Shown in pieces: positions 1 to 64,000 of a stretch of 64,000 nucleotides of DNA. Numbering within the stretch: position 1 is the stretch's first letter; the number at the start of each line of letters is the position of its first letter. This DNA is from an uncultured Bacilli bacterium (GTDB taxonomy: Bacteria; Bacillota_I; Bacilli_A; RF39; UBA660). The notes below the pieces were generated by a model, which was not told the DNA's origin, did no database searches, and saw only the letters and a program-made list of their open reading frames with translations. The position numbers and the translations under genes are program-made. The stretch lies in NCBI GenBank assembly GCA_934167875.1, contig CAKPMC010000005.1, positions 882 through 64,881 of the forward strand. Reading direction: 5' to 3'.

Positions 1-862
1 TTAAATCATAAGCCTTAGTTTTAGTTGTTTTCTTAGTAGCTGTTTTAGCTGATTTAGTACTCTTTGCTGAAGTAGACTTCTTAGTAGTAGTAGTTTTTTT
101 AGTTTCCTTTTTAGTAGAAGTTTTCTTAGTTTCTTTTTTATCTTCTTTTTTAGAAACTTCTTTTTCTTCTACTACATTATTTACAACTTTATCATTAGCA
201 GTTTTATTCTTAGCGATAGGAACTAATTCAAGAACTCTATCAACGCCATTCTTAGTCTTTTTAGCATATGCTAATACATTGTAAATTAATAAAACTAATC
301 CAATTACTAATAATATAACTTTAGTAACCATTTCACTACTAAAATCAATTCCTAGAGCTAAGTTTATATAATTAGTAGTAGAAATACCTAATGTAGTACC
401 CATAATACCAACAATAGTTGAACCAACTGTAACACTAGCTGCTACTAATTTGTTATATCCCATTAAAAGAACTAATGAAATAATAAATGGAAATACAAAT
501 AACATTCCAAATGACAATCCACTTACGGAAACAATTATAGCTATTAAAGCCATTGTTACTGCTAAGAAAATATTTTCCTTTCCCTTAAACTTTTCAACTA
601 ACTTATCTAATAATGCACGATAAGCAGGAATTCTATAGGCAACTCCATAAAACATACCACTAGTTAAAACAAAAACTAGTACATATGAAAAGTAACGGAA
701 CAACCCTTCAATAGTATAAGTAGATAAATCAAAAATTCCTAATTGACTTCTAGCACCTTCTTGAAATTCATATTGATAAGTAGCCTTAGGAAAAATCCAT
801 GTACAAACTACAACAACCAATATTGACAACAAAATTACTTTTAAAATATTATGCTTCTTCAT
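1..862 (-). CDS. Polytopic membrane protein (YfcC-like N-terminal half) followed by a Lys/Thr/Ser-rich low-complexity tail. The 3' end runs off the window.
   Basis: Absent from the ORF track because it has no in-window stop. Hand translation from ATG at 862 gives MKKHNILKVILLSILVVVVCTWIFPKATYQYEFQEG...LVEKFKGKENIFLAVTMALIAIIVSVSGLSFG...LMGYNKL..., several TM helices, then KKETKKTSTKKETKKTTTTKKSTSAKSTKSAK. The frame stays open to position 1. Confidence 0.5.
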   Translation of the reverse strand, partial: MKKHNILKVILLSILVVVVCTWIFPKATYQYEFQEGARSQLGIFDLSTYTIEGLFRYFSYVLVFVLTSGMFYGVAYRIPAYRALLDKLVEKFKGKENIFLAVTMALIAIIVSVSGLSFGMLFVFPFIISLVLLMGYNKLVAASVTVGSTIVGIMGTTLGISTTNYINLALGIDFSSEMVTKVILLVIGLVLLIYNVLAYAKKTKNGVDRVLELVPIAKNKTANDKVVNNVVEEKEVSKKEDKKETKKTSTKKETKKTTTTKKSTSAKSTKSAKTATKKTTKTKAYDL

Positions 863-933
863 ATTAACCCTCCCATAATAATTATACATAATTTAATACA
901 AATATACAAATACTTTTAGGTGAAAGTTTTGTG

Positions 934-958
934 AAAAAAACGAGTATTTAATACTCGT
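934..958 (-). terminator. Intrinsic terminator downstream of lysS
   Basis: ACGAGTAT-TTA-ATACTCGT hairpin followed by a T7 run on the minus strand. Confidence 0.8.
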
Positions 959-963
959 TTTAA

Positions 964-2451
964 TTAATCTTCTTTAATATCTGGATTTTCTGGTTTCATG
1001 ATTGGAAACAATACTACATCCCTAACGGATGGAACATTATATATTAACATCATTAAACGATCAATACCAAATCCTAAACCAGATATAGGTGGCATACCTT
1101 GTTCCATAGCTAGTAAAAAGTCTTCATCTAAATCCATAGTCTCATCATCACCTTGTGCCTTAGCTCTAAGTTGACCTTCAAATGCTTCTCTTTGTTGGAT
1201 TGGATTAACAAGTTCAGAATAAGCTTTACATAACTCAGTACCAGCAGCAACTACTTGGAATACATCAATTCTTCTAGGATCAGCATCATTTCTACGAGCA
1301 AGTGGTATTAATACACTAGGATAATTATAGATAATAGTTGGATCTACAATATTAGCACGAATTTTCTTTTTATAAACAAAATCAATTATTTGACTAAGTG
1401 ATTTATAATCAGCTAAATCAGCTTCAGTAAATAAACCAGCTTCTATTATCTTAGCTTTTAATTCACTAGGTTCATTAATACTTAAAAAGTCAAAACCAAA
1501 TACTTCAGTCATAGCTTCGCAATAATTTATCTTATCCCATTCTTCTTTACCAAAATCTAAAACTTGATCTTGATATTCAATAGTAGTAGTACCAACTAAT
1601 TCCATTAGTAATGATTTAATAAATTTAGTATAGAATTTAATATTATCTTCATAATTCCAATAAGAAGCATACCATTCTACCTGAGTAAATTCCTGTAAAT
1701 GTTCTGAATCCATTCCTTCATTTCTAAAACACTTAGCTACTTCATAAACTCTATCAAAACCACCAGCGATACATTGTTTTAAGAAAGTTTCAGGTGCAAT
1801 TCTTAAATTACAGTCCAAATCAAGTGCATTATGATGAGTATAAAAAGGTTTAGCACTAGCTCCACATACAGCAGTTTGGATAATAGGAGTTTCTACTTGT
1901 AAGAAACCATTATCAGCTAAAAATTTATGTAAGAAAGCATAAAACTTACTTCTTCCTAAAAATACTTTTCTACTTTCTTCATTAGTTATTAAATCCACAT
2001 ATCTCTGACGATATTTAAGTTCTGTATCAACAAGTCCATGGAATTTTTCTGGAAGTGGTCTTAATGCTTTACCTAAAAATTTAAATTCATGAACACGAAG
2101 CGTTTTTTCACCAGTTTGAGTAGTAAAAATCTCACCACGAGCTCCAATAAAATCACCAGTATCTATTTGTTTTTTAAAGAAATCATAGTTTTCTTCTCCA
2201 ACCATATCTACTTTAAATTCTAATTGCATATCACCCTGTAAATCACGGATTCTAACAAAGCTAAGTTTACCCATTTTTCTAGCAAAAATTATTCTACCAG
2301 CAATTGAAACATCAACTGTACCATCTTCAAGATTCTTAGCTTCTTGTAAAGAATGAGTTTTTTCATATTTTTCAGGATATGGATTACATACCTTAGCTAT
2401 TTCTTCTAATTTTCCTCTTCTAACTAATTCTTGCTCTGTAAATTCTCTCAT
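964..2451 (-). CDS. lysS: Lysine--tRNA ligase, class II
   Basis: 495 aa with class II motifs CFRNEGMD and GLGFGIDRLMML. RBS GAGAGG lies upstream. Confidence 0.95.
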   Translation of the reverse strand: MREFTEQELVRRGKLEEIAKVCNPYPEKYEKTHSLQEAKNLEDGTVDVSIAGRIIFARKMGKLSFVRIRDLQGDMQLEFKVDMVGEENYDFFKKQIDTGDFIGARGEIFTTQTGEKTLRVHEFKFLGKALRPLPEKFHGLVDTELKYRQRYVDLITNEESRKVFLGRSKFYAFLHKFLADNGFLQVETPIIQTAVCGASAKPFYTHHNALDLDCNLRIAPETFLKQCIAGGFDRVYEVAKCFRNEGMDSEHLQEFTQVEWYASYWNYEDNIKFYTKFIKSLLMELVGTTTIEYQDQVLDFGKEEWDKINYCEAMTEVFGFDFLSINEPSELKAKIIEAGLFTEADLADYKSLSQIIDFVYKKKIRANIVDPTIIYNYPSVLIPLARRNDADPRRIDVFQVVAAGTELCKAYSELVNPIQQREAFEGQLRAKAQGDDETMDLDEDFLLAMEQGMPPISGLGFGIDRLMMLIYNVPSVRDVVLFPIMKPENPDIKED

Positions 2452-2456
2452 ATAAA

Positions 2457-3119
2457 TTACCTCTCTTGTATAACCTTAGTACCAGCGATTACATCATGTA
2501 ATCCCCTACCATCTTTTCTAAATAAAATCATCAATATTGTTATAAAAAATACTGTTGATGATAATAATTGAATGCCTGAATAAGCATAGTAATAATAACT
2601 CTTACCAGCAAACAACACAGCCCCTATAGCCAAAATATTAAATAAAATTGAATTAACAATCAGAGCACGATAAGTAACTTGATCTAGGCTTAATTCACTA
2701 TCTTTAACACTAACTACTCTAATTTTCATTAGCTTTTTGCCAAGAGTTTGCCCTTTATTATAAAACTGAAATACAATAAAGTAAAGAATTATTAATACTA
2801 CTTCTACTATCATAGATATCACATTGTTTGAATTAAGGATATAAATAATATCCTTAGATTTATCTAGATATTCACGCGAATCAATCTTTTCAGATATAAA
2901 ATCACTTTGTATTTGTTCATATTCTTTATAATACTGTTCATAAGTATCATTTTTTGGAATCAATAATAATACACCAGTACAAACGATACTTACCAGTAAA
3001 ACATCTATTATATAAGCTATAGCTCTAGGAAAAAAATAAGGTTTATCTAGTGTATTAGTATCTTTTTCTTCTATAACAGCTTCTACTACTTTACCATCTT
3101 TATTTTTAATATTAGCCAT
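2457..3119 (-). CDS. RDD family membrane protein
   Basis: 220 aa with multiple TM helices and a C-terminal RKDGRGLHDVIAGTKV motif typical of the RDD domain. RBS AGGTGA. Confidence 0.7.
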   Translation of the reverse strand: MANIKNKDGKVVEAVIEEKDTNTLDKPYFFPRAIAYIIDVLLVSIVCTGVLLLIPKNDTYEQYYKEYEQIQSDFISEKIDSREYLDKSKDIIYILNSNNVISMIVEVVLIILYFIVFQFYNKGQTLGKKLMKIRVVSVKDSELSLDQVTYRALIVNSILFNILAIGAVLFAGKSYYYYAYSGIQLLSSTVFFITILMILFRKDGRGLHDVIAGTKVIQER

Positions 3120-3127
3120 CTTATCAC

Positions 3128-4114
3128 CTAACTTTCTAAATCTTCAATATATTTTCTATATTCATTCAATATTTCAATTATAACAGAAATATTCTTTTGT
3201 AGGAATATTTTATTTTTTATTTCGTTAGAATTTGGTAAACCTTTCAAATACCAAGCAATATGATTTCTTATTTCTAATACAGCTAATTTTTCATCTTTTA
3301 GTTCATATAAATTATGTAAATGTTCTAAACACATATCTACTCTTTCAATAGATGTAGGATCAGGTAAGATTACATTATCTTCTAAATAAGCATTAATTTG
3401 TTTAATTAGCCAAGGATTTCCAAGTACCCCTCTACCTATCATCACTAAATCACAATTAGTTTCATCAATCATTCTCTTAGCATCATATATTGTAGTTATA
3501 TCACCATTGCCAATTACCGGAATTGATACTGCATCTTTAACTTGTTTAATGATAGACCAATCTGCTTTACCACTATAGCCTTGACTACGTGTCCTAGGAT
3601 GAACGCATATCGCACTAGCGCCAGCTTCTTCACATATTTTGGCAACTTCTACTGCATTTATATGTTCACTATCCCAACCACTCCTAATTTTAACTGTAAC
3701 TGGAATAGGAACACTACTAACAACACTAGAAACAATATCTTTTATTTTTTCAGGATTTTTTAGTAAAGCACTACCAGCTTGAGCTCTAACTGCTACTTTA
3801 GGAACAGGACAACCCATATTTATATCTATAATGTCTGGATGCATATTCTCATAAATAAATTTAGCTGCACTAACAAAAGATTCTTTATCACTACCAAAAA
3901 TCTGTTGCGTAATAGGTCTTTCCATTTCCTCCATATAAAGCATATCTACTGTTTTTTTATTTTTATAAAATAAGGCCTTATCACTTACCATTTCTGCATA
4001 TATTAATCCGGCACCCATTCTCTTAATAATTTTACGAAAACTGGAATTACCAATACCAGCCATAGGTGCAAGTACTGTTTTATGTTTAATTTCTACATTT
4101 CCAATATATACCAT
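3128..4114 (-). CDS. dusB: tRNA-dihydrouridine synthase
   Basis: Motifs VLAPMAGIGNSSFR and DINMGCPVPKV. TIM-barrel flavoenzyme pattern. Lies next to lysS as in Bacillus. Confidence 0.9.
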   Translation of the reverse strand: MVYIGNVEIKHKTVLAPMAGIGNSSFRKIIKRMGAGLIYAEMVSDKALFYKNKKTVDMLYMEEMERPITQQIFGSDKESFVSAAKFIYENMHPDIIDINMGCPVPKVAVRAQAGSALLKNPEKIKDIVSSVVSSVPIPVTVKIRSGWDSEHINAVEVAKICEEAGASAICVHPRTRSQGYSGKADWSIIKQVKDAVSIPVIGNGDITTIYDAKRMIDETNCDLVMIGRGVLGNPWLIKQINAYLEDNVILPDPTSIERVDMCLEHLHNLYELKDEKLAVLEIRNHIAWYLKGLPNSNEIKNKIFLQKNISVIIEILNEYRKYIEDLES

Positions 4115-4169
4115 ATATATCCCTCAAATCACTATAGATAATAACATAAACCAGCAAAAAAAGAAACTA

Positions 4170-6116
4170 TTAATTTTCTTTAATAGCTTCTTCCAATTCT
4201 TCTTTAGTCATCTTAGTATAACCTTTAATACCCTTTTCTTTAGCCTTAGCTTTTAATTCAGCTAATGTATCTTCTTTTTCTTCAGGCATATGTCCAGTTT
4301 CTACTAATGAATCAATTTGTTCCTTAGTAATTGTTTCATATTCCAATAATGTATCAGCAATAAGTTTAATTAAATCCTGATTTTCTTTTAGAATACGTGT
4401 TGCTTCTTTATAACATTCATCAATTATCTTACGAACTTCTTTATCTATTTCATGAGCAATCTCATTAGAGAAATTCTTAGTCTTATTATAATCTCTTCCT
4501 AAGAACACCCCACCTTCTTGCTGTTCAAGTTGAACAGGTCCTAAATCACTCATACCATATTCAGTAACCATAGCACGAGCTATCTTAGTAGCTTTTTCAA
4601 AATCATTATGAGCACCAGTTGTTACTTCTTTAAAATGAATTTCTTCTGAAACTCTACCACCAAGTAATCCAGTAATTCTTTGAAGTAACTCACTCTTAGT
4701 AGCTAAATATGTTTCCTCTTTAGGCATCATTAATGTATAACCACCAGCTTGACCACGAGGAATAATAGTAATTTTTTGTACATCTTCTGCATTTGGAAGT
4801 TTAATACCTAAAACAGCATGACCAGCTTCATGATATGCAACAACTTGTCTTTCATGTTCAGTATACTTACGAGATAATTTAGCAGGTCCACCAATAACAC
4901 GGTCAGTTGCTTCATCAATCTCACTCATAGTAATTGCATTTTTGTTTCTTCTAACAGCTAAAAGTGCAGCTTCATTTAATAAATTTTCAAGTGCTGCTCC
5001 ACTAAATCCTGGTGTACGTTTAGCTAAAAACTCTAATTTAACACTTGGAGCTAAAACCTTATCACGAGCATGAACTCTTAATATTTCCTCACGTTCTCTA
5101 ACATCTGGTAAATCAACAGTTACTTGTCTATCAAATCTACCTGGTCTTAATAATGCAGGATCAAGTACATCAGAACGGTTAGTAGCAGCTATTATAATAA
5201 TTCCTTCATTAGGACCAAAACCATCCATTTCAGTAAGTAATTGGTTTAATGTTTGTTCTCTTTCATCATGTCCTCCACCTAAACCAGTTCCTCTTTGACG
5301 TCCAACTGCATCAATTTCATCAATGAAAATTAGGCATGGTGCATTATGCTTAGCTTGTTTAAACATATCTCTAACACGACTTGCTCCAACACCAACGAAT
5401 AATTCAACAAAATCAGATCCACTAATAAAGTAGAAAGGTACATTTGCTTCTCCTGCTACAGCTTTAGCAAGTAAAGTTTTACCTGTTCCTGGAGGACCTT
5501 CTAATAAAACACCCTTAGGTATTCTAGCACCAAGTTTAGTAAACTTTTTAGGATTCTTTAAGAAATCAATTAATTCACTAACTTCTTCTTTTTCTTCTTT
5601 TAATCCAGCTACATCTTTAAATGTTACTTTATTAGTATCATTAGAAAGTCTAGCTCTACTCTTACCAAAATCCATAGATTTATTAGCACCATTCATTTGT
5701 CTTGTTAAGAAGAAGAAACCAAATCCAACTAACAATAAAATTGGTACTACATTAACTACTATTACCCAGAAATAACTTGAATCTGGATCTACATTAGTAG
5801 TTAATTTAAATGAATTATTACTTCCTGCTTCTAAAACATTTTTAATAACAGAATCAGTAAGTGGAACTCTTATAAAAAATCTTTCATTTTCCTTATAATC
5901 TTTTAACTTACCAGTTATTTCATAAACAACAGCTCTCTCTTTAGGAGTAATAGCCATCTCAGTTACAGTTCCCTGATCAAGAGCTTGAATAAGTTCATTA
6001 TAAGTTATTGTCTTAGGTTGATTATTAATTACATTAAATAAATAATAAACACCAAAGATAAATAAAACTAAAAATAAATATGGAAGAATTCCCTTTTTAA
6101 TAGTATTTTTATTCAT
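4170..6116 (-). CDS. ftsH: ATP-dependent zinc metalloprotease FtsH
   Basis: Two N-terminal TM helices, Walker [17 protein letters not shown] region and zinc motif HEAGHA. RBS AGGAG. Confidence 0.97.
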
Positions 6117-6128
6117 ATTGCATCTCCT

Positions 6129-7448
6129 TTAATAATATTTAACTATTATATCACATTTCTCATTTTTTTGTTTATTAAATTTACTCTTTTTAAGGCCTGG
6201 TAACCAAACAACTTCATTGTTAGAATCAACCACAACAGGCCATAATTCTCTATCTTTCATAGGTACCTTACAATCAATAAATATATCTTTAATCTTTTTA
6301 TGTCCATTAGTACCCTTTAAAGCCATTTTTTCACCATGTCTTCTTGTTCTAATATAAAGAGGTAATTTAACCTCACTACTAGATAAACGACATATATCAT
6401 TACCATTAGTATCACATGATTCTATTACTTTCATATGTTTACCATTAGGTAGTTTAGCATAATCAATAAGTTCAATTTCATAATTATCAACTTGGTTCTG
6501 TTCCTTTATTAAAAATAATTTATTGTATTCTTTAATTACTTTTATATTATTAGGAAGGTATATGTAAGTATTTTTTTTCTTAGATTTAATCAAATCATTA
6601 ATTAAGTCTATATGTCTATCATTTATAAGCATAACATCATCAGTATAAAATTTAGCTAATATTATACTTAAAATCTTATCTTGAATAACTTCATCAAGTT
6701 GTAAATATTCATCTATATCAAGTACATTATCTTTATATACTAAATCAAAGCACTTACTAACCTGTTTATCTATATATTCATTATATTTTTCTAAAGTATT
6801 ACTAAATTTCAAAAATCGTTCATGAACATTAGGATTTTCCTTTTTTAAAAAAGGAAGTACAACCTTACGATATCTATTTCTAGTATGTATATCATCAAAA
6901 TTAGTTTTATCTATAACATAAGGAATTTTATGATTTTTATCATATTCTTCGATTTCACTCTTAGTAGCATAGATAAGTGGTCTCACTATTTTATAATTAC
7001 CCATATCAACCAACTTATTAAAACCTGAATAGCCACTTAAAGTAGAACCACGTACTATTCTCATTAAAATAGTTTCTATTAAATCATCACCATGATGAGC
7101 AGTCATTAAATAATTAGCATTATATTTTTTTACAACATCATCAAAAAATTTATATCTTATTGTACGAGCTTCATTTTCAAAGTTATCATCACCATATTTT
7201 TGAATAATCATAGTCTCAAATATAATATCGTGATCCATACACCAATTCTGCATAAATATTTGTTCATCTTTACTAACTGCTCTAACATTATGATTAATAT
7301 GACAACATACTAAATATATTTTCTTAATAGCTCTAATTTTTTCAAGCATGTAAAGTAAAGCCATTGAATCAGGTCCACCAGAACATCCAACTACAACAAC
7401 ATCTTTTTCTTTTAGTAAATCAAATAAGTATTGGTAAGCTTGCTTCAT
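6129..7448 (-). CDS. tilS: tRNA(Ile)-lysidine synthase
   Basis: PP-loop motif CSGGPDSMAL. The track start (GTG at 7457) is refined to ATG at 7448, preceded by AGGTGG. Confidence 0.9.
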   Translation of the reverse strand: MKQAYQYLFDLLKEKDVVVVGCSGGPDSMALLYMLEKIRAIKKIYLVCCHINHNVRAVSKDEQIFMQNWCMDHDIIFETMIIQKYGDDNFENEARTIRYKFFDDVVKKYNANYLMTAHHGDDLIETILMRIVRGSTLSGYSGFNKLVDMGNYKIVRPLIYATKSEIEEYDKNHKIPYVIDKTNFDDIHTRNRYRKVVLPFLKKENPNVHERFLKFSNTLEKYNEYIDKQVSKCFDLVYKDNVLDIDEYLQLDEVIQDKILSIILAKFYTDDVMLINDRHIDLINDLIKSKKKNTYIYLPNNIKVIKEYNKLFLIKEQNQVDNYEIELIDYAKLPNGKHMKVIESCDTNGNDICRLSSSEVKLPLYIRTRRHGEKMALKGTNGHKKIKDIFIDCKVPMKDRELWPVVVDSNNEVVWLPGLKKSKFNKQKNEKCDIIVKYY

Positions 7449-7514
7449 ATCCACCACCTGTTTTTTTAATTACTCCTTTAAGTATTTTACCATAAGTATT
7501 TAAAAACAACCATA

Positions 7515-7553
7515 AAAATAAAAAGAAATATATAACTTTACATATATTTCTTT
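7515..7553 (-). terminator. Intrinsic terminator downstream of divIC
   Basis: AAAGAAATATAT / ATATATTTCTTT 12-bp stem with an 8-nt loop and a T-rich tail on the minus strand. Confidence 0.75.
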
Positions 7554-7563
7554 AATTATTATC

Positions 7564-7866
7564 CTATTCCTCGTCAGGTAATCTTAATATTATTTCCCCT
7601 TCTTTAGAATACATATATTTTTCCCTAGCATATCTAGCTACATAATCAGGATCTTCTAGCCTTTGAACATCTACTTTTAACTCTTCTTCTTTTTCCTTCA
7701 AAGCTACTATTTCATTGGCTAGTTCTTGTTTTTCTTGATATTTATTAGCTATCTTTACCCAATAACTTCCTACAGCAGCAAAAATAGTAATTAATATTAC
7801 TAAACAAACAGGCATAAATAAACACAAACGACATCTAGTTTTAGCTTTGCTTTTTTTACTTGCCAT
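7564..7866 (-). CDS. divIC: Septum formation initiator (DivIC/FtsB family)
   Basis: Single TM helix, a coiled coil and the DPDYVARYAREKYMYSKEGE motif. The likely start is MASKKSK at 7866, 9 nt after GGAG. The track ORF extends to 7914. Confidence 0.75.
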   Translation of the reverse strand: MASKKSKAKTRCRLCLFMPVCLVILITIFAAVGSYWVKIANKYQEKQELANEIVALKEKEEELKVDVQRLEDPDYVARYAREKYMYSKEGEIILRLPDEE

Positions 7867-7954
7867 TGCTACCATCTCCACCCTAATTATAATGGTGAAA
7901 GAAATTTTTTTCAATAAAATAAATTGACATCTTTTGTTTGTTTACAGAAAAATG

Positions 7955-8224
7955 TCAATTCTTATTCTTAAGTAAATAATTTCCAAATAAATATCCTAAA
8001 ATCAGAAGAAATAAAAAATAAATATGAAACATACCATTATTAATAATCTTCAATATTATAAAATATAGTAAGCAATTATCAAAAATAAATAAAAAATTAA
8101 TAAATATTTTATATAAAAGTTTACCATTAAATAAAAACCGATACTGTAATTTTAATAGATATGAAAATAATATTCCATAAATAAAAGAAATTGTTAGTAC
8201 TTGTAACTGTATTGATAATATCAT
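7955..8224 (-). CDS. yabQ: Spore cortex biosynthesis protein YabQ-like small membrane protein
   Basis: 89-aa hydrophobic protein. Its start overlaps the yabP stop (ATGA). The yabP-yabQ-divIC order matches B. subtilis. Confidence 0.6.
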   Translation of the reverse strand: MILSIQLQVLTISFIYGILFSYLLKLQYRFLFNGKLLYKIFINFLFIFDNCLLYFIILKIINNGMFHIYFLFLLILGYLFGNYLLKNKN

Positions 8225-8514
8225 TATTTAAACAACCTACTAATTATACTAGATTCCTTTTCTTTTTTCATTCCTTCATCTATATATGAAAACGATTTTA
8301 ATAAACCCTTAATAGAAACATTTCCCTGTAAAGTATCAAGTTTTAAAAGTTCTAAACCCTCACCCTTGAGTGCTAAGAATCCCATAACTGTTTCCATTAA
8401 AAATTCTTGATCATCAAAACTTTCTATTTTTTTAACTCCTGTTACTAAAATATTTTTTCTTTCTAAAATGTTAATACTATGATTATAATTACTAATTGTT
8501 TGATCCTTGTCCAT
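8224..8514 (-). CDS. yabP: Sporulation protein YabP
   Basis: 96 aa with a YabP-like core (VTGVKKIESFDDQEF...GEGLEL). RBS AGGAGG. Synteny supports the call. Confidence 0.8.
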   Translation of the reverse strand: MDKDQTISNYNHSINILERKNILVTGVKKIESFDDQEFLMETVMGFLALKGEGLELLKLDTLQGNVSIKGLLKSFSYIDEGMKKEKESSIISRLFK

Positions 8515-8556
8515 AATAGCCTCCTAGTAAATAATATGCATAATATCAAATAATAT

Positions 8557-8581
8557 GAAAAAAAGACTGCCTAAGCAGTCT
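8557..8581 (-). terminator. Intrinsic terminator downstream of spoVG
   Basis: AGACTGC-TTAG-GCAGTCT hairpin followed by T7 on the minus strand. Confidence 0.85.
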
Positions 8582-8589
8582 AAAATATC

Positions 8590-8868
8590 TTATTCCTCAG
8601 ATTGTGCAGGATCTTCAGCTTCTTCATATGCTTTTAGAATAGCTTCTTCAAACATAGAACGAACTTCTGGATTAATTGGATGTGCTATATCTCTATAATC
8701 GCCTGTAGGAGTTTTCTTACTAGGCATAGCTATAAATAATCCTTTTTCTCCTTCAATAATTCTAATGTCGTGAACTGCAAAACTATCATCTAATAATACT
8801 GATGCAATTCCTTTCATTCTAGAACCTTCTTTTTCAATCTTACGTACATTTACAGATGTAATCTTCAT
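8590..8868 (-). CDS. spoVG: Septation/RNA-binding protein SpoVG
   Basis: Sequence [11 protein letters not shown]...[37 protein letters not shown] is diagnostic. RBS AGGAGG. Confidence 0.95.
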
Positions 8869-8953
8869 ATGTATCCTCCTTCTAAAGTAATTTACTTTAT
8901 GTATATATGATATAATACTTTACTAAAAAAAGCAATATTTTTAATAAAGATTA

Positions 8954-9172
8954 TCAAACTTGAGTGACAACCAATTTACGTATCAAAACATCACTATAAC
9001 TAAATGATTTTACTAAAGAACTATCTATTACTTTTACTATAAAAACAGATGGATATGTATCAATAATAGTAGCTGAAAATTCTTCTATTTGATTTCTACT
9101 ACCATTAAATCTAAATTGCATTGTTTGACCTTTATATGAGTTAATTTTATTTCTAACTTTTTCTATATTCAT
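8954..9172 (-). CDS. veg: Veg family protein
   Basis: 72 aa with TYPSVFIV...FSYSDVL motifs. The start overlaps the yabG stop. The yabG-veg order matches Bacillus. Confidence 0.85.
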   Translation of the reverse strand: MNIEKVRNKINSYKGQTMQFRFNGSRNQIEEFSATIIDTYPSVFIVKVIDSSLVKSFSYSDVLIRKLVVTQV

Positions 9173-9951
9173 CTTGGATACCCCACAAACATACAGCCTT
9201 TAGTTATAACGCCACCTATACCATCACTACCAGATTTAGTTTTATCCAAAACATCAAGTAAATCAACTGTTTTATTACGATCGTAAAAAGCCAAATAAGA
9301 AGCAATAATAGCCGGATCCAAAGCATGTATATTTATTCTCTTAGGACTAGATGCAAAAGTAGCCCCAGCTTTTATAAGTTCTTCATAATTACTTTGACAA
9401 GCACCTGCTATTATAATCAATTTATCTTGATTTTTTTCATAATTGCGTGCTATCTTTACAGCCTCAATAAAATTTTCAGTATTTTTATAACTAGTTACAT
9501 CATCAATAGAGCCTTTTCTCTTATAATAGGCATCATGTCCTGTTATAACTACAATATCAGGATTAAGTTTACGCAAATACTTATCTATTTCTACTTTAAT
9601 ATCTGCTTCTTTTAAACACAAACCATAAGCCATAATATTTAATTTTTTATAAAAGTTCATACATCTTTTTAAATAATCCTCATCACCATCTATATGTAGT
9701 ATTTTTCCAGGAAGATAAAAAAACTCACTACGATCAAGTTTTAAAGAATTAGTTATAGTACTAGTAACTCTCTCATCATCAACTATATTAGTGTCAGATA
9801 CTTTATTTAAATCATCTAATTCACTATCAGCATATAATCTTAAATTAATTCCCTTTAAATAGGCAGTATTACCATCAATATTCTCAATCACAAAAAAAGT
9901 ATCATTATGATAAGAATTTCTAGTAACTATATCTCCAATTTGAAAAAGCAT
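9169..9951 (-). CDS. yabG: Sporulation-specific peptidase YabG
   Basis: 260 aa with VVITGHDA and AGACQSNYEELIKAGATFASSPKRINIHALDP motifs. Synteny with rsmA and veg supports the call. Confidence 0.8.
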   Translation of the reverse strand: MLFQIGDIVTRNSYHNDTFFVIENIDGNTAYLKGINLRLYADSELDDLNKVSDTNIVDDERVTSTITNSLKLDRSEFFYLPGKILHIDGDEDYLKRCMNFYKKLNIMAYGLCLKEADIKVEIDKYLRKLNPDIVVITGHDAYYKRKGSIDDVTSYKNTENFIEAVKIARNYEKNQDKLIIIAGACQSNYEELIKAGATFASSPKRINIHALDPAIIASYLAFYDRNKTVDLLDVLDKTKSGSDGIGGVITKGCMFVGYPR

Positions 9952-9982
9952 ATTTTCACCCCTATCAATGAAATATATGCTT

Positions 9983-10783
9983 TTATTTATCTAAATTATT
10001 ACTAATATCCACAAAAACATCAAGTGGTAGTTGTTCAGCTCTAACACTTAAATCTAAATGATATTTACTAAGTACCTCTTCTATCTTAACAAGATTATAT
10101 CCTTTTAAATTGTTTCTCAATGTCTTTCTCTTAAAACGAAAACTATCTCGTACTAATTCAAAAAATAATTTTTCATTATTTAATGGTAATAAATTTTTCT
10201 TACGATTAAGAGAAATAATAATACTATCAACATTAGGTTTAGGTACAAAGCAATTTCTACTTACTAAAAATTCTTTCTTTATATCATAATAATAATTAAG
10301 AAAAACAGTAATAGAACCATACTCTCTAGTACCAACCCTAGCCGCATAACGATCAGCTACTTCTTTTTGTATCATAACTACTATTTTTTCTATATCTAAA
10401 CCCGATTCTACTAAACCAGTAATAATTGGTGTAGTAATATAATATGGTAAGTTAGCTACTACATATAAATGTGAATAACTATAATTACTTAAATCTTTTA
10501 AAATATTCCGTTTTAAAAAATCATCATAAATAACGCACACATTATCTAATCCAATTAAATTAGTATCCAATATTTCTTCTAGACTATCATCAATCTCATA
10601 AGCAAGTACCTGTTTAGCTCTAGTAGCCAAAAATTTAGTTAATGCACCAGCTCCAGGGCCTATTTCAATTACTAAAGTATCATCCGGAATATTAGCAGCT
10701 TCTACTATCTTTCTAGGTATAGAATCATCTTTTAAAAAGTTTTGTCCATATTTTTTCTTAAAATTAAACTGTTCTTGTTTCAT
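9983..10783 (-). CDS. rsmA: 16S rRNA (adenine1518/1519-N6)-dimethyltransferase
   Basis: Motifs KKKYGQNFL and SAM-binding EIGPGAGALT. Start refined to MKQEQFNF (ATG at 10783, GGTGA RBS). The track ORF carries a hydrophobic 19-aa extension. Confidence 0.92.
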   Translation of the reverse strand: MKQEQFNFKKKYGQNFLKDDSIPRKIVEAANIPDDTLVIEIGPGAGALTKFLATRAKQVLAYEIDDSLEEILDTNLIGLDNVCVIYDDFLKRNILKDLSNYSYSHLYVVANLPYYITTPIITGLVESGLDIEKIVVMIQKEVADRYAARVGTREYGSITVFLNYYYDIKKEFLVSRNCFVPKPNVDSIIISLNRKKNLLPLNNEKLFFELVRDSFRFKRKTLRNNLKGYNLVKIEEVLSKYHLDLSVRAEQLPLDVFVDISNNLDK

Positions 10784-10841
10784 TAAATTCACCACTAATA
10801 ATATAACATAAAAAAAAAGAAGTATAAATACATACTTCAAT

Positions 10842-11384
10842 TTATTCTAAAGATGCATTACTATCAGCTGGTAAAGGCATCTTTTCAATAAACTCATCTA
10901 ATAATTTATCATCTTTTTTTACTTTTAAAGTATCATCCTTAATTTCTTGTTTCTTTATTTTATTAAAATCAATGCCAATAAAAATTAATAATACATTAGA
11001 TAAACATAATATATACAACATAGCCTTAATAGGTGCAATCATATCTGCAAAGTAATTAAAATTAATATCATACCCTAATCTAATCATAGCTATCATATTA
11101 CGATCAAAGAAAGTTCTATATACAGAAAATAAAATCATAATAAATACTAAACAGCAAGTTATATTATAAAATGTACTTTCAATAACATTTTTTTGTTTAA
11201 ATATCAAATTAATTGCAAATAAAATAAATAATAATACAAAAGGAATAAAGTTATAAATAGCCCCAATCATATCTTTTTCTAATCGATTATACATATTAAC
11301 AATAATATAGAAAGTAAAAACAAAAGAAATAAGTAATAATAACATCTTTAGAAAACATAAAAACCAATTAACAATTTTATTCAT
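10842..11384 (-). CDS. Hypothetical polytopic membrane protein, last gene of the SipW module
   Basis: About 4 TM helices and a charged C-terminus. ATG at 11384 lies about 9 nt after GAGGTGA and overlaps the upstream gene by 8 nt. Confidence 0.5.
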   Translation of the reverse strand: MNKIVNWFLCFLKMLLLLISFVFTFYIIVNMYNRLEKDMIGAIYNFIPFVLLFILFAINLIFKQKNVIESTFYNITCCLVFIMILFSVYRTFFDRNMIAMIRLGYDINFNYFADMIAPIKAMLYILCLSNVLLIFIGIDFNKIKKQEIKDDTLKVKKDDKLLDEFIEKMPLPADSNASLE

Positions 11385-12072
11385 AGTTACCATTCACCTC
11401 ATTCATAAACCATTCTGAAATAAATTCAACAAAGTTAGCAGCTCTACTATAAGCATCTATAACTTCGTAAAAACCATCTTTAGTATTATTCTTAATAGAT
11501 GCAGAAGCAATTGAAGTATTAAAATAATAACTACTATTATTTATTAAATCCTTTTTCAAATATGAAGTTTCATTTAATAAAGTATCAACATATAATTTCA
11601 TCATATCACGATTATCAAGTAAATAAGAACTATTAAATGTATCAGGTGTTATAGAAGTAGTCCAATATAAACTATTAACGATACAATCACTAAGAATATT
11701 ATTTTCATAAGATTCTCTCAAATTATAAACATCAATTATATTTAATTGTTGCTTACCTCTCATACTTTGAATAGTATCGTTATTAAAACTAGCTACACAA
11801 GTTTTTAAATTTGACGAAATAACTATCATCTTAGCAGTAGGAATATTACCAGAATAAGTATTAGCATCAAAAACAGAAATATTACTGTTAATCTTATTAA
11901 GTTTATTTTCAATATCAAGTACTAAAGGTTGACTATCAAAATCAACAATAAAATCCTTTCTTATTTCCAAATAATGGTATGCATTAGCTAATAAATAAAA
12001 ACTAGCAAAGCCAAAAACTAAACCAATTAATGCATAATTAATAAAACTAATATATTGCTTAAAAAAATCCAT
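11377..12072 (-). CDS. Hypothetical N-terminally anchored extracytoplasmic protein
   Basis: One N-terminal TM helix followed by an Asn/Ser-rich soluble domain. RBS AGGAGG. Lies 8 nt downstream of sipW. No family recognised. Confidence 0.5.
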   Translation of the reverse strand: MDFFKQYISFINYALIGLVFGFASFYLLANAYHYLEIRKDFIVDFDSQPLVLDIENKLNKINSNISVFDANTYSGNIPTAKMIVISSNLKTCVASFNNDTIQSMRGKQQLNIIDVYNLRESYENNILSDCIVNSLYWTTSITPDTFNSSYLLDNRDMMKLYVDTLLNETSYLKKDLINNSSYYFNTSIASASIKNNTKDGFYEVIDAYSRAANFVEFISEWFMNEVNGNYE

Positions 12073-12080
12073 AATTCCTC

Positions 12081-12857
12081 CTATAAAATATCATTATCAT
12101 CTTGATTTTGAGTATCAGATTGTTGACTATTTATATTACTAGTATTATCAGTTTGATAATAATTATTATTTTGATTATAAATATTATTGTTATTAACAAC
12201 TACAGATTGACTATTATCTATATTATTAACAATATTATTATTACTATTATTATTAACTACCGTAGTCTGTTCATTTTCAATATTGATATTATTAGGTTGT
12301 TGTTTAGTAGATTTAAATAATTTTAATACATCGCCACCAATAATAAATAAACATGGTATAACTATAATTAATAACCAACCAATGGGTTTAGTAAGAAAAT
12401 ACTGAATATAACCTATCATTGGTATTTTTAAATATACTTTACCAATTACTTCATCAGGTGAAATAAGTGCAAAATCAGCTGTGTTATTGTGATCTCCTTT
12501 AGTTCTGTATTTTATACCGCTTTCTGTTTCAACTATACCTATAACACGGTGTGTAATAGGAGTTCCATTTGTCTCTATATTTTTAGAAATAAATGTAATT
12601 ATATCATTCATTTCAATTTTATTTTGACTAACTCTCATTGTAACAACAGCATCTCTAACATTAATACTAGGAACCATACTATTACTCATAATAATATAAG
12701 CTCCAAATAATGGTTGTCTTTTCTGTCCTTGTTTCATACCAATTTTTTGATCAATAAAGTAAGCTAAGAACATAAAAACTACTACTACAAGTAAAGCCAT
12801 AATAGAATAGAAAAGTACTGACGACAAAAAGTGAATAACTTTACGGAATTGACTCAC
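12081..12857 (-). CDS. sipW: Signal peptidase I, SipW (archaeal/ER) type, with an Asn-rich C-terminal tail
   Basis: Catalytic Ser box MSNSMVPSI and His box ITHRVIG, an N-terminal TM helix and a second TM helix near residue 165. GTG start after GGGGTGA. Confidence 0.8.
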   Translation of the reverse strand: MSQFRKVIHFLSSVLFYSIMALLVVVVFMFLAYFIDQKIGMKQGQKRQPLFGAYIIMSNSMVPSINVRDAVVTMRVSQNKIEMNDIITFISKNIETNGTPITHRVIGIVETESGIKYRTKGDHNNTADFALISPDEVIGKVYLKIPMIGYIQYFLTKPIGWLLIIVIPCLFIIGGDVLKLFKSTKQQPNNINIENEQTTVVNNNSNNNIVNNIDNSQSVVVNNNNIYNQNNNYYQTDNTSNINSQQSDTQNQDDNDIL

Positions 12858-12960
12858 ACTATCACCCCTATTCTTATTATTACTACACTAATAATATCAC
12901 AGAAAAAAATGGAAGTAAAACAAAAAAGAAAAACAATAGTTCTTCTTTACACAATATAAA

Positions 12961-13596
12961 CTAGTATACACTACTTGCTGCAACATTAACTTTTAAAGAA
13001 AAAGCCTTATCATTAATAGTTGAATAATCAAATTGAGAATCTTCAGGTAACTTAAGCCACATCCTCAATCTAAATTTTTGACCATACGCAACTTCGCCAG
13101 ATTGAACTCTTCCATAATATATAGTTTTTCCAGTTAATGCTTTATTATCTGTATTTTTTAATTCACTATATGTAATAACATTATTATCAATAACAGTTAA
13201 AGGCGTTTCCATTTCGCGATTACCATCAAATGATGTTAAATAAATTTTTACATACTCATCTGGTAATGTAGATTTTTCATCTTTATTAACAGTTATTTCA
13301 TATGATAAATTAGAAGTAGTAGTACTAGCTGAAACACTAAAATCAAAGTATTCACCATCACCTGATAACAACTTACCCATATCATCTGGTATAGGTTCAG
13401 CATCTTCTATAAGAATTCCATTTCCACCACCATTAGCATCTGAATAAGAAAAAACAACCCTACCAGTTTGAATAACATTATTAGTCATACCTGTACCAAA
13501 ATAATTAAATATCGCATAACTAATACCACTAAAAATACAAATCAAAGACAGTAATAAAACTATACAAGCTAAAAATTTATATTTATTTTTCATCAT
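12961..13596 (-). CDS. Secreted protein with a SipW-type (TasA/camelysin-like) signal peptide, paralog 2
   Basis: Signal anchor followed by SYAIFNYFGTGMTNNVIQTGRVVFSYSD, comparable to TasA WAAFND...SGTLDL. Paralogous to the upstream gene. Confidence 0.55.
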   Translation of the reverse strand: MMKNKYKFLACIVLLLSLICIFSGISYAIFNYFGTGMTNNVIQTGRVVFSYSDANGGGNGILIEDAEPIPDDMGKLLSGDGEYFDFSVSASTTTSNLSYEITVNKDEKSTLPDEYVKIYLTSFDGNREMETPLTVIDNNVITYSELKNTDNKALTGKTIYYGRVQSGEVAYGQKFRLRMWLKLPEDSQFDYSTINDKAFSLKVNVAASSVY

Positions 13597-13601
13597 ACTT
13601 T

Positions 13602-14237
13602 CTACTCCTCTACTTGATAAGCATAAACATCAACTTTAATAGAAAAAAATTGATCATTGTAGTTAGTAGCATCAGCTGCAACCCACATTCTAAGTCGATA
13701 TAAATCATTATAGTTTTCTAATCCTTTTTCTAAAGTTTTTTCATATAAAACATAATAACCCTTATTATTAATAGTTTCTTCTTTTAAATTAGAAAATTTA
13801 TCAAAAACCAATTCTTCTTCATGACCACCAAGTAATTGAGTTAAGTACACTTTTACTTTATTATTAGCCAAAGTTGAACTAGAATCTTTATTAATTAATA
13901 ACTTATAATGAACTTTAGAACTTTTAGTACTAGCAGTAGTACTAAAATCAAAATATTGACCATTACCAACCATAACTTTTCCAATACTATCTGATATAGG
14001 AACCGCATTTGTTAAAGATATTCCATTTCCAGCTTGACCAACATCTGAATATGAAAACACAATTTTACCAGTATCTACACTGTTATCTGTTGAATCTGAT
14101 TTATAAATTGAATAAGTAATACCAAACACACAAAAAAATAAAAGAATAGTAAATATAAATAAATATATAAAATAATTACTCTTTTTATTTTCTTTAGAAG
14201 TGGTACTATTAACAGAACCATTTAAATTATTATCCAT
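13602..14237 (-). CDS. Secreted protein with a SipW-type (TasA/camelysin-like) signal peptide, paralog 1
   Basis: Signal anchor followed by TYSIYKSDSTDNSVDTGKIVFSYSD. Shares the blocks GNGI, YFDFS, STL, VKVYLT, RLRMW and FSIKV with paralog 2. Confidence 0.55.
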   Translation of the reverse strand: MDNNLNGSVNSTTSKENKKSNYFIYLFIFTILLFFCVFGITYSIYKSDSTDNSVDTGKIVFSYSDVGQAGNGISLTNAVPISDSIGKVMVGNGQYFDFSTTASTKSSKVHYKLLINKDSSSTLANNKVKVYLTQLLGGHEEELVFDKFSNLKEETINNKGYYVLYEKTLEKGLENYNDLYRLRMWVAADATNYNDQFFSIKVDVYAYQVEE

Positions 14238-14249
14238 AGTAACCCCTTT

Positions 14250-14849
14250 CTACCAACCCCAACGAATTATCTCATACCTAACATTTCTTTGTCTTCCTAC
14301 TATATCCATATCATCTGTTTCAGTAACTAAGAAGTCCATTATATTACCCTTAATAGCACCGCCTCTATCTAAAACAATACCAATAATTGGTTCATTAGAA
14401 AAACTAACATTAGTTATTTTAACTATAGAACCACATGGAATGGCAGGATCGGCAGCAAGTATACGTATCTTACCATAAGTTGAATCATTAAAATAAATAT
14501 TTCCATTTCTAACATCTTGTCGTGGTGGACAAGCAACTTTACCAGTACAACCAACACAAACAGGATTATATGCAGTCATTTGACCAACAAAAGCAACTGG
14601 AGTACTTGAACCATACAAAGAAACTTCTTGCATATTACTAACTTCACGAACATTAATAATTTTACTACGACTATCATATTTAGTAATAATATGAATAGCT
14701 TCTATTGATTTAACCCCATTCATATTATGAATAGTATTTTTATTATGATCAACCTGAGAAGTCATTACACAAAACAAGCCAAAAAAAGCACTAACTACTA
14801 AAAAACGAGTTCCAATAACCCTATAAAAAGATGTTGACTTATTTTTCAT
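14250..14849 (-). CDS. 3D-domain (MltA/YabE-like) secreted protein
   Basis: Signal peptide plus a 3D-domain pattern: TAYNPVCVGCTGKVACPP...ILAADPAIPCGSIVKI...IVLDRGGAIKGNIMDF. Occupies the position of B. subtilis yabE after tatD. Confidence 0.75.
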   Translation of the reverse strand: MKNKSTSFYRVIGTRFLVVSAFFGLFCVMTSQVDHNKNTIHNMNGVKSIEAIHIITKYDSRSKIINVREVSNMQEVSLYGSSTPVAFVGQMTAYNPVCVGCTGKVACPPRQDVRNGNIYFNDSTYGKIRILAADPAIPCGSIVKITNVSFSNEPIIGIVLDRGGAIKGNIMDFLVTETDDMDIVGRQRNVRYEIIRWGW

Positions 14850-14892
14850 ATTAAATCACCTACCGGCACGATTATCTATTAAGGTAAATATA

Positions 14893-15657
14893 TCACACTT
14901 CTACATCTAAGTCAAATACCCTAATAGCGTTTTCAGTAGTTATTTTTGCGACTTTTTCTAAAGAAATGTTTTTTATTTCCGCTATTTTTTGAGCTATATA
15001 AGGAATATTACTAGATTCATTAGTTTTTCCCCTATTTGGTTCTGGAGTTAAATAAGGACTATCTGTTTCTAAAACGATATTCGTAAGTTTCAATTTTTCT
15101 ATGACTTCAAAAAGTTTACTGTTTTTAAAAGTTACTACTCCCCCTATTCCAAGTAAAAAACCTAAACTAATAAATTTTTTCGCCATTTCTAAACTACCAC
15201 TGAAACAGTGAATCACGCCAGATACTTTATATTTTTTAAGAATTTCATAGGTCTCATTGATAGAATCACGGCTATGAATAACGACTGGTACTTTTAATTT
15301 TTCAGCTATTTCTAATTGCTTACAAAATACTTCTCTTTGTTTGGCCTTGTTATCTTTATCCCAATAATAATCAAGTCCAATTTCCCCAATTGCTACTATT
15401 TTAGGATTATTTTTAACCATTTCTTCTAATATCTCGTAATCTTTTTCCACAATTTTGTTACTAACTTCAGGGTGATAACCAATACAAGCATATAAATTTT
15501 TATATTTTTCCACAAATTTAGTTGATAACATAACATCATCTTTCTCACAAAAAGAAGCAATCAACACTTCCACATGAGCATCACTTGCATTTTTAACATA
15601 TAAATCAGGTTCTACCCCAAAATCATCTCCAATGTGCATATGTGTATCTATAAACAT
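14893..15657 (-). CDS. tatD: TatD family metal-dependent DNase/hydrolase
   Basis: Motifs FIDTHMH, GEIGLDY, HSRD, HCFSG and ETDSPYL. Confidence 0.92.
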   Translation of the reverse strand: MFIDTHMHIGDDFGVEPDLYVKNASDAHVEVLIASFCEKDDVMLSTKFVEKYKNLYACIGYHPEVSNKIVEKDYEILEEMVKNNPKIVAIGEIGLDYYWDKDNKAKQREVFCKQLEIAEKLKVPVVIHSRDSINETYEILKKYKVSGVIHCFSGSLEMAKKFISLGFLLGIGGVVTFKNSKLFEVIEKLKLTNIVLETDSPYLTPEPNRGKTNESSNIPYIAQKIAEIKNISLEKVAKITTENAIRVFDLDVEV

Positions 15658-15683
15658 AGTAAAACCTCCAAAAATAATTATAA

Positions 15684-15716
15684 CATAAAAAAAGTAGCTA
15701 TTATGATAACTACTTT
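15684..15716 (-). terminator. Intrinsic terminator downstream of metG
   Basis: AAAGTAG..CTACTTT stem with an inner 3-bp extension, followed by a T5 run on the minus strand. Confidence 0.65.
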
Positions 15717-15767
15717 GTATAATTTTTTTCTAATATAATATAAATGTTTTAATTATAACTCAAAATA

Positions 15768-17309
15768 TTATTTTTTACCTAATTCTGCTAGTTTTTTCTC
15801 TTTATCAATTCTCATAAATAAAGCTTCAGGGCAACCAACTTCATAAGAATTATCACTTAAGTAAGTTAATTCACTTCTAGAATTATTAATCTGCGTCTTT
15901 ATTTTTTCACTTGTATCAGGTAAATATGGTCTTAAGAAAATACCACATACACGAATAGACTCCAATAAGTTATATAAAACTGTTTCTAATCTATCTTTTT
16001 TACTTTCATCTTTTGCTAAAACCCAAGGTTCAGCTTCGTCGATATATTTATTGCTTCTTCTTAATACATCAAATATTTCATCAAGTGATGCACCTATTTC
16101 TAAATTGTCCATTTTCTTTTCAATTTTACTATCAAGATTTTGAATCATAGAAATTAACTCATTATCATAAGTGTCTAAAACATTTTTATTACTAACTTTT
16201 CCATCAAAATATTTATTAACCATAGAAATAGTACGATTAACCAAATTACCTAAAACATTAGCTAAATCACTATTAATTCTTTCAATTAATAAATCATAAG
16301 TTAAACTACCATCTTGTTGATAAGGAATTTCATGAAGTAAATAATAACGAATTGCGTCTACTCCAAACTCATTTACTAAATCATCAGCATAAATAACGTT
16401 TCCTTTAGACTTACTCATTTTACCATCACCTACTAATAACCATGGGTGACCAAATACTTGTTTTGGAAGTGGTAAATCAAGACTCATTAAGAAACAAGGC
16501 CAATAAATAGTATGAAAACGAATAATATCTTTTCCTATTAAATGTAAGTCAGCAGGCCAATATTTACTAAACATTTCACTACTTCCATCTGGATCATAAC
16601 CAATATTAGTAATATAATTTGTTAGAGCATCAAGCCATACATAAACAACATGTTTAGGATCAAAATCAACTGGAATTCCCCAATTAAAAGAAGTACGAGA
16701 AACACATAAATCTTGAAGACCTGGCTTAATAAAATTATTAATCATTTCATTTTTTCTAGACTCTGGTTTAATAAAATCAGGGTGTGATTCAATATACTCT
16801 ATTAATCTATCTTGATACTTAGAAAGTCTAAAAAAGTAAGCTTCTTCACTTTTTGGTTCCACATCACGACCACAATCAGGACACTTTCCATCAACTAACT
16901 GACTTTCTGTAAAGAATGATTCACAAGGAGTACAATAAAGACCTTCATATTTACCTAAATAAATATCACCTTTATCATACATTTTTTTAAATATTTTCTG
17001 TACAATTTCTTCATGATGCTTATCAGTAGTTCTTACAAATTTATCATAACTTGTGTTCATAATATCCCAAATATTTTTGATTTCAGCGGCAACACCATCA
17101 ACAAATTCTTTAGGAGTAATTCCTTTTTCTTCTGCTTTTATCTGAATTTTCTCACCATGTTCATCAGTTCCTGTTTGAAAATAAACATCAAATCCTTTTA
17201 ATCTTTTATAACGTGCAATACTATCTGCCAAAACTATCTCATAAGTATTACCAATATGAGGTTTTCCTGATGTATAAGCAATAGCTGTTGAAATATAATA
17301 TTTTTCCAT
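15768..17309 (-). CDS. metG: Methionine--tRNA ligase (short form, without a C-terminal tRNA-binding domain)
   Basis: HIGH-type motif GKPHIGN, KMSKS motif and zinc knuckle CPDCG. Start refined to MEKYYIST (ATG at 17309, GGAGAG RBS). The track ORF would overlap dut. Confidence 0.95.
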   Translation of the reverse strand: MEKYYISTAIAYTSGKPHIGNTYEIVLADSIARYKRLKGFDVYFQTGTDEHGEKIQIKAEEKGITPKEFVDGVAAEIKNIWDIMNTSYDKFVRTTDKHHEEIVQKIFKKMYDKGDIYLGKYEGLYCTPCESFFTESQLVDGKCPDCGRDVEPKSEEAYFFRLSKYQDRLIEYIESHPDFIKPESRKNEMINNFIKPGLQDLCVSRTSFNWGIPVDFDPKHVVYVWLDALTNYITNIGYDPDGSSEMFSKYWPADLHLIGKDIIRFHTIYWPCFLMSLDLPLPKQVFGHPWLLVGDGKMSKSKGNVIYADDLVNEFGVDAIRYYLLHEIPYQQDGSLTYDLLIERINSDLANVLGNLVNRTISMVNKYFDGKVSNKNVLDTYDNELISMIQNLDSKIEKKMDNLEIGASLDEIFDVLRRSNKYIDEAEPWVLAKDESKKDRLETVLYNLLESIRVCGIFLRPYLPDTSEKIKTQINNSRSELTYLSDNSYEVGCPEALFMRIDKEKKLAELGKK

Positions 17310-17319
17310 AATATCTCTC

Positions 17320-17799
17320 CTATCTACCTGTAGAACCAATACCACTCGTTCTAACATTATCTATATTTTCTTCATTATCAACTGTTAAAAATGGAATAAA
17401 AATACCTTGGCAAATTTTATCACCTTTTTTTACTACATAATCTTTATCTCCATGATTTTCCAGTTTAATCCACATATGACCTTCGTTATCAGGATTATTA
17501 TAATAATCTCTATCAATAACGCCAACTTGATTGCACATTCTAACATTATATTTAAATCCTTGACTACTTCTTACCACTATTAGTAAAACTTCTGATGAAT
17601 TCATATTAGCCTTAACACCAAGTGGAAATTTTTTTATTTCACCAGGTTTCAAAGTAAAATCAAATAAAGATTCAAAATCATAACCAGCACTTTCTTTCGT
17701 ACTTCTCTTAGGAATATTATATGATTCATATAATTCTTTATCATCACTTACATCATTTTTAAATTGTTCAAAACTAATTTTTTCAAAATATCTTGCCAT
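17320..17799 (-). CDS. dut: dUTP diphosphatase (trimeric dUTPase family)
   Basis: Motifs SAGYDF, VVRSSQG, GVIDRDYY, KGDKICQ and C-terminal RTSGIGSTGR. ATG at 17799 lies 6 nt after GGAGG. Confidence 0.8.
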   Translation of the reverse strand: MARYFEKISFEQFKNDVSDDKELYESYNIPKRSTKESAGYDFESLFDFTLKPGEIKKFPLGVKANMNSSEVLLIVVRSSQGFKYNVRMCNQVGVIDRDYYNNPDNEGHMWIKLENHGDKDYVVKKGDKICQGIFIPFLTVDNEENIDNVRTSGIGSTGR

Positions 17800-17811
17800 A
17801 ATTACCTCCAA

Positions 17812-18021
17812 AAAAAGCGACTATTCTTCCATAAGGACGAATAATCGCGGTACCACCTTAATTTATAGCATAACACTATACACTTAAACTCTTAACGCGA
17901 GTAACGAATAACTATAATTATCAGCTCCAGAACCATTTATTATTGTTCCTCTATATCTACTTTCACCTAACTAGACTCTCTCAAATAGATTTCCAATAAC
18001 TCTTTCCTTCAAAACATTTAT
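17812..18021 (-). promoter_or_regulatory. T-box riboswitch leader, probable Met specifier
   Basis: The minus strand carries Stem I boxes AGAGAG and GGTGAAAG and a candidate specifier AUG in AAUAAAUGGUUC. The T-box sequence AAUUAAGGUGGUACCGCG follows, then the terminator GCGATTATTCGTCC-TTAT-GGAAGAATAGTCGC-T6. Confidence 0.85.
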
Positions 18022-18028
18022 GTAATGG

Positions 18029-18057
18029 ATTATAACACAAAATAATTAACTATTCAA
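18029..18057 (-). promoter_or_regulatory. Sigma-A type promoter of the T-box/dut/metG unit
   Basis: TTGAAT, a 17-nt spacer, then TATAAT preceded by TGT. The -35 element overlaps the spoVT stop codon. Confidence 0.6.
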
Positions 18058-18562
18058 CGCTTTTAGCTAAAATTGAAACAATAAATCCAACTAAATTTTT
18101 ATCTTCTTCATTTATATCATCACTAATTAAAATAACGCTTCCTAAAGAATCACTATCAACCAAAATTGGCACTAAAAAACAAGAACTTACTAGATCACTT
18201 TTATTAGATATCAAAATCTTTTCTGTAGAAACAAACTCAATACGTTCATTTATTTTAGATCTTAAAGTACTACTTAATTCACATTTTAAATATTCTTTCA
18301 TATTTTTACTACAAGAAATTACTTTATCACGATCAGTAATAATAATTTCTTTATTAAAAAAATTAGCTACCATACTAGTTAACATATTAGCTAATTCTAA
18401 CATATCATCAAGTAAGGAATACTTTCTAATAATAATTCCATTATTATCTACATATATTTCAACACTATCTCCCTCATTAATTTTAAAGTTTCTACGTATT
18501 TCTTTAGGAATTACTATACGTCCAAGATCATCAATTCTTCTAACAACACCAGTTGCTTTCAT
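18050..18562 (-). CDS. spoVT: Stage V sporulation protein T (AbrB-type N-domain plus GAF-like C-domain)
   Basis: N-terminal sequence MKATGVVRRIDDLGRIVIPKEIRR, size of 170 aa, and position downstream of mfd as in Bacillus. Confidence 0.9.
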   Translation of the reverse strand: MKATGVVRRIDDLGRIVIPKEIRRNFKINEGDSVEIYVDNNGIIIRKYSLLDDMLELANMLTSMVANFFNKEIIITDRDKVISCSKNMKEYLKCELSSTLRSKINERIEFVSTEKILISNKSDLVSSCFLVPILVDSDSLGSVILISDDINEEDKNLVGFIVSILAKSVE

Positions 18563-18611
18563 AAATAACCCTCTTTCTACCTATAGTGTTAGAAAAATTT
18601 AATAAAATATA

Positions 18612-18644
18612 CAAAAAAAATATAGAAAAAAATCTATATTTTTT
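18612..18644 (-). terminator. AT-rich intrinsic terminator ending the orphan three-gene operon
   Basis: AAAATATAGA / TCTATATTTT stem flanked by A and T runs (bidirectional shape). Confidence 0.6.
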
Positions 18645-19280
18645 TTACGCTACTTTAGTTGTTTTATTAGAAATTTCTTGAAAACGCAAATAACTTTCTT
18701 TAGCCTTATTAATCAAATTATTATCACGAAGCATCAATTCCATATGAATTTTAGTTTCTAATTTCCCATATAATCTATTTTTTAAATAATCAGTAATACG
18801 ACTCAAAGCTAGTTCTTCTTTTTCTTCATCAACTTTATCTAAAATAAACTTATTAAGAAGTTCAATACCTTTATTCTGAATATTAGTTATTGAATATTCA
18901 GTAAAACTGTCCTTAAATATTCTAGTTGTATCAAAAATCTTATTATAATAATCGTTTAAAGATTCTTCTTCAAATTCTAACTGATTAATGTTTTTTTCTA
19001 ATGTTTCTTTCTTTATATTTAATAATTTTTCTATTTCTTCATAACTAGCAAGTTTCATTTCATTGATAGAATTAGTAATAAATTTATCACTATTAACAAT
19101 TCCTGAATCTTCATTTATAGCCAAAATATTTTTAATAGCCGTATCAAATTCTAAATTAAATATATTAATGATAGTTTCTAAAAGACTATTTATATTTTTA
19201 TCTAAATCATATTTTAAGTTATTTAACAAAATTACTTTATTTTTTTCACGAAACATTTCTTTGATATCTCTATCCATCAT
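18645..19280 (-). CDS. Hypothetical all-helical / coiled-coil protein
   Basis: 211 aa, rich in charged residues and Leu, with no TM helix and no recognisable motif. RBS AAAGGAA. Confidence 0.5.
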   Translation of the reverse strand: MMDRDIKEMFREKNKVILLNNLKYDLDKNINSLLETIINIFNLEFDTAIKNILAINEDSGIVNSDKFITNSINEMKLASYEEIEKLLNIKKETLEKNINQLEFEEESLNDYYNKIFDTTRIFKDSFTEYSITNIQNKGIELLNKFILDKVDEEKEELALSRITDYLKNRLYGKLETKIHMELMLRDNNLINKAKESYLRFQEISNKTTKVA

Positions 19281-19314
19281 ATCATTCCTTTATTATCAAG
19301 ATAATAATATCAGT

Positions 19315-19725
19315 TTAAAAATGATTAGTCAAATCTTTAGGTAAATTTTCTATAACTTGAGTTATGCTTCCATCATCACCTTGACCATATTTACGTTGAT
19401 AAAACCATTGTGCATCATTTAAAATTGTCTCACCTATCTCAATAGGATCTTTCTGTTTCATATTATTTTTAATTTTAGTATATTCTTTATTAACAAATTC
19501 TTTTATATCATTTTCAGTTAAATTTATATCAATAGAATAAATTGTTTTAGTTTCTTCACGAGGGTACAAAAGAGCCAACAAAACTAAAAATTTATTAGCC
19601 TCTATTCCTTGAGATTGCATCATACCATCATTGATATTTATAAAATCATTATGACAAGTATCTAAATATAATTCTGCATAATTGCAAATACTTTTTCTAC
19701 GTTCTAAATAATTATCTTGATTCAT
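19315..19725 (-). CDS. Hypothetical protein
   Basis: Start refined to MNQDNYLERRK (ATG at 19725, 7 nt after AGGAG). No recognisable family. Confidence 0.5.
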   Translation of the reverse strand: MNQDNYLERRKSICNYAELYLDTCHNDFININDGMMQSQGIEANKFLVLLALLYPREETKTIYSIDINLTENDIKEFVNKEYTKIKNNMKQKDPIEIGETILNDAQWFYQRKYGQGDDGSITQVIENLPKDLTNHF

Positions 19726-19747
19726 TATAATTCTCCTAACTTCCAAA

Positions 19748-20176
19748 CTAATTAAAATTACCTCTTTTTAACTTACTAAGTATTTTTTGCCTTTGTAAAC
19801 AATCAGTTCTTTTGTAATCATTATGATGATGCTTAACATCATATGAGTAAGTAACTGGTAAATTGTATAAATCAGCTACTAACTTACTATAAGATATTAA
19901 TCCATGTTCAATTAAATCATAAAATATATCGGAATCTATTATACAATCACTGACTAATCCACTATTATCATTATAATTATCAATATTAAATAATTCAACC
20001 CCTGTTTTATAACTACCATCTACATAATAAATTAGCAAATTAGGTTTTAAAACTATTCTTTTAATAAGCTTTGTATCATTTTCATATCTAATATAATTCT
20101 CACTACCATACTTAATATAATAGAATAAATAATTGTGGTCATTAAATGTTTTTACTATTATAGTGTTATTTAACAT
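19748..20176 (-). CDS. Hypothetical protein
   Basis: 142 aa, Tyr/Asn-rich with a basic C-terminus. RBS AAGGAG. No recognisable family. Confidence 0.5.
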   Translation of the reverse strand: MLNNTIIVKTFNDHNYLFYYIKYGSENYIRYENDTKLIKRIVLKPNLLIYYVDGSYKTGVELFNIDNYNDNSGLVSDCIIDSDIFYDLIEHGLISYSKLVADLYNLPVTYSYDVKHHHNDYKRTDCLQRQKILSKLKRGNFN

Positions 20177-20386
20177 AATACTCCTTTCTTTATATTCACA
20201 AATAAAAAAACACGATAAACAAAAATAAATTTATCATGTACTACACCTACAACATACCACTAAAATTAGTGGGACTTATTAAAAATATAATATTTTAAGA
20301 AACAAGTCAAGTAATTTATGAAATATATTTGCCGATAAACCAAAAATTGATATAATATATAATTATAAATAGTAAGTGGTGATACA

Positions 20387-21868
20387 ATGAATAAGAAAAA
20401 AATTATGTACTGTGTTTTTATATCTTTTATTTTCTTACTAATATGTACAAAATCATCTCCATTATATGTATTAAATGATTGGTATGATGCGGAATGCTTT
20501 TTTACTGTTGGTAAATCAATGATAAAAGGAAAAGTACCATATCTTGATTTATTTGAACAAAAAGGCCCATTATTATTCTTAATATATGGAATAGCATCTT
20601 TGATATCAAATAATAGTTTTATTGGCGTATTTATTTTAGAAGTTATCTCATACTCAATATTTTTATATTATATTAGTAAAATAATAGAAATTTATTTAGA
20701 CAAAAAATATAGCTATATACTAATACCTATTCTGGCATTACTGATGTTACCAACTAGAAGTTTTACTCATGGTGGTAGTTGTGAAGAATTTTGTTTTCCA
20801 ATACTAGCAATCTTAATATATAAATACATTAAATATTTAAAAGACGATGATATTAGTAATAAGGAAACAATAATAATAGGAATATTAACAGGAATGTTAT
20901 TTTGGATGAAATATACATTAATAGGATTTAGTATCGGCTTCTGTATAACAGTATTAATAAAATTATTAGCAAGTAAAAAATTTAGAATATTAATAAATAA
21001 AGTTGGCTATTTCTTACTAGGAATTATCATTACTACTATTCCATGGCTTATATATTTTGGATTACATAAAAATGGCATTAAAAGTTTAATAGACGTCTAC
21101 TTCTTATTCAACATAAACAGTTATGCCAATAATTACACTTTAATTCAAAAAATAACTAATTGTTTTAACACTATTAAAGGAGTTATTTTTAAATATTACC
21201 AATATCTAATATTAATCATTATACCAATGATACTATCTATTAAAACAAAAACATTCTTCAAAGAAACAAAAAACAATATATATTTATTAATATCTACTAT
21301 GCTACTTTTAATAATAATATTTATAGGTGGCACTAACTTTAGATATTATTCTTTGCCAATACAACCATTTATGATTTTTGGTTTAATATTTATCAGCACC
21401 ATTATTAAAAACAAAAAAATAAATAGTATTATTCTTAACAATACTAAATATATAATACCAGGAATTATAACACTTTGCCTATTAATATCATACTATCGAT
21501 CACCAAACACAAAATATATAACTAAAAATAAATCATATTACGCTCAGTATACATTTTTAGATAGTATTAAACCTAATTCAAGTATACTAAACTATGGATT
21601 TTTAGATGGAGGATTTTATTTTACTACTAAAACATATCCAAATCAGTATTATTTTCAAAGAAATAATATTATATATGAATTATTTCCAAATAATACAAAT
21701 GAACAAATAAGATATATTAAAGAAAAACAGACTGACTATGTAATTATTAATAATGAATTATCAACAGAAGAGTTAAAAATATTAAATGATAACTATAATC
21801 TAATAGATAGTCATACTCAACAGTACGAAGAATATATAAGAACTTATTATTTATATGAAAAAAAATAA
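20387..21868 (+). CDS. GT-C fold membrane glycosyltransferase (PMT_2 / ArnT-like)
   Basis: 493 aa with more than 10 TM helices. The first-loop signature DWYDAECFF...GKVPYLDLFEQKGPLLFLIYG resembles the GT39/GT83 family. Confidence 0.7.
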   Translation: MNKKKIMYCVFISFIFLLICTKSSPLYVLNDWYDAECFFTVGKSMIKGKVPYLDLFEQKGPLLFLIYGIASLISNNSFIGVFILEVISYSIFLYYISKIIEIYLDKKYSYILIPILALLMLPTRSFTHGGSCEEFCFPILAILIYKYIKYLKDDDISNKETIIIGILTGMLFWMKYTLIGFSIGFCITVLIKLLASKKFRILINKVGYFLLGIIITTIPWLIYFGLHKNGIKSLIDVYFLFNINSYANNYTLIQKITNCFNTIKGVIFKYYQYLILIIIPMILSIKTKTFFKETKNNIYLLISTMLLLIIIFIGGTNFRYYSLPIQPFMIFGLIFISTIIKNKKINSIILNNTKYIIPGIITLCLLISYYRSPNTKYITKNKSYYAQYTFLDSIKPNSSILNYGFLDGGFYFTTKTYPNQYYFQRNNIIYELFPNNTNEQIRYIKEKQTDYVIINNELSTEELKILNDNYNLIDSHTQQYEEYIRTYYLYEKK

Positions 21869-21879
21869 CTAATCAATAG

Positions 21880-24800
21880 TTATTTTTTTAATTCAATTTT
21901 ACTAAGTAAATCAACTAAGTAATAAATATAATGCTTTTCAAGTTTTATTGTATCAAGTACTATAATTAATCTATCATGAAGCATTTTAAATCTAAACATA
22001 GGCGTAATATTAAATGCATCCATAAATAGTTTTTCACCATCTATTTTCTTACTCATATTTTCACTGAATAGTAATTCAATAGAATTTCTTGTATTGGTAA
22101 CTTTTTCTATTTCTAAGTTTTTAGCCATTTTTTCAAACCATTCTTGATACATATAAATAATAATAGTATCATCAAGTTTTCCAAATCTATCCTCTAAATC
22201 AGCTTGTACTTCCCTCAATTTATCAAACGAATCAATAGTATTAATTTCCTTATGAATAGAAATTTTTAAATCATCATCATCTGTATAAGTATTAGAAATA
22301 TGAGTAGATACGTCAAGTAAAGGTTTTTCATTTTGAATAATTTCTTCCTTAGGTGTAATCCCCTTTAATCTATCAACTTCATCTTGAAGCATTTTTAAAT
22401 ATAAGTCAATTCCAACCGTATCAATAAAACCTGCTTGTTCGCTACCTAATATATCACCAGCACCACGAATAGATAAATCACGTGTAGCAATAGAAAAACC
22501 ACTTCCTAATTCTGTAAAATCTTTAATAGCATTAAGTCTTTTAACTGCAGCATCATTAAGCATTTTACTAGCAGAATACATAAAATATGCATAAGCAATC
22601 TTATTACTACGACCAACACGACCACGAATTTGGTACAATTGACTAAGTCCAAAATGATCAGCATCTAAAATAATTAATGTATTTGCATTAGGAATATCAA
22701 TACCCGTTTCTATAATAGTAGTACATATTAAAACATCATACTCATAATTAATAAATGCTTGCATTCTATCTTCAAGTTCTTCTTTAGTAAGTCTACCATG
22801 AGCATAAACAATTCTAGCTTCAGGTACTAAACTTTGAATTTGAGCAACTTTTTTTTCAATAGTATCAATTTTATTATAAAGTAAAAATACTTGTCCTTTT
22901 CTACTTAACTCTTTATATATAGCATCTTTAATAATTTGATTATTTTCTTCAATAACGTATGTTTGTACTGGATAACGATCTACTGGTGGTGTTTCAATTA
23001 AAGATAAACTTCTAATACCAATCATTGACATTTGTAAAGTCCTAGGTATTGGTGTAGCAGTTAAAGTTAAAACATCAACATTAGTTTTATATTCCTTAAT
23101 TTTTTCCTTATGTGTTACTCCAAATCTCTGTTCCTCATCTATAACTAAAAGACCTAAGTCTTTTGGTTTAATATCATTACTTAGTAACCTGTGTGTTCCT
23201 ATCACAAAATCAATTGTACCATCCTTTAATCCTTCAATAATTCTCTTTTTTTCCTTAGGTGTAGTAAATCTATTAAGTAAACCTATATTAATAGGAAAAT
23301 TACTAAAACGAACTAAAGCATTTTGATACTGTTGATTAGAAAGAATAGTAGTTGGACATAAATATAAAACTTGTTTAGAATCCATTACAGCTTTAAATAT
23401 AGCCCTAAAAGCTACTTCAGTTTTGCCATATCCAACATCCCCACAAAGAAGTCTATCCATAGGATGTTTAGATTCCATATCTTTTTTTATTTGCTCTATC
23501 GCTAACAATTGGTCTTTAGTTTCAGTATACTCAAAACTATTATCAAAACTCTTTTGTAAATCTGTATCATGAGAAAAGGCATATCCTTCTTTCATTTCTC
23601 TTTCAGCATATAACTTCAATAATTTATCAGCAATATCATGAATCCTATTTTTAACTCTAGCTTTTATTTTATTCCAATCAGAACCACCTAATTTATTAAC
23701 CTTAGGAACAGCACCTTCATTACCAGAATATTTACTTATCAATTCAATTTTTTCTACAGGAATATAAAGCTTATCATTACCAGCATAAATAACTTCAATA
23801 TAATCCTTTACTAGATTTCCATGATTAAGTGTTTTAATACCATTATAAATACCAATTCCATTAACAGCATGAACTACATAATCACCAACATGTAATTTAT
23901 TAATATCTCTTATTTTAGAAGCATACTTAAATTTAGTTTTATATTTTTTACGAACAGATGAATAATTAAACAGTTCATGTTCAGTTAAAACAACATAATC
24001 TTGATATATAAATCCTTTATTTAAAGGTCTAATAATAATATTAACAACATTCTTTTTAATATCATTTTCATCAGTAATAATGTAATTACTACTAAGTTCT
24101 TTAACAAAATTCTTAATTTGTATTTCCTTTAAGTATATAAGAACATACTTATTTAGATATAATTGTTCACTAATAAAATTATTAATAGCTTCTATGTTTT
24201 CATGAAAAGGTGATATTTCTTTAGCATCAAAATAATAAATATTAATATCTTTATCATTTAATATATTATCAATAGTCAAATAATGATTCAATAATTTAGG
24301 ATGTAATTCATTGAGATCAAACATATAATCACCAGTGAAATCAATATCCTTTTCTTCTCTATATTCAACAGTTTCCTTAATAATATTTTGATAACTAACA
24401 TTAAGTTGCGGATAATCTTTATAAAACACAATTACTTCTTTAAGGTAGTCTAATATCGAAGAAACACTAGTATACTGCTTTAAATATTTTTGCTTATTAA
24501 TTACATTATCTACAACTTTATCAAGAATAAATTCACTATATGGATAAATAGTAACATTATTGATATCAGAAATTGATTTTTGTGTATCTTCATCAAAAAT
24601 ACGAATTGAATCAATAGTATCACCAAAGAACTCAAAACGTACAGGATGATCAGATTCTAATGGAAACACATCAATAATAAAACCACGAACTGCATACTCA
24701 CCAGTTTTAGTAACGATAGATTCTCTTTTATATCCAATATTATTTAAATGATAAGAAAATTTGTTAAAGTCATAATCTTGTCCAACTTTAATATTAAAAA

Positions 24801-25173
24801 TACTACTTTTATAGGTATCCAAAGTTGGCAGAAAACGCAAATAACCCATTAAATTAGTAATTATAATTTGTTTTTCGCCATTTAATAAAGTATTTAATGT
24901 TTCCAAACGATTAACCATTAAATCTGGACTAACAGCAATAGCTTCACTAGTTAAAAAATCATCCATAGGAAACAATAAAACATTATCTTGATAATTAAGT
25001 AAACTATCATGTAATTGATTAGCCTCAAATAAACTAGCCGTAACTATCAAAATATTTTTATCATTTTCACAATAAATAGTACTAATATAACGACAAAAAA
25101 GCTCATCTGTAAGACCAGCTAAGCCAACATTATTAATATTTTTAATTGGAATATTGCCATCAAAAATATTCAT
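21880..25173 (-). CDS. mfd: Transcription-repair coupling factor
   Basis: CarD/RID segment GDYVVHAVNGIG, Walker A GDVGYGKTEVA, VIDEEQRFG and helicase motifs. Confidence 0.95.
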   Translation of the reverse strand: MNIFDGNIPIKNINNVGLAGLTDELFCRYISTIYCENDKNILIVTASLFEANQLHDSLLNYQDNVLLFPMDDFLTSEAIAVSPDLMVNRLETLNTLLNGEKQIIITNLMGYLRFLPTLDTYKSSIFNIKVGQDYDFNKFSYHLNNIGYKRESIVTKTGEYAVRGFIIDVFPLESDHPVRFEFFGDTIDSIRIFDEDTQKSISDINNVTIYPYSEFILDKVVDNVINKQKYLKQYTSVSSILDYLKEVIVFYKDYPQLNVSYQNIIKETVEYREEKDIDFTGDYMFDLNELHPKLLNHYLTIDNILNDKDINIYYFDAKEISPFHENIEAINNFISEQLYLNKYVLIYLKEIQIKNFVKELSSNYIITDENDIKKNVVNIIIRPLNKGFIYQDYVVLTEHELFNYSSVRKKYKTKFKYASKIRDINKLHVGDYVVHAVNGIGIYNGIKTLNHGNLVKDYIEVIYAGNDKLYIPVEKIELISKYSGNEGAVPKVNKLGGSDWNKIKARVKNRIHDIADKLLKLYAEREMKEGYAFSHDTDLQKSFDNSFEYTETKDQLLAIEQIKKDMESKHPMDRLLCGDVGYGKTEVAFRAIFKAVMDSKQVLYLCPTTILSNQQYQNALVRFSNFPINIGLLNRFTTPKEKKRIIEGLKDGTIDFVIGTHRLLSNDIKPKDLGLLVIDEEQRFGVTHKEKIKEYKTNVDVLTLTATPIPRTLQMSMIGIRSLSLIETPPVDRYPVQTYVIEENNQIIKDAIYKELSRKGQVFLLYNKIDTIEKKVAQIQSLVPEARIVYAHGRLTKEELEDRMQAFINYEYDVLICTTIIETGIDIPNANTLIILDADHFGLSQLYQIRGRVGRSNKIAYAYFMYSASKMLNDAAVKRLNAIKDFTELGSGFSIATRDLSIRGAGDILGSEQAGFIDTVGIDLYLKMLQDEVDRLKGITPKEEIIQNEKPLLDVSTHISNTYTDDDDLKISIHKEINTIDSFDKLREVQADLEDRFGKLDDTIIIYMYQEWFEKMAKNLEIEKVTNTRNSIELLFSENMSKKIDGEKLFMDAFNITPMFRFKMLHDRLIIVLDTIKLEKHYIYYLVDLLSKIELKK

Positions 25174-25186
25174 TTTATCACCTATT

Positions 25187-25747
25187 CTATTTATGATTAT
25201 ACTTTGACATTAAAGTATCAAAAGGTAAATTAAAATAATCATCAAGTATATCAATAACTATATCAATTACCTCATCTAACTTTTGTTTTTCTGATGTAGA
25301 TAACTTACCTAAAACATAATCTTTTGTATCTATACTCTTATTATTAGATATACCAATTTTTATTCTTTTATACACTTGAGTACCCAAATGTAATTCAATG
25401 TTCTTAAGTCCATTATGACCTCCGCTAGAACCTTGTTTTTTTATCTTAAAATTTCCCACAGGTAAATCAAGATCATCATTAATAATTAAAATATTATCTA
25501 ATGGAATTTTATAGAAATCCACAAATTTGTGAATAACTTCACCACTTAAATTAATATAAGATTGGGGTTTCAACAATATGACCTTTTCACCATTAATTAC
25601 TGTATCAACATATAAACCATTAAACTTTAATTTGTTAATACTAACTCCTAATTTACTAGCATACTTATCAATAGTTTGAAAGCCAATATTATGACGAGTA
25701 TTTTCATATTCTTTACCAGGATTACCCAATCCAACTATTAATTTCAT
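25187..25747 (-). CDS. pth: Peptidyl-tRNA hydrolase
   Basis: MKLIVGLGNPGKEYENTRHNIGF. ATG at 25747 lies 5 nt after AGAGGTGA. Confidence 0.95.
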   Translation of the reverse strand: MKLIVGLGNPGKEYENTRHNIGFQTIDKYASKLGVSINKLKFNGLYVDTVINGEKVILLKPQSYINLSGEVIHKFVDFYKIPLDNILIINDDLDLPVGNFKIKKQGSSGGHNGLKNIELHLGTQVYKRIKIGISNNKSIDTKDYVLGKLSTSEKQKLDEVIDIVIDILDDYFNLPFDTLMSKYNHK

Positions 25748-25785
25748 AATTATCACCTCTTATTATCAACTAAAATATCAAAAAT

Positions 25786-25801
25786 TATTTCCCGGGAAAT
25801 A
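25786..25801. promoter_or_regulatory. Noc-binding site (NBS) palindrome
   Basis: TATTTCCCGGGAAATA matches the B. subtilis NBS consensus at 16 of 16 positions. It is embedded in the 26-bp palindrome AAAATTATTTCCCGGGAAATAATTTT between rsmI and pth. Confidence 0.8.
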
Positions 25802-25804
25802 ATT

Positions 25805-26644
25805 TTAATTATCTATATGATATTCTTTATATACAACAGACTTTGGAATTCCTCTTTCTACAGCTACTTTTTTGATAGCCTCTTTATCACTCATACCATC
25901 CTCTAAATATAAGTTAATATGTTCAAGAATAGTAAGTGATGAATAATCTTCTGTATCTAAATTACCTTCTACAACTATTACCATTTCACCCTTTAATGTA
26001 TCTGAAATAGTTAACACTTCTTCAATAGTACCACGAATTGCTTCTTCGTATTTTTTACTTATTTCTCTACATAAAGCTATCTGGCGATTACCAAATACTG
26101 TTAGTAATGATTTTAACATATCAGTAATCCTATGTGGAGCTTCATACAAAATGATAGTATATGGTAATTTTTTTAAAGATTCAAGTTCTTTTATACGTTT
26201 TGATTCTTTACTATTTAAAAAACCATAAAATAAAAATGGAGCTGGATTAATTCCTGACATAGTTAAAGCTGGTACAAAAGCTGTAGGCCCAGGCAAACTT
26301 ATTACATTAAAACCATTTTTTGTCACATATTCTACTATTTTATATCCAGGATCACTTATAATAGGAGTACCCCTATCGGTTACTAATCCTATATTTAAAC
26401 CATCCTGCAACTTAGACAAAACCATTTCTTTTAACGAATCTTCATTATGATCATCAGAATGTACTAACTTTTTCTTAATATCTAATTTATTAAGTAATTC
26501 TGCAGTAATACGAGTATCTTCACATAATAAAAAATCAACTTTCTTTAAAGTATTAATAGCTCTTAGTGTTATATCTTCCATATTACCAACCGGTGTAGGA
26601 ATTAAATATAGACTAGGACTATCATCATAGCTTTTTTGACGCAT
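25805..26644 (-). CDS. rsmI: 16S rRNA (cytidine1402-2'-O)-methyltransferase
   Basis: Motifs LYLIPTPVGN and LCEDTR. Start refined to MRQKSYDD (ATG at 26644, 9 nt after AAGGAG). Confidence 0.9.
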   Translation of the reverse strand: MRQKSYDDSPSLYLIPTPVGNMEDITLRAINTLKKVDFLLCEDTRITAELLNKLDIKKKLVHSDDHNEDSLKEMVLSKLQDGLNIGLVTDRGTPIISDPGYKIVEYVTKNGFNVISLPGPTAFVPALTMSGINPAPFLFYGFLNSKESKRIKELESLKKLPYTIILYEAPHRITDMLKSLLTVFGNRQIALCREISKKYEEAIRGTIEEVLTISDTLKGEMVIVVEGNLDTEDYSSLTILEHINLYLEDGMSDKEAIKKVAVERGIPKSVVYKEYHIDN

Positions 26645-26660
26645 AAAAAACATCTCCTTA

Positions 26661-27377
26661 TTATTCAAACATAGTCATAACTTCATCAGTATAACCATTA
26701 GTATTGTGAACATAAAGCGGTGGCAATAATTTCAATCCAACTTTACCATTCTTTCTACCCTCAATTAAAACCATATTTGATTCAGAACCCTCTTTAGGAT
26801 ATACAAATCTTATTTTTTTTATCTCTAAACCATATTTTTGAAAAGTATTAATTATTTCTATTAGCCTATCAGTACGATGTACCATAGCAATACAACCATT
26901 ATTTTTTAATAAATATCTAGCTAATAATAATATATCATCCAAAGTAATCATTTTTTCATGTCTAGCTATTACTTTATGCTCATCTTCATTTATATTACTA
27001 TTAGAAGAGTATTTAAAATAAGGTGGATTACATGTAATAATATCAATACTATCGCTGTTATAAATTTTTTTTAATTCTTTCATATCAATATTAATCAACT
27101 CAATCTGATTATCGAGTTTATTATATACAACACTTTTTTTAGCTAAATTATAACTGTCTTTTTGGATTTCAACACCAATAATATGTGCATTTGTTTTTGT
27201 AGAAAGAATTAAAGGTATAGGTGCATTACCACAACCTAAATCAATTATATTTTTAACATTTTTATTAATAGTAACAAAATTAGCCAACAATACCGAGTCC
27301 AATGAAAATAAAAACCAATCTGTATTTTGATATATTTTTAAATTTTTATAACCAACTAAATCATGTAATACTTCCAT
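26661..27377 (-). CDS. SAM-dependent tRNA (adenine-N6) methyltransferase, YabB/TrmN6-like
   Basis: Motifs DLGCGNAPI and NPPY (CNPPYF). Position matches B. subtilis yabB. Confidence 0.75.
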   Translation of the reverse strand: MEVLHDLVGYKNLKIYQNTDWFLFSLDSVLLANFVTINKNVKNIIDLGCGNAPIPLILSTKTNAHIIGVEIQKDSYNLAKKSVVYNKLDNQIELINIDMKELKKIYNSDSIDIITCNPPYFKYSSNSNINEDEHKVIARHEKMITLDDILLLARYLLKNNGCIAMVHRTDRLIEIINTFQKYGLEIKKIRFVYPKEGSESNMVLIEGRKNGKVGLKLLPPLYVHNTNGYTDEVMTMFE

Positions 27378-28159
27378 TATTTAATTTCAACCTCAACTAA
27401 TGCCTTATTTTTAGTTTCAATAGTAGCTGTTCTCTTCAATAAATTTAAGGAAATAACCTTTCCTTCTACTTCATCATTTTTGAAATTTTGGCCAACATTA
27501 GGCATACCCTTTTTCATTTCTGTATAAACATCATCTTCATAGTTTAAACAACACAAAAGTCTTCCACATAAACCATTTATTTTAGTTGGATTTAATGCTA
27601 ACATTTGATTTTTAGCCATATTAATAGAAACACTATTAAAATCTGTCAAAAAGGTACTGCAACATAAAAAACGTCCACATGGACCTATACCACCTATTTC
27701 CTTAGCTTTATCTCTTACTCCAATTTGTCTTAATTCAATACGAGTTTTATAAATTTGAGCAAGTTTCTTAGCCAATTCTCTAAAATCAATTCTTGAATCA
27801 GCTAAAAAATTAAATAAAAGTTGTTTTCTATCAAAAGTATAACTGGCATCAATAATTCTCATATTTAATTTAAGTTCTTCTACTAATTCTCTTGATTTAA
27901 GTAATGCTTGAGTAGCATCTTTTTTGTTTTTTTCATATTGCTTAATATCATTTTTAGTAGCAATACGAATAACATCTTTTAATGGAAATCCTATATCACT
28001 ATCTTCTACATCATATGGAGGTATGACAACTTGTCCATATTGTAAACCTCTTTCTGTTTCAACAATAACGTAATTATCTTTACTCAATTCAATGTTATTA
28101 CAAGAAAAGAAATAATTTTTACCCTTATCATTGAAAATAACTCCAACTATTTTTAGCAT
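27377..28159 (-). CDS. ricT: PSP1-domain protein RicT/YaaT
   Basis: PSP1 domain with Cys clusters CGRFLCC and CGRLLCCL. Start refined to MLKIVGVIF (ATG at 28159). Confidence 0.85.
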   Translation of the reverse strand: MLKIVGVIFNDKGKNYFFSCNNIELSKDNYVIVETERGLQYGQVVIPPYDVEDSDIGFPLKDVIRIATKNDIKQYEKNKKDATQALLKSRELVEELKLNMRIIDASYTFDRKQLLFNFLADSRIDFRELAKKLAQIYKTRIELRQIGVRDKAKEIGGIGPCGRFLCCSTFLTDFNSVSINMAKNQMLALNPTKINGLCGRLLCCLNYEDDVYTEMKKGMPNVGQNFKNDEVEGKVISLNLLKRTATIETKNKALVEVEIK

Positions 28160-28160
28160 T

Positions 28161-29030
28161 TTATTCACCACCATTAAACTTAATAATAAATTGATCAAGC
28201 ATCATAGTCATATTTAAATTATAATTTAAATTGTTAACCATTTCAAATAAAACACTAATCTTATTAATTAAACTTGACATCGAATTATTATTAATAATTA
28301 TTTCTAAAATATCAGTAGAATCAGAAATTTTTAAGCCATTAATTTTCCTTATAGCATTTTCATAAATATCAATCATATTTAGAAAAATTTCTTTCCAAAA
28401 ATCTTTATTATAATAATTATTATTTAAAACAATTGGTAGATAAGAAATGGCATGTCTTTTTCTACTTTCTAAAGTCTTAATTATTTCTACTAATAAATCC
28501 AAGTTACCAATTTCTCTATTTTTTTCATGATTAATAAATGAATATATCTGACATCTACTTCTAATAGTTTCTAAAACTTTATATCTATTATCAACTTCCA
28601 AAACAGCAATAATTTTACCTTCAGGTTCCTCTAAAAATTTTAATAGCGAATTAGCAGCTTGCTTATTTAATTTATCAGCTTGTTTAATCCAATAAATTCT
28701 AGGTCTATTTTCAAATGAAGTAGTTTTAAATTCTTCTTTTATTTCAAGAATTTGATCTTTTTTTATCCATGCACCATCAGGTTCAATAATTTTAAAATCA
28801 GAAAAGCTATTATTATCTATTAAATGACAGATATTACATTCTAAACAATTTTCCTTTTTTAATTTATGATTACTACAAAATAATGTTTTTATAAAAGAAA
28901 GAATTAAATCATCTTTTAAAGAATAGTTATTTGTCTCTAACATATAAGCATGACTTATTTTATTATTTGCAATACTATTTTTTATTTCTTCATAAAATAA
29001 AGGCTGCTTGTCCTTATAAACTTCTAACAT
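28161..29030 (-). CDS. holB: DNA polymerase III subunit delta'
   Basis: Motifs SHAYML, LLKFLEEPEG and SRCQ. ATG at 29030 lies 5 nt after GAGGTGA. Confidence 0.8.
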   Translation of the reverse strand: MLEVYKDKQPLFYEEIKNSIANNKISHAYMLETNNYSLKDDLILSFIKTLFCSNHKLKKENCLECNICHLIDNNSFSDFKIIEPDGAWIKKDQILEIKEEFKTTSFENRPRIYWIKQADKLNKQAANSLLKFLEEPEGKIIAVLEVDNRYKVLETIRSRCQIYSFINHEKNREIGNLDLLVEIIKTLESRKRHAISYLPIVLNNNYYNKDFWKEIFLNMIDIYENAIRKINGLKISDSTDILEIIINNNSMSSLINKISVLFEMVNNLNYNLNMTMMLDQFIIKFNGGE

Positions 29031-29040
29031 ATAAATCACC

Positions 29041-29226
29041 TCAAAATGCTATTACTAATAACAAAACTAAAGATAATAAAGCCGGAAAACCTAAAAGCGT
29101 TATTAAAAAAACTGTTATAAAATTAATAGGTATTACTAAACTAAAATTACTTCCAATTGTATTAAAACCATACAAAATAACAAAACTAAAAAATATTTTT
29201 TTAATTAAACTCCATATTTTCTTCAT
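29041..29226 (-). CDS. bofA: Pro-sigmaK processing inhibitor BofA-like membrane protein
   Basis: 61 aa with two TM helices and the GFNTIGSNFSLVIPINFITVFLITLLGFPALL pattern. Lies downstream of recR as in Bacillus. Confidence 0.6.
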   Translation of the reverse strand: MKKIWSLIKKIFFSFVILYGFNTIGSNFSLVIPINFITVFLITLLGFPALLSLVLLLVIAF

Positions 29227-29263
29227 AGTATCACCTAATTAAAAATATGAACTTATAAAATTT

Positions 29264-29860
29264 TTATTCTACATTTTTACGATCCATTAAAGCACGTTCT
29301 AATGTCATAGCATCTATATATTCCATATCTGCCCCCATTGGAATACCACTGGCAATCTTAGTAATAGAAAGATTCATATCGCCAAGAATTCTTTTAATGT
29401 ATAATGATGTTGTTTCACCTTCAATACTTGGTTTAAAAGCTAAAATAATTTCTTTAAAGGACTCTTTCTTTACACGTTCTATCAATTTTTCTAATTCAAT
29501 ATCATCAGGGTTTATTCCATCCAAAGGTGAAATTAATCCTTTAAGTACATGATATTTTCCTTTATATAAGCCAAGTTTTTCAAAAAGAAAAACAGATTTA
29601 GGATCTTCAACAACACAAAGAATAGTATTATCACGCATATCATCACTACATATTGAACATTTATCGCTATCAGTTAAACCATTGCAAACAGGACAACGAC
29701 GAATATTTTCTTTAACCATCATTAAACTATTAGAAAACTGGGAAACCCTTTCTTCATCCATTTCCATAATAGCAAAAGCAAGTCGTTCTGCTGTCTTTTC
29801 ACCTATACCAGGTAAATATTTAAAAGAATCTATCAATTGTTCTAAACTACTAGGATACAT
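29264..29860 (-). CDS. recR: Recombination protein RecR
   Basis: HhH segment LPGIGEKTAERLAF, C4 zinc finger CPVCNGLTDSDKCSIC and a Toprim region. Confidence 0.95.
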   Translation of the reverse strand: MYPSSLEQLIDSFKYLPGIGEKTAERLAFAIMEMDEERVSQFSNSLMMVKENIRRCPVCNGLTDSDKCSICSDDMRDNTILCVVEDPKSVFLFEKLGLYKGKYHVLKGLISPLDGINPDDIELEKLIERVKKESFKEIILAFKPSIEGETTSLYIKRILGDMNLSITKIASGIPMGADMEYIDAMTLERALMDRKNVE

Positions 29861-29869
29861 AATCTACAC

Positions 29870-30169
29870 CTAAAATAATCCACCAGGCATCATACTACTA
29901 AATTTACCCATTTTTTGTTCAGTAACCTTATCAATTTGTTTAAAAGCATCATTTAATGCTACTACTAACATATCTTCAATTATTTCTTTATCATCAGAAG
30001 TAATATCATCATTATTAATAGTTACCTTTTTTACTTCTTTATTACCTGTTACTTCAACAGAAACAAAAGAACTTGTACCAGTAAAAGTCATATTGTCTAT
30101 TTCTTCCTTTGTCTTCATCATATCTTTTTGTAATGATTGAGCTTGTTTCATTAATGCTTGTATATTCAT
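29870..30169 (-). CDS. ybaB: Nucleoid-associated protein YbaB/EbfC
   Basis: 99 aa with N-terminal MKQAQSLQKDM and C-terminal MPGGLF. The dnaX-ybaB-recR synteny supports the call. Confidence 0.9.
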   Translation of the reverse strand: MNIQALMKQAQSLQKDMMKTKEEIDNMTFTGTSSFVSVEVTGNKEVKKVTINNDDITSDDKEIIEDMLVVALNDAFKQIDKVTEQKMGKFSSMMPGGLF

Positions 30170-30184
30170 ATTTTTTCCTCTTTT

Positions 30185-31888
30185 CTAATTTATTGATATC
30201 ATATCTTCACCAAATAATTCGATAGCTTCATCAGTTATAGACCCATTATTTTTATCTACTATATTATTAGCAATTGAAATATCTGGTAATTTTTTATATT
30301 CATATTTAATATTATTATTCATATTTAATATATAATTTTCCTTTTCGTGATTCCACCTATCATTAGTTACCAATGCAATATCATAATGCTTATTATATAT
30401 TTTTTCAAATAGCTTGGAAATCTTTTCAATAATTTTAATACCTCTATCAACCATTGACTCATAAGCAAAAGAAATCAGTACTTCATTCTCACCAACTACT
30501 CTTACTACTCCATCTGAAATATAACATGCAACTGCACCAAATTCATTATCTAATGCATAATCATTAAGTTTATTCCAATTATTTTCAAAGTCCAATTTAT
30601 TTTTTTTATTTGCCCTAGCAAAGCAATTATTAATAATAATATCTAAAATTTCATCATATTTTTCTGAAGTTTCATCAGATAATTGTGGACTAATTATTTC
30701 CCGGGAAATAATTTTATCGGTATTATTATTTGTTTTTTGATAATCATTATCATTAACAGCATTACTAACTTGAAGTTCTTGATTATCTTTCACAGGAGTT
30801 GTTGTATCTGGTAATTTATGATAATCATTATCATTAATATTTTGTTTTGTTAGAATATTCTTATTAATAAATGATAATAATTCTATTTCTAAAGCAATTC
30901 TAATATTTGAAGAAAATTCAGCATTTTTCAATGTATTATTTAATGAATTTAAAAAACTTAATAATAAATCAATGTTATACTTATTTTCATTATTAACATA
31001 ATACGAAACACATAAATTTTTACACAGATTTATCATATCTTGAATAAATACAACAAAATCTTTACCATTATCATATATACTATCAATAAAGCTAATAATA
31101 TAATTTATGTTACCATTCATCACATTATCTAAAAATTTCATACGATCTGGTAATGATACAATTCCATTCACCTTTTCAAAATCTTCAATTGTAATATTAG
31201 AATTGGAATAAGCATTTAATTTATCCAACATACCAACAGCATCACGCATACCACCATCTGATAATTCAGCTATTCTACTTAAAATTTCATTTTCTACTTT
31301 AATATTTTCCTTTTCGCATATATACTCTAACCTCTTAGTAATATCTTCACAGCTAATGCGATGAAATTCAAGGCATTGACACCTAGATATAATAGTGACT
31401 GGTACTTTATGCAAATCAGTTGTAGCTAAAATAAAAATTACATGTTCTGGTGGTTCTTCTAAAGTTTTTAATAGTGCATTAAAAGCACCAATTGATAGCA
31501 TATGAACCTCATCAATAATATATACCTTATATTTTAATTGACCAGGTACTAAATTAATCTTACTTTTAATTTCACGAATTTCATCAACACCATTATTAGA
31601 AGCAGCATCAATTTCTATAATATCAGAATTTGAATTATCACTAATAGATAAACAATTTTTGCATTTTCCACAGGCATCGCCATCATTTAATTCCAAACAA
31701 TTAACAGTTTTTGCTAATATTTTAGCGATAGAAGTTTTTCCAATTCCACGCGGACCAGAAAACATATAAGCATGACAAACTTTATTATTAATAATTGCAT
31801 TTTTCAATATTTTAATAACAATATCTTGGCCAATTACATCTTCTAAAGTAGACGGTCTATATTTTCTATATAAAGCTTGATAAGACAT
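30185..31888 (-). CDS. dnaX: DNA polymerase III subunit gamma/tau
   Basis: Walker A GPRGIGKTS, zinc module CGKCKNC, DEVHMLS and SRCQ. Start MSYQALYRKYRP at 31888 after GGAGGTG. Confidence 0.93.
   Translation of the reverse strand: MSYQALYRKYRPSTLEDVIGQDIVIKILKNAIINNKVCHAYMFSGPRGIGKTSIAKILAKTVNCLELNDGDACGKCKNCLSISDNSNSDIIEIDAASNNGVDEIREIKSKINLVPGQLKYKVYIIDEVHMLSIGAFNALLKTLEEPPEHVIFILATTDLHKVPVTIISRCQCLEFHRISCEDITKRLEYICEKENIKVENEILSRIAELSDGGMRDAVGMLDKLNAYSNSNITIEDFEKVNGIVSLPDRMKFLDNVMNGNINYIISFIDSIYDNGKDFVVFIQDMINLCKNLCVSYYVNNENKYNIDLLLSFLNSLNNTLKNAEFSSNIRIALEIELLSFINKNILTKQNINDNDYHKLPDTTTPVKDNQELQVSNAVNDNDYQKTNNNTDKIISREIISPQLSDETSEKYDEILDIIINNCFARANKKNKLDFENNWNKLNDYALDNEFGAVACYISDGVVRVVGENEVLISFAYESMVDRGIKIIEKISKLFEKIYNKHYDIALVTNDRWNHEKENYILNMNNNIKYEYKKLPDISIANNIVDKNNGSITDEAIELFGEDMISIN
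30695..30710. promoter_or_regulatory. Noc-binding site (NBS) palindrome inside the dnaX coding sequence
   Basis: TATTTCCCGGGAAATA matches the consensus at 16 of 16 positions. It is read in dnaX as the codons for I-I-S-R-E-I-I. Confidence 0.75.
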
Positions 31889-31945
31889 AATACACCTCCA
31901 AAACACTTATATTATACCATTAAAAGCTATTAATTTTAACTATAA

Positions 31946-32395
31946 TCACCTTTTTTCAGCAAAAAATTGTTTTAAAAGTTTTCCACAATCATCATTTAAA
32001 ACAGAACCACACAAATTTACAGGTAAACCATAGTTTTTATCATTTAAAATCTTTTCCACAACTTCTTTTTCAGCATATTCAGGAATAGTACCATAATAAA
32101 TATTAGATATTCTTGATTGATTAATAGCACTTGCACACATAGGACATGGAAACATAGTGACATACATAGTACAACCAATTAATCTCCAATTTTTAAGTTT
32201 TGCACATGCCTTTTCAATAGCTATAATTTCAGCATGTTTAACTGCGCAGCAACTATTTTCTTTTAAATTATGACCTCTAGCTATTACTTTACCATTTTGC
32301 ACAATAATGGCTCCAACGGGGATTTCACCCTTAATATAAGCCTTTTCAGCCTCAGCTAAGGCTAATTTCATATAATATATATTTTTATTTTCCAT
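31946..32395 (-). CDS. tadA: tRNA-specific adenosine deaminase
   Basis: Zinc motifs HAEIIAI and PCPMCASA. Start refined to MENKNIYYM (ATG at 32395). The track ORF would overlap the SRP RNA. Confidence 0.9.
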   Translation of the reverse strand: MENKNIYYMKLALAEAEKAYIKGEIPVGAIIVQNGKVIARGHNLKENSCCAVKHAEIIAIEKACAKLKNWRLIGCTMYVTMFPCPMCASAINQSRISNIYYGTIPEYAEKEVVEKILNDKNYGLPVNLCGSVLNDDCGKLLKQFFAEKR

Positions 32396-32413
32396 AATTT
32401 CACCTACAAAAAA

Positions 32414-32487
32414 GGTGCACATAAATATTATATGTTAAGGCTGCTATCTTCCGATCCTGACCTGGTTCCATAAATACTTATTGCACC
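32414..32487 (-). ncRNA. ffs: Signal recognition particle RNA, minimal 4.5S-like form
   Basis: The minus strand reads GGTGCAATAAGTATTTATGGAACCAGGTCAGGATCGGAAGATAGCAGCCTTAACATATAATATTTATGTGCACC followed by T6. It has the conserved domain IV core CCAGGUCAGG..CGGAAG..AGCAGCC and closing helix GGUGCA/UGCACC. Confidence 0.8.
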
Positions 32488-32494
32488 AATGAAT

Positions 32495-32523
32495 ATAATA
32501 TTATATTTTATAAAAAAGAGCAA
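32495..32523 (-). promoter_or_regulatory. Promoter of the SRP RNA
   Basis: TTGCTC, a 17-nt spacer, then TATTAT. The start of the GGTGCA helix lies 7 nt downstream. Confidence 0.6.
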
Positions 32524-32532
32524 CTTTTTTTA

Positions 32533-32548
32533 TGTTTCACGTGAAACA
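32533..32548. promoter_or_regulatory. parS site 1 (ParB/Spo0J centromere)
   Basis: TGTTTCACGTGAAACA fits consensus TGTTNCACGTGAAACA perfectly. The palindrome extends to 18 bp: ATGTTTCACGTGAAACAT. Confidence 0.85.
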
Positions 32549-32549
32549 T

Positions 32550-32558
32550 TGTGGAAAA
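32550..32558 (-). promoter_or_regulatory. DnaA box (TTTTCCACA) fused to parS 1
   Basis: The plus strand reads TGTGGAAAA, 1 nt after parS 1. It has one mismatch to TTATCCACA and is the same variant that dominates oriC here. Confidence 0.65.
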
Positions 32559-32637
32559 TATAATTTAAATACATATATTTATAATTAAATTATTTAAAAT
32601 TATAGTGTTTTGATACAAATATTAACTAATTTTGCTA

Positions 32638-32653
32638 TGTTTCACGTGAAACA
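32638..32653. promoter_or_regulatory. parS site 2
   Basis: TGTTTCACGTGAAACA, a perfect match. Confidence 0.85.
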
Positions 32654-32662
32654 TGTGAATAA
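32654..32662 (-). promoter_or_regulatory. DnaA box-like (TTATTCACA) fused to parS 2
   Basis: The plus strand reads TGTGAATAA directly abutting parS 2. One mismatch to the consensus. Confidence 0.55.
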
Positions 32663-32857
32663 CTATTATTTTATTAATATAATATATAAATAAAATAATA
32701 GTATGTAAAATTTAATCATTTCAAAAAAACTAATAAAATCAGTACTATATAAAGTAAAATATTATGATCTTAGTACGTTAATATTTTATATAGTAAATAT
32801 AATTATTATAAGCTATATTATTTTCTAATATCATATAAATATTTAGAATAATATATA

Positions 32858-32873
32858 TGTTTCACGTGAAACA
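32858..32873. promoter_or_regulatory. parS site 3
   Basis: TGTTTCACGTGAAACA, a perfect match. Confidence 0.85.
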
Positions 32874-32874
32874 T

Positions 32875-32883
32875 TGTGGATAA
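32875..32883 (-). promoter_or_regulatory. Consensus DnaA box fused to parS 3
   Basis: The plus strand reads TGTGGATAA, the exact complement of TTATCCACA, 1 nt after parS 3. Confidence 0.75.
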
Positions 32884-32885
32884 AT

Positions 32886-32901
32886 TATTTCCCGGGAAAT
32901 A
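32886..32901. promoter_or_regulatory. Noc-binding site (NBS) in cassette 3
   Basis: TATTTCCCGGGAAATA matches at 16 of 16 positions, 2 nt after the DnaA box. Confidence 0.8.
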
Positions 32902-33112
32902 ATTTGAAACATCGTATATTACTCAAATAAATATATAATAACAAAATTATTAAATAGTGATGTAAATTAATAGCTGTTTTTTACACCAAATCACATAAGT
33001 AACAAGTAAGTAATATATTAATATTTATTTACATTACAGTAAAAATTAATTTTAAATTATGTAATTTAAATTAATAATTGTTTTAAGTACTTCATTAAAA
33101 TAAATAAAACAA

Positions 33113-33128
33113 TGTTTCACGTGAAACA
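33113..33128. promoter_or_regulatory. parS site 4
   Basis: TGTTTCACGTGAAACA, a perfect match. Confidence 0.85.
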
Positions 33129-33137
33129 TGTGGATAA
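33129..33137 (-). promoter_or_regulatory. Consensus DnaA box fused to parS 4
   Basis: The plus strand reads TGTGGATAA directly abutting parS 4. Confidence 0.75.
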
Positions 33138-33140
33138 ATT

Positions 33141-33156
33141 TATTTCCCGGGAAATA
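33141..33156. promoter_or_regulatory. Noc-binding site (NBS) in cassette 4
   Basis: TATTTCCCGGGAAATA matches at 16 of 16 positions, 3 nt after the DnaA box. Confidence 0.8.
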
Positions 33157-33190
33157 ATTTATAAAAAATAGCTTTTAACAATTAATAAAA

Positions 33191-33199
33191 TTATCCACA
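33191..33199 (+). promoter_or_regulatory. Consensus DnaA box, inverted relative to the other four
   Basis: TTATCCACA on the plus strand, 19 nt before the fifth parS-like palindrome. Confidence 0.7.
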
Positions 33200-33218
33200 A
33201 ATAAATAAATCAAAATAT

Positions 33219-33234
33219 AGTTTCACGTGAAACT
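33219..33234. promoter_or_regulatory. parS-like site 5 (outer positions changed)
   Basis: AGTTTCACGTGAAACT keeps the inner 14 bp of parS and the palindrome. It lies 13 nt downstream of the gyrA stop. Confidence 0.65.
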
Positions 33235-33246
33235 AAAAAAGTATGT

Positions 33247-35892
33247 CTATTCAGACACACTTTCATTATTTTCACTTTCACTATTATCAAGTTCAGTAGC
33301 AGACTCAGTTGATTCTTCATCTTCCTTAATAATGGTAGAAACAGTTGCTACCTTTTGATCATCTTTAAGTTTAATTAAACGAACACCTTGAGTAGCACGA
33401 CCTAAGGTAGATATTTGATCCATTGCCATTCTCATTACGATACCACTATCAGTAATAATAACTAAATCTTCTTCACCAGTAACAGCCTTTAATGATACTA
33501 ACATACCATTCTTTTCAGTAACATTAAGTGCCTTAACACCCTTACTACCACGATGCGTTAATCTATATTCGTCAATTGGAGTCTTCTTTCCATAACCTTT
33601 TTCAGTAACTATTAATACCTGTTCATCAGAAGTAATTATTTCGCCACCTATAACCGTGCTATTACCTAATTCAATACCTTTAACACCAGAAGCAGTACGA
33701 CCCATGACACGAATTTCGTTTTCCACAAATCTTACCATTCTTCCATTTGATGCACCAATAATAACTTCATTTTCTCCAGTAGTTTTACGAACAGATATAA
33801 GTTCATCATCTTCTTTTAACGTTATAGCAATTTTTCCACTACTACGTATATTATCAAATTCACTTAAATCAGTACGTTTAACAATACCATTTTTAGTAAC
33901 AAATACAAAGTAATTATATTCATGTTCCTTAGCACTCAATGAAACAATAGAATTAATGCTTTCACCTTTTTCCACAGGTAATAAATTAACTATTGGCAGT
34001 CCTTTACTTTGTCTGCTAAATTCTGGAACCTCATAACCTTTCATTCTGTATACCTTACCTTTATTACTAAAGAAGAATATATAATCATGAGTTTCCATAT
34101 TAATCATCTTTTCCACAAAATCCTCTTCATTAGTAGCCATACCTTTAATTCCTACTCCGCCACGATTTTGTGTACGATAAGCATCAACTGGCATTCTCTT
34201 AATATAACCTTTATTAGTTAATGTAATTAATATGTTATCCACAGGTATCAACGATTCATCCTCTATATATTCAATTGCTGTCATATCAATTTGAGTTCTA
34301 CGATCATCACTGTACTTACGCTTAATTTCTAGCATTTCCTCTTTAATAATATCTAGAACTCTTTGTCCATTAGCTAAAATATCCTTATAATCAGCTATCT
34401 TAACAAGTAAATCATTTAATTCAGCTTCTACTTTTCCACGTTCTAATCCAGTTAAACGACGTAATCTCATCTCAAGAATACTGTTAGCTTGAATATCATC
34501 TAAAGCAAATCTAGACATTAAATTATTTCTTGCCTCATCATCACTTTCAGCAGCCCTAATAATATGTACAACTTCATCGATATTATCAAGTGCTATACGT
34601 AATCCTTCTAAAATATGAACTCTTTCTTCAGCTTTTCCTAAATCATAACGAGTTCTTCTTAAAATTACTTCCTTTTGATGATCTATATATTTAGAAATAA
34701 TATCCTTTATACCTAAAGTTCTAGGAGTTTGACCATCAAGAACTAAGAAAATAATACCATAAGATATTTGAAAATTAGTATGCTTATATAATTGATTCAA
34801 AATAACTTGTGCATTAGCATCTTTCTTTAAAGTAATAGTAATTTTAATACCATCTTTTAAATCAGTATGATAATCAGAAATACCTTCAATAGTTTTATTA
34901 TGAACAAGTTCAGCAACTTTATTTTTAAGTTCCATAGTATTAACACCGTAAGGAACTTCTGTAATAACTATTTGATGATGATTACCATTTTCTTCAATAG
35001 TAGCTTTACTACGAATAGTAATGGAACCTCGACCTGTTTCATAAGCTTTCTTAATACCAGAATTACCTAAAATAATACCACCTGTAGGAAAATCTGGTCC
35101 TTTAATATATTGCATCAATCCCATGGTATCAATATCTGGATTATCAATATACGCAACACAACCATCTATAACTTCTCCTAAATTATGTGGTGGAATATTA
35201 GTAGCCATACCAACTGCAATACCCATAGATCCATTAACAAGTACATTAGGAAATCTAGAAGGTAATACTTTAGGTTCTTTTCTTGTAGCATCAAAGTTGT
35301 CATCCATATCAACAGTATCTTTATTAATATCCCTTAATAATTCCAATGAAATTTTAGCAAGCCTTGACTCGGTATAACGCATTGCTGCTGCGCCATCTCC
35401 TTCAATATTACCAAAATTACCATGGCCATCAATTAACATATATCTTTGGTTAAAATCTTGCGCTAAACGTACCATTGCTTCATAAATAGAACTATCTCCA
35501 TGTGGGTGATAATTACCCATAACTTCTCCGACCGTTTTAGCGCTCTTTCTGTGAGGTTTATCAGGTGTATAACCAGATTCATACATAGACCATAAAATAC
35601 GTCTGTGAACAGGCTTTAAACCATCTCTAAGGTCAGGTAATGCACGAGACTTAATAACACTCATTGAATATTCCATAAAAGAAGTTTTAACTTCATCTAC
35701 AATGTTATTATGATCTAATCTATCTCTTTCATGAAAATATCCACTAAAATTACCATTAGATTTAATTATATCAATATCTTCTTGAGAATTATTATCATTA
35801 GTATTAGAAGTATCATCAGTAACATTATCAGTATTATTATCTTCTTCACTAGCTCTAGCTAATAATTCATTTAAATCATCTTTGTTATCCAT
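33247..35892 (-). CDS. gyrA: DNA gyrase subunit A, with an acidic N-terminal extension and an acidic C-terminal tail
   Basis: Motifs YSMSVIKSRALPDLRDGLKPVHRRILW and active-site AAMRYTE, plus beta-pinwheel CTD repeats. ATG at 35892 lies 7 nt after GGGAGG. Confidence 0.97.
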   Translation of the reverse strand: MDNKDDLNELLARASEEDNNTDNVTDDTSNTNDNNSQEDIDIIKSNGNFSGYFHERDRLDHNNIVDEVKTSFMEYSMSVIKSRALPDLRDGLKPVHRRILWSMYESGYTPDKPHRKSAKTVGEVMGNYHPHGDSSIYEAMVRLAQDFNQRYMLIDGHGNFGNIEGDGAAAMRYTESRLAKISLELLRDINKDTVDMDDNFDATRKEPKVLPSRFPNVLVNGSMGIAVGMATNIPPHNLGEVIDGCVAYIDNPDIDTMGLMQYIKGPDFPTGGIILGNSGIKKAYETGRGSITIRSKATIEENGNHHQIVITEVPYGVNTMELKNKVAELVHNKTIEGISDYHTDLKDGIKITITLKKDANAQVILNQLYKHTNFQISYGIIFLVLDGQTPRTLGIKDIISKYIDHQKEVILRRTRYDLGKAEERVHILEGLRIALDNIDEVVHIIRAAESDDEARNNLMSRFALDDIQANSILEMRLRRLTGLERGKVEAELNDLLVKIADYKDILANGQRVLDIIKEEMLEIKRKYSDDRRTQIDMTAIEYIEDESLIPVDNILITLTNKGYIKRMPVDAYRTQNRGGVGIKGMATNEEDFVEKMINMETHDYIFFFSNKGKVYRMKGYEVPEFSRQSKGLPIVNLLPVEKGESINSIVSLSAKEHEYNYFVFVTKNGIVKRTDLSEFDNIRSSGKIAITLKEDDELISVRKTTGENEVIIGASNGRMVRFVENEIRVMGRTASGVKGIELGNSTVIGGEIITSDEQVLIVTEKGYGKKTPIDEYRLTHRGSKGVKALNVTEKNGMLVSLKAVTGEEDLVIITDSGIVMRMAMDQISTLGRATQGVRLIKLKDDQKVATVSTIIKEDEESTESATELDNSESENNESVSE

Positions 35893-35903
35893 ACTACGCC
35901 TCC

Positions 35904-37841
35904 CTAAATATCAAGATTTTGAACATAATCTGCATTTTCTTCTATAAATTTTCTTCTAGGATCTACTTCATCACCCATTAATTTTTCAAATATTGCATCA
36001 GCAGCTACACAATCATCAACAGTAATCTTTCTTAAAACTCTCTTTTCAATATCCATAGTTGTTTCATTTAATTCTTCAGCATCCATTTCCCCTAAACCTT
36101 TCATACGAGCTATTTCAGCTTTAGAACGAACATTTTCTGGTAATGAATTCAAATATGCAGCTAATTCATCATCATTAAGTACATATTTTCTAGTTTTACC
36201 ATGCATAATTCTATATAAAGGTGGTTGAGCAGCATAAACATGCCCAGCTTCAACAATAGGTCTAAAGAAACGATAAAATAATGTTAATAATAATACACGT
36301 ATATGTGAACCATCAACATCGGCATCAGTCATAATAATAATTTTGTCATATCTAAGTTTAGATAAATCAAAATATTCACCAATTCCAGTACCAAAAGCTG
36401 TAATAATAGTCTTAATTTCTTCGTTACTAAGTGCTTTATCTACTCTAGCCTTTTCTACATTTAAAATTTTACCTCTTAGTGGTAATATTGCTTGAGTCAT
36501 TGAATCTCTACCTTTTTTAGCAGAACCACCAGCACTATCTCCTTCGACTATAAATATTTCAGAAATGCTAGGATCTTTACTCTTACAGTCAGATAATTTA
36601 CCAAAGAAATTAGTAACAGCTAAATCACTCTTTCTAGTAGCTTCTCTTGCTCTCTTAGCAGCCATTCTGGCATTTCTAGCTAATAATGCCTTATTAACAA
36701 TAATTTTAGCATCTTCAGGATTTTCTAATAAAAATCTTTCAAATCCTTCAGCAAAAACACTATCAGCTAAACTTCTAACTTCAGAATTACCAAGTCTTCC
36801 TTTAGTTTGTCCTTCAAATTGAGGATTTGGATGCTTACAAGAAATAATCATAGTAAGACCTTCTTTAACATCATCCTCTTTTAAGTTTTCGTCTTTTTCT
36901 TTTAACATATTATTTTTTCTAGCATAATTATTAATTACTCTTGATAAAGCTCTTTTAACACCATCTTCATGTGTTCCACCATCATGAGTGTTAATATTAT
37001 TAACAAAAGAATAAATATTAGTATTATAAGAAGTGTTATACTGCATAGCTACTTCAAAAAATACACCATCTTTTTCCCCACTTAGGTGAATAATATCTTG
37101 ATGAATTGGTGTTTTTTCCTGATTAATGAATTTAACATATTCACTAATACCACCTTCATAAAGGAAAGTTTCACCAGTAGTATCTTCTAAGTCACGATCA
37201 TCTCTTATATTAATAGATAATCCCCTATTTAAAAATGCTAATTCACGAATTCTTACTTTTAATGTTTCATAATCATATATATCTGTATCAAATATTTCAG
37301 GATCAGGTTTAAATGTAACTGTAGTACCAGTTCTATCTTCACTACATTCACCAATTACATGTAATGGCTGTACTGTATGTCCACCATTTTCAAAACGAAT
37401 TTGATGTATTTTACCATTTTTATAAACTGTAACTTCTACCCATTTACTAAGAGCATTAACAACACTAGCACCAACACCATGAAGTCCACCTGATACTTTG
37501 TATCCTCCACCACCAAATTTACCACCAGCATGAAGTACAGTATAAACTGTTTCAACTGTAGAAATACCTGTTTTAGGGTGAATATCAACTGGTATACCAC
37601 GACCATCATCTTTAACAGTTATTGAATTATCTTTATTAATAACTACTTCAATATTATGACAATAACCAGCTAATGCTTCATCTATAGCATTATCCACAAT
37701 TTCCCATACCAAATGATGTAGACCTTTTACATCAGTAGTACCAATATACATACCAGGTCTTTTTCTTACTGCTTCTAACCCTTCAAGTACTTGAATATCC
37801 GAAGCATCATAATGATTTGTAACTTTTTCTTCCATATCCAT
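35904..37841 (-). CDS. gyrB: DNA gyrase subunit B
   Basis: Motifs [26 protein letters not shown] and [12 protein letters not shown]. An alternative start lies at 37835. Confidence 0.97.
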
Positions 37842-37843
37842 CT

Positions 37844-38959
37844 TTATCCCGCCTTTTCATTTATAGTTCCATGGTCAACCACAAAAATTTTAGAGTTTTT
37901 AATAATTTTTTTATTAATATTTTTTAAATCAGTCGTAGTAATAATAGTTTGTATATTATCAGGTATATATTTTATTAAAGCATTTCTTTTTTCGATATCA
38001 AGTTCACTAAAAATATCATCTAGTAATAAAATAGGACTATCATTTTTTTCATCAATGAATATTTGAACTTCTGATAGTTTAAAAGCAATTATAGCTAATC
38101 GTTTTTGACCCTGTGATGCATAAAATTTCATATTTTGTTTATCTATATAGAATGAAAAATCATCTCGATGTGGTCCATATAAAGTCATACCCTGTGATAA
38201 TTCTCTTTTAAAATTAGTTTTAAGTTTATGATAAAACTTATTTTTAATACTTTCTTCATCAAATTTATCTAGTTCTAAACTATTTTCATATAAAATATTA
38301 AGTCCATTAATATTCATTATATTTTTATATATATTACCTATTCTATTATTTACTTGATCTAAATACTGTTTTCTATATTTATAAATTAAAACAGCCCTAT
38401 CAACTAGTTTTTCATTTATTATATCTAAATATCTATTATCAGTAAGTCCATTAATAGACATTTGTTTTAAGTATTCATTTCTAGTTTTTAAAATTTTATT
38501 ATACTCATTTAAATAAGTAACATACATAGGATATAATTGACTAATTTGTGTATTTAATAAGTTTCTTCTAACTTGAGGAGAACCATTTATTATATCCAAA
38601 TCAGTTGGACTAAACATAATTACATTCATATTTGAAATATAAGAAGATATTTTTTTTATTTCTTTATTATTTACAAAAACTTTTTTACTATCTAAAAGAA
38701 ATTTAACCTCTAATTCTAATAATTTACTACTATTTCTTAATAATCCTTTAACACCACCTGACTGATAACCATCTTTAATAATATTATTTTCAAAACCTAA
38801 ACGATGTGATTTTGTAAGTGCAAGTATATAAATACTTTCTATTATATTTGTTTTTCCTTGAGCATTATTTCCTATAAAAATATTTGTTTTGTCACATAAT
38901 TTTATTGTTTCTTTTTTGTAATTACGAAATTGATTTACTTCTAATTTTGATAAATACAT
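37844..38959 (-). CDS. recF: DNA replication and repair protein RecF
   Basis: Walker [10 protein letters not shown] and [11 protein letters not shown]. Start refined to MYLSKLEV (ATG at 38959, 6 nt after GAGG). Confidence 0.93.
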
Positions 38960-39054
38960 AAAAAACCTCAAAAAAACTCATATAATCACCTTTTGTACCT
39001 TTTTGTACTCCTATACCTACACATATATTATAACATAATACAGGCTTAAAAACA

Positions 39055-39083
39055 CAAAAAAAGAGAATTTTATCTCTTTTTTT
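39055..39083 (-). terminator. Intrinsic terminator downstream of the comK-like gene
   Basis: AAAAAGAGA / TCTCTTTTT stem with A/T runs on both sides. Confidence 0.65.
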
Positions 39084-39085
39084 AT

Positions 39086-39538
39086 CTATATTTTAGTTAA
39101 TTTTCTCTCATTTAAAATCAAATTAAGTCTAGAAGCTCTCATAACCTGATTTTCTATTGATTTTTTTGACATATTTGTCTTTATTTTTTGACCATTTTTA
39201 AGAACTATATATGTAATATTATCAGTTTTTTCAACATTCTTATACCACTTTAAAGCTATCCATATACAATCACTGTTTTCTGGTGAAGTAATTGGAAAAA
39301 AAATCATTTCTGAACTTTCTTCTACTATAATTGGTAATTTATAATTTGCTCCTAACATTCTTTTACTTCCATCTACTCTGCCAGAATAAGAGCTTCCAAA
39401 ATACTGACAAGAATAATCCATTACTTCATAACTACTGTTTGATAACTTATATTCATTATTTTTTTCATAAACTTTTGAATTATTTTTATCAATTCCTAAT
39501 ACTGCCATTGTTTCATCATTTACTTCATACTCTTTCAT
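39086..39538 (-). CDS. comK: ComK family competence transcription factor-like protein
   Basis: ComK hallmarks YEVN..T.AV, SCQYFGSSYSGR, KLPIIV, IFFPITSP, C.WI and ENQVMRASRL. ATG at 39538 follows GGGGGA. Confidence 0.75.
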   Translation of the reverse strand: MKEYEVNDETMAVLGIDKNNSKVYEKNNEYKLSNSSYEVMDYSCQYFGSSYSGRVDGSKRMLGANYKLPIIVEESSEMIFFPITSPENSDCIWIALKWYKNVEKTDNITYIVLKNGQKIKTNMSKKSIENQVMRASRLNLILNERKLTKI

Positions 39539-39621
39539 ATTATTTCCCCCTGCAATCAAATTGCAAGTCATACTATAACAGTATAATTAGTCGAAAATAA
39601 TCGAAAAATGTCATATTATAT

Positions 39622-39653
39622 AAAAAAATAAAAAGTGAAAAAATTCACTTTTT
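39622..39653 (-). terminator. Intrinsic terminator downstream of dnaN
   Basis: AAAAGTGAA-AAAA-TTCACTTTT hairpin followed by a T-rich run on the minus strand. Confidence 0.75.
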
Positions 39654-39657
39654 AATC

Positions 39658-40779
39658 TTAATATGTTCTAATTGGTAATACTAATTGTGTTAATCCTTCA
39701 TCTTTACTTGAATTTAAGATAATAGGTTTTACTTCTCCAACAAATGAAATACTTACTTGTTCATCATTAAATGATTTTAAAGCTTCCATCATATACTTAG
39801 CTACAAATGATATTCTTAAATTTTCATCATTATCTTTTTCTATGTTCATTTTTTCTTCTACTCTACCTATTTCAGCAGAACTGCTTCTAACAAATAATTT
39901 ATTACCTTCTATTTCAAATGTAACTATATTCTTTTCCTTATCACTAGTTAAAATACTAGCACGATCAATTACATTATATAACTCATTAACATTAACTTTA
40001 ATAGCTAATAAGAATTCATCTGGTAATAAATTAGCTGTATTAGGATAAGTACCACTAATTAATCTAGATTGAAATAATATATTTTGATACTTTATTAATA
40101 CCTTATTATTAAATATATGTAACTCTACTTTTTCATCACTATCATCCATTATTTTAATAAATTCTAATAAATTTTTACTAGGTATTACTATATTATAATT
40201 ATCTTCTACTGCATTATCTAATGTTATTATTCTTCTAGCTAAACGGTATGAGTCAGTTGAATTACATTCCATTACGTTACCAACTATCTTAAAATTAATC
40301 CCAGTTAAAATAGGTCTAGATTCATCACTAGAAGAAGCAAAAGAAGTTTGATAAATAATACTTCTAAATGTTCTACTATCTATTGCTAATGGGTTTTTGC
40401 TTAAATCTAAATTAATACTTGGATATTCATTTTTATTAATACCATTTAAATTAAATTCACTATTATCTGTGTAAATAGTTATTTTTAATTCATCAATTAC
40501 TTCAATATTAATAAATTCATCTGGTAATTTACGTACTATATCAAGAATATATTTACCTTGAATAATAATACTTCCTTCTTTTTCAACTTCCATATCATCT
40601 GTTTTATCAATAAATACTTGTATAGTAATATCATTATCACTCGCTGTAAGTAATAAACCATTACTTGTCAAATCAAATTTAATTCCAGATAATACAGGAA
40701 CTAAATTTCTACTTGATAAAGCTTTTGAAACTTTATTTAATCCATCTAATAACACTTCTTTTTTAATTTTTAATTTCAT
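39658..40779 (-). CDS. dnaN: DNA polymerase III beta sliding clamp
   Basis: 373 aa with a three-domain clamp pattern. Lies immediately downstream of dnaA. C-terminal sequence LVLPIRTY. Confidence 0.95.
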   Translation of the reverse strand: MKLKIKKEVLLDGLNKVSKALSSRNLVPVLSGIKFDLTSNGLLLTASDNDITIQVFIDKTDDMEVEKEGSIIIQGKYILDIVRKLPDEFINIEVIDELKITIYTDNSEFNLNGINKNEYPSINLDLSKNPLAIDSRTFRSIIYQTSFASSSDESRPILTGINFKIVGNVMECNSTDSYRLARRIITLDNAVEDNYNIVIPSKNLLEFIKIMDDSDEKVELHIFNNKVLIKYQNILFQSRLISGTYPNTANLLPDEFLLAIKVNVNELYNVIDRASILTSDKEKNIVTFEIEGNKLFVRSSSAEIGRVEEKMNIEKDNDENLRISFVAKYMMEALKSFNDEQVSISFVGEVKPIILNSSKDEGLTQLVLPIRTY

Positions 40780-40921
40780 ATATATTCCTTCTTTCTTAAA
40801 TAGTTATTATTATTATTATTACTGTGGAAACTGTGTATAAGTGTCATCCAACCTTATTTTATCACATTTTTACTAAAATTTACCTGTGGAAAAAAAGTTT
40901 TAAATTTGCATTTTATCCACA
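40780..40921. promoter_or_regulatory. oriC, dnaA-dnaN half (incC-like), with DnaA boxes and trio repeat
   Basis: DnaA boxes at 40823-40831 (GTTTCCACA, minus), 40832-40840 (TTATACACA, minus), 40885-40893 (TTTTCCACA, minus) and 40913-40921 (TTATCCACA, plus). A (TAA)6 repeat sits at 40804-40821. Confidence 0.85.
40804..40821 (-). repeat. (TAA)x6 trinucleotide repeat, candidate DnaA-trio array
   Basis: The plus strand shows (TTA)x6. On the minus strand the order is TTATACACA-GTTTCCACA-G-(TAA)6. Confidence 0.6.
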
Positions 40922-42331
40922 CTATACTATTTCTTTCTTTAATTTTTCAATAATATTAGCTAATTCTTTATTAGTTGCTATTTCATTTTCTATTTTTTCC
41001 ACGGAGTGCATAACTGTTGAATGATCTTTACCACCAAACTCAATTCCTATTTTAGGAAATGACTCATTTGTGAGTTTCCTACATAAATACATTGCTACTT
41101 GTCTTGGAAATGCTAAATTAGCACTTCTTTTCTTTGACTTCATATCTTCAACTGATACCTGAAAGTATTCAGCAACAATTCTTTGTATTCTATTAACACT
41201 ATTTTTTTCACTATATCCTTTATTTACAAAGTCTTTTAATACATCAACCGCCAGATCTAATGTTATTTCTGCACCACCCATGATAGTTGAATAAGCAAGT
41301 AGTCTTGTAATTGAACCTTCTAGATGTCTAACATCGCTACCAACATTAGAAGCAATATATTCAATAACATCATCAGGTATATTTTTATTCAACGACTCCC
41401 CTATTATCTTTTTCTTGATGATTGCTACTCTTAAATCAAAATCCGGTGGAAATATATCAGCGGTTAATCCCCAACAAAATCTAGTTCTTAACCTATCTTC
41501 TAATAGTTTTAAGTCATCTGGAGAACGATCAGATGAAATAATTATTTGTTTATTTTCATCGTAAAGCTTAGTAAATGTATTAAAAAACTCATTCTGTGTT
41601 TGCGGTGCGCCTTGAAAAAATTGAATATCATCTACTATTAATACATCAATACTCCTATATTTATTTTTAAAATAACTAACATAATCAAAGTTTTTGCCAT
41701 TTTCATCCTTTTTATTAATACCTAAGAAATCAGTTATAAATTGATCACTTGATACATATAAAACCTTTTTATTAGAATGTTCTGTTATATAATTACCAAT
41801 TGCATGCATTAAATGTGTCTTCCCTAATCCACTATTTCCATATATAAATAAAGGATTATATAAAACACCAGGATTTTCGGCAACTTCAAGTGCAGCAGCT
41901 TGTGCAAATTTATTTGTATTCCCTACTATAAAATTTTCAAAAGTATAATTTTTATTAAGATTTGAACAGAAATTGTTAATAACATTACTATTATCTATAC
42001 TCTTTCCATCGTTATCAACATTATTGTGGATATACATAGGATTTATATTATCATTACTAGTATTTTCATTTTCTAATTCATCTATTTCTTCTTTAGTATA
42101 GAATTCAATATCAATATTATCACCTACAACATTACTTAGGTTATCTACTATTAATTCATAATATTTAGTAGCCAAATGTTTTTTATACATAGCCATTGGC
42201 ACTATTATTTTGCATACACCATCTTTATATTCATATAATTCTGTATTTTTAAACCAGGTTTCAAACGATAAGGGGTTTAATTCATTTTTAATAACGTTTA
42301 AAAAATTAGCCCAAATAATTTTTGTATTCAT
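40922..42331 (-). CDS. dnaA: Chromosomal replication initiator protein DnaA
   Basis: Walker A GNSGLGKTHL, VDDIQF and the C-terminal DNA-binding domain GGKDHSTVMHS. RBS GGGGGGA. Confidence 0.97.
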   Translation of the reverse strand: MNTKIIWANFLNVIKNELNPLSFETWFKNTELYEYKDGVCKIIVPMAMYKKHLATKYYELIVDNLSNVVGDNIDIEFYTKEEIDELENENTSNDNINPMYIHNNVDNDGKSIDNSNVINNFCSNLNKNYTFENFIVGNTNKFAQAAALEVAENPGVLYNPLFIYGNSGLGKTHLMHAIGNYITEHSNKKVLYVSSDQFITDFLGINKKDENGKNFDYVSYFKNKYRSIDVLIVDDIQFFQGAPQTQNEFFNTFTKLYDENKQIIISSDRSPDDLKLLEDRLRTRFCWGLTADIFPPDFDLRVAIIKKKIIGESLNKNIPDDVIEYIASNVGSDVRHLEGSITRLLAYSTIMGGAEITLDLAVDVLKDFVNKGYSEKNSVNRIQRIVAEYFQVSVEDMKSKKRSANLAFPRQVAMYLCRKLTNESFPKIGIEFGGKDHSTVMHSVEKIENEIATNKELANIIEKLKKEIV

Positions 42332-42612
42332 TATTATTATCCCCCCTGACTAAAGATAATTTCAAATTGCAAGTCTTATTCTAACTTAAAATTGTGGAAA
42401 AATAAATAGTTATTTTTATCTTTTTTTTAATTCACAGTTTATCAACAGTTTTTTCCACAAATATAAACCTTATATATATTGAATATATCACACTTTTCCA
42501 CAAATTTAAAAAAATAACTAATCACAAGGTTAATAAAGTTATAAACAAGACTGTGGAAATAGTGGAAAATTACATTTATAATGTGGAAAATGAATATTTT
42601 TTTATGAAATAA
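42332..42612. promoter_or_regulatory. oriC, dnaA-upstream half (incA/B-like) DnaA-box cluster
   Basis: Boxes at 42393-42401, 42439-42447 (TTATCAACA), 42451-42459, 42494-42502, 42552-42560, 42561-42569 and 42582-42590. Most are the TTTTCCACA variant, in both orientations, in AT-rich DNA. Confidence 0.85.
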
Positions 42613-42642
42613 TTGACAAAACCTAATATTTATTATTATAAT
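42613..42642 (+). promoter_or_regulatory. Promoter of rpmH-rnpA
   Basis: TTGACA, an 18-nt spacer, then TATAAT. Confidence 0.65.
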
Positions 42643-42673
42643 AATGTAGATTTTATGTCTGGAGGTGGAAACT

Positions 42674-42796
42674 ATGAAAAGAACTTATCAACCAAATAAT
42701 CGTAAGATGAAAAAAGCACATGGATTTTTTTCAAGAGTTAAAGGTAACGTATTAAAGAAAAGAAGAGCAAAAGGTCGTAAAAGATTATCTAAATAA
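42674..42796 (+). CDS. rpmH: 50S ribosomal protein L34
   Basis: Below the ORF-track size cut-off. Hand translation gives [51 protein letters not shown]. Confidence 0.9.
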
Positions 42797-42825
42797 AAAA
42801 TGCCACAATTATGTGGTTTTTTTTG
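42797..42825 (+). terminator. Weak intrinsic terminator/attenuator after rpmH
   Basis: CCACA-ATTA-TGTGG hairpin followed by a T8 run. Confidence 0.5.
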
Positions 42826-42855
42826 CTTTTTAATAGAAATAGAATAGGTGATGAT

Positions 42856-43185
42856 ATGAAAAAAATAAATATCATAAAAAAAACACAAGATTTTGAATAT
42901 ATTATGCATAATGGCAGATTACTTAAAAATAATTATTATATTATATATACAGCTCCTAAAATGTCAGAATATTATCGTTTTGGTCTTTCTGTAGGTAAAA
43001 AGATATCAAATAGAGCCGTAGTTAGGAATAAACTAAAAAGAATGCTAAAAAGTATCATTGATAATAATAAAAATATCTATCAAAAAGATCGAGATTATAT
43101 TATAATAATGAAGAGAAGTTGTTTAGAAGCAAGTTATCAAGAACTAGAAAATAGCTTCATTGATATAATTAAGAAGATAAGATAA
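42856..43185 (+). CDS. rnpA: Ribonuclease P protein component
   Basis: Start refined to MKKINIIKK (AGGTGA RBS). Motifs FGLSVGKK and RNR-type AVVRNKLKR. Confidence 0.9.
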   Translation: MKKINIIKKTQDFEYIMHNGRLLKNNYYIIYTAPKMSEYYRFGLSVGKKISNRAVVRNKLKRMLKSIIDNNKNIYQKDRDYIIIMKRSCLEASYQELENSFIDIIKKIR

Positions 43186-43195
43186 GGAGATTTAA

Positions 43196-44122
43196 ATGAA
43201 TAGAAATAATAAAAAAGTAATAGTATTAGCAGTTTTATTACTATTATTAACAACAGGATGTACAAAAACATTAAAGGGTAGTGATAAAAAAGTTGTTACT
43301 AATCCTGAAACAGGTCAAAGTTTAACTGAAAATATACTTTGTAGGCCAGAAAATGAAAAAACTATTAAAGCATACGAAGATAATGGTGTAGATTTAACAA
43401 AATATCCAAAATGTAGTGAATTTAAAGTTACAAGTGGTGGTTATGAAGGTTTGTGGGATAGTATTTTTGTAAAACCATTAGCTTTTGTAATACTATGGTT
43501 TGCTAAATACGTAAAAAGTGCAGCTTTAGCCTTAATAATAACAAGTATTATTATTAGATTAATTGCATATCCAGTAACTAAAAAAACCGCAATGCAATCA
43601 GAATTATTAAAGAAAGCGCAACCAGAATTAGAAAAGTTAGAAAAGAAATATGCAAATAAAACTGATCAAGAATCTATAATGAGAAAAAGTCAAGAAATGA
43701 CTATGATTTATAAAAAATATAATATAAACCCAATTTCAGGATGTTTATATGGATTTATCCAATTACCATTATTCATAGCTTTCTTAGAAGCAATTAATCG
43801 TGTACCTGCATTATTTGAAGAAAACTTTTTAGGCTTACAGTTAGGTACAACACCTTCAGTTGGATTGTTAAGTCAAGGAAATTGGTTATATATCATCTTA
43901 ATTTTATTAGTAGGATTAACTACTTATTTCTCATTCAGTCTTAATAAAACAACAGCTGAATCTAGCAGTAGTCCAATGAAAAATATGTCAACAACTATGA
44001 CAATAATGATTATAGTAATGGGATTCTTTATGCCAGCAGCTTTATGTATTTATTGGATAACAACCAACTTATTTACTGTAATTCAAAATTTAATTGTAAA
44101 AAGGAGTAAAGAAGTATGTTAG
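43196..44122 (+). CDS. yidC: Membrane protein insertase YidC/SpoIIIJ (lipoprotein form)
   Basis: Lipobox LLTTGC, five TM helices and the YidC core (PLFIAF, WITTNLFT). Confidence 0.92.
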   Translation: MNRNNKKVIVLAVLLLLLTTGCTKTLKGSDKKVVTNPETGQSLTENILCRPENEKTIKAYEDNGVDLTKYPKCSEFKVTSGGYEGLWDSIFVKPLAFVILWFAKYVKSAALALIITSIIIRLIAYPVTKKTAMQSELLKKAQPELEKLEKKYANKTDQESIMRKSQEMTMIYKKYNINPISGCLYGFIQLPLFIAFLEAINRVPALFEENFLGLQLGTTPSVGLLSQGNWLYIILILLVGLTTYFSFSLNKTTAESSSSPMKNMSTTMTIMIIVMGFFMPAALCIYWITTNLFTVIQNLIVKRSKEVC

Positions 44123-44730
44123 TAAAAAATAGATATAGTGGTAAAACTAGAGAAGAAGCAATAAATAATGCGAAAATAGCTCTTCAAGAGTTAGAAAAAG
44201 ACTTATATATCAAAGAAGTAGAAGTAAAGAATGGTTTATTTAATAAAAAAGTTGAAATAGAAGTAATTAGACATGATGATGTAATTGAATATATTAAAGA
44301 ATATTTAAAAGAATTAATTACTAATATGGGACTTACTTGTAATTTAGAAGTAAAAAAACGTGAAAATGGTGTAAATATTACAGTTATTTCTGATAATAAT
44401 TCTATCTTAATTGGAAAAAATGGTAGAACTTTAACAGCTTTAAATCTAGTATTAAAACAAACAATATATAATGAAATAGGCGAATATTTTCCATTTAATT
44501 TAGATATTGGTGAATATAAATTAGCTCGTGAACATAAATTAGAATCTCTTGCTAAGCGTACTGCTAGAGAAGTTGCTTCTTCAAAAGTAGCCGCAAAATT
44601 AGATCCAATGAATTCTTATGAAAGAAGAATTATTCATACTGTTTTAGCAGATAATAAAAAAGTAATTACAGAAAGTGAAGGCGAGGAACCTAATCGCTAT
44701 GTAGTTATTAAACCCAAGGAAGATGAATAA
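44116..44730 (+). CDS. jag: RNA-binding protein Jag/KhpB (KH plus R3H)
   Basis: KH-like segment GKNGRTLTALN and R3H segment SYERRIIH. Synteny after yidC supports the call. Confidence 0.85.
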   Translation: MLVKNRYSGKTREEAINNAKIALQELEKDLYIKEVEVKNGLFNKKVEIEVIRHDDVIEYIKEYLKELITNMGLTCNLEVKKRENGVNITVISDNNSILIGKNGRTLTALNLVLKQTIYNEIGEYFPFNLDIGEYKLAREHKLESLAKRTAREVASSKVAAKLDPMNSYERRIIHTVLADNKKVITESEGEEPNRYVVIKPKEDE

Positions 44731-44788
44731 TCTTCTTTTCTTTTTCTAAAAAAAATGATAGTATATGCTATATAAAGGAGGTGTTACT

Positions 44789-46144
44789 ATGAATGATACA
44801 ATTGCTGCAATTTCAACTACTTTAGGAGTAGGTGCTATTTCTATTATTAGAGTAAGTGGAAATAATGCCATAAAAATAGTAAATAAGATATTTAAAGGTA
44901 AAAATTTAGAAAAAGTAGAAACGCATACCATTAACTATGGACATATTGTAGATAAAGCTGAAATAATTGATGAAGTATTAGTATCAGTTATGAAATCTCC
45001 TAAAACTTTCACAACAGAAGATGTTGTAGAAATTAATTGCCATGGAGGTATTTCTACTACCAATAAAGTTTTGGAACTTGTATTAAATAATGGGGCAAGA
45101 CTAGCAGAACCTGGTGAATTTACAAAAAGAGCTTTTTTAAATGGCAGAATAGATTTAACTCAAGCAGAATCTGTAATGGATTTAATTAATTCGAAGAATG
45201 AATCTAAAAGAAAAGTAGCCATCAAAGGCTTAAATGGTTATGTTAGTAATATTATTAGAAATTTAAGACAAGAAATACTAGAGTTACTTGCATCAATTGA
45301 AGTAAATATTGATTACCCAGAATATGAAGATGCAATTGTGATGACTAATGATATCGTAAAGCCAAAGATTACTGAAATAAAAGAAAAATTAACTAACATT
45401 ATTAATGAATCTGAAAACGGTAAGATTCTAACTAGTGGTATTAAAACTATCATTATTGGAAAACCAAATGTAGGAAAGAGTAGTATTTTAAATAGATTAT
45501 TAGATGAAGAAAAAGCAATTGTTACCGATATTGAAGGAACAACTCGTGATACAGTAGAAGGTTCTATTACGATTAATGGAGTATCTTTAAATATTATCGA
45601 TACAGCTGGTATTCGTGAAACAGAAGATATTGTAGAAAAAATAGGAGTAGAAAAGAGTTTAAGTTTAATTAATGAAGCTGATTTAATTATTATTGTTTTA
45701 AATAATAATGAAGAATTATCAGAAGAAGATAAGAAAATACTAACTGCTTGCAAAGATAAAAAGGTAATTGTCGTTATTAACAAAAGTGATTTAGAAAGAA
45801 AAATAAATTTAGATGATATTAAATATCAGAATATTGTTTATACAAATACAATTGATTTAAATGGTATAAATTCTTTAAAAGAAAAAATAGTAGAATTATT
45901 TAATTTAAATGAACTTGAACAACAAGATTACACTTATCTAAGTAATGTAAGACAAATTTCACTAGCAAAAGAGGCATATCAAATTTTAGAAGAAGTAAAT
46001 AATGGCATAAAAAATGAAGTCCCAGTCGATATGATAGAAATTGATATTAAGCGTGCTTGGGAGAAACTTGGTGAAATAATAGGTGAAACTTATACCGAAG
46101 AATTAATTGACCAATTATTTAGTCAGTTCTGTTTAGGTAAATAA
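44789..46144 (+). CDS. mnmE: tRNA modification GTPase MnmE
   Basis: G1 motif GKPNVGKSS, DTAGIR, NKSD and C-terminal FCLGK. Start refined to MNDTIAAIST after AAGGAGG. Confidence 0.95.
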   Translation: MNDTIAAISTTLGVGAISIIRVSGNNAIKIVNKIFKGKNLEKVETHTINYGHIVDKAEIIDEVLVSVMKSPKTFTTEDVVEINCHGGISTTNKVLELVLNNGARLAEPGEFTKRAFLNGRIDLTQAESVMDLINSKNESKRKVAIKGLNGYVSNIIRNLRQEILELLASIEVNIDYPEYEDAIVMTNDIVKPKITEIKEKLTNIINESENGKILTSGIKTIIIGKPNVGKSSILNRLLDEEKAIVTDIEGTTRDTVEGSITINGVSLNIIDTAGIRETEDIVEKIGVEKSLSLINEADLIIIVLNNNEELSEEDKKILTACKDKKVIVVINKSDLERKINLDDIKYQNIVYTNTIDLNGINSLKEKIVELFNLNELEQQDYTYLSNVRQISLAKEAYQILEEVNNGIKNEVPVDMIEIDIKRAWEKLGEIIGETYTEELIDQLFSQFCLGK

Positions 46145-46189
46145 AATCAAAAAAATGTTATATCAATACAAAAATTGTAATTTAAAATC

Positions 46190-46220
46190 AAAAATTATTT
46201 CCCGGGAAATAATTTTTTTC
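46190..46220 (+). terminator. NBS-containing hairpin positioned as the mnmE terminator
   Basis: AAAAATTATTTCC-CGG-GAAATAATTTTT perfect palindrome followed by more Ts, 46 nt after the mnmE stop. Confidence 0.6.
46196..46211. promoter_or_regulatory. Noc-binding site (NBS) palindrome
   Basis: TATTTCCCGGGAAATA matches at 16 of 16 positions. Confidence 0.8.
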
Positions 46221-46287
46221 TATTTCTAGTAAAAAAATTCAAAATATAGTGTATAATAATTCCAGAAAAAAGAGGAAGTGTATCAAA

Positions 46288-48147
46288 ATGGAATATGATA
46301 TTATCGTTGTAGGTGGAGGTCATGCTGGTTGCGAAGCATCACTAGCATCAGCTCGTCTACATAATAAAACTTTATTAGTAACAGGAAATATTAAAAATAT
46401 TGCTGATATGCCATGTAATCCATCAATAGGTGGACCAGCTAAAGGAATTATTGTAAGAGAAATAGATGCTTTAGGTGGTGAGATGGCTAATAATATTGAT
46501 CATAGCTGCTTACAAGTCAAAATGTTAAATACAAAAAAAGGTCCAGCTGTAAGAGCACTAAGAGCACAAGGTGATAAAATTACTTATCCAAAAGCTATGC
46601 TAAAAACTATGAAAAATCAAGAAAATCTAGAGATTAAAGAGTCACTAGTAGAAGACTTAATCGTAGAAGATAATAAAGTAAAAGGTGTAGTTTTAGAAAA
46701 CGGAGAAAAGATTTATGCCAAAGCAGTAGTTCTAACAACAGGAACATACTTAAAAGCAGTTATTCTAAGAGGAGCTAAAAAAACAGTTAGTGGTCCACAC
46801 GGCGAAAGACCATCTAAATTTTTAAGTGATAAACTAAGAGAGTATGGATTTACGATTCAAAGATTAAAAACAGGAACTCCTCAAAGAATAGACAAAAATA
46901 GTATTGATTATTCAAAAACTAGCCTAGAACCAGGTGATAGCATTCCACATACTTTTTCATTTGATAATGATCCACTTTATAAAGTAGAAGACCAAGTGCC
47001 TTGTCATCTAATATATACAACAAAAGAAACTCATAAAATTATTATGGATAATCTAGAAAAATCAAGTATGTATGGTGGTTATGTAGAAGGAATTGGTCCT
47101 AGATATTGTCCTTCTATAGAAGATAAAGTCGTTCGTTTTAAAGATAAAGAAAGACATCAACTATTCCTAGAACCAGAAAGCTTGTATTATGATGACATTT
47201 ACATTCAAGGTTTTTCAACTAGTATGCCAGAAGAAATTCAAGATTTAATGGTACATAGTTTGCCAGGTTTAGAACATGCCAAAATATTAAAATATGCCTA
47301 TGCTATTGAATATGATGCTATAGACCCTCTACAATTAAAACAGTCACTTGAAACAAAAGTACTTGAAAATCTATTTACAGCCGGACAAATAAACGGTACA
47401 AGTGGTTACGAAGAAGCCGCAGGACAAGGATTAATAGCTGGTATCAATGCATCTCGCAAGATTCATAACCAAGAACCATTAATTCTTAAAAGAAATGAAG
47501 CCTATATTGGTGTATTAATTGATGATTTAGTAACAAAAGGGACTAAAGAACCATATCGTATGTTAACATCTCGTGCTGAATATCGTTTATTACTTCGTCA
47601 TGATAATGCTGATTTAAGATTAAGAGAATATGGACATGAAATAGGTTTAATAACAGAAGAAAGATATCAAAAGTTTGTAGAAAAGAAGACACAAATTCAA
47701 GAATTAATTAATTTATTAAAAGAAAATAAAATCACTCCTACAAAAGATACCAATGAGTATTTAACTAGTATTAATTCTACTAAGTTATTAGATGGTATTA
47801 CATTATATGAACTATTAAAAAGACCAGAAATAACATTTACTAACATAAGACACTTTATAGATATTAACTATAGTGATGAAGTAGTAGAACAAGTTGAAAT
47901 AATGGATAAGTATGAAGGTTACATTGTAAAAGCCAATAGAGAAGCAGAAAAAATGTTAGACTTAGAAAAAGTAAAAATACCAGAAGATATAAACTATGAT
48001 AATGTTCATAACCTAGCTAGTGAAGCAAGACAAAAATTAGCTCAAGTAAGACCAACTACTATTGCACAAGCTTCTCGTATTAGTGGTGTTAATCCTGCTG
48101 ATATTTCTATATTAATGGTTTATTTAAAAAAGGAAAAAAGAATATGA
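46288..48147 (+). CDS. mnmG: tRNA uridine 5-carboxymethylaminomethyl modification enzyme MnmG
   Basis: FAD motif MEYDIIVVGGGHAGCEA. Start refined to 46288 after AGAGGAAG. Confidence 0.96.
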   Translation: MEYDIIVVGGGHAGCEASLASARLHNKTLLVTGNIKNIADMPCNPSIGGPAKGIIVREIDALGGEMANNIDHSCLQVKMLNTKKGPAVRALRAQGDKITYPKAMLKTMKNQENLEIKESLVEDLIVEDNKVKGVVLENGEKIYAKAVVLTTGTYLKAVILRGAKKTVSGPHGERPSKFLSDKLREYGFTIQRLKTGTPQRIDKNSIDYSKTSLEPGDSIPHTFSFDNDPLYKVEDQVPCHLIYTTKETHKIIMDNLEKSSMYGGYVEGIGPRYCPSIEDKVVRFKDKERHQLFLEPESLYYDDIYIQGFSTSMPEEIQDLMVHSLPGLEHAKILKYAYAIEYDAIDPLQLKQSLETKVLENLFTAGQINGTSGYEEAAGQGLIAGINASRKIHNQEPLILKRNEAYIGVLIDDLVTKGTKEPYRMLTSRAEYRLLLRHDNADLRLREYGHEIGLITEERYQKFVEKKTQIQELINLLKENKITPTKDTNEYLTSINSTKLLDGITLYELLKRPEITFTNIRHFIDINYSDEVVEQVEIMDKYEGYIVKANREAEKMLDLEKVKIPEDINYDNVHNLASEARQKLAQVRPTTIAQASRISGVNPADISILMVYLKKEKRI

Positions 48148-48845
48148 ATTTAGATTTATTTATAGAAGAAACAAAAAAATTAGGTATAGAATTAACCAGT
48201 CAACAACTAGAAAAATTAAATCAATTTTATGAATTATTAATTTCATGGAATCAAAAAATGAATCTAACTAGAATAACAGAAAAAGAAGATGTTTACTTAA
48301 AACATTTCTATGATAGTCTAACACTTAGTAAAGTAATAGATTTAAACCAAGACTTAACTTTATGTGATGTTGGTAGTGGTGCTGGATTTCCAGGAATTGT
48401 TTTAAAAATCTGTTTTCCTAATTTAAAAATAACTTTACTAGATTCACTTCAAAAAAGAGTAAATTACTTAAATGAAATAATAAAAGAATTAGATTTAAAA
48501 GATATCGAAGCTATTCATACAAGAGCAGAAGAATATGCCAAACAAAATCGTGAAAAGTTTGATATTGTAACAGCAAGAGCAGTAGCTAATCTTAAAATAT
48601 TATCAGAATTATGTATTCCAATGGTAAAAGTAAACGGTTTATTTATTGCAATGAAAGCAAATATTGAAGAAGAAATTGAAAATAGTACGGAAATATTAAA
48701 AAAATTAGATAGTAAAATAGAAAAAATAGAAACGTTCTATTTACCGATTGAAAATAGTATTCGTAATATTATTTTGATTGAAAAATTAAAACCAACTAAT
48801 ACTTTGTATCCACGAAGAATAGAAAAAATAAAAACAGATAAATAA
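48144..48845 (+). CDS. rsmG: 16S rRNA (guanine527-N7)-methyltransferase
   Basis: SAM motif DVGSGAGFPG. Overlaps the mnmG stop by 4 nt. Confidence 0.92.
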   Translation: MNLDLFIEETKKLGIELTSQQLEKLNQFYELLISWNQKMNLTRITEKEDVYLKHFYDSLTLSKVIDLNQDLTLCDVGSGAGFPGIVLKICFPNLKITLLDSLQKRVNYLNEIIKELDLKDIEAIHTRAEEYAKQNREKFDIVTARAVANLKILSELCIPMVKVNGLFIAMKANIEEEIENSTEILKKLDSKIEKIETFYLPIENSIRNIILIEKLKPTNTLYPRRIEKIKTDK

Positions 48846-48854
48846 TTAAAATAT

Positions 48855-48886
48855 AAAGTCAAAATGCCTAAATTTGACTTTTTTTC
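48855..48886 (+). terminator. Intrinsic terminator downstream of rsmG
   Basis: AAAGTCAAA / TTTGACTTT stem with a 9-nt loop and a T run. Confidence 0.75.
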
Positions 48887-48959
48887 TTGTATGAAATGAA
48901 AAATATGATATAATATTTCTAGAATAAAAGAGTAAGAAGAATGAAAAGAGGGTATATTT

Positions 48960-49988
48960 ATGGATAAAGAAGTAGTTGAATTATATTTAGATGACATAAT
49001 TCCTAACCGTTTTCAACCACGTGAAGTATTTAATGAAGAGGCACTAAGAGAATTATCAGCATCTATAAAAGAACATGGTGTAATTCAACCAATTATTGTT
49101 AGAAAAATAGGTGACAAATATGAAATAATAGCTGGTGAAAGAAGATATAAAGCATCAGCATTAGCAGGACTAACAAAAATTCCTGCCATAATTCGCAACC
49201 TAGATGATAAAGAAGCTTCTAAAGTTGCCCTTTTAGAGAATCTTCAAAGAAAAGATTTAACAGCAATAGAAGAAGCAAGAACATATCAAAAAATACTTGA
49301 ATTAGATTCAATGACACAAGAAGAATTAGGTCGTACAATGGGTAAATCTCAAGCAGCAATAGCTAATAAAATGAGATTATTATCATTACCAGATGAAGTA
49401 CAAGAGGCTTTATTAAAAGATCAAATATCAGAACGTCATGCTAGAAGTTTATTAAACTTAGATACTCCAGAAGAACAAATTAATATGTTAAGAAAGATAA
49501 TATCTAATCGTATGACAGTAAGAGAATTAGATAATGAAATTAGAGAACTAAAAGGTGAAACATCAATTCCATCAACTATTAACAATGATAGTGTTACAAT
49601 AGTAAATGAAACTGGTCCAAAAGTAGAAGTAAATAATAATGAATCACATGAAGTGCCAACATTAAATTTACCAGAATCACCTTCAAATGAATTAGATGAT
49701 GATTTCTCACCATTATCTTTTATTCCTAAAGATGATACTCCAGAAGTATTAGAAGCTTTATCTGATATTGAAGAACCAGAACCAATAGAAGAAAAATCAA
49801 ATACTGATGATTTTAAAGCTATTGATAATTTATTAAAATCAACGAAATTGTATACAATGGAAGATGCTGTGAATGAAATAAAAAGTGTAGTAGCTAAAAT
49901 TCAAAATAAAGGAATAAAGATTACTACTGATGATATGGATTTTGAAAATACTTATCAAATAGTTATTAAAATTGATAAAAACAATTAA
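48960..49988 (+). CDS. noc: Nucleoid occlusion protein Noc (ParB paralog), atypical termini
   Basis: ParB N-domain IIPNRFQPR and GERRYKA. The HTH recognition stretch GKSQAAIANKMRLL resembles B. subtilis Noc (GKGQSTIANKLRLL as recalled). Position between rsmG and soj supports the call. Confidence 0.8.
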   Translation: MDKEVVELYLDDIIPNRFQPREVFNEEALRELSASIKEHGVIQPIIVRKIGDKYEIIAGERRYKASALAGLTKIPAIIRNLDDKEASKVALLENLQRKDLTAIEEARTYQKILELDSMTQEELGRTMGKSQAAIANKMRLLSLPDEVQEALLKDQISERHARSLLNLDTPEEQINMLRKIISNRMTVRELDNEIRELKGETSIPSTINNDSVTIVNETGPKVEVNNNESHEVPTLNLPESPSNELDDDFSPLSFIPKDDTPEVLEALSDIEEPEPIEEKSNTDDFKAIDNLLKSTKLYTMEDAVNEIKSVVAKIQNKGIKITTDDMDFENTYQIVIKIDKNN

Positions 49989-50013
49989 AAAGTAGAACTT
50001 CTACTTTTTTTTT
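49987..50013 (+). terminator. Intrinsic terminator downstream of noc
   Basis: AAAAGTAG..CTACTTTT hairpin followed by a T9 run. Confidence 0.75.
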
Positions 50014-50078
50014 CGAAAAACATTTCATAATTCATATATTTTTGTTAAAATAGAATAGTACAAAGAAAAGGTGGTAGT

Positions 50079-50867
50079 ATGGGAAAGATAATTTCATTAG
50101 TAAATCAAAAAGGTGGAGTAGGAAAAACAACAACAAGTATTAATCTTTCTGCATCACTTGCTTATTTAGGTAAAAAAGTATTATTAATAGACTTAGATCC
50201 ACAAGGTAATACAACAACTGGTGTAGGAATTAATAAAGGCGATATCACAAATAGTGTTCATGAAGTTTTAACTGGTAAATGTGAAATTACTGAAGCAATT
50301 ATAAAAACAAAGTATAAAAATTTATATGTTTTACCTGCAACTATTAATCTAGCAGGATTAGATATGGAATTAATTGAAAAAAGTAAAGTAAATCAAGGCT
50401 TCGCTAAGAATGCCCAATTAAAAACATTTTTAGATCCAATTAAAGACTTATTTAATTATATAATAATTGATTGTCCCCCTTCTTTAGGATTAATAACTAC
50501 TAATGCACTAACAGCTTCAGATTCAGTTATTATCCCAGTTCAATGTGAATTTTTTGCTTTGGAAGGAATTACTCAATTATTAAATACTATTATGTTAGCT
50601 CAAAAGAATTTAAATCCAAATCTAGATATAGAAGGTGTTTTATTAACAATGCTTGATTCTAGAACATTGTTAGGACTAGAAGTAGTAGAAGATATAAGAA
50701 GATTCTTTAAAGAAAGAGTATACAATACTATAATTCCAAGATTAGTAAAATTAACCGAAGCACCTTCACATGGAAAACCAATATTAGCTTATGACCCAAA
50801 ACATAGGGCAACAGAAGCTTATATAAATTTAGCAAAGGAAGTGATTGCACGAAATGGAGACATCTAG
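50079..50867 (+). CDS. soj: Chromosome partitioning ATPase ParA/Soj
   Basis: Deviant Walker A NQKGGVGKTTT, DLDPQGN and DCPPSLG. Confidence 0.93.
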   Translation: MGKIISLVNQKGGVGKTTTSINLSASLAYLGKKVLLIDLDPQGNTTTGVGINKGDITNSVHEVLTGKCEITEAIIKTKYKNLYVLPATINLAGLDMELIEKSKVNQGFAKNAQLKTFLDPIKDLFNYIIIDCPPSLGLITTNALTASDSVIIPVQCEFFALEGITQLLNTIMLAQKNLNPNLDIEGVLLTMLDSRTLLGLEVVEDIRRFFKERVYNTIIPRLVKLTEAPSHGKPILAYDPKHRATEAYINLAKEVIARNGDI

Positions 50868-51735
50868 AAGAAAGGCTTTAGGAAGAGGCCTAGAAGAATT
50901 ATTTAATAATGAACCAATGGATTATGAAAAAATTGAAGAAAAAATAATGGATGAATCTACAAATGAAGAAATAGTTGAATTACCATTATCTGAATTAAGA
51001 AGCAATCCATATCAGCCAAGAAAGAACTTTGATGAAGGAGCATTACAAGAATTAGCTAACTCTATTAAAGAACATGGCGTATTTCAACCAATTATTGCTA
51101 AAAAGAGTATAAAAGGTTATGAAATAATAGCTGGTGAGCGTAGAGTAAAAGCCTCAATTCTAGCAGGAAAAGAAACTATTCCAGCTATTTTGAGAGATTT
51201 TTCAGATCAAGATATGATGGAAATTGCTTTACTTGAAAACTTACAAAGAGAAAATCTTAATGCTTTAGAAGAAGCTATAGCTTATAAAAAGTTAATAGAT
51301 GAATTATCATTAACACAAGATAAACTTGCTGAAAGATTAGGAAAAAGTAGAAGCCATATTACTAATATGTTAGGATTATTATCATTACCAGAAGAAGTAA
51401 AAGATATGATAATGGCTAATAAATTATCTATGAGTCATGCACGTGTTCTAAGTAAGATAGAAGATAGTGAAAAAGTTAAACAATTAGCAGAAAAAATAGT
51501 TGTAGAAGGCTTAAGTGTAAGAGAGGTTGAAGATCTTTCACATGAAAATATTTATGAAAAGAAAAATACACAAGTAAGACATGAAACTAATCGCAACGAA
51601 TACAAAGTAATAGAAGAAGAATTATCAGATAAATTTGGAACCAAAGTAAAAATTAAAAATAATAAAATTGAAATTCATTTTGTAAACCCTAATGATTTAA
51701 ATAGAATTTTAGAAATTATTGGACTAGATAACTAA
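50854..51735 (+). CDS. spo0J: Chromosome partitioning protein ParB/Spo0J
   Basis: Motifs ALGRGLEELF, NPYQPRK and GERR. HTH stretch GKSRSHITNMLGLL and C-terminal NDLNRILEII. ATG at 50854; the track TTG start is 50845. Confidence 0.9.
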   Translation: METSRRKALGRGLEELFNNEPMDYEKIEEKIMDESTNEEIVELPLSELRSNPYQPRKNFDEGALQELANSIKEHGVFQPIIAKKSIKGYEIIAGERRVKASILAGKETIPAILRDFSDQDMMEIALLENLQRENLNALEEAIAYKKLIDELSLTQDKLAERLGKSRSHITNMLGLLSLPEEVKDMIMANKLSMSHARVLSKIEDSEKVKQLAEKIVVEGLSVREVEDLSHENIYEKKNTQVRHETNRNEYKVIEEELSDKFGTKVKIKNNKIEIHFVNPNDLNRILEIIGLDN

Positions 51736-51744
51736 CGGTGAAAT

Positions 51745-52554
51745 ATGTTTGAAAAATATTTTATTCCTCAAATTTATTTACCAATAGTATATATATGTAT
51801 AGCCATTATAATAAATGGTGTTTTAAAAAGAATAATAGATAAAATAATTTCTAAAAAACAAGCCGATTTTTCTAAAAGTAGTTATAATTATAAAAAAACA
51901 GAAACTTTTAAAGTATTATTAAAAAATTTAACTAAATATCTAATAATAATTTTTCTACTTTTAGCTATTTTAACAGTGTACGGCATAAATGTAACATCAT
52001 TTTTAACGGGTTTAGGAATAGTTGGGATTATTGTCGGATTAGCTCTACAAGATTTAGCCAAAGATCTAATAGCAGGTTTTACTATCATTTTAGAAAATCA
52101 ATATGCAATTGGTGATACAATATCAATTGGTGATTTTAAAGGAGAAGTAATCTATTTAGGCCTTAAAACTACTAGAATTAAAAGCTATGAGGGGCAAATT
52201 AAAATTATAGCCAATCGTAATATAAGTGAAGTCATAAATTATAGTATGGAAAATTCTTTAGCAATTGTAGATATTGATGTAAGTTATGAGGAAAACAATG
52301 ATAAAGTAGAAAAAGTGTTAAAAGAACTAACTGCTGAATTATCTAAAACACTACCAAATTTAAAAGGAAAAGTTGAATTATTAGGTATTCACGAACTTGC
52401 CTCATCATCAGTAAGATATAGAATAATTGCTCCTACTGTAGCTATGCAACACTATGAAGTTGAAAGAATTCTTAGAAAAGAAATAAAAGATAGATTAGAT
52501 AAGGAAAATATTAAGATTCCTTACCCACAAATAGAGGTGCATCATGGAGAATAA
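51745..52554 (+). CDS. Small-conductance mechanosensitive channel (MscS family)
   Basis: Three TM helices followed by the MscS beta-domain pattern GDTISIGDFKGEVIYLGLKTTRIK. Confidence 0.85.
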   Translation: MFEKYFIPQIYLPIVYICIAIIINGVLKRIIDKIISKKQADFSKSSYNYKKTETFKVLLKNLTKYLIIIFLLLAILTVYGINVTSFLTGLGIVGIIVGLALQDLAKDLIAGFTIILENQYAIGDTISIGDFKGEVIYLGLKTTRIKSYEGQIKIIANRNISEVINYSMENSLAIVDIDVSYEENNDKVEKVLKELTAELSKTLPNLKGKVELLGIHELASSSVRYRIIAPTVAMQHYEVERILRKEIKDRLDKENIKIPYPQIEVHHGE

Positions 52555-52741
52555 AGAATATAAACTAAATGATAGAGTTATAATGAAAAAAGGTCATCCA
52601 TGTGGAGCAAATGAATGGAAAATAATAAGATTAGGTATTGATATAAAGATTGAATGTTGTAATTGTGGAAGAGTTGTTATGATACCAAGAATCGAGTTTA
52701 ATCGTAAATTAAAAAAAGTAATTAATAGTGAGGATGTGTAG
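52544..52741 (+). CDS. DUF951 family small protein (YyzM-like)
   Basis: 65 aa with the HPCGANEW...IECCNCGRVVMIPR pattern. Neighbours ychF as in Bacillus. Confidence 0.7.
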   Translation: MENKEYKLNDRVIMKKGHPCGANEWKIIRLGIDIKIECCNCGRVVMIPRIEFNRKLKKVINSEDV

Positions 52742-52742
52742 T

Positions 52743-54341
52743 ATGAAGGAAAAGAAGAAGTTAAAACTGAAAAAGTTTTACTTACATCCAGTAACGGCAT
52801 TTATTTTATTAACTTTTTTAGTAATGGTATTAAGTGGAATATTTTCTCTTTTTGAAATGCAGGCTACTTATTCAAAAATAAATTCTACAACAGGTGAATT
52901 AGAAACAACTTTAGTTACAGTAGAAAATTTATTTGGTTTTAGTGGTCTAAAGTATATTATAAGTAATGCTGCTAAAAACTTTATGAGTTTTACTACTTTA
53001 AGTACTTTGCTTATAGCACTAATTGGTTTAGCAGTAACTCAAGCAACGGGTTTACTTGATGCTTTTATCAAAAGAGTATTAGTAAAAATAGATAATAAAA
53101 AAATAACATTTATAATAATTTTTCTTGCTACTATTTCTAGTTTAATAAATGATATTGGTTATGTAATAATTATCCCATTAGCTGCCTTAATTTTCTTAAA
53201 AAATAATCGTAATCCACTAGCTGGTATAATAGCTGCATTCTGTGGCGTAGCATTTGGTTATGGTGTAACATTATTTGTTGGAAGTATGGAAGTAAATTTA
53301 GTTTCAACAACTGAACAAGCAGCTAGATTAATAGACTCTAGTTACCACGTAGCTTTATCGTCAAATTTAATAATAATAATAATATCATCAATAATTCTAT
53401 CAATAATAGGAACATTAATTATAGAGAAAATAACTATTCCAAAATTAGGAAGATATAGAGATGTTAATGATTTAGCTAAAACTAGTGAAATTAAAATAGT
53501 AGAAAGTGTTGAAGAAGAAGAACAAAGAAAACTAGCATTAGAAATTCATGAAAAAAAGGGAATGAAAAATGCCAGTATTGTTGCAATAATATTTGCTTTA
53601 TTCTTTATTTATTCTTTAATACCAAATCTACCTTTTTCAGGAATGTTACTTGATATGAATGAAACTACCTATTTAGGACAAGCTTTTGGTCCTAATTCCT
53701 ACTTTCAAGATGGTTTCACATACATGGTATCACTATTTTTTATACTAACAGGAATAGCTTATGGAATAGGCGCAAAGACTATTATAAATGATAAAGAATT
53801 ACTGATAGATGTAAGTAAATCAATGTCAGAAGTAGGTATTCTAATACCTATGGTTTTCTTTGCTACTCAATTTATAGCAGTATTTAGAAAAACGAATATT
53901 GCAACTATATTTACAGCATGGGGTGCTAATTTAATAAATAGTTTAGAATTTAGTGGTGTTCCTTTAATCATATTAATAATTATTGTAATTGCTATAACTA
54001 ATATTTTTAACACAACACCAACAGCTAAATGGACTATTTTAGCTCCAGTAGTAATTCCTAAATTAATGCAAGCTAATATTTCGCCAGAATTTGGTCAATT
54101 TATTTTAAGAGCTGCTGATTCAATGACTAAAGGTATCACCCCATTATTAACATATTTTGTGATATTTGTTGGTTACTTGAACATATATAATTCAAATAAA
54201 AAAAGACCAATCACAATCGGTAATTCATTAAAGCTAATTATGCCATATTGTTTAATTATAAGTGTAGTATGGTTAGTTATAATACTATTATGGTATTTGA
54301 CAGGATTACCATTAGGAATGGGTGTATATCCAACATTATAA
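52743..54341 (+). CDS. AbgT family transporter
   Basis: About 530 aa with more than 10 TM helices and an AbgT-like N-terminus (FYLHPVTAFILL...). Start refined to MKEKKKL. Confidence 0.8.
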   Translation: MKEKKKLKLKKFYLHPVTAFILLTFLVMVLSGIFSLFEMQATYSKINSTTGELETTLVTVENLFGFSGLKYIISNAAKNFMSFTTLSTLLIALIGLAVTQATGLLDAFIKRVLVKIDNKKITFIIIFLATISSLINDIGYVIIIPLAALIFLKNNRNPLAGIIAAFCGVAFGYGVTLFVGSMEVNLVSTTEQAARLIDSSYHVALSSNLIIIIISSIILSIIGTLIIEKITIPKLGRYRDVNDLAKTSEIKIVESVEEEEQRKLALEIHEKKGMKNASIVAIIFALFFIYSLIPNLPFSGMLLDMNETTYLGQAFGPNSYFQDGFTYMVSLFFILTGIAYGIGAKTIINDKELLIDVSKSMSEVGILIPMVFFATQFIAVFRKTNIATIFTAWGANLINSLEFSGVPLIILIIIVIAITNIFNTTPTAKWTILAPVVIPKLMQANISPEFGQFILRAADSMTKGITPLLTYFVIFVGYLNIYNSNKKRPITIGNSLKLIMPYCLIISVVWLVIILLWYLTGLPLGMGVYPTL

Positions 54342-54369
54342 GAACAACTGTAGTTGTTCTTTAATTTTT
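54339..54369 (+). terminator. Intrinsic terminator downstream of the AbgT transporter
   Basis: AGAACAACT-GT-AGTTGTTCT hairpin followed by TTAATTTTT. Confidence 0.75.
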
Positions 54370-54463
54370 ATTACTTACATTGTGTTATTTTGTGTGAATC
54401 TTTTAAAAATGTATGCTTTTTATAAAATAAATGTTATAATAATTCAAGAAAAGAGGTATAAGT

Positions 54464-55564
54464 ATGGGCTTAACAGCAGGAATAGTAGGACTTCCTAACG
54501 TAGGAAAATCAACATTATTTAATGCAATTACTAAAAAGAGTATCCTAGCAGCAAATTATCCATTTGCTACAATTGAACCAAATGTAGGCGTTGTAACAGT
54601 ACCGGATGAAAGGCTAGAAATATTAAATGATTTATATAATCCGGAAAGATTAATACCAACAGCATTTGAATTTACTGATATTGCTGGCCTAGTAAAAGGC
54701 GCTAGTCAAGGTGAAGGATTAGGTAATAAATTTTTATCTCATATTAGAGAAACAGATGCTATAGTAGAAGTAGTAAGATGTTTTGATAATAAAGACATAA
54801 TACATGTTGAAGGAGCAGTAGATCCTATTCGTGATATTGAAATAATAAATTTAGAATTAGTCTTAGCTGACTTAGAAAGTATTGGTAATCGTATCGAAAA
54901 AATAGAAAAAAAAGTAAAAGCTGGTAAAGATAAAGATGATATTCAAGAATTAGAAGCATTAATTAAAGCTAAATCAGCCTTAGAAAAAAATGAAGCTCTA
55001 AGAACAGTAGATTTTACTAAAGAAGAATTACATGCCATTAAATCATATAACTTCTTAACTTTAAAACCTATTATCTATATGGCTAATATAAATGAGGATG
55101 AAGTAGCTACTGAAGATAATGAATATGTTAAAAAGGTAAAAGAATATGCATCTAAAGAGAATGCCAAAGTAATAAAAGTTTGTGCAAAAATTGAAGAAGA
55201 ATTAAGTCAGTTAGAGGATGATGATCATCAAGATATGTTAGCAGCACTTGGAATACAAATGAGTGGTTTAGATCAATTAATAAAAGCTACTTATGATTTA
55301 CTAGGTTTAGCAACTTACTTCACAGTAGGAAAAGATGAAGTAAGAGCATGGACTTTCAAAAAAGGGATGAATGCTAAAGAATGTGCAGGTATTATTCATA
55401 CTGATTTTGAAAAAGGATTTATAAGAGCTGAAGTTATGTCTTATGATGATCTAGTTTCATGTGGTAGTGAATTAAAGGTAAAAGAAGCAGGACGTGCTAG
55501 ATTAGAAGGAAAAGATTATTTAATGCAAGATGGAGATATTTGCTATTTTAGATTTAATGTTTAA
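54464..55564 (+). CDS. ychF: Ribosome-binding ATPase YchF
   Basis: G1 motif GIVGLPNVGKST, the TGS domain and C-terminal DGDICYFRFNV. Confidence 0.95.
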   Translation: MGLTAGIVGLPNVGKSTLFNAITKKSILAANYPFATIEPNVGVVTVPDERLEILNDLYNPERLIPTAFEFTDIAGLVKGASQGEGLGNKFLSHIRETDAIVEVVRCFDNKDIIHVEGAVDPIRDIEIINLELVLADLESIGNRIEKIEKKVKAGKDKDDIQELEALIKAKSALEKNEALRTVDFTKEELHAIKSYNFLTLKPIIYMANINEDEVATEDNEYVKKVKEYASKENAKVIKVCAKIEEELSQLEDDDHQDMLAALGIQMSGLDQLIKATYDLLGLATYFTVGKDEVRAWTFKKGMNAKECAGIIHTDFEKGFIRAEVMSYDDLVSCGSELKVKEAGRARLEGKDYLMQDGDICYFRFNV

Positions 55565-55607
55565 ATAAAAATAAAATGGTAAACATAAGTTATAAAAGGA
55601 GGATAAA

Positions 55608-56249
55608 ATGGAAAATAAAATATATTCAAAAGTATTTTTATGGCTATTTATAGGAATGTTAGTAACATTTTTAACTGGTATTTATACAACTACTAATGAG
55701 TCAGCATTAACAGTAATATTCAGTGGTGGATTTTACTGGATATTAGTTATAGTAGAATTAGGTTTAGCCATTTTTCTCTCAGCAAGAATTCACAAAATGA
55801 GTGCAACAACAGCTAGAATTTGCTACTTATTATATACATTTTTAACAGGTTTAACCTTTTCATCAATATTTATAGTTTATAAATTAGAATCAATATTATT
55901 AGTTTTTGGAATTACATCTTTATTATTTTTAATATTTGCTATTATTGGTAAAACCACAAATATTGATTTAAGTAAATTAAGTACATACTTACTAATGATG
56001 TTATTAGGAATTATTATTTGTAGTATTGTAAATATCTTTTTAAAAAGCTCAACATTTGATATTGTAATTTCATGTATAAGTATTGTAGTTTTCTTAGGTT
56101 ATATTGCTTATGATGTTCAAAAAATTAAAAAATTGAACGGTTTGATTACAGAAGATAATCTTGCTGTAATAGGAGCATTTGAATTGTACTTAGATTTTAT
56201 TAATATTTTTATAGATCTATTAAGATTATTTGGAAAAGCAGATGACTAA
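55608..56249 (+). CDS. Bax inhibitor-1/YccA family membrane protein
   Basis: 213 aa with 7 TM helices and the C-terminal motif LYLDFINIFIDLLRLFG. Confidence 0.8.
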   Translation: MENKIYSKVFLWLFIGMLVTFLTGIYTTTNESALTVIFSGGFYWILVIVELGLAIFLSARIHKMSATTARICYLLYTFLTGLTFSSIFIVYKLESILLVFGITSLLFLIFAIIGKTTNIDLSKLSTYLLMMLLGIIICSIVNIFLKSSTFDIVISCISIVVFLGYIAYDVQKIKKLNGLITEDNLAVIGAFELYLDFINIFIDLLRLFGKADD

Positions 56250-56261
56250 TCTGCTTTTTTA
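56238..56261 (+). terminator. Intrinsic terminator overlapping the BI-1 stop codon
   Basis: GCAGAT-GACTA-ATCTGC hairpin followed by a T6 run. Confidence 0.7.
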
Positions 56262-56290
56262 TTGACAAATTTTTAATATAAAGATACTAT
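56262..56290 (+). promoter_or_regulatory. Promoter of the zinc-ribbon/DUF4234 gene
   Basis: TTGACA, a 17-nt spacer, then TACTAT. Confidence 0.55.
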
Positions 56291-56312
56291 ATAGATAGTA
56301 GGAGGAGTGAAA

Positions 56313-56795
56313 ATGAAGTTTTGTTCTAAATGTGGAAATCAGTTATCTGAAGGATTAAATTTTTGTCCCAGTTGTGGAGCTCAAATAAGTCAAGATCAAC
56401 CTCAACAACAAAATCAATATCAACAACAAGTGTACAATACTAACATGCCACTTATTAAAAACAGAAATATAGCTATGCAAGTTATATTATCTATCTTAAC
56501 TTGTGGTATATACGGACTTTATTGGTTCATAACAATGACTGATGAATCTAATGTCTTATCAGATGAAAAAACAGCTTCAGGTGGTATGGCAGTATTACTA
56601 ACACTAGTTACTTGTGGTATATATTCATTTTATTGGAACTATAAAATGGGTCAAAAGTTAAATCTAGCTGGTAGAAAATATAATAAATCAATATCAGATA
56701 ATTCAGTTTTATATCTTGTCTTATCATTATTAAGTTTAACTATAGTAAACTACTGTTTAATTCAATCTGATTTAAATAAGTTTTCAAACAACTAA
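56313..56795 (+). CDS. Zinc-ribbon plus DUF4234-like membrane protein
   Basis: N-terminal CSKCGNQL...CPSCG zinc ribbon, a Gln-rich linker, then repeated TCGIY..YW TM hairpins. ATG at 56313 follows AGGAGG. Confidence 0.6.
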   Translation: MKFCSKCGNQLSEGLNFCPSCGAQISQDQPQQQNQYQQQVYNTNMPLIKNRNIAMQVILSILTCGIYGLYWFITMTDESNVLSDEKTASGGMAVLLTLVTCGIYSFYWNYKMGQKLNLAGRKYNKSISDNSVLYLVLSLLSLTIVNYCLIQSDLNKFSNN

Positions 56796-56822
56796 AAATA
56801 TCCTAAATTAGGATATTTTTTT
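56796..56822 (+). terminator. Intrinsic terminator downstream of the zinc-ribbon gene
   Basis: AAATATCCTAA / TTAGGATATTT palindrome followed by a T run. Confidence 0.75.
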
Positions 56823-56929
56823 GTGGACAATAATAATTAAAAGTGTTATTATCAAATTACACCCAGTATTTACGGATAAAGATAGACGATTGAAAAATAT
56901 CGTTTTTTTGGCGTTTAAAGGAGGTTAAA

Positions 56930-58969
56930 ATGGAATTAAGTCAAAAAGAAAAGTCATATGAGACTAACCACCTAGATGAAACAATCAAAGTTATTCGTAA
57001 AAAAATATCAGAGTTAGGTCAAGAATTCTATGATAAAGAAGAAAAAATTCAGGAATTCAAAGAACTAATATGGGATTCAAAACATGATATGGATCCAGCT
57101 GAAATGCGTTTTATGATGGCTCAATCTGACGAAGAAGTAATAAGGGTTGAGAAAAAAAGCAAGTATTTTCAGACTTTATTCAGGATTCAGGGTAATCCAT
57201 ACTTTGGAAAAATAATTTTTGAAGATAATATTGATAAAGAGGAAATCTATATTGGCATAACTCACGTTGAAAATGATTTAAAATACTATGTTCATGATTG
57301 GCGAAGTCCCATATGTAGCTTATTTTATGATTATGAAGTAGGCCCAGCTAGTTATAATTCACCAGATGGTATCATAAATGGAGATTTAAAAGTAAAAAGA
57401 CAATATAAAATAGAAAATGGAATTCTAAAAGGAATTTTTGATACTAGCATCAACATTGAAGATGACGTACTGCAACAGGTTCTAGCAGAAGATTCCAATG
57501 ATAAGATGAAGAATATAGTTAATACCATTCAACAAGAACAAAATAAAGTAATTAGAAATGTAGAAGATAAAAATCTTATTGTTCAAGGAATAGCTGGAAG
57601 TGGAAAAACAAGTGTAGCCTTGCATAGAATAGCCTTTCTTCTTTATAAAATTAAAAATCTATCTTCAAAAAATGTTTTAATCTTTTCACCAAACCAGGTC
57701 TTTTCTGAATATATTTCAAATGTACTTCCTGAACTAGGAGAAGATAATACTCTTCAAACAACATTTAATAAATTTATGGAATCAAATATAAAAGAATACC
57801 GCCATGTAGAAGAATTCACCAAGTTTATTGAAAGATTTTATAAAGATAAGACAGTAAATAAGGAACTAATCAAATATAAACAGAGTAATCAAGCAGCCAT
57901 CGATATCAAAAACTATATAGATAATTTAAAAACTGAAATAAAATTTATTGATGATTTAGATACTAGAGATTTTACTTATACCAAAGATGAATTAAATTAC
58001 TTTTTACATGAACGTTATAATCATCTTAAATTTTATGATATTATTCCAATTATAGCCACAAAGATATGTGACACATACTATAATGGTAAAAAAACTAATC
58101 ATAAAAAATTAATATCAGAATTATATAAAAGACTAAATAAAAAGATAAATCTAAAAGAAATATATAAAAATTTTTATTCCAGTAATTATTTTTTAAACAA
58201 TTATCACAAAACTATCACAGCTAGTGAAATAAAATCATTTATTAATAGTAAAGATATCTCATATGAAGATGCTTGTTTATTTATTTACATAAAAGGCTTA
58301 CTACAAGGTTTTAACTATCAAGGGGCAATTAAGCAAGTAGTAATAGATGAAGCCCAAGATTATAATAAACTACAGTATAAAGTAATTAAAAGTATTTTTC
58401 CAACTGCAGGCTTTACTATTCTAGGTGATGTCAACCAAACTATAAATCCATATTATAAATATGAATCATTAAAGGAATTAGAGGAAATTTTTAATGAAGA
58501 TACTAAATTTCTAGAACTAACTAAGACTTACCGTTCTAGCAAAGAGATTATAGAATATACAAATAAAATATTAGGACTTAATTATGTTACTGCAATCCGT
58601 AAAGAAAATCATTTACCAGTATTAATTAAAGAGGAACAAAACTTAAAAGAGGATCTAAATAACGATATTTCTAAGTTAAAGGAAAATTATAAATCAATCG
58701 CTATTATTACTAAAACAGATGAAGAAGCCAGTAAAATATATAATTTATTAACAGATACCAATCCTGAATTAAGTTTATTAGAATCAAATACTGAGAAATT
58801 TAACAGAAATTTGATAGTAGTTCCAGCCTACACTGCTAAAGGATTAGAATTTGACTCTGTTATTATTTATACAGATAAAAATAATAGATATACTAAAGAA
58901 GAAAAACACTTATATTATGTAGCATGTACTAGATGTCAACATCAATTAATAGTTTACAATCAAAATTAA
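56930..58969 (+). CDS. helD: UvrD-like helicase HelD (RNA polymerase recycling motor type)
   Basis: Long N-terminal coiled region, Walker A GIAGSGKTSVALHR, VIDEAQD and C-terminal YVACTRCQHQL. Confidence 0.8.
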   Translation: MELSQKEKSYETNHLDETIKVIRKKISELGQEFYDKEEKIQEFKELIWDSKHDMDPAEMRFMMAQSDEEVIRVEKKSKYFQTLFRIQGNPYFGKIIFEDNIDKEEIYIGITHVENDLKYYVHDWRSPICSLFYDYEVGPASYNSPDGIINGDLKVKRQYKIENGILKGIFDTSINIEDDVLQQVLAEDSNDKMKNIVNTIQQEQNKVIRNVEDKNLIVQGIAGSGKTSVALHRIAFLLYKIKNLSSKNVLIFSPNQVFSEYISNVLPELGEDNTLQTTFNKFMESNIKEYRHVEEFTKFIERFYKDKTVNKELIKYKQSNQAAIDIKNYIDNLKTEIKFIDDLDTRDFTYTKDELNYFLHERYNHLKFYDIIPIIATKICDTYYNGKKTNHKKLISELYKRLNKKINLKEIYKNFYSSNYFLNNYHKTITASEIKSFINSKDISYEDACLFIYIKGLLQGFNYQGAIKQVVIDEAQDYNKLQYKVIKSIFPTAGFTILGDVNQTINPYYKYESLKELEEIFNEDTKFLELTKTYRSSKEIIEYTNKILGLNYVTAIRKENHLPVLIKEEQNLKEDLNNDISKLKENYKSIAIITKTDEEASKIYNLLTDTNPELSLLESNTEKFNRNLIVVPAYTAKGLEFDSVIIYTDKNNRYTKEEKHLYYVACTRCQHQLIVYNQN

Positions 58970-58980
58970 ATAAAATGAAT

Positions 58981-59009
58981 AAAAAGCATTTACAATAATG
59001 CTTTTTTTT
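58981..59009 (+). terminator. Intrinsic terminator downstream of helD
   Basis: AAAAAGCATT-TACAAT-AATGCTTTTT hairpin followed by a T run. Confidence 0.85.
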
Positions 59010-59080
59010 GATATATTACTAACGAGTATTTTAATACTCCTTGCTAGAAATAGCCAAATGACCAAGAGGAGGTGTAGAAA

Positions 59081-59371
59081 ATGAGAAAGTATGAAATTAT
59101 GTTCATCGTAAAACCTGATTTAGAAGAAACTGCTATTAAACAAGTAGCTAACGATATGAAATCAGTATTAGAATCTAATAATGCTAAAGTATTAGAAATA
59201 AAAGAGATGGGACAACGTGACTTAGCTTATGAAATTAATAAGTATAAGACTGGTTATTATTTCTTATTTACTATTGAGACTGAAGATTTAACAGCAACTA
59301 AAGAATTTGATCGTTTATCATTAATCAATGAAAATATTCTTCGTCACTTAATAGTAAGAGTAGAAGACTAA
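59081..59371 (+). CDS. rpsF: 30S ribosomal protein S6
   Basis: MRKYEIMFIVKPDL... is diagnostic. RBS GAGGAGG. Confidence 0.95.
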   Translation: MRKYEIMFIVKPDLEETAIKQVANDMKSVLESNNAKVLEIKEMGQRDLAYEINKYKTGYYFLFTIETEDLTATKEFDRLSLINENILRHLIVRVED

Positions 59372-59384
59372 GAGAGGTAATAAT

Positions 59385-59861
59385 ATGAATAAAGTTATTT
59401 TAATCGGAAGATTAACAAGAGACCCAGAACTAAGATATACTAGTAGTAATATCCCAACAGCATCATTCAGTATTGCTGTTGATAGAACTTTTACTAATCA
59501 AAGTGGAGAAAGAGAAGCTGATTTTATTAACATTGTTGTTTGGAGAAAACAAGCTGAAAATTGTAAAAACTATTTAACTAAAGGTAGCCAAGTAGCAATT
59601 GAAGGACGTATTCAAACAAGAAGTTATGATGGCCAAGATGGACAAAAAAGATATGTAACAGAAGTAGTTGCTGATAATGTTCAATTCTTAGGTTCAAGAT
59701 CTAATGGCGGCACATCAAGTGCACAACCTGCATTTAATGATAATGCTACTCCATATGATTTTGCTTCATCTAAAGAGCCTGCAACTACAGATGTATCAAG
59801 TGATCCATTTGCAGACTTTGGATCTTCCATCGAGATTAGTGATGATGAATTACCATTCTAA
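59385..59861 (+). CDS. ssb: Single-stranded DNA-binding protein
   Basis: OB fold MNKVILIGRLTRDPELRYT and the acidic tip DDELPF. Confidence 0.95.
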   Translation: MNKVILIGRLTRDPELRYTSSNIPTASFSIAVDRTFTNQSGEREADFINIVVWRKQAENCKNYLTKGSQVAIEGRIQTRSYDGQDGQKRYVTEVVADNVQFLGSRSNGGTSSAQPAFNDNATPYDFASSKEPATTDVSSDPFADFGSSIEISDDELPF

Positions 59862-59878
59862 AGAAGGAGGAAAAGTAA

Positions 59879-60094
59879 ATGGCAGAATTTTATAGAAAAA
59901 AGAAAAAAGTATGTTACATGTGTACAGGTAAAGATATCAACTATAAAGATGTAGATACTTTAAAAAAATATATAAATGACAAAGGTAAAATCTTACCTAG
60001 AAGAATTACAGGAGCTTGTGCTAAACATCAAAGACATATAGCAGAACAAATTAAACGTGCTCGTGCAATTGCTTTATTACCTTATACTAAATAA
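59879..60094 (+). CDS. rpsR: 30S ribosomal protein S18
   Basis: 71 aa with the motif [14 protein letters not shown]. The rpsF-ssb-rpsR synteny supports the call. Confidence 0.95.
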
Positions 60095-60139
60095 GATGGC
60101 TAATAGTCGTCTTTTTCTTTTTGAATTATCTATTAAAAA

Positions 60140-60168
60140 ATGACAGATACTTTATTTTGTAGTATAAT
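60140..60168 (+). promoter_or_regulatory. Promoter of the DHH phosphoesterase-rplI-dnaB unit
   Basis: ATGACA, a 17-nt spacer, then TATAAT. Confidence 0.55.
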
Positions 60169-60191
60169 TACCTTATGGATTGGAGAAAATT

Positions 60192-61148
60192 ATGAGATTA
60201 GCAAGTAAAATAAAAAGAGAATTAAAGAGAAGCAAAAATATTTTTGTTATGGCTCATAAAAATCTAGATTTAGATGCTCTTGGCGCATGTATTGGTGTAT
60301 CAGCTATAGCTAGTAATTTTAAGAAACAAAGCTACATAATAGTTGATGATAAGAAACATGAACCAGCTGTTGGTAGAGTATTAAAAGAAATAACTAATAG
60401 TATCAAAATAATATCAAGTAGTGAAATATCTAAATACCATTATAATAAGAGCATACTAGTAATAGTTGATACTAATAAAAGAGAACTCCTTCAAAATAGT
60501 AAAATACTAAAACTATTTAATAAGGTAATTATTTTAGACCATCACCAAGAAACTGATCAAACAATCAAAGAAAGTATTCGTATTATTAATGAAAATGCTT
60601 CTAGTGCCTGTGAAATAGTTACAAATCTTATAGATAAATTCAAAGTAAAGATTAGTGCTCAATTAGCCACTTTTATCCTGGCAGGTATTGTATTAGATAC
60701 TAATAATTTTGTTGTAAAAACGAGTGCCAAAACATATAAAGCAGCCTATTATTTAGCAAGCCAAGGAGCAAATCCTAAAAAAGTTCAATATTTCTTGAAA
60801 CAGGACATTAAAGATTATATAATAAGACAAAAAGTTATTACTGAAGTAAAAGTAATTAATAACAAATATGCTTTGTCAGTAGCTCCAGAGCAATTAAAAT
60901 ATAAGCGTGAAGAATTAGCTAAGATAGCTGATACTTTACTACAATTTAATAAAATAGAAGCATCATTTGTTATTGGTAATCGTATTGATGGTTGTGTTGG
61001 CTTAAGTGCTAGAAGTGATGGAACATTTGATGTTGGTGCCTTAGCTGAAAAACTAGGTGGTGGTGGTGACAAATATGATGCTGCTGCCCAAATTAATGAT
61101 AAATCACTAGAAGAGGTATCCAAAGAATTACTAGAATTATTAGATTAG
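60192..61148 (+). CDS. DHH/DHHA1 phosphoesterase at the gdpP position, catalytic domain only
   Basis: Motifs HKNLDLDALG, VDTN, LDHHQ and DTNNF. The DHHA1 end reads LGGGGDKYDAAAQ. ATG at 60192 lies 6 nt after GGAG. Confidence 0.8.
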   Translation: MRLASKIKRELKRSKNIFVMAHKNLDLDALGACIGVSAIASNFKKQSYIIVDDKKHEPAVGRVLKEITNSIKIISSSEISKYHYNKSILVIVDTNKRELLQNSKILKLFNKVIILDHHQETDQTIKESIRIINENASSACEIVTNLIDKFKVKISAQLATFILAGIVLDTNNFVVKTSAKTYKAAYYLASQGANPKKVQYFLKQDIKDYIIRQKVITEVKVINNKYALSVAPEQLKYKREELAKIADTLLQFNKIEASFVIGNRIDGCVGLSARSDGTFDVGALAEKLGGGGDKYDAAAQINDKSLEEVSKELLELLD

Positions 61149-61158
61149 GAGGAATATT

Positions 61159-61599
61159 ATGAAAGTTATATTTGTAAAAGATCTAAAAAAGCAAGCAAAA
61201 AAAGGTGATATTAAAGAAGTAAAGGATGGTTATGCTCAAAACTTCTTAATAAAAAATGGTTATGCTATTCAAGTAACTGAAAAAAACATGGAAACAGTAA
61301 AAAAAGAAACTGAAGCTAAAAAAGAAGAAGAATTAATATTAACTAAAGAAGCTGAACAACTTAAAAAAGAACTAGAAAAGTTAACATTAGTGTTCAAAGT
61401 AAAAACAGGCGATAAAGATAAAGTATTTGGAAGCATAAGTCCTAAACAAATAAAAGAAGAATTATTAAAAAAAGGATATAAAATAGATAAAAAACAAATA
61501 GAGTTAGTTACCTCACTTCAATCATTAGGTTTTCATAAAGTGGTAATAACTTTATATAAGGAAGTAAAAGCTGAATTAAAAGTTCAATTAGTAAAGTAA
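61159..61599 (+). CDS. rplI: 50S ribosomal protein L9
   Basis: MKVIFVKDLKKQAKKGDIKEVKDGYAQNFLI is diagnostic. Confidence 0.93.
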   Translation: MKVIFVKDLKKQAKKGDIKEVKDGYAQNFLIKNGYAIQVTEKNMETVKKETEAKKEEELILTKEAEQLKKELEKLTLVFKVKTGDKDKVFGSISPKQIKEELLKKGYKIDKKQIELVTSLQSLGFHKVVITLYKEVKAELKVQLVK

Positions 61600-61612
61600 A
61601 GTAGGTGATAAC

Positions 61613-62974
61613 ATGGCAGTAAAAACAATTCCCAACGATATTGTAGCAGAACAATCTGTGTTAGGTGCAATGTTTTTATCTCCATTAGCAATTGAAAAAG
61701 CTACGGATAAACTATTTGCCAAGTCATTTTATCTAGATAAGCATCAAATAATTTTTCAAGCTATTGTAGATTTACACGACAAAAAAGTACCAATAGATAT
61801 AACCACCATTACAGCAGAACTAAATCAAACTAATAAATTAAATGATGTTGGTGGAGTTGAATATTTAACTGAGTTAATAAATATGGTACCAACAGCAGCT
61901 AATGTAGAATACTATATTAAAATAGTAGAAGATAATTATATGCTAAGAAGTGTAATTGATACATCAACAGAAATAGCTACTCTAGCTTACGAACATGATG
62001 GAGAAGTATCTGATATATTAGACCAAGTTGAGAGTAAAATCGTTGGTATCATTAGAAATAGACGTTCATCAGAGTTTAAATCAATTCAAGAAATTTTAAA
62101 TGAAGTTCAAACTAATTTAGAAAAATTAGCTACATCTAAAGGAGAAATAACTGGAATTCCAACAGGATGGTATGAATTAGATAAACTAACATCAGGTCTA
62201 CATGAAAATCAATTAATAATACTAGCAGCTCGTCCAGCCATGGGTAAAACTGCTTTTGCTCTTAATTTAGCTACCTATGTAACTACTCATACTGATAAAA
62301 CAGTAGCTATCTTTTCACTAGAAATGGGTGCTGAACAGTTAGCAGCCCGTATGATTTCTTCACTTGGTCAAATAGAAGGAACTAAATTAACTAGTGGTAA
62401 TATAGTAAATGAAGATTGGAAAAGAATTACAGAAGCTAAAAGCCAACTAGCCGGAGCTAAATTATTTATATCAGACGATGCTGGTGTAACTGTTGGTGAC
62501 ATAAAATCTAAATGTCGTCGTTTAGCAACTGGTGAAAGTGGATTGGATTTAGTAATAATTGACCACTTGCAGTTATTAACTATGGGTGGTAATTATGGAA
62601 ATAATCGTCAAGCTGAAATAACAGATATTTCTAGAAGCTTAAAGAAAATGGCCATGGAATTAAAAGTTCCTGTAATTGCTTTAGCACAGTTATCTCGTGG
62701 CGTTGAACAAAGAGAAGATAAAAGACCTAAGATGAGCGATTTACGTGAATCAGGATCAATTGAACAAGATGCTGATATTGTAGCACTATTATATAGAGAT
62801 GACTATTATCAAACAGCTAAAGAAATAGGCGAAGCCCCTGATCCAAGCCTAAGTGAACTAATAATTGGAAAACATCGTAATGGTCCAACTGGTAAAATAG
62901 ATTTATTATTTAGAAAAAGTACCAGTACTTTCTTAAATTTTATAAAAGATAATAAGGGTGAAAATAATGAATAA
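61613..62974 (+). CDS. dnaB: Replicative DNA helicase (DnaB family; named DnaC in B. subtilis)
   Basis: N-terminal AEQSVLGAMFL, Walker A AARPAMGKTAFALN, and the IIDHLQL and SGSIEQDAD motifs. Confidence 0.96.
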   Translation: MAVKTIPNDIVAEQSVLGAMFLSPLAIEKATDKLFAKSFYLDKHQIIFQAIVDLHDKKVPIDITTITAELNQTNKLNDVGGVEYLTELINMVPTAANVEYYIKIVEDNYMLRSVIDTSTEIATLAYEHDGEVSDILDQVESKIVGIIRNRRSSEFKSIQEILNEVQTNLEKLATSKGEITGIPTGWYELDKLTSGLHENQLIILAARPAMGKTAFALNLATYVTTHTDKTVAIFSLEMGAEQLAARMISSLGQIEGTKLTSGNIVNEDWKRITEAKSQLAGAKLFISDDAGVTVGDIKSKCRRLATGESGLDLVIIDHLQLLTMGGNYGNNRQAEITDISRSLKKMAMELKVPVIALAQLSRGVEQREDKRPKMSDLRESGSIEQDADIVALLYRDDYYQTAKEIGEAPDPSLSELIIGKHRNGPTGKIDLLFRKSTSTFLNFIKDNKGENNE

Positions 62975-64000
62975 GAAACAATTTATAATAACAGTAATTG
63001 CTTTTATAGTATCATGTCTTATTCTATTGATAGGTAGTAATCCCAATACACTTTCAGCTAAAATATTAGGATTCACAGAAAATAGAAATAATCCAAGGCA
63101 GTTATATAGAGTTTATCTTGCAGGAAAATCAATTGGCGTTATAGAATCTAAAAAAGAATTGGAAGACTACATTGATAATAAGCAGCAGTTATTAAAAGAA
63201 AAATATCAAGTAAATAAAGTTTATGCACCCAATGATTTAGACATTGTAAAAGAAATAACTTATAATGAAAAGATATCAACAGTAGAAGAAACCTACAATA
63301 AAATAGAAAAAATAATGGGTGAATCATCATTTACAATTGATGGTTACAGAATAAAAATAAATAGTATTGAAAAAACAACCGAAGATGGAAATATAAAAAC
63401 AGATGATATCACTATTTATGTATTAGATAAAAATATTTTTACTAATTCTGTTAATAGAACTATCACTGCTTTTGTTGATAAAGATACCTATAATAATTAT
63501 ATAAATAATACCCAAGCAGAAATCAAAGAAAATGACACAGGTATGATTATAGAAAATTTATATATAAAAAATAAAATTTCTATAAGCAAGGAGCATATCC
63601 CAGCAGGTGCTAATATTTATCTAAGTGAAGATGAACTAAGCAAGTTTTTACTATTTGGAACAATAGAAGATCAAGAAACTTATATTGTACAAGCTGGAGA
63701 TACAATAGAGGATATATCTAATGCCAATAAATTGTCTACAGAGGAATTTTTAATAGCTAATAATAGTTTAAAATCAGCTCAAGATCTATTATATCCAGGA
63801 CAAGTAGTAAAACTAGGTTTAATTTCACCACAATTTGATTTGGCAGAAGTTCAACATGTTGTATCAAAAGAAGTTAAAAAAATGGAAGTTATTTATAAAG
63901 ATGATAATACACAATATGTTGGAACAGAAAAAGTAGAACAAGATGGTCAAGATGGTTTGGTACTGGTAACTAAAAAAGTTAATTTAGTAAATGGTGAAAT
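62967..64000 (+). CDS. Secreted/anchored protein with LysM and G5 domains (partial; 3' end off the window)
   Basis: Hand translation from ATG at 62967 gives MNKKQFIITVIAFIVSCLILLIG. The LysM segment is YIVQAGDTIEDISNANKLSTEEFLIANNSLKSAQDLLYPGQVVKLG. A G5-like segment follows: TEKVEQDGQDGLVLVTKKVNLVNGE. The start overlaps the dnaB stop by 8 nt. Confidence 0.6.
   Translation, partial: MNKKQFIITVIAFIVSCLILLIGSNPNTLSAKILGFTENRNNPRQLYRVYLAGKSIGVIESKKELEDYIDNKQQLLKEKYQVNKVYAPNDLDIVKEITYNEKISTVEETYNKIEKIMGESSFTIDGYRIKINSIEKTTEDGNIKTDDITIYVLDKNIFTNSVNRTITAFVDKDTYNNYINNTQAEIKENDTGMIIENLYIKNKISISKEHIPAGANIYLSEDELSKFLLFGTIEDQETYIVQAGDTIEDISNANKLSTEEFLIANNSLKSAQDLLYPGQVVKLGLISPQFDLAEVQHVVSKEVKKMEVIYKDDNTQYVGTEKVEQDGQDGLVLVTKKVNLVNGE

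What the first reader, a model, noticed from the sequence alone, without database searches (positions are those of the whole stretch)
32533..33234. Five-copy parS array in a gene-free AT-rich spacer downstream of gyrA
Four perfect parS sites (TGTTTCACGTGAAACA) sit at 32533, 32638, 32858 and 33113, each extended to the 18-bp palindrome ATGTTTCACGTGAAACAT. One outer-position variant (AGTTTCACGTGAAACT) sits at 33219. All lie within 702 bp of non-coding DNA, about 9-10 kb from dnaA. Centre-to-centre spacings are 105, 220, 255 and 106 bp. I saw no parS inside spo0J, where B. subtilis has one, or elsewhere in the window. A dense tandem centromere in a dedicated spacer resembles plasmid centromeres more than the dispersed, mostly intragenic parS sites of Bacillus. 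In Bacillus this slot after gyrA holds an rRNA operon.
Basis: partly seen in the sequence, partly recalled or inferred. Interest (0 to 1): 0.7.

Follow-up and report, generated by a model that had tools for sequence, protein, structure and literature searches.

The report
Three-protein docking array near replication origin
A 750-base gene-free gap 9 kb from the replication origin of an uncultured gut bacterium holds five docking sites for the chromosome-segregation protein ParB; each is paired with a site for the replication initiator DnaA (four touching it, one 19 bases away) and two also with a site for the ParB relative Noc, a combination kept across the lineage that I found in no paper.

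Summary
There are four perfect parS sites and one two-mismatch variant at the stated coordinates. No other parS-like site (up to 3 mismatches) occurs in about 84 kb around oriC.

Four parS abut a DnaA box, and the fifth box lies 19 bp from parS5. Two modules also carry a perfect Noc-binding site (ATTTCCCGGGAAAT).

The window encodes canonical Soj, Spo0J and DnaA. [quoted passage not shown]

About 60 of 80 related MAG loci carry 2-11 parS just after gyrA. Noc sites are 31-fold enriched inside these arrays. All 75 metagenome contigs with recognisable flanking genes (of 78 holding an NBS-N9-15-parS pair) map to this gyrA/tadA/dnaX neighbourhood. The DnaA-box core was the top motif in an unbiased k-mer screen.

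My reading is a chromosomal centromere (ParB loading zone) fused with Noc-paralogue loading sites and a DnaA-box cluster. This physically joins elements that are dispersed in Bacillus. Binding and function are inferred, not shown.

Multi-copy origin-proximal parS clusters are already known. The tripartite, interleaved architecture appeared in none of the papers I searched. I rate it a new variant of a known kind.

The parts
32533..32548 (.). parS1, perfect TGTTTCACGTGAAACA. It lies about 9 bp upstream of the putative -35 of the SRP RNA promoter.
   Evidence: sequence
32550..32558 (-). DnaA box TGTGGAAAA (TTTTCCACA, 1 mismatch), 1 bp from parS1
32638..32653 (.). parS2, perfect
32654..32662 (-). 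DnaA box TGTGAATAA (TTATTCACA, fits TTATNCACA), abutting parS2
32858..32873 (.). parS3, perfect
32875..32883 (-). Perfect DnaA box (TTATCCACA), 1 bp from parS3
32887..32900 (.). Perfect Noc-binding site ATTTCCCGGGAAAT (within the 24-bp palindrome AAATTATTTCCCGGGAAATAATTT), 3 bp from the DnaA box
   Evidence: NBS consensus from PMC3020112 and PMC7383237
33113..33128 (.). parS4, perfect
33129..33137 (-). Perfect DnaA box abutting parS4
33142..33155 (.). Perfect Noc-binding site, 4 bp from the DnaA box
33191..33199 (+). Perfect DnaA box in the opposite orientation, 19 bp before parS5
33219..33234 (.). parS5 variant AGTTTCACGTGAAACT, directly after the gyrA terminator. The identical variant sits at the same place in L001.
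33237..33264 (-). gyrA intrinsic-terminator-like hairpin that closes the transcription unit before the array
32398..32497 (-). Small SRP RNA gene, transcribed away from the array. It forms the lower boundary of the spacer.
   Evidence: RF00169, 60.6 bits
33247..35892 (-). gyrA, the upper boundary of the spacer
50854..51735 (+). Spo0J/ParB (293 aa from the ATG), the presumed reader of parS. It has R at the 173-equivalent position, S at 201, GERRxKA and ENLQR motifs, and a ParA-contact N-terminus.
   Evidence: residue rules from PMC7383237
50079..50867 (+). Soj/ParA ATPase
48960..49988 (+). Noc-family paralogue (342 aa), the presumed reader of the NBS. It carries Q/K/S/R at the four specificity positions. 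[quoted passage not shown]
40922..42331 (-). dnaA (TIGR00362, 511 bits), the presumed reader of the DnaA boxes
42332..42810 (.). oriC upstream part: GC-skew switch and five DnaA boxes with up to 1 mismatch, of the same TTTTCCACA/TTATCNACA kind
30696..30709 (.). Dispersed NBS inside dnaX, conserved at the DNA level in 19 of 57 relatives
25787..25800 (.). Dispersed intergenic NBS
46197..46210 (.). Dispersed intergenic NBS (between mnmE and mnmG)

Best explanation
The spacer is the origin-proximal centromere of this chromosome. It is a transcription-free zone between the gyrA terminator and the SRP RNA promoter, where Spo0J/ParB dimers nucleate on five parS sites. By analogy with characterised ParB proteins, they then close into CTP clamps that recruit SMC and stimulate Soj.

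Unlike in Bacillus, the ParB loading sites are built into composite modules. Read from the oriC side, a full module is NBS, 3-4 bp, DnaA box (TTATNCACA), 0-1 bp, parS. The same roughly 45-bp unit therefore also offers a loading site for the Noc-family paralogue and a high-affinity site for DnaA.

I infer that the array works as a combined hub. It builds the ParB partition complex and co-loads the membrane-helix-less Noc paralogue into or beside that complex. It also holds DnaA next to the place where ParB acts on Soj. This would physically merge the DnaA-box-cluster titration and the Soj/Spo0J control of initiation, which are separate but genetically synergistic in B. subtilis.

Shown: the sequence motifs, their packing, their enrichment, their conservation across the lineage, and the presence of all cognate genes.
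Inferred: occupancy by each protein, whether binding is simultaneous or competitive, and any effect on segregation or initiation.
For: parS: there are 5 sites against 0.01 expected, and none elsewhere in about 84 kb. Soj and Spo0J are encoded in the window, and Spo0J's best PDB match is B. subtilis Spo0J (208 bits, against 158 for Noc).

NBS: the window has 5 perfect 14-mers against 0.16 expected, 2 of them in the spacer. The paralogue's best matches are Noc structures (207 bits, against 168 for Spo0J). It has 3 of the 4 Noc specificity residues.

DnaA boxes: 3 of the window's 6 perfect TTATCCACA lie in the 749-bp spacer. All five parS have a box within 0-19 bp. The box variants fit TTATNCACA and match those at the oriC beside dnaA.

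Lineage (80 loci fetched with GyrA): roughly 60 loci have 2-11 parS within 2.6 kb after gyrA and none elsewhere in 755 kb.
- NBS density is 2.03 per kb inside arrays against 0.066 per kb outside.
- The NBS centre sits 27 +/- 2 bp from the parS centre in 34 cases.
- 37 of 219 parS have an abutting box on the oriC-proximal side, against 3 in the mirror position and 0.47 expected.
- Other sublineages have the box reversed or at 7 or 20 bp.
- The inter-motif DNA is not alignable between species, while the motifs persist.

Unbiased 7-mer screen of 88 masked arrays: the top hit is ATCCACA, in 27 arrays against a null of 4.0.

Metagenome scan: 78 contigs hold NBS-N9-15-parS. All 75 in which a flanking gene is recognisable sit by gyrA/tadA/dnaX, with GyrA identity down to about 51%.

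The dnaX-internal NBS is conserved at the DNA level, which argues that NBS are functional in this lineage.

Literature: DnaA-box clusters and Spo0J/Soj synergistically restrain initiation in B. subtilis (PMC3245932). S. aureus Noc restrains DnaA-dependent initiation (PMC5540599).
Against: - There are no binding or functional data. The organisms are uncultured.
- The DnaA-box adjacency is confined to some sublineages, and its geometry differs between them. Many arrays have none.
- Some arrays have no NBS (for example L062, L068, L073, L078, L079). About a dozen related loci have no parS after gyrA at all.
- The three sites are packed so tightly (0-4 bp gaps) that simultaneous occupancy may be sterically impossible.
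- The Noc paralogue has S instead of K at specificity position 184. It scores below the NCBIfam Noc cut-off (289.6 against 315) and lacks the membrane helix required for classical Noc function.
- Only about 84 kb of this genome was seen, so other parS sites may exist elsewhere.
Confidence: 0.68

Rival explanations
1. It is a plain multi-copy parS centromere. The NBS and DnaA boxes share the spacer only because it is the one large non-coding, non-transcribed, origin-proximal stretch available. All three proteins favour origin-proximal sites, and there is no functional coupling between them.
For: - Origin-proximal parS clusters are common, and a single site usually suffices (PMC7333895, PMC7022226).
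- NBS also occur dispersed in the window.
- The relative geometry of NBS, box and parS differs between sublineages.
- Many arrays lack boxes or NBS.
Against: - Within sublineages the sites abut at fixed 0-4-bp gaps and in a fixed order and orientation, while everything between modules has diverged.
- There are 37 proximal-side boxes against 3 mirror ones.
- NBS are enriched 31-fold.
- Every metagenomic NBS-parS pair with recognisable flanking genes is at this locus.
Confidence: 0.22
2. It is primarily a DnaA-titration or DnaA-inactivation locus (like datA or a DnaA-box cluster), in which parS and NBS merely recruit clamps that modulate DnaA access.
For: - There are five boxes in 650 bp, as many as upstream of dnaA.
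- The position is oriC-proximal, where B. subtilis clusters work best (PMC3245932).
Against: - parS is the universal and best-conserved element of the arrays. Boxes are missing from most lineages.
- The boxes are single and 100-250 bp apart rather than clustered.
Confidence: 0.06
3. It is part of the replication origin, or a second origin.
For: It has DnaA boxes and extremely AT-rich DNA (11.7% GC between the motifs).
Against: - GC skew keeps one sign from 1 to 42 kb and flips only beside dnaA.
- The boxes are isolated rather than arrayed as in an origin.
- The spacer is 9 kb from dnaA.
Confidence: 0.02
4. It is an artefact or selfish repeat, such as an assembly collapse or a mobile palindromic element, with no host function.
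For: Copy number changes quickly between species: 5 here, 9 in L001 at 97% GyrA identity.
Against: - Six independent assemblies give a spacer of the same length within 1 bp.
- The motifs are exact matches to three known protein-binding consensus sequences.
- No copies occur anywhere else.
Confidence: 0.02

Closest known systems
Origin-proximal chromosomal parS clusters of the ParABS system (B. subtilis with 8 origin-proximal sites, P. aeruginosa parS1-4, S. coelicolor and L. innocua with 20-23 sites)
   Same: The 16-bp consensus palindrome is identical, there are several copies near oriC, and cognate ParA/ParB genes lie nearby. The presumed role is ParB nucleation, SMC loading and origin segregation (PMC7333895, PMC3245932, PMC7022226).
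   Different: All sites are packed into one 0.7-kb non-coding spacer (up to 2.6 kb in relatives) rather than spread over tens to hundreds of kb and mostly inside genes. Each site is fused to other proteins' binding sites. The spo0J-internal site is absent.
Noc-NBS nucleoid-occlusion system of B. subtilis and S. aureus
   Same: The 14-bp palindrome ATTTCCCGGGAAAT is identical. A Noc-family paralogue sits in the rsmG-noc-soj-spo0J slot with Q173, K179 and R201. Dispersed NBS are also present.
   Different: The paralogue begins where the engineered NocN-delta-26 truncation begins, so it has no membrane-targeting helix. It carries a 100-180-aa acidic linker. NBS are concentrated 31-fold inside the parS array and paired with parS, often at about 27 bp centre to centre. 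In Bacillus about 70 NBS are scattered (PMC4331003).
DnaA-box clusters outside oriC (B. subtilis DBCs; E. coli datA)
   Same: Several consensus DnaA boxes lie in a short oriC-proximal non-coding stretch. In B. subtilis such clusters act together with Spo0J/Soj to restrain initiation (PMC3245932).
   Different: Here the boxes are single. Four of the five are welded to a parS and the fifth lies 19 bp from one, instead of forming a cluster of their own. No DBC is described as abutting parS.
Plasmid tandem centromeres (F sopC 43-bp repeats; P1 parS with an embedded IHF site). This comparison comes from my own knowledge.
   Same: Partition sites are densely repeated in dedicated non-coding DNA. P1 parS is likewise a composite site that includes a second protein's binding site. 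Relatives L166, L055, L066 and L075 have true 61-117-bp tandem units.
   Different: The location is chromosomal and not adjacent to parAB. The window's own array is irregularly spaced with no repeat unit. The motif is the chromosomal parS consensus.
Replicons where ParB sites and initiator sites are intermixed (V. cholerae chromosome II parS2-B/rctA; D. radiodurans cisII/cisMP repeats bound by DnaA and ParB)
   Same: Centromere-type and initiator-binding elements are physically interleaved, linking segregation and initiation (PMC3688505, PMC7671480).
   Different: Those are secondary replicons, with the sites inside or at the origin. Here it is a primary chromosome, 9 kb from oriC, and there is a third element (the NBS).

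Membership tests
Chromosomal ParABS centromere (parS) | 16-bp palindrome matching tGTTtCAcGTGaAACa | tested here: met
   4 perfect sites and 1 two-mismatch site
Chromosomal ParABS centromere (parS) | Location in the origin domain | tested here: met
   About 9-10 kb from dnaA and the GC-skew switch
Chromosomal ParABS centromere (parS) | Cognate ParB (ParB_N + HTH_ParB, R173-type recognition) and ParA encoded | tested here: met
Chromosomal ParABS centromere (parS) | ParB binds or spreads there and the site drives segregation or SMC loading | not testable with these tools
   Needs ChIP-seq, Hi-C or genetics
Noc-NBS nucleoid occlusion | NBS palindrome ATTTCCCGGGAAAT | tested here: met
   5 perfect sites in the window, 2 of them in the spacer; consensus from PMC3020112
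Noc-NBS nucleoid occlusion | Noc paralogue with specificity residues Q173, K179, K184, R201 | tested here: inconclusive
   The residues are Q, K, S, R, so 3 of 4 match. NCBIfam TIGR04285 scores 289.6 bits, below the cut-off of 315. PDB best hits are Noc.
Noc-NBS nucleoid occlusion | N-terminal amphipathic membrane-targeting helix | tested here: not met
   The protein starts at the residue equivalent to B. subtilis Noc 28, and an in-frame stop lies 6 codons upstream. The same holds in the 7 clade homologues read. The helix is required for membrane binding (PMC8429893).
Noc-NBS nucleoid occlusion | NBS scattered over the chromosome and absent from the terminus | not testable with these tools
   Only about 84 kb was seen. 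It holds 3 dispersed NBS besides the 2 in the array.
DnaA-box cluster (DBC / datA-like) | Several consensus DnaA boxes in a short oriC-proximal non-coding stretch | tested here: met
   5 boxes with up to 1 mismatch (3 perfect) in 650 bp
DnaA-box cluster (DBC / datA-like) | DnaA binding, with an effect on initiation | not testable with these tools
   Needs DnaA ChIP and marker-frequency analysis
Plasmid-type tandem-repeat centromere | Head-to-tail repeats of a fixed unit | tested here: not met
   TRF finds no unit in the window spacer, and the spacings are 105/220/255/106. The feature is met in relatives L166 (11 x 61 bp), L055, L066 and L075.
Plasmid-type tandem-repeat centromere | Adjacent to its parAB operon | tested here: not met
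   soj-spo0J are at 50-51.7 kb, on the other side of oriC
Replication origin (oriC) | GC-skew switch at the site | tested here: not met
   The skew flips only near 42 kb

The most novel reading that the evidence does not exclude
In this lineage of AT-rich uncultured gut Bacilli the centromere has evolved into a three-factor loading platform. ParB and a membrane-helix-less Noc paralogue are two related CTP clamps, loaded side by side from interleaved sites. A DnaA molecule sits wedged between them. The Noc paralogue is then no longer a nucleoid-occlusion factor. It would be a second centromere protein: a partner, insulator or roadblock for ParB clamps. The array would directly gate DnaA availability, acting as a ParB/Soj-controlled datA. 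It would be a natural example of two ParB-family clamps cooperating on one DNA element, and a physical basis for Noc-type control of initiation.
Probability: 0.3. Interest if true: 0.8.

Novelty: new variant of a known kind. Interest (0 to 1): 0.6.

Why it matters
The field has several open questions. Why do parS sites cluster (raised explicitly in PMC7333895)? How do ParB-family CTP clamps interact with roadblocks and with each other? How does Noc restrain DnaA in S. aureus (mechanism unknown, PMC5540599)? How do DnaA-box clusters cooperate with Spo0J/Soj (PMC3245932)?

This array places all three binding sites within about 45 bp, repeats them, and keeps them across a lineage. It offers a compact, synthesisable substrate, together with a natural N-terminally truncated Noc, for testing these interactions in vitro or in B. 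subtilis. It also shows that Noc-family proteins outside the model Bacillales may have a different job.

Tried and rejected
- Secondary origin: rejected on GC skew.
- Hidden gene or ncRNA in the spacer: no ORF over 43 aa, and no Rfam hit besides the SRP RNA.
- Strict tandem repeat: none in the window.
- Helical phasing of parS spacings over 394 intervals: a weak signal (Rayleigh R = 0.11 at 10.5 bp) from non-independent copies. I did not rely on it.
- Within-species polymorphism as a selection test: the strains are nearly identical, so this only shows the array is real.
- Variant palindromes in the roughly 12 related loci without parS: none found, so those lineages truly lack the array at this position.
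- Look-up of tadA with the ORF-finder start failed. It worked with the internal Met start.
- NCBI taxonomy of 'Candidatus Scybalousia' is inconsistent, placing it under Bacteroidales. I therefore describe the lineage only by its record titles (uncultured Bacilli / 'Tenericutes' MAGs, Clostridium sp. CAG:417).
- Literature searches found no description of interleaved parS/NBS arrays or of DnaA boxes abutting parS on a primary chromosome. This covers open-access text only.
Full report
**1. The observation**

A mismatch-tolerant scan finds TGTTTCACGTGAAACA at 32533, 32638, 32858 and 33113, and AGTTTCACGTGAAACT at 33219. Nothing else in the 64-kb window matches at up to 2 mismatches (expected 0.01). 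Nothing more appears at up to 3 mismatches, nor in 10 kb beyond each window end in same-species contigs.

The four perfect sites extend to the 18-bp palindrome ATGTTTCACGTGAAACAT. The spacings are 105, 220, 255 and 106 bp.

The sites lie in a 749-bp spacer (32498-33246). Its GC content is 16.8%, or 11.7% once the motifs are masked. It has no ORF above 43 aa, no Rfam match and no TRF repeat unit.

All genes to the left of about 42 kb are on the minus strand. gyrA (33247-35892) ends in a terminator-like hairpin (33264-33237) that runs straight into parS5. The other end of the spacer is the small SRP RNA gene (32398-32497), followed by tadA, dnaX, ybaB and recR.

dnaA is at 40922-42331, and the GC skew changes sign only near 42 kb. 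The array is therefore 9-10 kb from oriC. Six independent assemblies of the same species give a spacer of the same length within 1 bp, with one SNP inside it.

**2.

Next to the parS sites there are two further exact consensus motifs.

(a) DnaA boxes. The window holds six perfect TTATCCACA (0.73 expected). Three are in the spacer. By my arithmetic, three in 749 bp against three in the other 63 kb has a probability of about 1e-5. With one mismatch allowed, every parS has a box:
- TGTGGAAAA at 32550
- TGTGAATAA at 32654
- TGTGGATAA at 32875 and at 33129; like the two above, each lies 0-1 bp from its parS, on the gyrA/oriC-proximal side
- TTATCCACA at 33191, 19 bp before parS5

The variants fit the classical TTATNCACA consensus. 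They are the same kinds found in the dnaA-upstream and dnaA-dnaN spacers.

(b) Noc-binding sites. ATTTCCCGGGAAAT is the B. subtilis NBS consensus (PMC3020112, PMC7383237). It occurs five times in the window (0.16 expected). Two copies, at 32887 and 33142, lie 3-4 bp beyond the DnaA boxes of parS3 and parS4.

Read from the oriC side, a full module is AATT-ATTTCCCGGGAAAT-AAT(T)-TTATCCACA-(A)-TGTTTCACGTGAAACA-T.

**3. The readers are encoded in the window**

After rsmG come three genes:
- a 342-aa ParB_N + HTH_ParB protein (48960-49988)
- Soj/ParA (50079-50867)
- Spo0J/ParB (50854-51735)

The Spo0J is closest to B. subtilis Spo0J (6SDK, 208 bits, against 158 for Noc). It has R at the 173-equivalent position and S at 201. 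Both are compatible with parS specificity (PMC7383237).

The 342-aa protein is closest to Noc structures (7NG0, 7NFU and 7OL9, 190-207 bits, against 168 for Spo0J). It has Q, K, S, R at the four Noc specificity positions, where Noc has QKKR. Its C-terminal segment resembles the Noc CTD as I recall the B. subtilis sequence; no tool tested this (sequence). It scores 289.6 bits on NCBIfam nucleoid_noc, below the cut-off of 315.

Its first residues align to residue 27-28 of the Noc structures, which is where the engineered NocN-delta-26 begins. An in-frame stop lies six codons upstream of the ATG. It therefore lacks the 10-aa amphipathic helix that Noc needs for membrane binding (PMC8429893, PMC4331003).

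All seven homologues I read, out of 120 listed at 100% coverage, start the same way. They differ mainly in a 100-180-aa acidic or proline-rich linker. DnaA is canonical.

**4. Relatives**

GyrA fetched 80 loci, all uncultured gut MAGs labelled Bacilli, Tenericutes, 'Ca. Scybalousia' or Clostridium sp. CAG:417, with 97-70% identity.

About 60 of them carry 2-11 parS within 2.6 kb after gyrA. None carries parS elsewhere in 755 kb. The 18-bp palindrome is conserved, with flanking A at 95% and T at 92%.

Copy number changes fast: 5 here, 9 in L001 at 97% GyrA identity. The DNA between motifs is not alignable between species.

NBS (up to 1 mismatch) are 31-fold denser inside the arrays, at 2.03 per kb against 0.066 per kb outside. 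The NBS centre lies 27 +/- 2 bp from a parS centre in 34 cases, on the oriC-proximal side.

Some relatives have true tandem units that alternate parS and NBS:
- L166: 11 x 61 bp
- L055: 70 bp
- L066: 72-73 bp
- L075: 117 bp
- L152: eight full tripartite modules

For DnaA-type boxes:
- 37 of 219 parS have an abutting TTATNCACA on the proximal side, against 3 in the mirror position and 0.47 expected. These are concentrated in the window's sublineage (WIN, L001-L006, L041, L064).
- L042, L046, L056 and L058 have the box reversed.
- L079 has TAATCCACA 7 bp before 7 of its 8 parS.
- L063 has TGTGGAAAA about 20 bp after parS.

An unbiased 7-mer screen of 88 arrays, with parS and NBS masked, ranks ATCCACA first (27 arrays against a null of 4.0). 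SRP RNA-derived 7-mers from arrays that enclose the SRP gene rank alongside, and further DnaA-box 7-mers follow.

A metagenome-wide search for NBS-N9-15-parS returned 78 contigs. All 75 in which a flanking gene is recognisable have gyrA, tadA or dnaX beside the match. GC is 19-31% in all but two contigs, and GyrA identity goes down to about 51%.

In some lineages the SRP RNA or tadA lies inside or before the array. About a dozen related loci have no parS or other GC-containing palindrome after gyrA.

**5. Mechanism**

The best-supported reading is a chromosomal centromere. It is a transcription-free ParB loading zone between a terminator and an outward-facing promoter, fused with loading sites for the Noc paralogue and with single high-affinity DnaA boxes.

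The parS-to-ParB assignment is very likely (about 0.9). The NBS-to-Noc-paralogue assignment is likely (about 0.75). It is supported by DNA-level conservation of an NBS inside a hypervariable stretch of dnaX. Functional DnaA binding is plausible (about 0.55).

Two findings from model organisms make the coupling meaningful:
- DnaA-box clusters and Spo0J/Soj synergistically restrain initiation in B. subtilis (PMC3245932).
- S. aureus Noc restrains DnaA-dependent initiation by an unknown route (PMC5540599).

Because the sites are 0-4 bp apart, binding may be competitive, or DnaA may act as a roadblock between the two clamp-loading sites. This is inference and needs biochemistry.

**6. Rivals**

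- Incidental co-location in the only free spacer (0.22). Fixed order, orientation and gaps, and the asymmetry of 37 against 3, argue against it.
- Primarily a DnaA-titration locus (0.06). parS is the universal element and boxes are not.
- Origin or second origin (0.02). GC skew argues against it.
- Artefact or selfish repeat (0.02). The array is reproducible, locus-restricted, and made of three exact protein-site consensus sequences.

**7. Comparison and novelty**

Multi-copy origin-proximal parS clusters are known, from 1 to 23 sites (PMC7333895).

My literature searches found no description of three features:
- interleaving of parS with NBS
- DnaA boxes abutting parS on a primary chromosome
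- their association with a Noc paralogue that naturally lacks the membrane helix

Partial precedents are V. cholerae chromosome II and the D. radiodurans secondary replicons, where ParB and initiator sites intermix, and P1 parS with its embedded IHF site (my own knowledge).

Verdict: a new variant of a known kind, of moderate to high interest to the chromosome-segregation and replication-control field. All functional statements await experiment.

Noticed in passing
window 30696-30709 (inside dnaX 30185-31906, minus strand): A perfect Noc-binding site lies inside dnaX. 19 of 57 relatives keep the same 14-mer at the same place. It encodes (I)ISREI(I), while the flanking residues are completely diverged. 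This indicates selection on the DNA palindrome within a hypervariable DnaX stretch. In the window and in L001 it is followed by aatTAGTCCACAa / aatTAATCCACAa, the same NBS-3 bp-box geometry as in the array.
   Followed up: partly
window 48960-49988 (+): [quoted passage not shown] A 100-180-aa acidic or Pro-rich linker precedes a C-terminal segment that resembles the Noc CTD (resemblance judged from memory). The N-terminus and linker are the same in all seven clade homologues read. It scores below the NCBIfam Noc cut-off (289.6 against 315).
   Followed up: partly
window 32498-32560 (minus strand): parS1 sits about 9 bp upstream of a TTGCTC (-35), 17 bp, TATTAT (-10) promoter-like element for the SRP RNA. 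The same arrangement (last parS, then TTGCTC or TTGTAT) is seen in L001 and L008. ParB binding could therefore touch SRP RNA expression.
   Followed up: no
window 39086-39571 (-): A ComK-family gene (PF06338, E = 2.6e-40) lies between dnaN and recF in the core origin gene block.
   Followed up: no
window 17830-18021 (-): A T-box leader (RF00230, 95.6 bits) lies upstream of the ORF at 15768-17357 / 17320-17811.
   Followed up: no
L174 2500-4227; L084 6170-6355 (same species, flanking the window): Sporulation-associated gene families (YabG peptidase U57, Veg, SpoVG, YabP, BofA) are present in an organism that NCBI labels 'Tenericutes bacterium' with 26.7% GC. The lineage may be a spore-former, or at least retains these genes.
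   Followed up: no
L017-L019, L021, L023-L025, L027, L032, L050, L053 (downstream of gyrA): A subset of related MAG loci (GyrA 71-80% identical) has no parS and no perfect NBS after gyrA. The palindrome search found no recurring GC-containing palindrome there (isolated ones only, including an NBS-like TTATTTCCTAGGAAATAA in L018). I could not check whether these genomes have lost parAB/noc or moved the centromere.
   Followed up: partly
L166 32-660; L055 8755-9050; L066 2858-3117; L075 8481-9080: True head-to-tail tandem arrays alternate parS and NBS, with periods of 61, 70, 72-73 and 117 bp. Many units carry degenerate NBS or TGTTCCACGTG variants, which suggests ongoing birth and decay of units.
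   Followed up: partly
L123 and L147 (metagenome contigs): Two contigs that carry typical AT-rich tripartite modules have overall GC of 38% and 48%. They may be chimeric assemblies.
   Followed up: no

What the first reader, a model, noticed from the sequence alone, without database searches (positions are those of the whole stretch)
32533..33199. Every perfect parS is fused to a DnaA box: a DnaA-box cluster hard-wired to the centromere
Four fusions are read directly from the sequence.
- parS1, 1 nt, then TGTGGAAAA.
- parS2, 0 nt, then TGTGAATAA.
- parS3, 1 nt, then TGTGGATAA.
- parS4, 0 nt, then TGTGGATAA.
The last two are the exact complement of the consensus TTATCCACA. The first is the TTTTCCACA variant that dominates this genome's oriC. 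All four point the same way. A fifth consensus box (TTATCCACA, 33191-33199) faces them, 19 nt from parS5.

From established knowledge, B. subtilis uses DnaA-box clusters outside oriC to modulate initiation. Soj/ParA acts directly on DnaA, and Spo0J/ParB controls Soj.

My inference is as follows. At base-pair distance, a ParB dimer nucleating on parS and a DnaA domain IV on its box must either clash or contact each other. Occupancy of the centromere and titration or loading of DnaA would then be coupled in cis. I am not aware of such fused parS-DnaA-box units being described.
Basis: partly seen in the sequence, partly recalled or inferred. Interest (0 to 1): 0.85.

Follow-up and report, generated by a model that had tools for sequence, protein, structure and literature searches.

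The report
Centromere sites each abutted by DnaA box
In an uncultured low-GC gut bacterium, every chromosome-segregation site (parS) in the array beside gyrA directly touches a binding site for the replication initiator DnaA; this layout is conserved in sister species and suggests replication start and chromosome segregation are coupled on the DNA itself.

Summary
Four perfect parS sites lie in the gyrA–ffs/tadA spacer, 9 kb from oriC. Each is followed at 0–1 nt, on the gyrA side, by a DnaA-box 9-mer, and a fifth box faces them.

- **Conservation:** the units are kept in conspecific strains (arrays of 4–7 units) and in the six closest species. There, 25 of 38 parS have a box on the gyrA side and 0 of 38 on the other side. 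The spacers between units cannot be aligned.
- **Box identity:** variation falls only at box positions 1, 3 and 5, which fits TTWTNCACA. That asymmetry and that pattern argue against an extended or third ParB half-site.
- **Collection-wide scan:** the fused pattern hits 79 loci, against 8 for a composition-matched control.
- **Limits:** most more distant relatives keep the parS array without boxes. Others place boxes in different geometries.
- **Larger cluster:** four boxes inside gyrA are kept through the rare GTG codon. Perfect Noc-binding sites sit 27–28 bp from two parS.

DnaA binding and any coupling to ParB remain inferred. DnaA at a centromere is already known in Caulobacter, so I rate this a new variant of a known kind.

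The parts
32533..32548 (.). parS1, a perfect 16-bp ParB site. It lies just upstream of the putative ffs promoter.
   Evidence: alignable with the last parS plus ffs promoter of relatives
32550..32558 (-). DnaA box 1, TTTTCCACA, 1 nt from parS1
32638..32653 (.). parS2, perfect
32654..32662 (-). DnaA box 2, TTATTCACA, 0 nt from parS2
32858..32873 (.). parS3, perfect
32875..32883 (-). DnaA box 3, TTATCCACA (consensus), 1 nt from parS3
32887..32900 (.). Noc-binding site ATTTCCCGGGAAAT, 28 bp centre-to-centre from parS3
33113..33128 (.). parS4, perfect
33129..33137 (-). DnaA box 4, TTATCCACA (consensus), 0 nt from parS4
33142..33155 (.). Noc-binding site ATTTCCCGGGAAAT, 28 bp centre-to-centre from parS4
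33191..33199 (+). DnaA box 5, TTATCCACA, in the opposite orientation and 19 nt from parS5. A counterpart at 7-17 nt exists in L081 and L083. It is lost in one conspecific strain (L281).
33219..33234 (.). parS5, degenerate (AGTTTCACGTGAAACT). It overlaps the T-tail of the gyrA terminator.
33719..34243 (+). Four DnaA boxes embedded in the gyrA 3' coding region (33719, 33968, 34109, 34235). Each is built on the rare Val codon GTG.
31979..32303 (+). Four TTWTNCACA boxes embedded in tadA (31979, 32052, 32198, 32295)
32398..32497 (-). ffs (small SRP RNA), the gene bordering the array
   Evidence: RF00169, 60.6 bits
33247..35892 (-). gyrA, the gene bordering the array on the oriC side
40922..42331 (-). 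dnaA. oriC box clusters flank it, and the GC-skew switch is at about 42 kb.
48960..49988 (+). Noc-type ParB paralogue (specificity residues Q173, K179, S184, R201)
50079..50867 (+). soj/parA
50845..51735 (+). spo0J/parB (R173-type specificity residue)

Best explanation
The gyrA-ffs/tadA spacer is the chromosomal centromere of this uncultured low-GC gut bacterium. It is an array of ParB-loading parS sites 9 kb from oriC. The array is also the core of an oriC-proximal DnaA-box cluster of about 15 boxes in 3.2 kb, which extends into gyrA and tadA.

In this species and its closest relatives, a high-affinity DnaA box sits 0-1 bp from the oriC-proximal edge of nearly every parS. In some units a Noc-binding site follows 27-28 bp away.

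**Most likely function (inferred).** DnaA is held or titrated at the centromere, much like the DnaA-box clusters of B. subtilis. Because each box touches a ParB nucleation site, DnaA occupancy and ParB loading or sliding interfere with each other. This could happen by steric occlusion or by DnaA acting as a one-sided roadblock. It also places DnaA where ParB converts Soj into its DnaA-inhibiting form.

**What is shown:** sequence identity, conservation, asymmetry, selection at synonymous sites, and the presence of DnaA, Soj, ParB and Noc genes.

**What is inferred:** DnaA binding, and the direction and mechanism of coupling.
For: **In the window**
- Four of four parS are abutted by boxes of the same types as at oriC.

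**Asymmetry and degeneracy**
- In the window plus the six closest species, 25 of 38 gyrA-side flanks carry a box. The figure is 29 of 38 if up to 2 mismatches are allowed. None of the 38 distal flanks carry one.
- All 27 mismatches fall at box positions 1, 3 and 5. T2, T4 and C6-A9 are invariant.
- TTWTNCACA is the consensus used in the literature.

**Phylogenetic footprint**
- Only the box-parS(-NBS) units, the gyrA terminator and the ffs promoter can be aligned between species.
- Conspecific strains with 4-7 units keep a box at almost every parS.

**Unbiased sample of relatives**
- 38 of 67 boxes inside arrays abut a parS. Random placement gives 1.7.
- Arrays hold 65 boxes against 10.7 in shuffles.

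**Collection-wide scan**
- 79 loci match the fused pattern against 8 for the reversed-box control.

**Independent DNA-level selection**
- Four gyrA codons keep the rare GTG, forming TGTGGAWAA, in 43 of 66 cases. The rate at other Val codons of the same genes is 71 of 1225.

**Proteins**
- DnaA domain IV is canonical. Soj, ParB and Noc-type genes are present.

**Precedents**
- B. subtilis DnaA-box clusters act synergistically with Spo0J (PMC3245932).
- DnaA acts at the Caulobacter centromere.
- S. aureus Noc restrains DnaA (PMC5540599).
Against: - No binding data exist and the organism is uncultured.
- The fusion is absent from most relatives that keep the parS array, so it is not required for centromere function.
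- Geometry differs between lineages: flipped at 0-1 nt, or at 2-7, 11 or 18 nt. Offsets 0 and 1 mix within one array. This argues against a precise protein-protein contact.
- Units spread by recombination between repeats, so uniformity within an array is partly concerted evolution.
- Boxes 100-250 bp apart are spaced unlike the tight clusters that support cooperative DnaA oligomers.
- The statistics are not corrected for phylogeny.
Confidence: 0.55

Rival explanations
1. The 9-mer is an extension of the ParB site, or a third, degenerate parS half-site. TTATCCACA and TGTTCCACG share 6 of 9 positions. An extra ParB or Noc subunit would bind it, not DnaA.
For: - The box resembles a parS half-site in direct repeat with the right half, at a 9-10 nt period (sequence inspection).
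- It sits between two ParB-family sites in the tripartite units.
Against: - ParB binds a palindrome as a symmetric dimer, yet the motif is on one side only (25 of 38 against 0 of 38).
- T2 and A9 are invariant, whereas parS has G at both positions. Position 3 is A or T. Position 5 is G or A in L083 and L143, where parS needs C or T.
- Flipped and distant geometries exist in other lineages.
- The same motif is selected inside gyrA, far from any parS.
- Most parS in relatives lack it.
Confidence: 0.08
2. The box is a neutral passenger. One ancestral parS happened to lie next to a box, and unequal recombination between repeats copied the pair through the array. No function attaches to the adjacency.
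For: - Conspecific strains differ by gain or loss of whole cassettes bounded by parS-box units.
- parS3 and parS4 are clear duplicates.
- Most relatives do without boxes.
- Single boxes decay within the species, to CTATTCACA and TTATCCATA.
Against: - Units persist across species whose spacers cannot be aligned, down to 77% GyrA identity and with a different parS variant in L143.
- Substitutions avoid the six positions critical for DnaA.
- Abutting boxes arose in different geometries in several lineages. They are also about 5-fold enriched over the control in unrelated phyla.
- Independent synonymous-site selection for boxes occurs in the neighbouring gyrA.
Confidence: 0.12
3. The boxes are DnaA operators for transcription of neighbouring genes: read-through from gyrA, or the ffs-tadA-dnaX operon. 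Their contact with parS is incidental to being in the same small intergenic region.
For: - parS1 and box 1 lie about 10-45 nt upstream of a putative ffs -35 element (TTGCTC), and this promoter block is conserved.
- DnaA regulates operons near par genes elsewhere, for example P. aeruginosa gidAB-parAB (PMC13438810).
- dnaX is a replication gene.
Against: - Only one of five boxes is near a plausible promoter. The promoter scan is uninformative in this AT-rich DNA (12 found, 12.1 expected).
- Boxes are tied to parS at 0-1 nt far more tightly than to any gene boundary.
- Boxes inside gyrA and tadA do not fit an operator role.
Confidence: 0.12

Closest known systems
DnaA binding site within the Caulobacter crescentus parS (centromere) region (Mera, Kalogeraki & Shapiro 2014; summarised in PMC4468827 and PMC6399470)
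   Same: A DnaA box lies inside the chromosomal centromere a few kb from the origin. DnaA acts there separately from its role at the origin.
   Different: - Caulobacter has a site within the parS region, not a repeated unit with a box touching each parS at 0-1 bp. It also has no Noc sites.
- It is an Alphaproteobacterium with a polar-anchored centromere.
- Here nothing is shown experimentally. I could not read the primary paper.
oriC-proximal DnaA-box clusters (DBCs) of Bacillus subtilis (Okumura et al. 2012, PMC3245932)
   Same: - Clusters of consensus DnaA boxes lie outside oriC but near it, in a Firmicute that has Soj/Spo0J.
- Deleting the DBCs causes early initiation, and this is synergistic with loss of Spo0J.
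   Different: - In that paper, DBCs and parS sites are described only as both lying in the origin-proximal region. No physical interleaving of the two is reported.
- Here the cluster is physically interleaved with the parS array and extends into coding DNA through codon choice.
Vibrio cholerae chromosome 2 rctA/parS2 locus and Deinococcus radiodurans cisII/cisMP repeats
   Same: One short DNA region binds both the replicon's initiator and its ParB, with reciprocal effects on replication and partition (PMC3688505, PMC7671480).
   Different: - Those are secondary, plasmid-derived replicons.
- The V. cholerae initiator is RctB, not DnaA.
- The sites lie at or in the origin itself.
Noc-NBS nucleoid-occlusion system and Noc control of DnaA in Staphylococcus aureus (PMC7383237, PMC5540599)
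   Same: - The exact NBS palindrome is present, together with a Noc-type paralogue carrying the specificity residues Q173, K179 and R201.
- A genetic link between Noc and DnaA-dependent initiation is known.
   Different: - NBS sites are described as scattered over the origin-proximal chromosome.
- My four literature searches turned up no report of NBS sites paired with parS or DnaA boxes.
- Here NBS sits 27-28 bp from parS, with the box between them.

Membership tests
DnaA box (DnaA domain IV binding site) | 9-mer matching TTATCCACA / TTWTNCACA | tested here: met
   Boxes 3, 4 and 5 are exact consensus. Boxes 1 and 2 fit TTWTNCACA. In relatives, variation occurs only at positions 1, 3 and 5.
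DnaA box (DnaA domain IV binding site) | Same motif populates the organism's own oriC, and a canonical DnaA is encoded | tested here: met
   TTTTCCACA and TTATCCACA clusters flank dnaA. DnaA matches TIGR00362 at 511 bits. Its domain IV aligns with B. subtilis DnaA (8BTG), and the conserved stretches PRQ, PKIG and DHSTVMH are present. The contact roles of these residues are from my own knowledge.
DnaA box (DnaA domain IV binding site) | Bound by DnaA in vitro or in vivo | not testable with these tools
   No binding assay is possible and the organism is uncultured.
Chromosomal parS centromere | 16-bp palindrome TGTTNCACGTGAAACA, origin-proximal, with cognate parA/parB | tested here: met
   Four perfect sites lie 9 kb from oriC. 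soj and an R173-type parB are encoded. A syntenic parS array is found in 53 of 80 relatives.
DnaA-box cluster outside oriC (B. subtilis DBC type) | Several boxes clustered outside oriC, oriC-proximal | tested here: met
   5 boxes lie in 650 bp, and 15 of the window's 29 lie in 3.2 kb, 9 kb from oriC. The gyrA-embedded boxes are under synonymous-site selection.
DnaA-box cluster outside oriC (B. subtilis DBC type) | DnaA enrichment, and an effect on initiation timing when deleted | not testable with these tools
   Requires ChIP and ori/ter measurements.
Extended or composite ParB site | Flanking conservation symmetric about the palindrome and present at parS sites generally | tested here: not met
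   Boxes are found on 25 of 38 proximal flanks and 0 of 38 distal flanks. Only 25 of 215 parS in the unbiased set of relatives are fused.
Noc-binding site (NBS) | Palindrome ATTTCCCGGGAAAT plus a Noc paralogue with Q173/K179 or K184/R201 | tested here: met
   Five exact NBS occur in the window against 0.16 expected. ORF 48960-49988 carries Q, K, S, R at the four positions. Its NCBIfam noc score of 289.6 is below the 315 cut-off.
Caulobacter-type centromeric DnaA site | DnaA box required for centromere translocation | not testable with these tools
   Only the co-location is shown here.

The most novel reading that the evidence does not exclude
The 50-bp parS-DnaA box-NBS unit is a dedicated three-protein docking module. 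ParB, DnaA and Noc assemble side by side on it. Initiation potential, centromere loading or segregation, and nucleoid occlusion would then be read out from one piece of DNA. This would be a cis-encoded cell-cycle hub in reduced-genome gut Bacilli, and the varied box geometries in sister lineages would be alternative solutions to the same coupling.
Probability: 0.2. Interest if true: 0.85.

Novelty: new variant of a known kind. Interest (0 to 1): 0.62.

Why it matters
How bacteria coordinate replication initiation, origin segregation and division is largely explained by proteins acting in trans, such as Soj acting on DnaA, Spo0J acting on Soj, and Noc. Here, evolution appears to have written the link into the DNA. 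DnaA boxes touch the ParB nucleation sites, and Noc sites lie one to two helical turns further on. The layout is conserved across species and polymorphic in copy number between strains.

If DnaA binds these boxes, the unit is a compact substrate of about 50 bp. It is easy to synthesise and would allow direct tests of three questions:
- whether DnaA blocks, directs or is evicted by ParB-CTP clamps;
- whether Noc joins them;
- whether centromere-linked DnaA titration sets initiation timing.

It also shows that DnaA at the centromere, so far a Caulobacter peculiarity, recurs in Firmicute-type genomes. At lower frequency it recurs next to parS near mnmG-rsmG-parAB in other phyla.

Tried and rejected
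- **Exact-protein look-up with the 158-aa TadA ORF** found nothing, because the start codon was wrong. YbaB worked instead.
- **The primary paper Mera 2014 (PMC4234595)** is not held. I relied on two reviews.
- **The promoter scan of the array** is uninformative in 26% GC DNA: 12 hits against 12.1 expected.
- **No ORF or Rfam RNA** explains the spacers.
- **A second origin** was rejected. The GC skew switches at dnaA, about 42 kb, and the boxes are 100-250 bp apart.
- **A mobile or repeat element** was rejected. The units occur only at this syntenic locus.
- **A fixed parS-NBS register as the primary constraint** was rejected. A 27-bp peak exists in close relatives. Across 174 parS-NBS pairs, however, gaps spread over 6-30 nt and few contain a box. 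That sample excludes loci fetched earlier, so it underestimates boxes.
They were run only on the fetched loci.
Full report
**1. What is in the window**

The finding lies in a 749-bp non-coding spacer (32498-33246).
- On one side is the small SRP RNA gene ffs (32398-32497, minus strand; RF00169) and tadA.
- On the other side is the 3' end of gyrA (33247-35892, minus strand). Its terminator (33264-33237) has a T-tail that overlaps the degenerate parS5.
- The window carries the classic origin neighbourhood: gyrA, gyrB, recF, dnaN, dnaA, then oriC, then rpmH, mnmE, mnmG, rsmG, noc, soj and spo0J.
- G+C is about 26% and GC skew changes sign at about 42 kb. The array is therefore about 9 kb from oriC.

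- Four perfect parS sit at 32533, 32638, 32858 and 33113. These are the only parS with 2 mismatches or fewer in 64 kb, apart from AGTTTCACGTGAAACT at 33219 (0.14 expected by chance).
- Each perfect parS is followed at 1, 0, 1 and 0 nt by TGTGGAAAA, TGTGAATAA, TGTGGATAA and TGTGGATAA respectively.
- TTATCCACA at 33191 faces them.

**2. Chance**

- Outside the array, boxes with 1 mismatch or fewer occur at 3.3e-4 per position per strand. Four of four abutted parS would have P of about 1e-11 if independent.
- In the whole window, ACA or ACAT is followed by a box only at these four places.
- parS3 and parS4 are copies of one 50-nt unit, so independence is incomplete. The real test is comparative.

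**3. Organism and relatives**

- The window's ParB is 99-100% identical to proteins of uncultured gut MAGs labelled 'Tenericutes bacterium'.
- A scan of 185,579 species genomes for parS + 0-1 nt + TGTGRAWAA gave 79 loci.
- 47 of those (70 matches) are low-GC gut Bacilli, Tenericutes or 'Mycoplasma/Clostridium sp. CAG' MAGs with the site in the same gyrA-tadA-dnaX context.
- A composition-matched control, with the box reversed (AAWARGTGT), gave 8 loci, 2 of them in that context.
- Outside the clade the real pattern gives 32 loci against 6 for the control. These are mostly next to mnmG-rsmG-parA-parB in Proteobacteria.

**4. Unbiased sample of relatives**

Eighty loci were fetched through GyrA similarity (70-97% identity).
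- The parS array downstream of gyrA is the rule: 53 loci have 2 or more sites. No parS occurs elsewhere in these roughly 14-kb loci.
- Abutting boxes are restricted. Only 25 of 215 parS are fused. 20 of those are in the six closest species (GyrA 87% or more; 20 of 34 parS). 23 are on the gyrA side and 2 on the other side.
- The offset histogram is sharply peaked at 0-1 nt.
- Of 67 TTWTNCACA boxes inside arrays, 38 abut a parS. Random placement gives 1.7, with a maximum of 7 in 1000 trials.
- Arrays contain 65 boxes against 10.7 in dinucleotide shuffles, but 35 of 53 arrays have none.

**5. Are they DnaA boxes or an extended ParB site?**

In the window plus the six closest species:
- 25 of 38 gyrA-side flanks carry a box (29 of 38 allowing up to 2 mismatches). 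None of the 38 distal flanks do. A symmetric ParB dimer on a palindrome would not produce this.
- In the 29 aligned 9-mers, T2, T4, C6, A7, C8 and A9 never vary. All 27 substitutions are at positions 1, 3 (15 A, 14 T) and 5 (21 C, 4 T, 2 G, 2 A).
- This is the classical TTWTNCACA degeneracy, the consensus in current use (for example PMC7561715 and PMC5043019).

The box does resemble a parS half-site, matching 6 of 9 positions. However:
- the invariant T2 and A9 are G in parS;
- position 5 is G or A in L083 and L143.

Further support:
- The same box types populate this genome's oriC.
- DnaA domain IV is conserved relative to B. subtilis DnaA (8BTG).

**6. Footprinting and population data**

- Between the window and the L080-L085 arrays, only four kinds of segment can be aligned: the gyrA terminator with parS5, NBS-box-parS units, box-parS units, and parS1 with the ffs promoter and ffs. 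The spacers cannot be aligned even at 97% GyrA identity.
- Nine conspecific contigs (identical YbaB) carry arrays of 4 to 7 full parS, with gyrA-tadA gaps of 791-1293 bp. The differences are gain or loss of whole cassettes.
- Almost every parS in those strains keeps its box. Occasional single-base decay is seen (CTATTCACA, TTATCCATA), and the facing box is lost in one strain.
- Concerted evolution therefore helps propagate the unit. It does not explain the position-specific conservation or the persistence across species.

**7. Other geometries**

- L143 uses the parS variant TGTTCCACGTGGAACA and has repeated units of NBS-aa-TTWTNCACA-a-parS.
- L121, L125 and L137 have the flipped box TGTGGATAA at 0-1 nt.
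- L114 has boxes 2-7 nt away on the distal side.
- L142 has boxes 18 nt away.
- L089 has the order NBS, 10 nt, box, 11 nt, parS.
- L158 has TAATCCACA 7 nt from six parS.

The recurrent association speaks for function. The variable geometry, and the mixing of 0-nt and 1-nt offsets within one array, speak against a rigid DnaA-ParB contact. They favour occlusion, a roadblock, or plain co-localisation (my inference).

**8. The cluster is larger than the array**

- Fifteen of the window's 29 TTWTNCACA lie between 31018 and 34243: four in tadA, five in the array and four in the gyrA 3' part.
- The four gyrA boxes are all xxT-GTG-GA(A/T)-AAx, encoding PVDN, FVEK, PVEK and FVEN. They use GTG, which accounts for only 13 of 198 Val codons in five genes.
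- At the orthologous codons of relatives with GyrA identity of 80% or more, GTG is used in 43 of 66 cases. At other Val codons of the same genes the rate is 71 of 1225. The odds ratio is 30 and Fisher P is about 1e-32, not corrected for phylogeny.
- This includes species whose parS lack abutting boxes.
- Selection for the DnaA-box sequence next to the centromere is thus seen independently of parS adjacency.

**9. Noc sites**

- parS3 and parS4 are followed, after the box, by the exact Noc-binding palindrome ATTTCCCGGGAAAT, 28 bp centre-to-centre. Three more exact copies occur in the window (0.16 expected).
- The window encodes a Noc-type paralogue with Q173, K179, S184 and R201, and a ParB-type one with R173.
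- In relatives, NBS-parS pairs peak at 27 bp.
- A scan found at least 119 loci with parS and NBS 6-30 nt apart. Nearly all are in this group of gut MAGs. Among the newly fetched ones, gaps are spread widely and few carry a box.

**10. Mechanism**

*Shown:* conserved, one-sided, DnaA-type boxes touch ParB nucleation sites within an oriC-proximal box cluster, and genes for DnaA, Soj, ParB and Noc are present.

*Inferred:*
- DnaA binds the boxes.
- The locus titrates or positions DnaA as B. subtilis DBCs do. Deleting those advances initiation, synergistically with loss of Spo0J (PMC3245932).
- Base-pair adjacency makes DnaA occupancy and ParB loading or sliding mutually dependent.

My confidence that the boxes bind DnaA is about 0.75. 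For the coupled-function model as a whole it is 0.55.

**11. Comparison and novelty**

- DnaA acting at a centromere is known in Caulobacter.
- Initiator and ParB sharing a locus is known for V. cholerae chromosome 2 and for D. radiodurans secondary replicons.
- DnaA boxes regulating gidAB-parAB are known in P. aeruginosa.
- Noc restraining DnaA is known in S. aureus.
- Four literature searches found no description of repeated, abutting parS-DnaA-box units, or of parS-box-NBS units.

I therefore file it as a new variant of a known kind. It is of moderate to high interest, limited by the lack of any binding evidence and by its patchy phylogenetic distribution.

Noticed in passing
window 32887-32900 and 33142-33155; also 25787, 30696, 46197; loci L168-L279: Exact Noc-binding palindromes ATTTCCCGGGAAAT sit 28 bp (centre-to-centre) from parS3 and parS4, with the DnaA box between them. 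parS-NBS pairs 6-30 nt apart occur in at least 119 loci, almost all from uncultured gut Bacilli. Close relatives show a 27-bp peak.
   Followed up: partly
window 33719-33727, 33968-33976, 34109-34117, 34235-34243 (gyrA coding region): Four DnaA boxes are embedded in the gyrA C-terminal-domain coding sequence, each through the rare Val codon GTG. At orthologous codons in relatives GTG is used in 43 of 66 cases, against 5.8% elsewhere in the same genes. This is synonymous-site selection for the box.
   Followed up: yes
window 31979-32303 (tadA coding region): Four TTWTNCACA boxes lie within 325 bp of tadA, all on the + strand. Close relatives show 4.8 per kb in tadA, against about 0.2 per kb in the 5' part of gyrA.
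   Followed up: partly
L280-L288 versus window 32395-33250: Conspecific strains from different metagenomes carry 4 to 7 full parS-box units. The gyrA-tadA gap ranges from 791 to 1293 bp, and spacer cassettes are swapped at the repeats. The centromere array is copy-number polymorphic within the species.
   Followed up: yes
window 32498-32548: parS1 lies immediately upstream of a putative ffs promoter (-35 TTGCTC, 17 nt, -10 TATTAT on the minus strand). The block of parS, promoter and ffs is conserved in L080 and L084. ParB or DnaA could influence ffs-tadA-dnaX transcription.
   Followed up: no
window 48960-49988: In the ORF as called, the Noc-type paralogue (342 aa) starts about 38 residues later than ParB in the alignment, so it lacks the N-terminal segment. 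It also has a long acidic C-terminal extension. Its NCBIfam noc score (289.6) is below the cut-off (315). The true start codon was not checked.
   Followed up: no
window 30683-30709 (inside dnaX): The NBS inside dnaX is preceded by TTGTGGACTAATT. This is nearly the same box-plus-spacer as in the parS3 unit (TTGTGGATAAATT), but without a parS.
   Followed up: no
L014, L022, L025, L037, L038, L040, L051, L062, L069, L072, L074 and others: In Alphaproteobacteria and other phyla, single parS sites abutted by a DnaA box (often parS-C-TGTGGATAA) lie in the mnmG-rsmG-parA-parB region. Outside the low-GC gyrA context they are about 5-fold more frequent than the reversed-box control (32 loci against 6). 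L018 (Polyangia) has two tandem boxes touching a parS.
   Followed up: partly
L158, L114, L142, L089, L121, L125, L137, L143: Sister lineages place DnaA-type boxes next to parS in other fixed geometries: 7 nt away, 2-7 nt distal, 18 nt away, between NBS and parS at 11 nt, or flipped at 0-1 nt.
   Followed up: partly
many loci (e.g. L010, L012): Many parS sites in relatives sit inside longer palindromes of variable sequence, for example ctaacaa-parS-ttgttag and cagtgaa-parS-ttcactaa. These could be hairpin- or cruciform-prone extensions. Their meaning is unknown.
   Followed up: no
window 17830-18021: A T-box leader (RF00230, 95.6 bits) lies on the minus strand upstream of the ORF at 15768-17357.
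   Followed up: no
record titles of L058, L064, L104, L108, L153, L158; Several syntenic low-GC loci are labelled Muribaculaceae, Bacteroides or Sphaerochaetaceae. NCBI also places 'Candidatus Scybalousia' under Bacteroidales. The gene content and order are Bacilli-like, so these are probably binning or taxonomy errors.
   Followed up: no

Follow-up and report, generated by a model that had tools for sequence, protein, structure and literature searches.

The window analyzed here, that is, the whole 64-kb stretch of DNA, includes the replication origin. The oriC region (40780 to 42810, minus strand) consists of dnaA (40922 to 42331) with clusters of DnaA boxes on both sides, mostly of the TTTTCCACA variant, and the GC skew changes its sign there, at dnaA, at ~42 to 43 kb. 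To the left of oriC, the minus strand carries, in this order, dnaN, recF, gyrB, gyrA, a noncoding array of protein-binding sites, the SRP RNA gene, tadA, dnaX, ybaB, and recR. The array is a 749-bp stretch (32498 to 33246) located directly downstream of gyrA (33247 to 35892, minus strand), its neighbor on the oriC side; the neighbor on the far side is the SRP RNA gene (32398 to 32497, minus strand). The gene order, combined with the position of dnaA and of the skew switch, places the array in the left replichore, ~9.5 kb from oriC. To the right of oriC, the genes rsmG, noc-like, parA, and parB follow each other.

Sites in the array

The array contains all five parS sites of the window, which start at positions 32533, 32638, 32858, 33113, and 33219. 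Judged against the 16-bp palindrome TGTTNCACGTGAAACA, four of them are perfect and one has a perfect 14-bp core. Each of the four perfect sites has a DnaA-type box 0 to 1 nt off its gyrA-proximal (and, hence, oriC-proximal) end, always in the same orientation; these boxes read TTTTCCACA, TTATTCACA, and, twice, TTATCCACA. The first parS (32533 to 32548, a perfect TGTTTCACGTGAAACA) lies ~36 bp upstream of the 5' end of the SRP RNA. Its box, TTTTCCACA (32550 to 32558, minus strand), is 1 nt away, contains one mismatch, and represents the variant that dominates oriC. The second parS (32638 to 32653), also perfect, is abutted by TTATTCACA (32654 to 32662, minus strand), which fits TTATNCACA. The fifth parS, AGTTTCACGTGAAACT (33219 to 33234), is the one with the perfect 14-bp core and is found just past the gyrA terminator, a terminator-like hairpin at 33237 to 33264 (minus strand).

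The third and fourth parS sites belong to two 44-bp cassettes, each of which combines a parS, a DnaA box, and an NBS, all three perfect. Cassette 3 (32858 to 32901) reads TGTTTCACGTGAAACA-T-TGTGGATAA-AT-TATTTCCCGGGAAATA and includes parS at 32858 to 32873, a TTATCCACA box at 32875 to 32883 (minus strand), and the NBS, TATTTCCCGGGAAATA, at 32886 to 32901. Cassette 4 (33113 to 33156) reads TGTTTCACGTGAAACA-TGTGGATAA-ATT-TATTTCCCGGGAAATA, with parS at 33113 to 33128, an abutting TTATCCACA box at 33129 to 33137 (minus strand), and the NBS at 33141 to 33156. The box of both cassettes is thus TGTGGATAA on the plus strand and TTATCCACA on the minus strand. A distance of 28 bp separates the centers of parS and NBS in either cassette, and the cassette starts are 255 bp from each other. 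In all these respects, the sequence reads just as the original prediction described it, including the 1-nt offset of the DnaA box between the two cassettes at an unchanged center distance. Outside the cassettes, the perfect parS sites at 32533 and 32638 also have abutting DnaA-type boxes (TGTGGAAAA and TGTGAATAA). A third perfect DnaA box (33191 to 33199, plus strand) is inverted relative to the others and forms, with the one at 33129 to 33137, an inverted repeat (I20) on either side of the cassette 4 NBS. The 749-bp array therefore represents a DnaA-box cluster outside oriC, with three perfect boxes and two more that have no more than one mismatch to TTATNCACA.

The extended palindrome AAAT-NBS-ATTT is common to the five NBS copies of the window. 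The bases that appear as a spacer between the box and the NBS thus belong to the NBS context, and the sites of a cassette abut or overlap; in cassette 3, the extended palindrome overlaps the box.

Searches of the 64-kb window with up to two mismatches returned five parS matches, all within 32533 to 33234, and five NBS matches, each of them perfect, versus 0.01 expected in either case. Even at three mismatches, all parS-like sites of the window are confined to the array. The perfect TTATCCACA box is found six times in the window, compared to 0.73 expected, and three of these six copies are inside the array. Chance is excluded as the source of the cassette sites.

The other perfect NBS copies are found inside the coding sequence of dnaX (30695 to 30710), in a pth/rsmI-like intergenic gap (25786 to 25801), and between mnmE and mnmG (46196 to 46211). 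The first two positions are conserved in related species (for the intergenic gap, in L066). All five NBS of the window are located around oriC, between -16.8 and +3.6 kb of it. The hexamer CCCGGG occurs in the window inside the five 16-bp NBS and nowhere else. Its interpretation as a restriction site was rejected, as the hexamer is confined to these sites and the conserved unit is far longer than a restriction site. The SRP RNA and a T-box leader were the only Rfam matches in the window; the array itself had none.

ParB, ParA, and the Noc-like paralog

The spo0J-like parB gene (50845 to 51735, plus strand) encodes a protein with the N-terminal motif RRKALGRGLEELF, whose best match is Spo0J of Bacillus subtilis (6sdk; 208 bits). 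It contains R173 and lacks R201. The preceding parA gene (50079 to 50867, plus strand) encodes a soj-like ATPase. The noc-like gene (48960 to 49988, plus strand) encodes a 342-aa ParB paralog with the CTP motif GERR and a long acidic linker. This protein scores 207 bits against solved Noc structures and 168 to 178 bits against Spo0J/ParB; its score against the NCBIfam model TIGR04285, 289.6 bits, is below the cut-off of 315. Four positions, Q173, K179, K184, and R201, switch ParB from parS to NBS recognition (Jalal 2020, PMC7383237). The Noc-like protein shares three residues of this set, Q173, K179, and R201, and has S in place of K184 (Q, K, S, and R at the four positions). The original prediction is supported in that the three motifs are genuine consensus sites and in that genes for the cognate proteins are found nearby, namely, ParB with R173, the Noc-like paralog with Q173, K179, and R201, and DnaA.

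The Noc-like protein starts with MDKEVVELYLDDIIPNRFQPR, 14 residues ahead of PNRFQPR, and in-frame stops are found upstream of this start. In the alignment with B. subtilis Noc, residue 3 of this protein is opposite residue 28. The same short N terminus is seen in all 120 closest homologs (60 to 99% identity, 247 to 377 aa), and 111 of the 120 share the QKSR combination. Judging from these alignments, the Noc-like protein and its 120 closest homologs lack the N-terminal membrane-targeting helix of Noc. The ParA-stimulating peptide of ParB is absent from the Noc-like protein as well. In the known Noc proteins, the N-terminal amphipathic helix is highly conserved, and Noc is nonfunctional without it (PMC4331003). 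Because this helix is missing, a direct link to nucleoid occlusion is doubtful. On this point, the original prediction needs to be revised.

Conservation of the array

A scan of GTDB species genomes for parS and NBS cores no more than 31 nt apart yielded at least 119 loci. Among the matches listed, 116 of 119, from at least 116 GTDB species, have the parS-NBS pair at the same gyrA-array-tadA-dnaX-ybaB-recR site. The syntenic loci among these matches come from low-GC uncultured gut Bacilli whose GyrA is 50 to 97% identical to that of the window; the metagenome-assembled genomes among the matches listed are labeled Bacilli, Tenericutes, Erysipelotrichaceae, "Ca. Scybalousia," "Ca. Onthousia," and Clostridium sp. 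CAG:710. Three loci outside the clade (L029, L036, and L072) were set aside, being high in GC and containing only the 12-bp CCCGGG core and no full NBS.

Since the GTDB set had been selected for close pairs, a second, unbiased sample was drawn from metagenome contigs, using the C-terminal domain of GyrA as the query. It includes 29 in-clade loci, which correspond to about 18 informative lineages. A parS array located right after gyrA or tadA is found in all 18 of these lineages, an NBS within the array in 9 or 10, and a parS-NBS pair within 44 bp in 4. No site was found in the 51 outgroup loci of this sample. The synteny and sequence conservation define a predicted centromere array that is origin proximal, follows gyrA, and is conserved in a large group of uncultured gut Bacilli. 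The original prediction had suggested looking for the 44-bp composite and its 28-bp spacing in related genomes: the composite is conserved in related species, but the spacing is not.

Six conspecific strains, defined by identical RecR, retain both cassettes with identical internal offsets and vary in how many box-parS units they have. In the evolution of the array, units are gained and lost.

Among the matches listed, the order NBS-box-parS along the direction of gyrA is found only in the subclade of the window (L065, L030, L098, L056, L126 to L130, L016, L042, L076, L099, and L051). The consensus of this triple cassette is NBS-ATTT(0-2 nt)-(T)ATNCACA-(A)-parS. In this subclade (subclade A), which was delimited after the cassettes had been seen, 35 of the 53 different parS contexts have a TTATNCACA box with no more than one mismatch on the oriC side, and 0 of 53 have one on the opposite side. 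In the rest of the clade, such a box is found on the oriC side of 12 and on the other side of 3 of 452 parS sites. The basic unit in the subclade consists of a DnaA box, TTATNCACA or TTTTCCACA, that abuts the oriC-proximal side of the 16-bp parS. Some units additionally contain an NBS with its AAAT/ATTT flanks, fused to the other side of the box; in these, the three sites fill 44 bp with 1 to 3 bases to spare.

Possible functions of the cassettes

The interpretation that we favor, with moderate confidence, is that the two cassettes are units of the centromere array of the chromosome, which would serve as a shared loading zone for two CTP clamps and, at the same time, as a DnaA-box cluster. Among the meanings proposed originally, which also include a boundary element and a three-way switch, a shared loading zone fits the data best. 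ParB-CTP clamps would load at parS and Noc-like CTP clamps at NBS, and both types of clamp would spread over the same origin-proximal domain. DnaA is expected to occupy the boxes of the array, which would make it an oriC-proximal DnaA-box cluster as well. With sites that abut or overlap, occupancy of one of them would probably hinder loading or sliding at its neighbor, through competition or as a roadblock on the origin side of each parS. As the membrane helix is missing, the Noc-like protein would probably be a second clamp that resides at the centromere and acts on DNA, not a membrane tether. Counting against a shared loading zone are the replacement of K184 by S, the presence of NBS in only about half of the unbiased lineages, and the small number of these lineages (4 of 18) with a pair within 44 bp.

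A bolder version of the same idea has to be viewed as rather unlikely. It posits that, throughout the clade, the Noc paralog is a second centromere-resident CTP clamp rather than a membrane-tethering nucleoid-occlusion factor, with its loading sites hard-wired beside parS at preferred center distances of ~2.5 and ~3.5 helical turns, and that, in the subclade of the window, the DnaA box is sandwiched between the parS and the NBS, such that DnaA occupancy would gate the loading of ParB and the Noc-like protein, or the reverse. If true, this three-protein module would physically couple initiation to segregation. In a variant of this idea, the clade would preserve an intermediate between ParB and Noc, in which NBS specificity was gained at the centromere before the membrane helix arose.

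The alternative that survives best, passive co-residence, appears possible rather than probable. It holds that the sites simply gather in one sizeable origin-proximal noncoding region and are multiplied by unit duplication, each of them working alone, so that their packing has no mechanistic meaning. With a parS every ~100 to 250 bp, a randomly placed NBS would often fall close to one. Under a null model of random placement within the array, the closeness of parS and NBS has P = 0.08 in the window and P = 0.04 in L128 and is not significant in the other lineages. Closeness as proof of selection was rejected on these grounds, and the tight adjacency may carry no function. Many lineages have parS-only arrays or an NBS 47 to 203 bp away from the nearest parS, which also agrees with co-residence, as does the variable unit number between strains. 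The long regular arrays of L040, L053, L052, L031, and L107, which belong to other subclades, consist of near-identical tandem copies; since spacers are included in this identity, these arrays are recent amplifications, again as co-residence would have it. Comparison of site and spacer conservation in such arrays is uninformative with regard to selection, as whole units are near-identical recent copies.

Co-residence does not easily account for several other features. The NBS does not require a large intergenic region: one copy is inside dnaX and two are in gaps of ~50 to 100 bp. The NBS-box-parS order, its polarity, and the packing at 26 to 31 bp persist across species down to ~68% GyrA identity, with flanks that are unalignable. 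The preference of the box for the oriC side of parS (35 of 53 versus 0 of 53) is not expected either. Finally, the parS-NBS distances in the clade are bimodal rather than flat. After collapsing pairs with similar spacers, 212 spacer-distinct clusters show peaks at 26 to 27 and 35 to 36 bp and troughs at 28 to 30 and 41 bp. The preferred distances would correspond to ~2.5 and ~3.5 helical turns, which is no more than suggestive, given the relatedness of the lineages and a range of fewer than three periods.

The original prediction went further and took the identical spacing of the two cassettes to reflect selection on the phasing of the two sites, possibly in a three-way switch that would connect initiation with segregation and nucleoid occlusion. 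Both cassettes do keep 28 bp despite the 1-nt shift of the box, both are identical in the six strains, and the preferred distances in the clade differ by about one helical turn. However, the orthologous cassettes in related species have center distances of 26, 27, 28, 29, 30, and 31 bp, and 42 bp in L056. These values do not support selection for exactly 28 bp, and an exactly conserved distance was rejected; the closeness as such is no more than weakly significant, as mentioned above. Moreover, the 28 bp of the window is off the clade-wide peaks, in the trough between them, and the membrane helix, a prerequisite for nucleoid occlusion (PMC4331003), is missing from the Noc-like protein. Taken together, exact phasing and a switch of this kind are improbable. 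Judging from the orthologs, the 28-bp distance is a species-level state that is constant within the species only and not a conserved constraint. Its value largely follows from the need to accommodate a 9-bp box between two sites that overlap this box with their extended flanks.

It is even harder to believe that the 9-mer beside parS is not a DnaA site at all but serves ParB or the Noc-like protein as an accessory or third half-site, or is a promoter element. The resemblance that prompts this view is real: the DnaA-box 9-mer equals a parS half-site at 5 to 6 of 9 positions, with TTTTCCACA matching the half-site TGTTTCACG at 6 of 9, and the first parS with its box is close to the start of the SRP RNA. 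However, three copies match the DnaA consensus at 9 of 9 positions, and the same variant as in the array populates the oriC regions flanking dnaA. The box variants in relatives differ largely at position 5, the degenerate N of TTATNCACA, as expected for DnaA boxes (position 3 varies, too). A promoter scan of the array found sites no more commonly than in shuffled sequence.

That both cassettes stem from a recent segmental duplication, which the original prediction named as a possible refutation and which the nearly identical 44-bp cores might suggest, can be dismissed, because the flanks are unrelated, with identities (35/100 and 46/100) at the background level of random pairs from the same region (36 +/- 4.7), the binding sites account for 41 of the 44 bases, and the composite is found in many species. 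In L016, cassette copies are likewise found in unrelated flanks.

Comparison with known systems

ParB and Noc are the textbook case of two paralogous DNA clamps that depend on CTP. Their sites are normally described as separate, parS being located at the origin and NBS over the chromosome arms. The parS, the NBS, and the DnaA box are each already known types of sites. What distinguishes the clade described here is the interleaving of parS and NBS at one orthologous locus in at least 116 species and, in one subclade, their fusion to DnaA boxes. A literature search found no described interleaved parS/NBS arrays, parS-DnaA box fusions, or helix-less Noc, and nothing on Noc in Tenericutes-like lineages.

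In the chromosomal ParABS systems of Firmicutes, Spo0J/ParB uses 16-bp parS sites near the origin, where it loads and slides in a CTP-dependent manner. The window resembles these systems in having perfect consensus parS sites near the origin and ParB and ParA encoded in an rsmG-noc-parA-parB locus. In B. subtilis, parS sites are scattered and often located within genes. By contrast, all five parS of the window are found in a single intergenic array after gyrA, and the perfect ones are fused to a DnaA box and, in some cases, also to an NBS.

In Noc-NBS systems, the NBS are spread over the chromosome and absent near the terminus. The NBS of the window, unlike those, are embedded in a parS array and not kept apart from it. 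The 16-bp NBS itself is identical to that of the Bacillus and Staphylococcus systems (PMC4331003, PMC7383237, PMC8429893), and the paralog is similarly encoded between rsmG and parA, scores best against Noc structures, and has Q173, K179, R201, and GERR. It differs from its Bacillus and Staphylococcus counterparts by the missing membrane helix, the S in place of K184, and the TIGR04285 score below the cut-off.

Initiator-binding sites in a centromere region have a precedent in Caulobacter crescentus, where DnaA binds the parS centromere region, which ties DnaA to partitioning (Mera et al. 2014, reviewed in PMC6399470). The window similarly has initiator boxes within its predicted centromere. 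However, it comes from a Firmicute, its boxes abut parS with a fixed polarity, NBS are added to them, and the arrangement is known here from sequence. In chromosome II of Vibrio cholerae, rctA/parS2 is bound by ParB2 and by the initiator RctB, which are mutually antagonistic (PMC6399470). A single locus for a centromere protein and an initiator is also what the sites of the window predict, although the initiator of V. cholerae chromosome II is unrelated, the replicon is plasmid-like, and there is no second ParB paralog.

Clusters of DnaA boxes located close to oriC are known in B. subtilis, where they show a genetic link to Spo0J/Soj (Okumura et al., PMC3245932). The cluster of five or six boxes in the window is likewise outside but near oriC. 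A physical fusion to parS, as in the window, is not known for the clusters of B. subtilis.

In Staphylococcus aureus, Noc is a negative regulator of DnaA-dependent initiation, as indicated by a genetic link and weak ChIP peaks at oriC (PMC5540599). The authors of that study suggested that Noc bound beside DnaA sites possibly occludes DnaA (PMC5540599). In the window, unlike in S. aureus, perfect NBS are hard-wired against perfect DnaA boxes, 9.5 kb from oriC. The 44-bp cassette thereby offers a compact natural substrate on which two ParB-family clamps and DnaA might help, block, or ignore each other. It bears on the role of a Noc without a membrane anchor and on the question raised by S. aureus, namely, how Noc influences DnaA.

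Other genes in the window and the start of GyrA

A 493-aa open reading frame (window positions 20387 to 21868) lies on the forward strand of the left replichore, in the orientation opposite to that of all its neighbors. At the same place, GC content drops locally (0.21) and the GC skew shows a brief irregularity. At 17830 to 18021, on the reverse strand, Rfam places a T-box leader that scores 95.6 bits (gathering cutoff, 93). A 61-aa gene of the BofA family (Pfam ID PF07441) is found between recR and the holB-like gene (window, about 29040 to 29263; L120, 6635 to 6820). The family is linked to sporulation, and the genome carries the label Tenericutes.

The called GyrA has 881 aa and begins about 57 residues upstream of the point where the NCBIfam GyrA models start. 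These residues (35722 to 35892) represent either an N-terminal extension or a start codon that was called too early.

The Noc-like paralog and the NBS within dnaX

The Noc-like ParB paralog (48960 to 49988) lacks the N-terminal amphipathic membrane-targeting helix, as do all 120 of its closest homologues (P0001 to P0120). In the paralog, a long acidic linker precedes the C-terminal domain.

The hexamer CCCGGG is found only in the five NBS sites of the whole 64-kb window. A perfect NBS is located within the dnaX coding sequence (30695 to 30710) and occupies the same place in the related species represented by L065, L126/L128, L098, L016, L066, and L088. A DnaA-box-like sequence, TTAGTCCACA or TTAATCCACA, follows this NBS in the window and in L065.

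Spacing of sites and arrays in other species

Among the matches listed for loci with a close parS-NBS pair (L001 to L119), the center-to-center distances of adjacent pairs are bimodal, peaking at 26 to 27 and 35 to 36 bp, with smaller bumps near 48 to 49, 57, and 65 bp. These peaks correspond roughly to half-integral numbers of helical turns. In some species, only 1 to 2 nt separate the NBS from parS (center distance, 17 to 18 bp), as in L100 (2915 to 2947) and L047 (7678 to 7711). In the window array (32533 to 33234), consecutive parS sites follow one another at intervals of 105, 220, 255, and 106 bp, and all but one of these four values are near whole multiples of 10.5 bp.

Long regular arrays of alternating parS and NBS sites are found at the gyrA-tadA site in L040, L053, L052, L031, L107, L105, L081, L002, L004, and L039. 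They comprise up to 12 units, near-identical tandem copies with periods of 56 to 105 bp; in the L040 array, the spacers alternate between 147 and 308 bp. In a different sublineage (L141, L143, and L153), a DnaA-box-like 9-mer located 16.5 bp from the parS center, on the side away from gyrA, recurs throughout the array, a box geometry unlike that of the window.
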